A stretch of DNA of 10,829 bases from Candidatus Wukongarchaeum yapensis (GTDB lineage: Archaea; Asgardarchaeota; Wukongarchaeia; Wukongarchaeales; Wukongarchaeaceae): positions 1 to 10,829 of the forward strand of contig JAEOSI010000058.1 in the NCBI GenBank assembly GCA_016840425.1. Direction: 5' to 3'. A program made the translations under genes and the position numbers. Positions 1 through 10,829 of the stretch are shown here, piece after piece; position 1 is the stretch's first letter; every line of letters starts with the position of its first letter. The notes beneath the pieces were generated by a model. It was not told where the DNA came from, made no database searches, and worked only from the letters and a program-made list of their open reading frames with translations.

Positions 1-981
1 TGCGCTTCAACCCATGCAGTTGATTCAGCAAAGGTAAAAATTGCCCGTGAAAGCGGTAAAAGAATAGTCGGGATGATAAAAGAAGGGTTAATTCCGAGCC
101 AGATCATGAGCAAGGAAGCTTTCGAAAACGCGATAATGGTAGATATGGCGATAGGAGGTAGCACAAATACCGTGCTTCACCTGCCAGCAATAGCTTTAGA
201 ACTTGATATAAAGCTTCCACTTGAGCTTTTCGACGAGATTAGCAGAAAAACCCCGCATATCTGTGACTTACGGCCAGGAGGCCCCTACATGATGCTTGAC
301 TTTCATAAAGCGGGAGGCATGCCAGCGATCCTTAAAAGACTTGAAAAAATGCTACACCTAGACGTTCTTTCTTGCACCGGCAAAACTCTCAAAGAACTTG
401 TAAAAAATTATGAAGTAGAAGATGAAGATATTATAAGGCCTGTTGAAAACCCCGTTCATAAAGAAGGAGGAATAGCAGTCCTAAAGGGAAATCTAGCCCC
501 TGAAGGCGCAGTAGTGAAACAGATAGCGATAGCGCCTGAAATAATGGAACATGAAGGACCGGCAAAAGTTTATAATTCCGAAGAAGAAGCGGTAAAAGCC
601 ATAAAAAATAACGAAATAGAGAGAGGGGATGTGGCCGTTATAAGATACGAGGGACCTAAAGGAGGACCGGGTATGAGAGAAATGCTTGCCCCCACTGCCC
701 TAATAACTGGCATGGGGTTAAGCGACAGTGTAGCGCTCATAACGGATGGAAGATTCAGCGGAGGAACAAGGGGGCCATGTATAGGTCATATTATGCCAGA
801 AGCCGCCGAAAAAGGCCCCATAGCCGCTATAGAAAACGGAGACATCATAAAAATAGACATACCTAAAAGAAAACTGGAAATCAAACTAGCAGAAACCGAG
901 ATAAAAGAACGGTTAACAAAAATAAAAACCCCACAAAGAAAATTAAGGAAAAACTCATACCTAAAAAAAATAACAGCATAA
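1..981 (+). CDS. ilvD: Dihydroxy-acid dehydratase, 5'-truncated by the window edge
   Basis: Frame is open from base 1 ([25 protein letters not shown]...), so ATG 73 is internal. IlvD motifs present: [41 protein letters not shown] with the catalytic Ser, GHIMPEA. Stop TAA 979-981. Confidence 0.97.
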
Positions 982-1081
982 ACAAAAAGTAGGAAAAACT
1001 TTTTAAAAAAGATTATAAGAGAGGAAAGAAGCAGGAAAAAAACCTAAGACATTGAACATAGATATTTTTGAAAAAAAACAC

Positions 1082-1089
1082 TTTAAATA
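1082..1089 (+). promoter_or_regulatory. Archaeal TATA box (TTTAAATA) with A-rich BRE-like upstream tract, for the DPS-like gene
   Basis: aaaaaaacacTTTAAATA lies about 70 nt upstream of ATG 1157. SD-like GGAGATGA at 1145-1152. Confidence 0.55.
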
Positions 1090-1156
1090 ATTTGAAAACA
1101 CTTTTCCATGAAAACTTAAGTCATCAAAAAATTGTTAGAAGATAGGAGATGATTGG

Positions 1157-1654
1157 ATGGGAACAAAAGGTAGAGAAATTGTAGGAATGGATGTTGAAAA
1201 GCTTATTGAGGCGCTTAACAAAGCATTAGCGGATGAATGGCTTGCATACTACCAGTATTGGTTGGGTGCAAAGATAGTCGAAGGTCCTATGAGAGGAGCA
1301 GTAGCTGCCGAACTTGAAGAACATGCAAATGATGAACTTAGGCATGCAGGAATGCTTGTAGATAGGATAATACAGCTAGGTGGTACGCCTATACTTAAAC
1401 CAGAAGACTGGTATAACATGACCAACTGCGGGTACGAGGCTCCCGAAGACCCGTACGTAAGACCTGTATTAGAACAAAATATAAAAGGCGAGCAATGTGC
1501 AATCGAAGTTTATAAAAAGATCCTTGAAATGAGTCATGCAGATCCGATTACCCACCATATGATAGTAGAAATACTTGAAGACGAAGTGGAGCATGAAGAA
1601 GACCTAGAAACCCTCTTAAGAGATATGGAATTAATGAAAAAGAGAGAGCTATAA
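1157..1654 (+). CDS. DPS-like (DPSL) ferritin-family protein, thioferritin type
   Basis: Four-helix ferritin fold with bacterioferritin-like diiron ligands E27, E60xxH63, E112, E143xxH146 (ADEWLAYYQY, DELRHA, GEQCAI, DEVEH). Cys pair C91 (NCGY) and C114 (EQCA) is typical of DPSL proteins. Good SD. Confidence 0.9.
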   Translation: MGTKGREIVGMDVEKLIEALNKALADEWLAYYQYWLGAKIVEGPMRGAVAAELEEHANDELRHAGMLVDRIIQLGGTPILKPEDWYNMTNCGYEAPEDPYVRPVLEQNIKGEQCAIEVYKKILEMSHADPITHHMIVEILEDEVEHEEDLETLLRDMELMKKREL

Positions 1655-1833
1655 AAATAGATTAAAAGTGAACAAGAAAGAAACTAGCATATCTTGAGAG
1701 AGTAAACGCTGCTATCATTATGGATTCAGCTTTCCTAGAAGGTTGGGGTAGAAACAAATCCCACGGTAACTAGAACATGAAAACACCTTAAAAAAGCTGC
1801 CTTAAATAAAAAAATCCTCTTATAATTTTTAGC

Positions 1834-1866
1834 GGGTTTACACCCTTTCCCTTTTTTAATTTTTAA
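1834..1866 (+). terminator. Short hairpin plus oligo-T tract, likely terminator of the DPSL transcript
   Basis: GGGT-TTAC-ACCC (1834-1845) followed by TTTCCCTTTTTTAATTTTT. It lies between convergent genes, and the - strand also has T-runs (plus-strand A-runs at about 1804-1814 and 1870-1877). Confidence 0.55.
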
Positions 1867-1929
1867 AGTAAAAAAAAGAATTGTTTTGGGATTTTATTTT
1901 TGATTTTTTGTTATTTTTTCTTACTTTTT

Positions 1930-2307
1930 TTATTGTACTTTTATCTCTTTTGGAGCGCTTTCCCAGATACCGTGAAGATTGCAGTACTCACGTGCTTTTA
2001 ACGTGGTCGTTTTTTCCAAGGTTAGTTTTACAGTGGTTTCATATTTATCGCTTACAACAGGGGCAAATTCCACCCGCGTAATCGGGATATCTCCTGCGAA
2101 AAGCTGTACAAAGTTTATCCAGTGGCCTTGCATATTTGGGTGTTCGACACCATCGATTCCGCCCACTTTTATTTTAACTTCGAAAGTCTCCCCTGCTTTT
2201 ACACTATCTGGTGCGGTTATTAACGGCAAATGTTTTCTGGCCATATCAGTTAAAGGTTCTGGCGCCTTATTAATCTCGGTCAAAGAAAAATCCTTTTTTT
2301 CAGACAT
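1930..2307 (-). CDS. sor: 1Fe superoxide reductase (neelaredoxin / class II SOR-like), 125 aa
   Basis: Iron ligands KH26LP, H56PNMQGH62, C109NLH112 match the SOR His4Cys site. Start placed at ATG 2307 (MSEKKDF...) because GGAGG at 2322-2318 precedes it; the ORF-track start at 2349 has no SD. Confidence 0.92.
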   Translation of the reverse strand: MSEKKDFSLTEINKAPEPLTDMARKHLPLITAPDSVKAGETFEVKIKVGGIDGVEHPNMQGHWINFVQLFAGDIPITRVEFAPVVSDKYETTVKLTLEKTTTLKAREYCNLHGIWESAPKEIKVQ

Positions 2308-2403
2308 TCTATTAATTCCTCCGTCCATAGTTTTTATGGCAATAAACATCAGTAATATTTTAACCTTACTAAAAGACGATATTTAGGAAAAAACCCTGCT
2401 ATT

Positions 2404-2460
2404 TGAAGAGAAGAGAAAAAGATAGAATGAGAAAAAAAATGCTAAATTTTAGAAAAATTT
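2404..2460 (-). terminator. Pyrimidine/oligo-T tract downstream of the aminotransferase gene
   Basis: The - strand reads ...TTTAGCATTTTTTTTCTCATTCTATCTTTTTCTCTTCTCTTC, starting about 25 nt after the stop at 2485. Resembles archaeal oligo-U terminators. Confidence 0.45.
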
Positions 2461-2484
2461 GTTTTGTTTTCACAGCTTTAATTT

Positions 2485-3636
2485 TTAACCTTTGAGGAGT
2501 GTTTTTTCTGCGGCTATTGTTCCGCTTCCAAGTTCTAGGTCGTAGCCGAGTTCTTTCAATATGATTTCTGAAGTTGCCAAGATTGTTAGTACTTCTCTTT
2601 GGGTGCATAGGTTCATTGATGCTATTCTGAATATTTTTCCTTTTACTTTTTCTTGACCGCCTGCCACGAGGATCCCTTTTTCTTCCATTTTTGAGCGGAA
2701 TTCTTTGTCTTCGATATTTTCAGGGTATTTTACGGCTGTTATTGTGTTTGAGGTGTATTCTTCTTCTGCTAAAAGTTGGAGCCCCATGGCTTTATATCCC
2801 TCTCTTACGGCCTTTGTCATGAGCCTGTGACGTTTCACTCGATTCTCAAGCCCTTCTTCAAGAATCAACCTTAAGGACTCGTGTAATCCTTGTACTAAGG
2901 TTACTGCAGGGGTAAAAGGAGTATCTCCACCCTTCTCGTAAGACTTCTTATACTTTTTGAGATTTGCGTAGTAATCATAGATAGTTTCCCGTTTATTGAT
3001 CACTTCCCAAGCGGTTGGAGCTACCATTATAGTGCTCAAGCCCGGCGGTATGCCCAAACATTTCTGTGACCCTGCTACGAGGACATCTATGTTCCACTCA
3101 TCAGCGTAAACATAGTCACCCCCAACAGCAGTTACGCCGTCCACTATAAGGATTTTACCTTGCTTTCTGGTTATTTTCCCTATATCCCAGACGGGGTTTA
3201 GTATCGCTGTCGAAGTTTCGTTTAAAGTCATTGTCACAAACTTAATGTTAGGATTTTCTTCAAGAGCCTTTTCCACATCAGGAGACTTTATAGCTTTACC
3301 GTCTTCAACTTCATAGACTATCGATTTTCCGCCAAAAGTTTCAGTTATTTCCACAAAACGACTACTAAACTTTCCGTTAACCAAGTTTAAAACTTCATCA
3401 CCCGGAGCTACAAGATTTGATATTGAAGCCTGCATCGCTAATGTTCCGGTTCCAGCCAAAACAAAAACATCGTTTTTTGTACACATAACCTCTTTCAACA
3501 TTTCGTGAACCTGCTTATTAAGCTCCCTAAATTGCGGGGTTCTATGACCTATAACAGGCCTTATCATCGCCCTATAAACCGAAGGAGCAATAGGTACAGG
3601 CCCAGGTATCGCCAATAATAAATCCTCTTTTCTCAT
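2485..3636 (-). CDS. Class V PLP-dependent aminotransferase (alanine-glyoxylate / serine-pyruvate / archaeal phosphoserine aminotransferase family)
   Basis: N-terminal IPGPVP, GTGTLAMQA, NETST, VDGVTAVGG, PLP-lysine motif GSQKCLGIPPG, C-terminal FRIASM. SD-like GGTGG 8 nt upstream of the start. Substrate cannot be assigned from sequence. Confidence 0.9.
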   Translation of the reverse strand: MRKEDLLLAIPGPVPIAPSVYRAMIRPVIGHRTPQFRELNKQVHEMLKEVMCTKNDVFVLAGTGTLAMQASISNLVAPGDEVLNLVNGKFSSRFVEITETFGGKSIVYEVEDGKAIKSPDVEKALEENPNIKFVTMTLNETSTAILNPVWDIGKITRKQGKILIVDGVTAVGGDYVYADEWNIDVLVAGSQKCLGIPPGLSTIMVAPTAWEVINKRETIYDYYANLKKYKKSYEKGGDTPFTPAVTLVQGLHESLRLILEEGLENRVKRHRLMTKAVREGYKAMGLQLLAEEEYTSNTITAVKYPENIEDKEFRSKMEEKGILVAGGQEKVKGKIFRIASMNLCTQREVLTILATSEIILKELGYDLELGSGTIAAEKTLLKG

Positions 3637-3669
3637 AAAAATTCCACCGTTTAATCCACAATTAAAACA

Positions 3670-3677
3670 TTATAAAA
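3670..3677 (-). promoter_or_regulatory. TATA box (TTTTATAA) for the aminotransferase gene
   Basis: TTTTATAA on the - strand, 34 nt upstream of ATG 3636. Confidence 0.5.
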
Positions 3678-3769
3678 CTATGATATTGGAAGGTTCATGA
3701 TTAGGCTTGATATACTAATCTGCGCAAATTAAAAACTTGACGTATAACAAAGAATAAAATAGGTGTTTT

Positions 3770-4330
3770 TTAGACGCCGAAATCGCTTTTTTTGAAAAGA
3801 GCGTAAAATTCTATTCCAAGGGATTTTAATCGTTCTTCTGCTCCCTTTTCTCTATCAATTATTGTTATTACTTTTTTCACAGTACAACCCATTTCTTCTA
3901 CTGTACCTATTGCTTCCATTATAGAAGTACCACTTGTAGTGACATCTTCTAACAATATGACCTTTGAACCCTTTTCGACCCATCCCTCAACTCTTTTTCT
4001 TGTCCCATGATCTTTTAGCTTTTTACGCACAAAAAACCCACTAATCGGCCTTCCTTCTTTAAAACTTTTCAAAACTACCGCAGCAATGAGAGGTATGGCG
4101 CCTACTTCCATCCCGCCTAAAAAATCAAAATCTTCATCCTTTAAACGGTCTAAAATTGCAGTTGCTATTAGATCGATCGTTTCGGGGTCAAAAACTGCTT
4201 TTTTAATATCAAAATAATAGGTGCTCTCCTCCCCAGAAGCAAGAGTAAACTTCCCAAAAATTAATGCATTCTTTTTTATAAGGTCAAATAACCGCTTCAA
4301 AACCACTTTTTCGGAATCAACAGACAACAC
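3770..4330 (-). CDS. pyrE: Orotate phosphoribosyltransferase
   Basis: FTLASG, YYFDIKK, VRKKLKDHG flexible loop, PRPP-binding LLEDVTTSGTS, IIDREKGA. GTG start with SD GAGGTG about 5 nt upstream. Confidence 0.95.
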   Translation of the reverse strand: MLSVDSEKVVLKRLFDLIKKNALIFGKFTLASGEESTYYFDIKKAVFDPETIDLIATAILDRLKDEDFDFLGGMEVGAIPLIAAVVLKSFKEGRPISGFFVRKKLKDHGTRKRVEGWVEKGSKVILLEDVTTSGTSIMEAIGTVEEMGCTVKKVITIIDREKGAEERLKSLGIEFYALFKKSDFGV

Positions 4331-4362
4331 AGATACACCTCAAAAAATTATTAGCAAACGAT

Positions 4363-4374
4363 CTATTTAAATAG
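4363..4374. promoter_or_regulatory. Palindromic TATA element CTATTTAAATAG between divergent pyrE and the membrane-protein gene
   Basis: Perfect 12-bp palindrome giving TTTAAATA on both strands. It sits 33 nt from GTG 4330 and 46 nt from ATG 4420. Confidence 0.6.
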
Positions 4375-4419
4375 TTAAAACCCTTTTATGTAAGAAAATC
4401 ACTTTTATGGTGAAAGATA

Positions 4420-4881
4420 ATGGCCCCTATAAAACCTTCGAGTATATTTCCAGAAAAAAAAGGTTTCAACCTATCCATAGTAATTGGAGGGCTTTTAGCT
4501 CTGGTTTGCATGGTAACACCTTGGTACAAGGATGTGAAGGGTACCAACATTTCCTATAACGGTTTTGACATGGCAGACATTAACTTTTTCGCTTACTTTA
4601 TTGCCATTATAGGGCTTTTAGCCATCGTAATAGGGCTTGTGGAGAGCCATATTAGGATCAACGATGATTTAATGCAAACGATCTACTTTATTGGAGGCCT
4701 GCTGGTACTTATCGGCACATTAGTCCCCTTAGCAGATGAAGGTATAGGCGACATATTTATCGGGTGGATTTTCGGCATTTTAGCAGGAATTTTCATAATC
4801 CTAAACTTTAAAATAAACGAATCAATACTTGAAAGACTGCCGAAAGAAAAGAAGAAAGAAAAGAAAAAGAAAGAAGAATAA
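4420..4881 (+). CDS. Hypothetical integral membrane protein, 4 predicted TM helices, Lys/Glu-rich C-terminal tail
   Basis: Four hydrophobic stretches (IVIGGLLALVCMVTPW, FFAYFIAIIGLLAIVIGLV, IYFIGGLLVLIGTLVPL, IFIGWIFGILAGIFIILNF). SD GGTGA at 4409-4413. Not antisense to any other gene. Confidence 0.85.
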   Translation: MAPIKPSSIFPEKKGFNLSIVIGGLLALVCMVTPWYKDVKGTNISYNGFDMADINFFAYFIAIIGLLAIVIGLVESHIRINDDLMQTIYFIGGLLVLIGTLVPLADEGIGDIFIGWIFGILAGIFIILNFKINESILERLPKEKKKEKKKKEE

Positions 4882-5065
4882 AAAGAAAAAAAGGATATTT
4901 CACCGAACTAAGCATTAAATTAAAAATATCTCAACAATATTATAGTTTTAAAACCCTCATATTTTTTCTTCTTTTAAAAAAAGTAAAGGGTTATATTCCA
5001 AATTAAAAAATACCTAAAGAGACTTTTGTTTACCATTTTTTATGTGGATGCTATTAACTACTTTC

Positions 5066-6067
5066 TCAAGGCTCCATGCCGATAAGCTTGCGTATTCTTG
5101 AACCTACTTGCTCGATTAAATGCTCTCTTTCTTCCTTGCGCAAACGATTCAAGTTCTCACCCTGTTTATCTCTATACTCAGAAACCCATTCCTCGGGGAA
5201 TCTACCAGATTGGATGTCGTTTAGAAGTTTTTTCATTTCAGTTCGGGTGGCTTCTGTGATTATTCTTTTCCCCCTGGTTCTTCCACCGTATTCTGCCGTG
5301 TTAGATACGGCTTGCCACATTCCTTCGATGCCTTTCTCGTATATTAGATCCACTATGAGTTTTAACTCATTTAAACACTCAAAATAAGCGACTTCTGGCT
5401 GATATCCCGCTTCTACTAGAGTTTCGAAGCCTGTTTTGATTAGTTCGGTTACACCGCCGCATAAAACCACTTGTTCTCCAAAAAGGTCTGTTTCTACTTC
5501 TTCTTTGAATGTTGTTTCTAGGACGCCTCGCCTTGTAGACCCTATTGCTTTTGAATAGGCTAAAGCTATGTTTTTAGCGTTTCCTGTAGTGTCTTGGGCT
5601 ACTGCTATTAGGGCGGGTATACCTCTGCCTTCTTCATATTCGCTACGGACGGCCCTTCCAGGTCCTTTTGGGGCGATCATTATAATGTCGACGGTTTTTG
5701 GGGGTATTATTTGTTTGAAATGGATGTTGAAAGCGTGGCTGAATCCTAAAGCCGCGCCGTCTTTTAGATTTTTATGTATTTCTGATTCATAGACTGAGGG
5801 TTGTACTTCGTCGGGGATGAGTATTTGGACTATGTTTGCTTTTTTTACAGCTTCGCTTATGGGGTAAACGTTGAAACCTTCTTTTTTTGCTTGGTTCCAG
5901 CTTTTACCTCCTTCTCTTGCGCCTATGATTACTTGGAGGCCTGAATCGCGCATGTTTAAGGCTTGAGCTCTTCCTTGGTTACCGTAACCTATTACTACTA
6001 TCGTTTTTCCGCTAAGAATTTTTAAATCAACGTCTTCATCACGCCAAATTTTCTTTTCTCCAGACAT
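5066..6067 (-). CDS. ilvC: Ketol-acid reductoisomerase (short, class I)
   Basis: VIGYGNQG Rossmann motif, ILIPDE, HAFNIH, IAPKGPG, ETDLFGEQVVLCGG, AYFECLNELKLIVDLI, SNTAEYG. Confidence 0.98.
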   Translation of the reverse strand: MSGEKKIWRDEDVDLKILSGKTIVVIGYGNQGRAQALNMRDSGLQVIIGAREGGKSWNQAKKEGFNVYPISEAVKKANIVQILIPDEVQPSVYESEIHKNLKDGAALGFSHAFNIHFKQIIPPKTVDIIMIAPKGPGRAVRSEYEEGRGIPALIAVAQDTTGNAKNIALAYSKAIGSTRRGVLETTFKEEVETDLFGEQVVLCGGVTELIKTGFETLVEAGYQPEVAYFECLNELKLIVDLIYEKGIEGMWQAVSNTAEYGGRTRGKRIITEATRTEMKKLLNDIQSGRFPEEWVSEYRDKQGENLNRLRKEEREHLIEQVGSRIRKLIGMEP

Positions 6068-6242
6068 AAAGAATCACGCTCACAAAAATAAAATTCCTAA
6101 AAGATAACATAAAAGTAAAAAATACTTTGAAGGTAAATTCTTTGATTTTTCCCTTTTTTATCCTGGTTTTTTCTGTTTATTTGGTTTTTATTTATTTTAA
6201 AAAGGTTTATTTTATGTTTTTTGTGTTCTTTGCTTTTTCGTT

Positions 6243-6809
6243 TTAAACGTAGTCTAGGTAGGGTGTTTCTGGTATTTTTGGCCTTGCTTCAGAGCCTCTT
6301 ACAAGGGCAGTTATACCTGTCCTTGCTACCTCTATGACTCCAAAGGAGTTCATAAGTTTTAAAAACGCGTCTATCTTCTCGCTATCTCCTGTAATCTCGC
6401 AAATCAAGGAAGTAGGGCTTATATCTATTATGTTGCCTCGAAAAATGTTTATGTACTGGATGATCTCGTTTCTCGCGTTAACATCTGGAGATTTCACTTT
6501 TATAAGGGCAAGCTCTCGCACAACGGAGGTTTGAGGTTTTAGCTCTGAAACTTTTAACACTTCAACCTGCTTTCTTAACTGTTTTATCGCCTGTTCTAAC
6601 GTCCTAGAATCGCCTTGAACAACAAAAGTCATTCGGGTATAATTTTCTATTTGGGTGCGAGCGACACTTATCTGGGTTATGTTAAAGTTTCTTCTCCTGA
6701 TTAATCCAGTAACTCTGGCCATGACTCCCGGCCTATCCTCAACTATAAAAGCGATAATGTGTTTTCTTACCTGGTTTTCGTTTCCATCTTTTCTGCTATT
6801 AGAGGTCAT
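6243..6809 (-). CDS. ilvN: Acetohydroxyacid synthase regulatory (small) subunit
   Basis: ACT domain (VEDRPGVMARVTGLIRRRNFNI), IKQLRKQVEVLKV, RELALIKV, EITGDSEKIDAFL, EVARTGITAL. Start overlaps the ilvB stop (ATGA, 6806-6809), with SD AAGGAGGT 7 nt upstream. Confidence 0.96.
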   Translation of the reverse strand: MTSNSRKDGNENQVRKHIIAFIVEDRPGVMARVTGLIRRRNFNITQISVARTQIENYTRMTFVVQGDSRTLEQAIKQLRKQVEVLKVSELKPQTSVVRELALIKVKSPDVNARNEIIQYINIFRGNIIDISPTSLICEITGDSEKIDAFLKLMNSFGVIEVARTGITALVRGSEARPKIPETPYLDYV

Positions 6810-8578
6810 TTTTTATACCTCCTTGGCCATGGTTCGCATGGGATAGGTTGATCTGTGCTTCCTCCTGCAGGAACCATGGGAAAAACGTTTTCATTCTTAT
6901 CAACTGCAATGTCGATAACAACAGTGTGATCTGCTTTCTTTGCCTCTCTAAGCGCTGGTCCTATTTCGCTCGGGTTTTCAATTCTTATGCCTTCTAAGCC
7001 GTAAGCTTCTGTAATTTTAACAAAATCTGGCACGGTTCCAAGATCTGTTTCCACGAATCTTTTCTCGAAAAACAAGCTCTGCCACTGTCTGACCATTCCA
7101 AGAGATCTGTCATCAAGGATTATAACTGTTACGGGTATGTTTTCCACAAAACTTGTAGCAAGGTCTTGATGCGTCATCAAGAAGGAACCATCCCCATCAA
7201 CGTCGACGACCCATGAGTCGGGTTTAGCCACTTTTGCACCAAGGGATGCTGGAAAACCGAACCCCATAGTGCCTAGTCCCCCGCTAGAAATGAACCTTCT
7301 TGGCTTTCTAATACGTAGATGATGCGCTGCCCACATCTGATTCCTTCCGACACCTGTTACGACGATGCTGTCGTCGTCAAGGACTTTTTGTAGTTCTTTC
7401 ATTATGTATTGGGGTTTTATCGGTGTTACTGGTTCGTACTCTTCCAAGCAGTCACATGCTTCCCGCATCTCTTTAATCCTTTTTTGCCAAGCAGTCTTTT
7501 TATCACTGTTGGAGCTTGAAGAAGTGATAAGGGTTTTTAATCCTTCAATTAATTGTCTCAACACTGTTTTTGCATCACCCACTATAGGGTAATCCACTAA
7601 TACATTTTTACTTATTTCAGCGCTATCTATATCGATATGGATTATTTTCGACTCGGTAAGAAATGTTGTAAGGTCTGCTGTAACCCTGTCATCAAACCGC
7701 ATACCCACCGCTAAAATAACGTCTGCTTTGTTTATATTTAAGTTGGCACACATTTTCCCATGCATGCCCACCATTCCAAGGCAGTAAGGATGGTCTTCAG
7801 GAATTGTTCCTTTTCCCATTAAAGTTGTTACGACGGGAATGCCGAGCATTTCCACTAGCTCTATTAATTCAGGGCTTGCATTAGAAGCGGTAACTCCCCC
7901 TCCGGCTATTATTAAAGGTCTTTCTGCTTCAAGCAAAGCCTTGGCCGCCCTTTTTATTTGTAAGGGATGGCCTTTAATATTGGGATTATAACCGGCGATC
8001 TCTAATTCTCCTTCATAAAAATAGACTTCATCCTCGCCTACCTGTATATCTTTTGGCAGATCCACCAAGACAGGGCCAGGTCTTCCCGTTCTGGCTAACT
8101 GAAAAGCCATCTTAATAATTAGGGGTATATCCTTAACGCGACGGATCTGAAAGCTACTTTTAACTATTGGCATCGTGATGCCTATTATGTCTGCTTCTTG
8201 AAAGGCATCACCTCCTATAAGAGAAGTGGCGACTTGGCCGGTTAAAGCGACTACTGAAGAGCTATCCATCCACGCGTCTGCGATACCTGTTACAAGGTTG
8301 GTGGCTCCTGGACCTGATGTTGCCATGCAAACGCCTACTTCTCCGCTTGCCCGCGCATAACCTTCGGCTGCGTGGGCTGCGACTTGTTCGTGTCGACAGA
8401 GTATGTTGTTTAATTCGCCCGCTTTTTCATATTCTTGAAGTGCATCGTAAAGGATCATTATAGCTCCGCCAGTTATGCCAAAGATGTTTTTTACTTTTTC
8501 CCGTTTAAGGCTTTCAGCTATGACTTTTGCACCTTTCATAAATGGCACTTTTTTATCACATCCTGTTGTTTCTGTCAT
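6806..8578 (-). CDS. ilvB: Acetohydroxyacid (acetolactate) synthase catalytic subunit
   Basis: RHEQVAAHAAEGYAR, ATSGPGATNLVTG, GQV, GRPGPVLVDLPKD, GMRFDDRVT, SGGLGTMGFG, ThDP motif GDGSFLM, LGMVRQWQ, ENVFPMVPAG. Confidence 0.98.
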   Translation of the reverse strand: MTETTGCDKKVPFMKGAKVIAESLKREKVKNIFGITGGAIMILYDALQEYEKAGELNNILCRHEQVAAHAAEGYARASGEVGVCMATSGPGATNLVTGIADAWMDSSSVVALTGQVATSLIGGDAFQEADIIGITMPIVKSSFQIRRVKDIPLIIKMAFQLARTGRPGPVLVDLPKDIQVGEDEVYFYEGELEIAGYNPNIKGHPLQIKRAAKALLEAERPLIIAGGGVTASNASPELIELVEMLGIPVVTTLMGKGTIPEDHPYCLGMVGMHGKMCANLNINKADVILAVGMRFDDRVTADLTTFLTESKIIHIDIDSAEISKNVLVDYPIVGDAKTVLRQLIEGLKTLITSSSSNSDKKTAWQKRIKEMREACDCLEEYEPVTPIKPQYIMKELQKVLDDDSIVVTGVGRNQMWAAHHLRIRKPRRFISSGGLGTMGFGFPASLGAKVAKPDSWVVDVDGDGSFLMTHQDLATSFVENIPVTVIILDDRSLGMVRQWQSLFFEKRFVETDLGTVPDFVKITEAYGLEGIRIENPSEIGPALREAKKADHTVVIDIAVDKNENVFPMVPAGGSTDQPIPCEPWPRRYKK

Positions 8579-8610
8579 ATTACGGTTTTGTAGCTGTTTT
8601 TTTTTATTAT

Positions 8611-8620
8611 CATATAATTT
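8611..8620 (-). promoter_or_regulatory. Possible TATA box (AAATTATATG) directly upstream of ilvB
   Basis: TTATAT on the - strand about 35 nt above ATG 8578. No SD before ilvB, consistent with a short-leader or leaderless transcript. Confidence 0.4.
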
Positions 8621-8626
8621 TGTGCA

Positions 8627-8956
8627 TTATTTTAGAGTTATCAAGTTGATTATAAGGGGATTTTTATCATTTTTGGATAACATTTTTTGCTCTATTTTTT
8701 CAGTTTTTAGGCTTTCATAAACGATGATGCCTAGCGCGGTTAAACGAACCCTTATGCCTTTATTATTCTTGTCTCCTGCGATGATCAAGCCTGCTTTTTT
8801 TAATATTTTTAGATTCCAGCGAACAGTTGATAAAGGCATGTTAAACTCTGAGGAAAGTTTCCTTATAAGACGGCTGAGAGTATTATTTTCAACATTTTTT
8901 TCAGCAACAGCGAGCAAAAGAGAGCGTTGTTTCTTGGTTAGTAGATTGTTCACCAA
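8627..8956 (-). CDS. Uncharacterised winged helix-turn-helix protein, putative transcriptional regulator; true start uncertain
   Basis: LTKKQRSLLLAV (helix 1), LSRLIRKLSSEFNMPLSTVRWNLKILKKAGLI (HTH), wing ending VRLTALG, a typical archaeal wHTH pattern. TTG/GTG start at 8956/8953 has no SD; the frame is open up to 9046. Confidence 0.8.
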   Translation of the reverse strand: MVNNLLTKKQRSLLLAVAEKNVENNTLSRLIRKLSSEFNMPLSTVRWNLKILKKAGLIIAGDKNNKGIRVRLTALGIIVYESLKTEKIEQKMLSKNDKNPLIINLITLK

Positions 8957-9076
8957 AAGCAGTATGCATTCGCTTAATTCACATTCGGAACACGGACTAA
9001 CCGTGTACCTGGCTATCCCTCCGTTCCTGAAGAGAACGATACCTCCTCAAAATCTTTCACTCCATAAAATTTTGAA
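8957..9076 (-). other. GC-enriched, hairpin-forming 5' leader (or unannotated N-terminal coding extension) of the wHTH gene
   Basis: Stems found by eye on the - strand: 9076-9046 (11 bp including G-U), 9043-9011 (GG-TATC-GTTC / GAAC-GATA-CC), 9009-8987 (ACACGG-TTAGT-CCGTGT core), weak 8975-8957. Much more GC-rich than flanking intergenic DNA. Confidence 0.45.
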
Positions 9077-9207
9077 CCCGTAAGAAAGGGAAAAGAAAAC
9101 TATTAAGAGTTTTTGCAAGAAGTTCTTTACACTTAAGTTTTAAATTCTTTTCGCTTTTTTTCTGATCGAAAATTTTTTAATTAATAAGTCGGAAGACGAG
9201 GTTACGT

Positions 9208-9224
9208 ACTTTAAGTTATAAAAG
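9208..9224. promoter_or_regulatory. Inverted repeat ACTTTA-N5-TAAAGT overlapping a TATA-like TTATAAA, upstream of the glutamate-synthase-like gene
   Basis: Perfect 6-bp arms. TTATAAA at 9216-9222, about 75 nt above ATG 9296. Confidence 0.4.
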
Positions 9225-9295
9225 TTTCTATAAGAATTTCGGTAAATAGTTGTTAGACTGATTACTTTAAAATAAAAAACATTTGAAGGTGGTTT

Positions 9296-10829
9296 ATGAT
9301 GAATTTAAGGCAACCAAATGCTAATGAAGCGACGAAAACATATAATCGTTCAAGAAGCGTTGTTCCTATGTCTGGGATTTGCACAACTTGTCTTGACGGA
9401 TGTAAAGGCGGTTGTGAGATTTTTATGTCCTCATTCAGAGGCCGTGAGATGCTCTATCCAAAGCCTTTCGGGGAAATAACTTCAGGTTCAGACAAAAACT
9501 ATCCTGTGGATTATTCTCATCTGAATATCCAAGGTTATGCTGTTGGAGCAAAAGGCTTACCTGAAGAGGTTGAAGCTGGTCCTGATACGGCACTTTTCAC
9601 CAAAGTCGATACTGAAACAGAGTATGGATGGGGAAAAAAGGTTAGGATACGCATACCCATTTTCACAGGTGCATTGGGTTCTACAGATATAGCCCGAAAG
9701 AACTGGGAACATTTCGCAGTAGGAGGTGCTATTTCGGGTATTACGGTCGTATGTGGTGAAAATGTGTGTGGAGTGGATTCCGACCTTGAAGTGGATAGTA
9801 AATGTAAGGTTAAGAAGTCTCCGGAGATGGATCGTCGAATAGAGACTTATAGGCGGTTTTACGATGGTTACGGTGAACTTCTTGTCCAGATGAATGTAGA
9901 AGATACAAGGCTTGGGGTAGCAGAATACGTATCGTCAAAACATAATCTTGAGACTATCGAGCTGAAATGGGGTCAAGGCGCTAAATGTATCGGTGGTGAA
10001 ATAAAGGTTAGCACACTAGAAAGAGCTCTTGAGCTTAAAAATAGGGGATATATTGTTCTACCCGATCCAACGCTTCCTGAAAATCAAAAAGCATACAAAA
10101 AAGGAGCGATTGAGGAATTTGAGCGACATTCTCGTTTAGGTTTTGTAAGCCGGGAAGCATTTCTGGAGGAAGTAGATCGTCTTCGTGGTCTTGGATTTAA
10201 GAGAGTCACGCTTAAGACCGGAGCTTATTCCGCAGTAGAGCTTGCTATGGCATTACGTTACGGGGCAGAAGCAAGGATAGACCTTCTTACAATAGACGGT
10301 GCTCCTGGTGGCACAGGAATGAGTCCATGGCCAATGATGAACGAGTGGGGTATCCCGACTTTCTACCTTGAATCTCTTACCTATAAGTTCTGCGAAAAAC
10401 TCTCTAAAAGGGGAATAAGGGTTCCAGATATCGCTATGGCCGGCGGATTTTCCACAGAAGATGGAGTTTTCAAAGCAATTGCCATGGGTAGTCCATATTT
10501 AAAGGCGGTTTGCATGGGAAGAGCTTTGATGATTCCAGGTATGGTGGGGAAAAACATCGGAAATTGGTTAAGCGAAGGCAACTTACCTAAGACTGTTTCA
10601 AGACATGGAAACACAGTTGAAGAAATTTTTGTTTGTTATGAGGAGCTGGAAAATAAGTACGGTGAGGAAATAAAAAACATGCCCTTGGGTGCAATAGGTG
10701 TCTATACATTCTGTCAAAAGATAAAAACGGGGCTACAACAGTTAATGGCTGGAAGTAGGAATTTCAGGCTTTCAACAATCTCTCGTAAAGACCTTATGGC
10801 TCTGACAGAAGAAGCGGCAAAAATTTCCG
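9296..10829 (+). CDS. FMN-binding glutamate synthase family protein (stand-alone FMN/TIM-barrel domain with N-terminal Cys cluster), 3'-truncated by the window edge; absent from the ORF track
   Basis: Hand translation: MMNLRQPNANEAT...SGICTTCLDGCKGGCE...PIFTGALGS...ELKWGQGAKCIGGE...TLKTG...TIDGAPGGTGMSP...AMAGG...KAIAMG...MGRALM...LQQLMAG...KDLMALTEEAAKIS, 511 codons with no stop. Motifs parallel GltB EIKxxQGAK, IDGxxGGTG and GRA. SD GAAGGTGG at 9285-9292. Confidence 0.92.
   Translation, partial: MMNLRQPNANEATKTYNRSRSVVPMSGICTTCLDGCKGGCEIFMSSFRGREMLYPKPFGEITSGSDKNYPVDYSHLNIQGYAVGAKGLPEEVEAGPDTALFTKVDTETEYGWGKKVRIRIPIFTGALGSTDIARKNWEHFAVGGAISGITVVCGENVCGVDSDLEVDSKCKVKKSPEMDRRIETYRRFYDGYGELLVQMNVEDTRLGVAEYVSSKHNLETIELKWGQGAKCIGGEIKVSTLERALELKNRGYIVLPDPTLPENQKAYKKGAIEEFERHSRLGFVSREAFLEEVDRLRGLGFKRVTLKTGAYSAVELAMALRYGAEARIDLLTIDGAPGGTGMSPWPMMNEWGIPTFYLESLTYKFCEKLSKRGIRVPDIAMAGGFSTEDGVFKAIAMGSPYLKAVCMGRALMIPGMVGKNIGNWLSEGNLPKTVSRHGNTVEEIFVCYEELENKYGEEIKNMPLGAIGVYTFCQKIKTGLQQLMAGSRNFRLSTISRKDLMALTEEAAKIS

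Follow-up and report, generated by a model that had tools for sequence, protein, structure and literature searches.

The question raised by this locus is where the coding region of a wHTH regulator begins and how it comes to be translated. The window analysed here, 10,829 nt in all, is an entire 10.8-kb contig from a 2.16-Mb MAG (genome label G000) of an Asgard archaeon (Hodarchaeota), and the wHTH ORF as annotated comprises 109 codons (8627–8956, minus strand) starting at TTG. Translation of the minus strand from 8627 to 9100 shows that the frame is open from the TGA at 9049–9047 and runs for 30 codons with no ATG, GTG or TTG up to the annotated TTG 8956–8954, in the order TGA, GGIVLFRNGGIARYTVSPCSECELSECILL, L (TTG), V (GTG 8953–8951) and NNLLTKKQ. 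This string is identical to the one quoted in a preliminary description of the DNA, which had noted the open upstream frame and the missing standard start. The two SD-like motifs it had placed there, GAGGAGGT at 9048–9041 and GGAGGG at 9022–9017, are both present, and the sequence preceding the annotated TTG, GAATGCATACTGCTT, contains no SD-like run, also as described.

The wHTH gene is followed directly on its 3′ side, on the same strand, by ilvB, ilvN and ilvC, and a glutamate-synthase-like gene lies upstream on the opposite strand, all as judged by Pfam matches (Table 1). The same wHTH-ilv synteny is found in five related loci (L032, L037 and L034–L036). The promoter block AAAGCGAAAAGnATTTAAAACTTAA is invariant across three species in which the flanking DNA diverges, and it is the probable promoter of a wHTH-ilvBNC transcript. 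From the usual archaeal distance between TATA box and transcription start, transcription is predicted to begin near G 9116, so that the predicted mRNA would carry a leader of about 65 nt and would not be leaderless. No known RNA family or tRNA was found in the window (Rfam, E ≤ 1; ARAGORN), Rfam gave no match in the leaders of 11 homologous loci, and no intergenic palindromes above chance were detected. At the other end of the gene, the G000 regulator (C-terminus at window 8627–8680, minus strand) is about 16–25 residues shorter than its relatives in L002, L031 and L037; their tails (..LKKKPAQ.GLKYGFT.., up to ..WQRQKANIKQR) reach the region just 5′ of ilvB, and in G000 an earlier stop follows a diverged PLIINLITLK. 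The ilvB gene probably starts at GTG 8548–8546 rather than at the first ATG (8578); the GTG is preceded by GGATGTGAT plus 6 nt, and this SD–GTG pair is kept in relatives while the upstream ATG region is not.

The best match of the regulator to a named family is NCBIfam NF053753 (TK0271_fam; E 2.7e-8, 33.9 bits, residues 22–106), which falls below the TK0271/Tar cut-off of 130 bits, and the Pfam matches to HTH_20, HTH_24 and HTH_5 are all under their own cut-offs. On sequence similarity the regulator is thus a distant relative of the Tar/TK0271 activators of amino-acid operons. In the f18 locus L003 an HMGL-like/LeuA-like (isopropylmalate or homocitrate synthase) gene lies 3′ of the wHTH homolog, and in other families the neighbours of the homolog are peptidases or KaiC-like ATPases, so the link to amino-acid biosynthesis is not universal.

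Table 1. Positions of the regulator gene, its leader elements and the neighbouring ilv genes in the window.
Feature	Position	Strand	Remarks
ilvB-ilvN-ilvC block	5066–8578	-	Pfam matches
ilvC	5066–6067	-	Pfam match
ilvN	6243–6809	-	Pfam match
ilvB	about 6806–8548/8578	-	Pfam match
wHTH regulator ORF as proposed	8627–9016	-	129 codons from ATA; stop TAA 8629–8627
Annotated TTG 8956–8954 and adjoining GTG 8953–8951	8951–8956	-	TTA GTT in G001, TTA GTA in L031/L032
Cys codons TGT 8992–8990, TGT 8983–8981, TGC 8968–8966 (Cx2Cx4C)	8966–8992	-	first and third kept in three species
Hairpin ACACGG-TTAGT-CCGTGT	8990–9006	-	uORF stop TAG in loop; six pairs kept in two species
uORF	8997–9050	-	TTG 9050–9048, 17 sense codons M/L-RRYRSLQERRDSQVHG, stop TAG 8999–8997; kept in three species
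AGG, candidate start	9008–9010	-	7 nt after GGAGG; kept in three species, AAA in L034–L036 and other families
ATA, candidate first wHTH codon	9014–9016	-	ATC in L031/L032; aligned codon TTG in f18, ATC in f16 copy 2
GGAGGG (SD3)	9017–9022	-	directly abuts candidate start codon ATA
Pyrimidine arm CTCTTC (anti-SD-like)	9029–9034	-	can pair with SD2 or GGAGGG
SD2, SD-like GAGGAGGT	9041–9048	-	reads Arg-Arg in uORF frame; invariant in three species
TGA closing wHTH frame upstream	9047–9049	-	overlaps uORF start as T-TGA; TGA in all relatives
SD1 GGAGTGAA	9056–9063	-	GGAGTGAT in relatives, GAGGTGAT in sister lineage L034–L036
BRE-like GCGAAAAG 9154–9147 and TATA-like ATTTAAAA 9145–9138	9138–9154	-	invariant block, diverged flanks

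Single-protein scans of metagenome and genome contigs gave no match, and the related loci were found when the scans were repeated with alignments. Three species-level sequences were available for comparison, namely G000, G001 (loci L002 and L037) and L031/L032 (two JGI metagenomes, identical here), and in all three the frame is open from the same TGA. The TTG-GTG pair occurs only in G000, the codons of the other two species at these positions being synonymous. The G001 frame extends over 164 codons without ATG or GTG and has its first TTG at codon 122; the L031/L032 frame likewise has no canonical start until codon 122, here an ATG, and neither species has a canonical start before the DNA-binding domain. 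Over codons 32–125 dN/dS is 0.10–0.16, with 0.16 between the two start-less species, and the genes are therefore translated. Over codons 17–31 it is 0.06–0.09 with a dS of 0.67–0.94, equal to that of the gene body. In comparisons involving G000 it is about 0.9–1.0 over codons 1–16, and within codons 11–16 the substitution pattern fails to separate the regulator frame from the -1 frame.

Homologs from other Asgard families align from query residue 22–28 and carry 40–65 residues before the LTxKQ motif, and the segment ELSECILLLV aligns with a helix present in all of them. The coding region extends upstream of the annotated TTG; because the upstream codons are coding, the relatives are start-less and the homologs carry these additional residues, the annotated TTG is not the N-terminus. 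TTG 8956 and GTG 8953 are most likely internal Leu-Val codons and possibly a secondary start. A sister lineage (L034–L036), whose wHTH protein is about 55% identical and is followed directly by an ilvB that is 54–58% identical, has 62 codons before LTxKQ, and no canonical in-frame start occurs among them until codon 38. The proposal that the protein extends upstream and is expressed by a non-canonical route is thus borne out by start-less sister genes under purifying selection. The accompanying suggestion of a mutated start fails, since two diverged lineages share this state. Errors at the ATC, GTT or CTC codons had also been considered; three independent assemblies agree, and this agreement, with the dN/dS of 0.10–0.16, disposes of both sequencing error and a pseudogene. 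Read-through or recoding of TGA 9049–9047 was rejected as well, the frame upstream of it being poorly conserved with indels among relatives.

The preliminary description had further envisaged a Cys-rich metal- or redox-sensing N-terminus, and had asked whether homologs keep the Cys motif. The homologs do share the additional residues and the ELSECILLLV alignment, so the refuting case it had named, with homologs that begin at the VNNLL-equivalent position, does not arise, but CxxCxxxxC is not kept. All three genus-level sequences have C19 and C27, C22 (the second codon) is Asn (AAC) in G001, the sister lineage L034–L036 has ESASTDES with no Cys at this position, and most families have no Cys there, so the sensor proposal is not upheld. 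In the sequences compared the Cx2Cx4C motif is genus-specific and incomplete, and is weak evidence for a sensor. Assignment to the ArsR/SmtB metalloregulators was likewise rejected (HTH_5 17 bits against a cut-off of 22; Cys not kept beyond the genus).

As to the codon at which the extended frame begins, GGAGG lies 7–10 nt and GTGAT about 5 nt upstream of start codons genome-wide, and by this spacing the SD-like GAGGAGGT and GGAGGG point to CTC 9034 and AGG 9010, respectively. The preliminary description had arrived at the same two codons, and its arithmetic is right at +7. However, the CTC is not conserved, being CCC in relatives, and the AGG holds within the genus but not elsewhere, where AAA takes its place. 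Non-canonical starts are no general habit of this genome, since only eight of 273 strong SD sites that precede a long open frame and have a short open stretch upstream lack a canonical start within 60 nt downstream, the present locus being among the eight. Many genes of the genome have no strong SD at all. Separately, a strong SD (AAAGGAGGT) near position 10677 of contig C242 (plus strand) precedes an open frame of 273 codons in which no canonical start occurs until 65 nt downstream, and this may be a second gene with an odd or misplaced start.

The first codon of the regulator frame is most likely ATA 9016–9014, which on alignment would make AUA, or AUC in L031/L032, the initiation codon. A module in which GGAGG[GA] is followed at once by ATA, ATC or TTG is common to both Hodarchaeota lineages, family f18 and the second copy of f16, with ATA (ATC in L031) in Hodarchaeota, TTG in f18 and ATC in f16 copy 2. 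Codon-wise reading of the alignments also matches this ATA to the GTG of f6, and in L034 the sequence ITKSTPYESAS is similar to V-TTKSSHGESAFSS, with which the f6 homologs begin as called. Codon periodicity in the 0 frame of f18 begins near the TTG after GGAGG[GA]. The main-start candidates differ by family, with TTG after GGAGGG in f18 and, as read here, a GTG within GGTGA in others; Hodarchaeota have only ATA or ATC to offer. In the second f16 paralog L122 (G040:C6, about 395880–395940) a TAG stands where L123 and L124 have TTG, and an ATC after GGAGGA is the only start-like codon before the conserved GGIAKST; this is an independent case of a missing canonical start.

A canonical start is nevertheless present in the leader, in the -1 frame relative to the regulator. 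It is an SD-led TTG at 9050–9048, one base upstream of the TGA, which the preliminary description did not report, and it opens an upstream overlapping ORF (uORF) encoding an Arg-rich peptide of 17 residues, MRRYRSLQERRDSQVHG. The distance from SD1 to the -1-frame start codon is 5 nt in G000, 4 nt in the relatives and 3 nt in L034–L036. In the latter, GAGGTGAT and 3 nt are followed by an ATG that overlaps the TGA as ATGA, and the peptide begins MRRDRALQRRDNQ. Between L034–L036 and the genus the uORFs differ by synonymous changes of Arg (CGT/AGA, CGG/AGG), Leu (CTT/CTC) and Gln (CAG/CAA) codons. Within the overlap pN/pS is 0.27–0.38 in the -1 frame, whereas it is 0.57–0.66 in the regulator frame, and in L034–L036 synonymous changes in the regulator frame are located 5′ of the uORF stop.

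With an HMM of the wHTH domain the family was found in 135 of 400 Asgard genomes. A further 100 loci were added, 137 were anchored on LTxKQ, and 136 of these were scored for the best SD-led ATG, GTG or TTG within 300 nt upstream. The best SD-led start lies in the -1 frame in 124 of the 136 loci, from more than 10 GTDB families, the genomes being related and not independent. The other 12 divide into six in the 0 frame, one in the +1 frame and five without an SD-led start, and most of these exceptions, G000 included, have the same uORF behind an SD with a mismatch. Across the family the uORFs range from 4 to 42 codons and group into about 34 clusters by sequence; every one of them overlaps the regulator frame in its open part, and the -1 relation is kept through many indels. 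The simplest forms consist of an upstream start 4–10 nt before a GTG embedded in GGTGA. The conserved uORF probably controls translation of the regulator. Scans of codon phase and of codon and amino-acid variability in three large leader clusters gave no clean frame signal inside the overlap, which fits dual constraint or constraint at the RNA level.

The uORFs of family f6 (L038–L097 and others; about 60–190 nt upstream of the LTxKQ codon) encode a conserved peptide of 30–39 residues with recurrent His and Cys positions (AH-x-C ... G-E-C ... G-E-C-VLQ), which may itself act as a small protein or, as a nascent peptide, in regulation. Covariation (ATGGG/CCCAT against GTGGG/CCCAC) is seen in the helix holding the f6 uORF start codon. 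The peptide, MG..AH[QR][CY]RV..G[DE][CY][EQ]I..RG[EG]CVLQ-stop, is conserved to its own stop, as fits a separately translated ORF and not a fused one.

Pairing within the leader RNA was considered next to these coding features. In place of the CTCTTC arm the relatives have CCCTTA and the sister lineage has CCCTCC, with changes from U·G to C-G against the invariant GGAGGG. In the minimum-energy fold of G000 the arm pairs with SD2 (-11.5 kcal/mol, z = -2.1) and in that of L034 the CU-rich arm pairs with the upstream GGAGG (-11.8 kcal/mol, z about -2), while in the folds of L031 and f18 it pairs instead with the GGAGGG adjoining the start. This last pairing leaves about 7–9 unpaired nucleotides between the upstream SD-like motif and the start. 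The SD of phage T4 gene 38 is bridged by a hairpin, and in a similar manner pairing of the arm with GGAGGG would bring the upstream SD-like motif near the start, the folds differing among species. The leader hairpins on which this idea depends are small and statistically weak, with z values from +0.2 to -2.5. In the hairpin around the uORF stop one pair is broken in G001 by a synonymous change, and there is no covariation. A strongly structured leader was rejected, because shuffled sequences fold as well as the 159-nt G000 leader (z = -0.9) and the alignment fold is almost without covariation. A BHB-type mRNA intron, for which a 16-nt element around the TAG hairpin was considered, was also discarded: a systematic scan found no conserved BHB, and none of 3n+1 length with real helices that would join the frames is conserved across the three species.

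The explanation that we tentatively prefer, and regard as a good possibility short of a probable one, combines an overlapping regulatory uORF with weak AUA/AUC initiation of the regulator frame. A Tar/TK0271-like regulator at the head of ilvBNC would stand behind a conserved translational-control leader in which SD1 and TTG 9050–9048 form the sole well-placed RBS and open the 17-codon ORF across the beginning of the regulator frame. The latter would begin at AUA 9016–9014 (AUC in one sister species), right after GGAGGG. Initiation at AUA would be weak, its level being set by the uORF, through ribosome occupancy or through occlusion and unwinding, and also by the alternative pairings of the CU-rich arm with the two GGAGG motifs, and little regulator would be made, its translation being conditional. 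We infer the regulatory roles of the uORF and of the hairpins from sequence comparison. Against this explanation, the AUA/AUC codon abuts GGAGGG and has no normally spaced SD, the genome optimum being 7–10 nt; no other gene of the G000 genome has been shown to use AUA; and the -1 relation kept through indels is also predicted by a frameshift model. Archaeal aIF1 discriminates against non-AUG codons (PMC6237735). In Haloferax volcanii about 30% of the alternative initiation sites mapped with harringtonine are near-cognate codons (PMC7261190), and in S. meliloti closely spaced pairs of upstream and main RBS repress by occlusion, an ATC-started uORF also having been described there (PMC13285730).

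The frameshift model departs from the same TTG 9050–9048. About 11–17 codons would be translated in the -1 frame before a programmed +1 shift into the regulator frame, at (C/A)GG-AGG-G followed by AUA or further on, before TAG 8999–8997, and the predicted trans-frame product would carry an Arg-rich N-terminal arm fused to the wHTH domain. The locus has the arrangement of a frameshift-type gene, with two overlapping frames and the sole canonical SD-led start in the -1 frame. The model uses the sole canonical, well-spaced RBS, which is conserved in all lineages, and explains the loss of start codons from the regulator frame in two lineages. The lower pN/pS of the overlap in the -1 frame (0.27–0.38 against 0.57–0.66), the synonymous Arg, Leu and Gln changes between lineages and the -1 relation in 124 of 136 loci despite many indels all speak for it, as does the finding that in several families regulator-frame coding becomes clear only close to where the uORF ends. 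Bacterial frameshifting is typically stimulated by internal SD-like motifs, and re-pairing from AGG to GGG is possible; tandem AGG-AGG was reportedly found to be frameshift-prone in E. coli (Spanjaard and van Duin, 1988). However, Arg is encoded here by AGG in 27% of cases and Ile by ATA in 45%, and the next in-frame codon, GAT, is ordinary, so the tandem AGG is not hungry, and slippage at hungry AGG codons was rejected on this usage. A prfB-like shifty stop was rejected as well, as there is no conserved combination of slippery codon and poor-context stop at the uORF end: the stop, the codon preceding it and the base after it all vary within and between clusters, with no shifty stop or P-site codon, and the SD-like motifs are off the 3-nt prfB spacing. 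The f6 peptides conserved to their own stop, as if separate products, and the regulator-frame synonymous changes that precede the uORF stop in L034–L036 also count against a fusion, and only one frameshift has been demonstrated in Archaea, a -1 shift, with no cellular +1 event established (PMC8211752). We consider a +1 frameshift at this locus, the main rival of the preferred explanation, unlikely. Its extension to the family, by which the whole Asgard Tar-like family would be made by a conserved +1 frameshift and the Hodarchaeota would have let a redundant in-frame start decay, is likewise doubtful on the sequences compared.

The remaining alternatives keep initiation in the regulator frame at another codon. 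That TTG 8956/GTG 8953 is the working start in G000, the frame upstream being a recent relic or a minor isoform, appears improbable. G000 does have TTG-GTG at 8956–8951, its genome has many genes without a strong SD, and two database proteins of related organisms, P0002 and P0003, have their initial M at the position of GTG 8953 (codon 32); this M is probably a real ATG, because the database prints V for GTG starts (P0001, P0006). But the strong purifying selection on codons 17–31 was seen in comparisons that include G000, ELSECILLLV aligns with the helix found in all homologs, the two sister species have TTA-GTT or TTA-GTA, and the site has no SD and lies about 160 nt inside the predicted transcript. 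A regulator-frame start at AGG 9010–9008 or ACG 9004–9002, positioned by GGAGGG, is very improbable. The three genus-level sequences all have both codons, coding in the regulator frame can be recognised from codon 17 on, and the 7-nt distance of the AGG from GGAGG is within the genome optimum. The sister lineage and other families, on the other hand, have AAA at the AGG codon, AGG is among the poorest near-cognates by virtue of its middle-position mismatch, and the 13 nt that separate the ACG from GGAGG are a spacing rarely used in the G000 genome.

Whichever codon is used, the Hodarchaeota regulator is, by its sequence, a gene without a canonical start behind a conserved leader that contains an out-of-frame SD-led uORF and to which we ascribe translational control. 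If the preferred reading holds, annotation pipelines truncate or miss the regulator in Hodarchaeota, where proteins have been called from codon 32 or a later codon, or from within the wHTH domain. It would mean that a phylum-wide regulator family is preceded by a conserved leader for translational control for which no archaeal counterpart has been described, one that combines an out-of-frame SD-led uORF with recurring SD-like and anti-SD-like motifs and with a main start that is either weak or non-canonical, and that translation status is linked to a regulator of amino-acid biosynthesis, following the logic of GCN4/ATF4 and of bacterial leader peptides. The locus offers a testable case of non-AUG initiation or +1 recoding in Asgard archaea. 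Were the family-wide frameshift true, Archaea would have their first case of a cellular +1 frameshift, in the closest known relatives of eukaryotes, where it would control a regulator of an amino-acid pathway.

Several known systems resemble parts of this arrangement. The bacterial gene for IF3, infC, is autoregulated and has an AUU start codon, and as in infC a conserved AUH in place of AUG would keep expression low and dependent on initiation fidelity; infC, however, has a normally spaced SD and no overlapping uORF, and here the product is a transcription factor and not an initiation factor. Eukaryotic ATF4 and GCN4 are controlled by uORFs through scanning and eIF2. What they have in common with this locus is a transcription factor of an amino-acid pathway and an out-of-frame uORF that overlaps its start, an analogy only, since initiation here is SD-directed. 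In the +1 programmed frameshifts of prfB (RF2) and antizyme a short upstream frame with a real start precedes a main frame that is shifted by +1, and SD-like motifs are likewise found internally, but the present locus has no conserved slippery codon with a poor stop, no hungry codon and the wrong SD spacing. Tar (TK0271) of Thermococcus kodakarensis activates aromatic amino-acid operons from a gene within the aro operon, and like the present regulator it is a small winged-helix protein whose gene heads an amino-acid biosynthesis operon, aro in the case of Tar and ilvBNC here (PMC6737238). Term searches of that paper found no unusual start or upstream ORF for Tar (PMC6737238), unlike the situation here, and a scan of the window for the Tar operator TGGACA-N8-TGTCCA gave 2 matches at 3 mismatches against 3.0 expected, none of them in a promoter. 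Similar in layout are lacR of S. meliloti and other bacterial regulator genes, in which an SD-led out-of-frame upstream start lies near or overlaps the start of a transcription factor, and the minimal Asgard forms, with two starts 4–10 nt apart, compare directly with these uRBS (PMC13285730). The leader described here differs from them in being archaeal and conserved across a phylum-level protein family, and in Hodarchaeota 34 nt separate the two starts, of which the main one is non-canonical. As a form of translational control, the leader proposed here is notable for being archaeal, phylum-wide and open to direct test.
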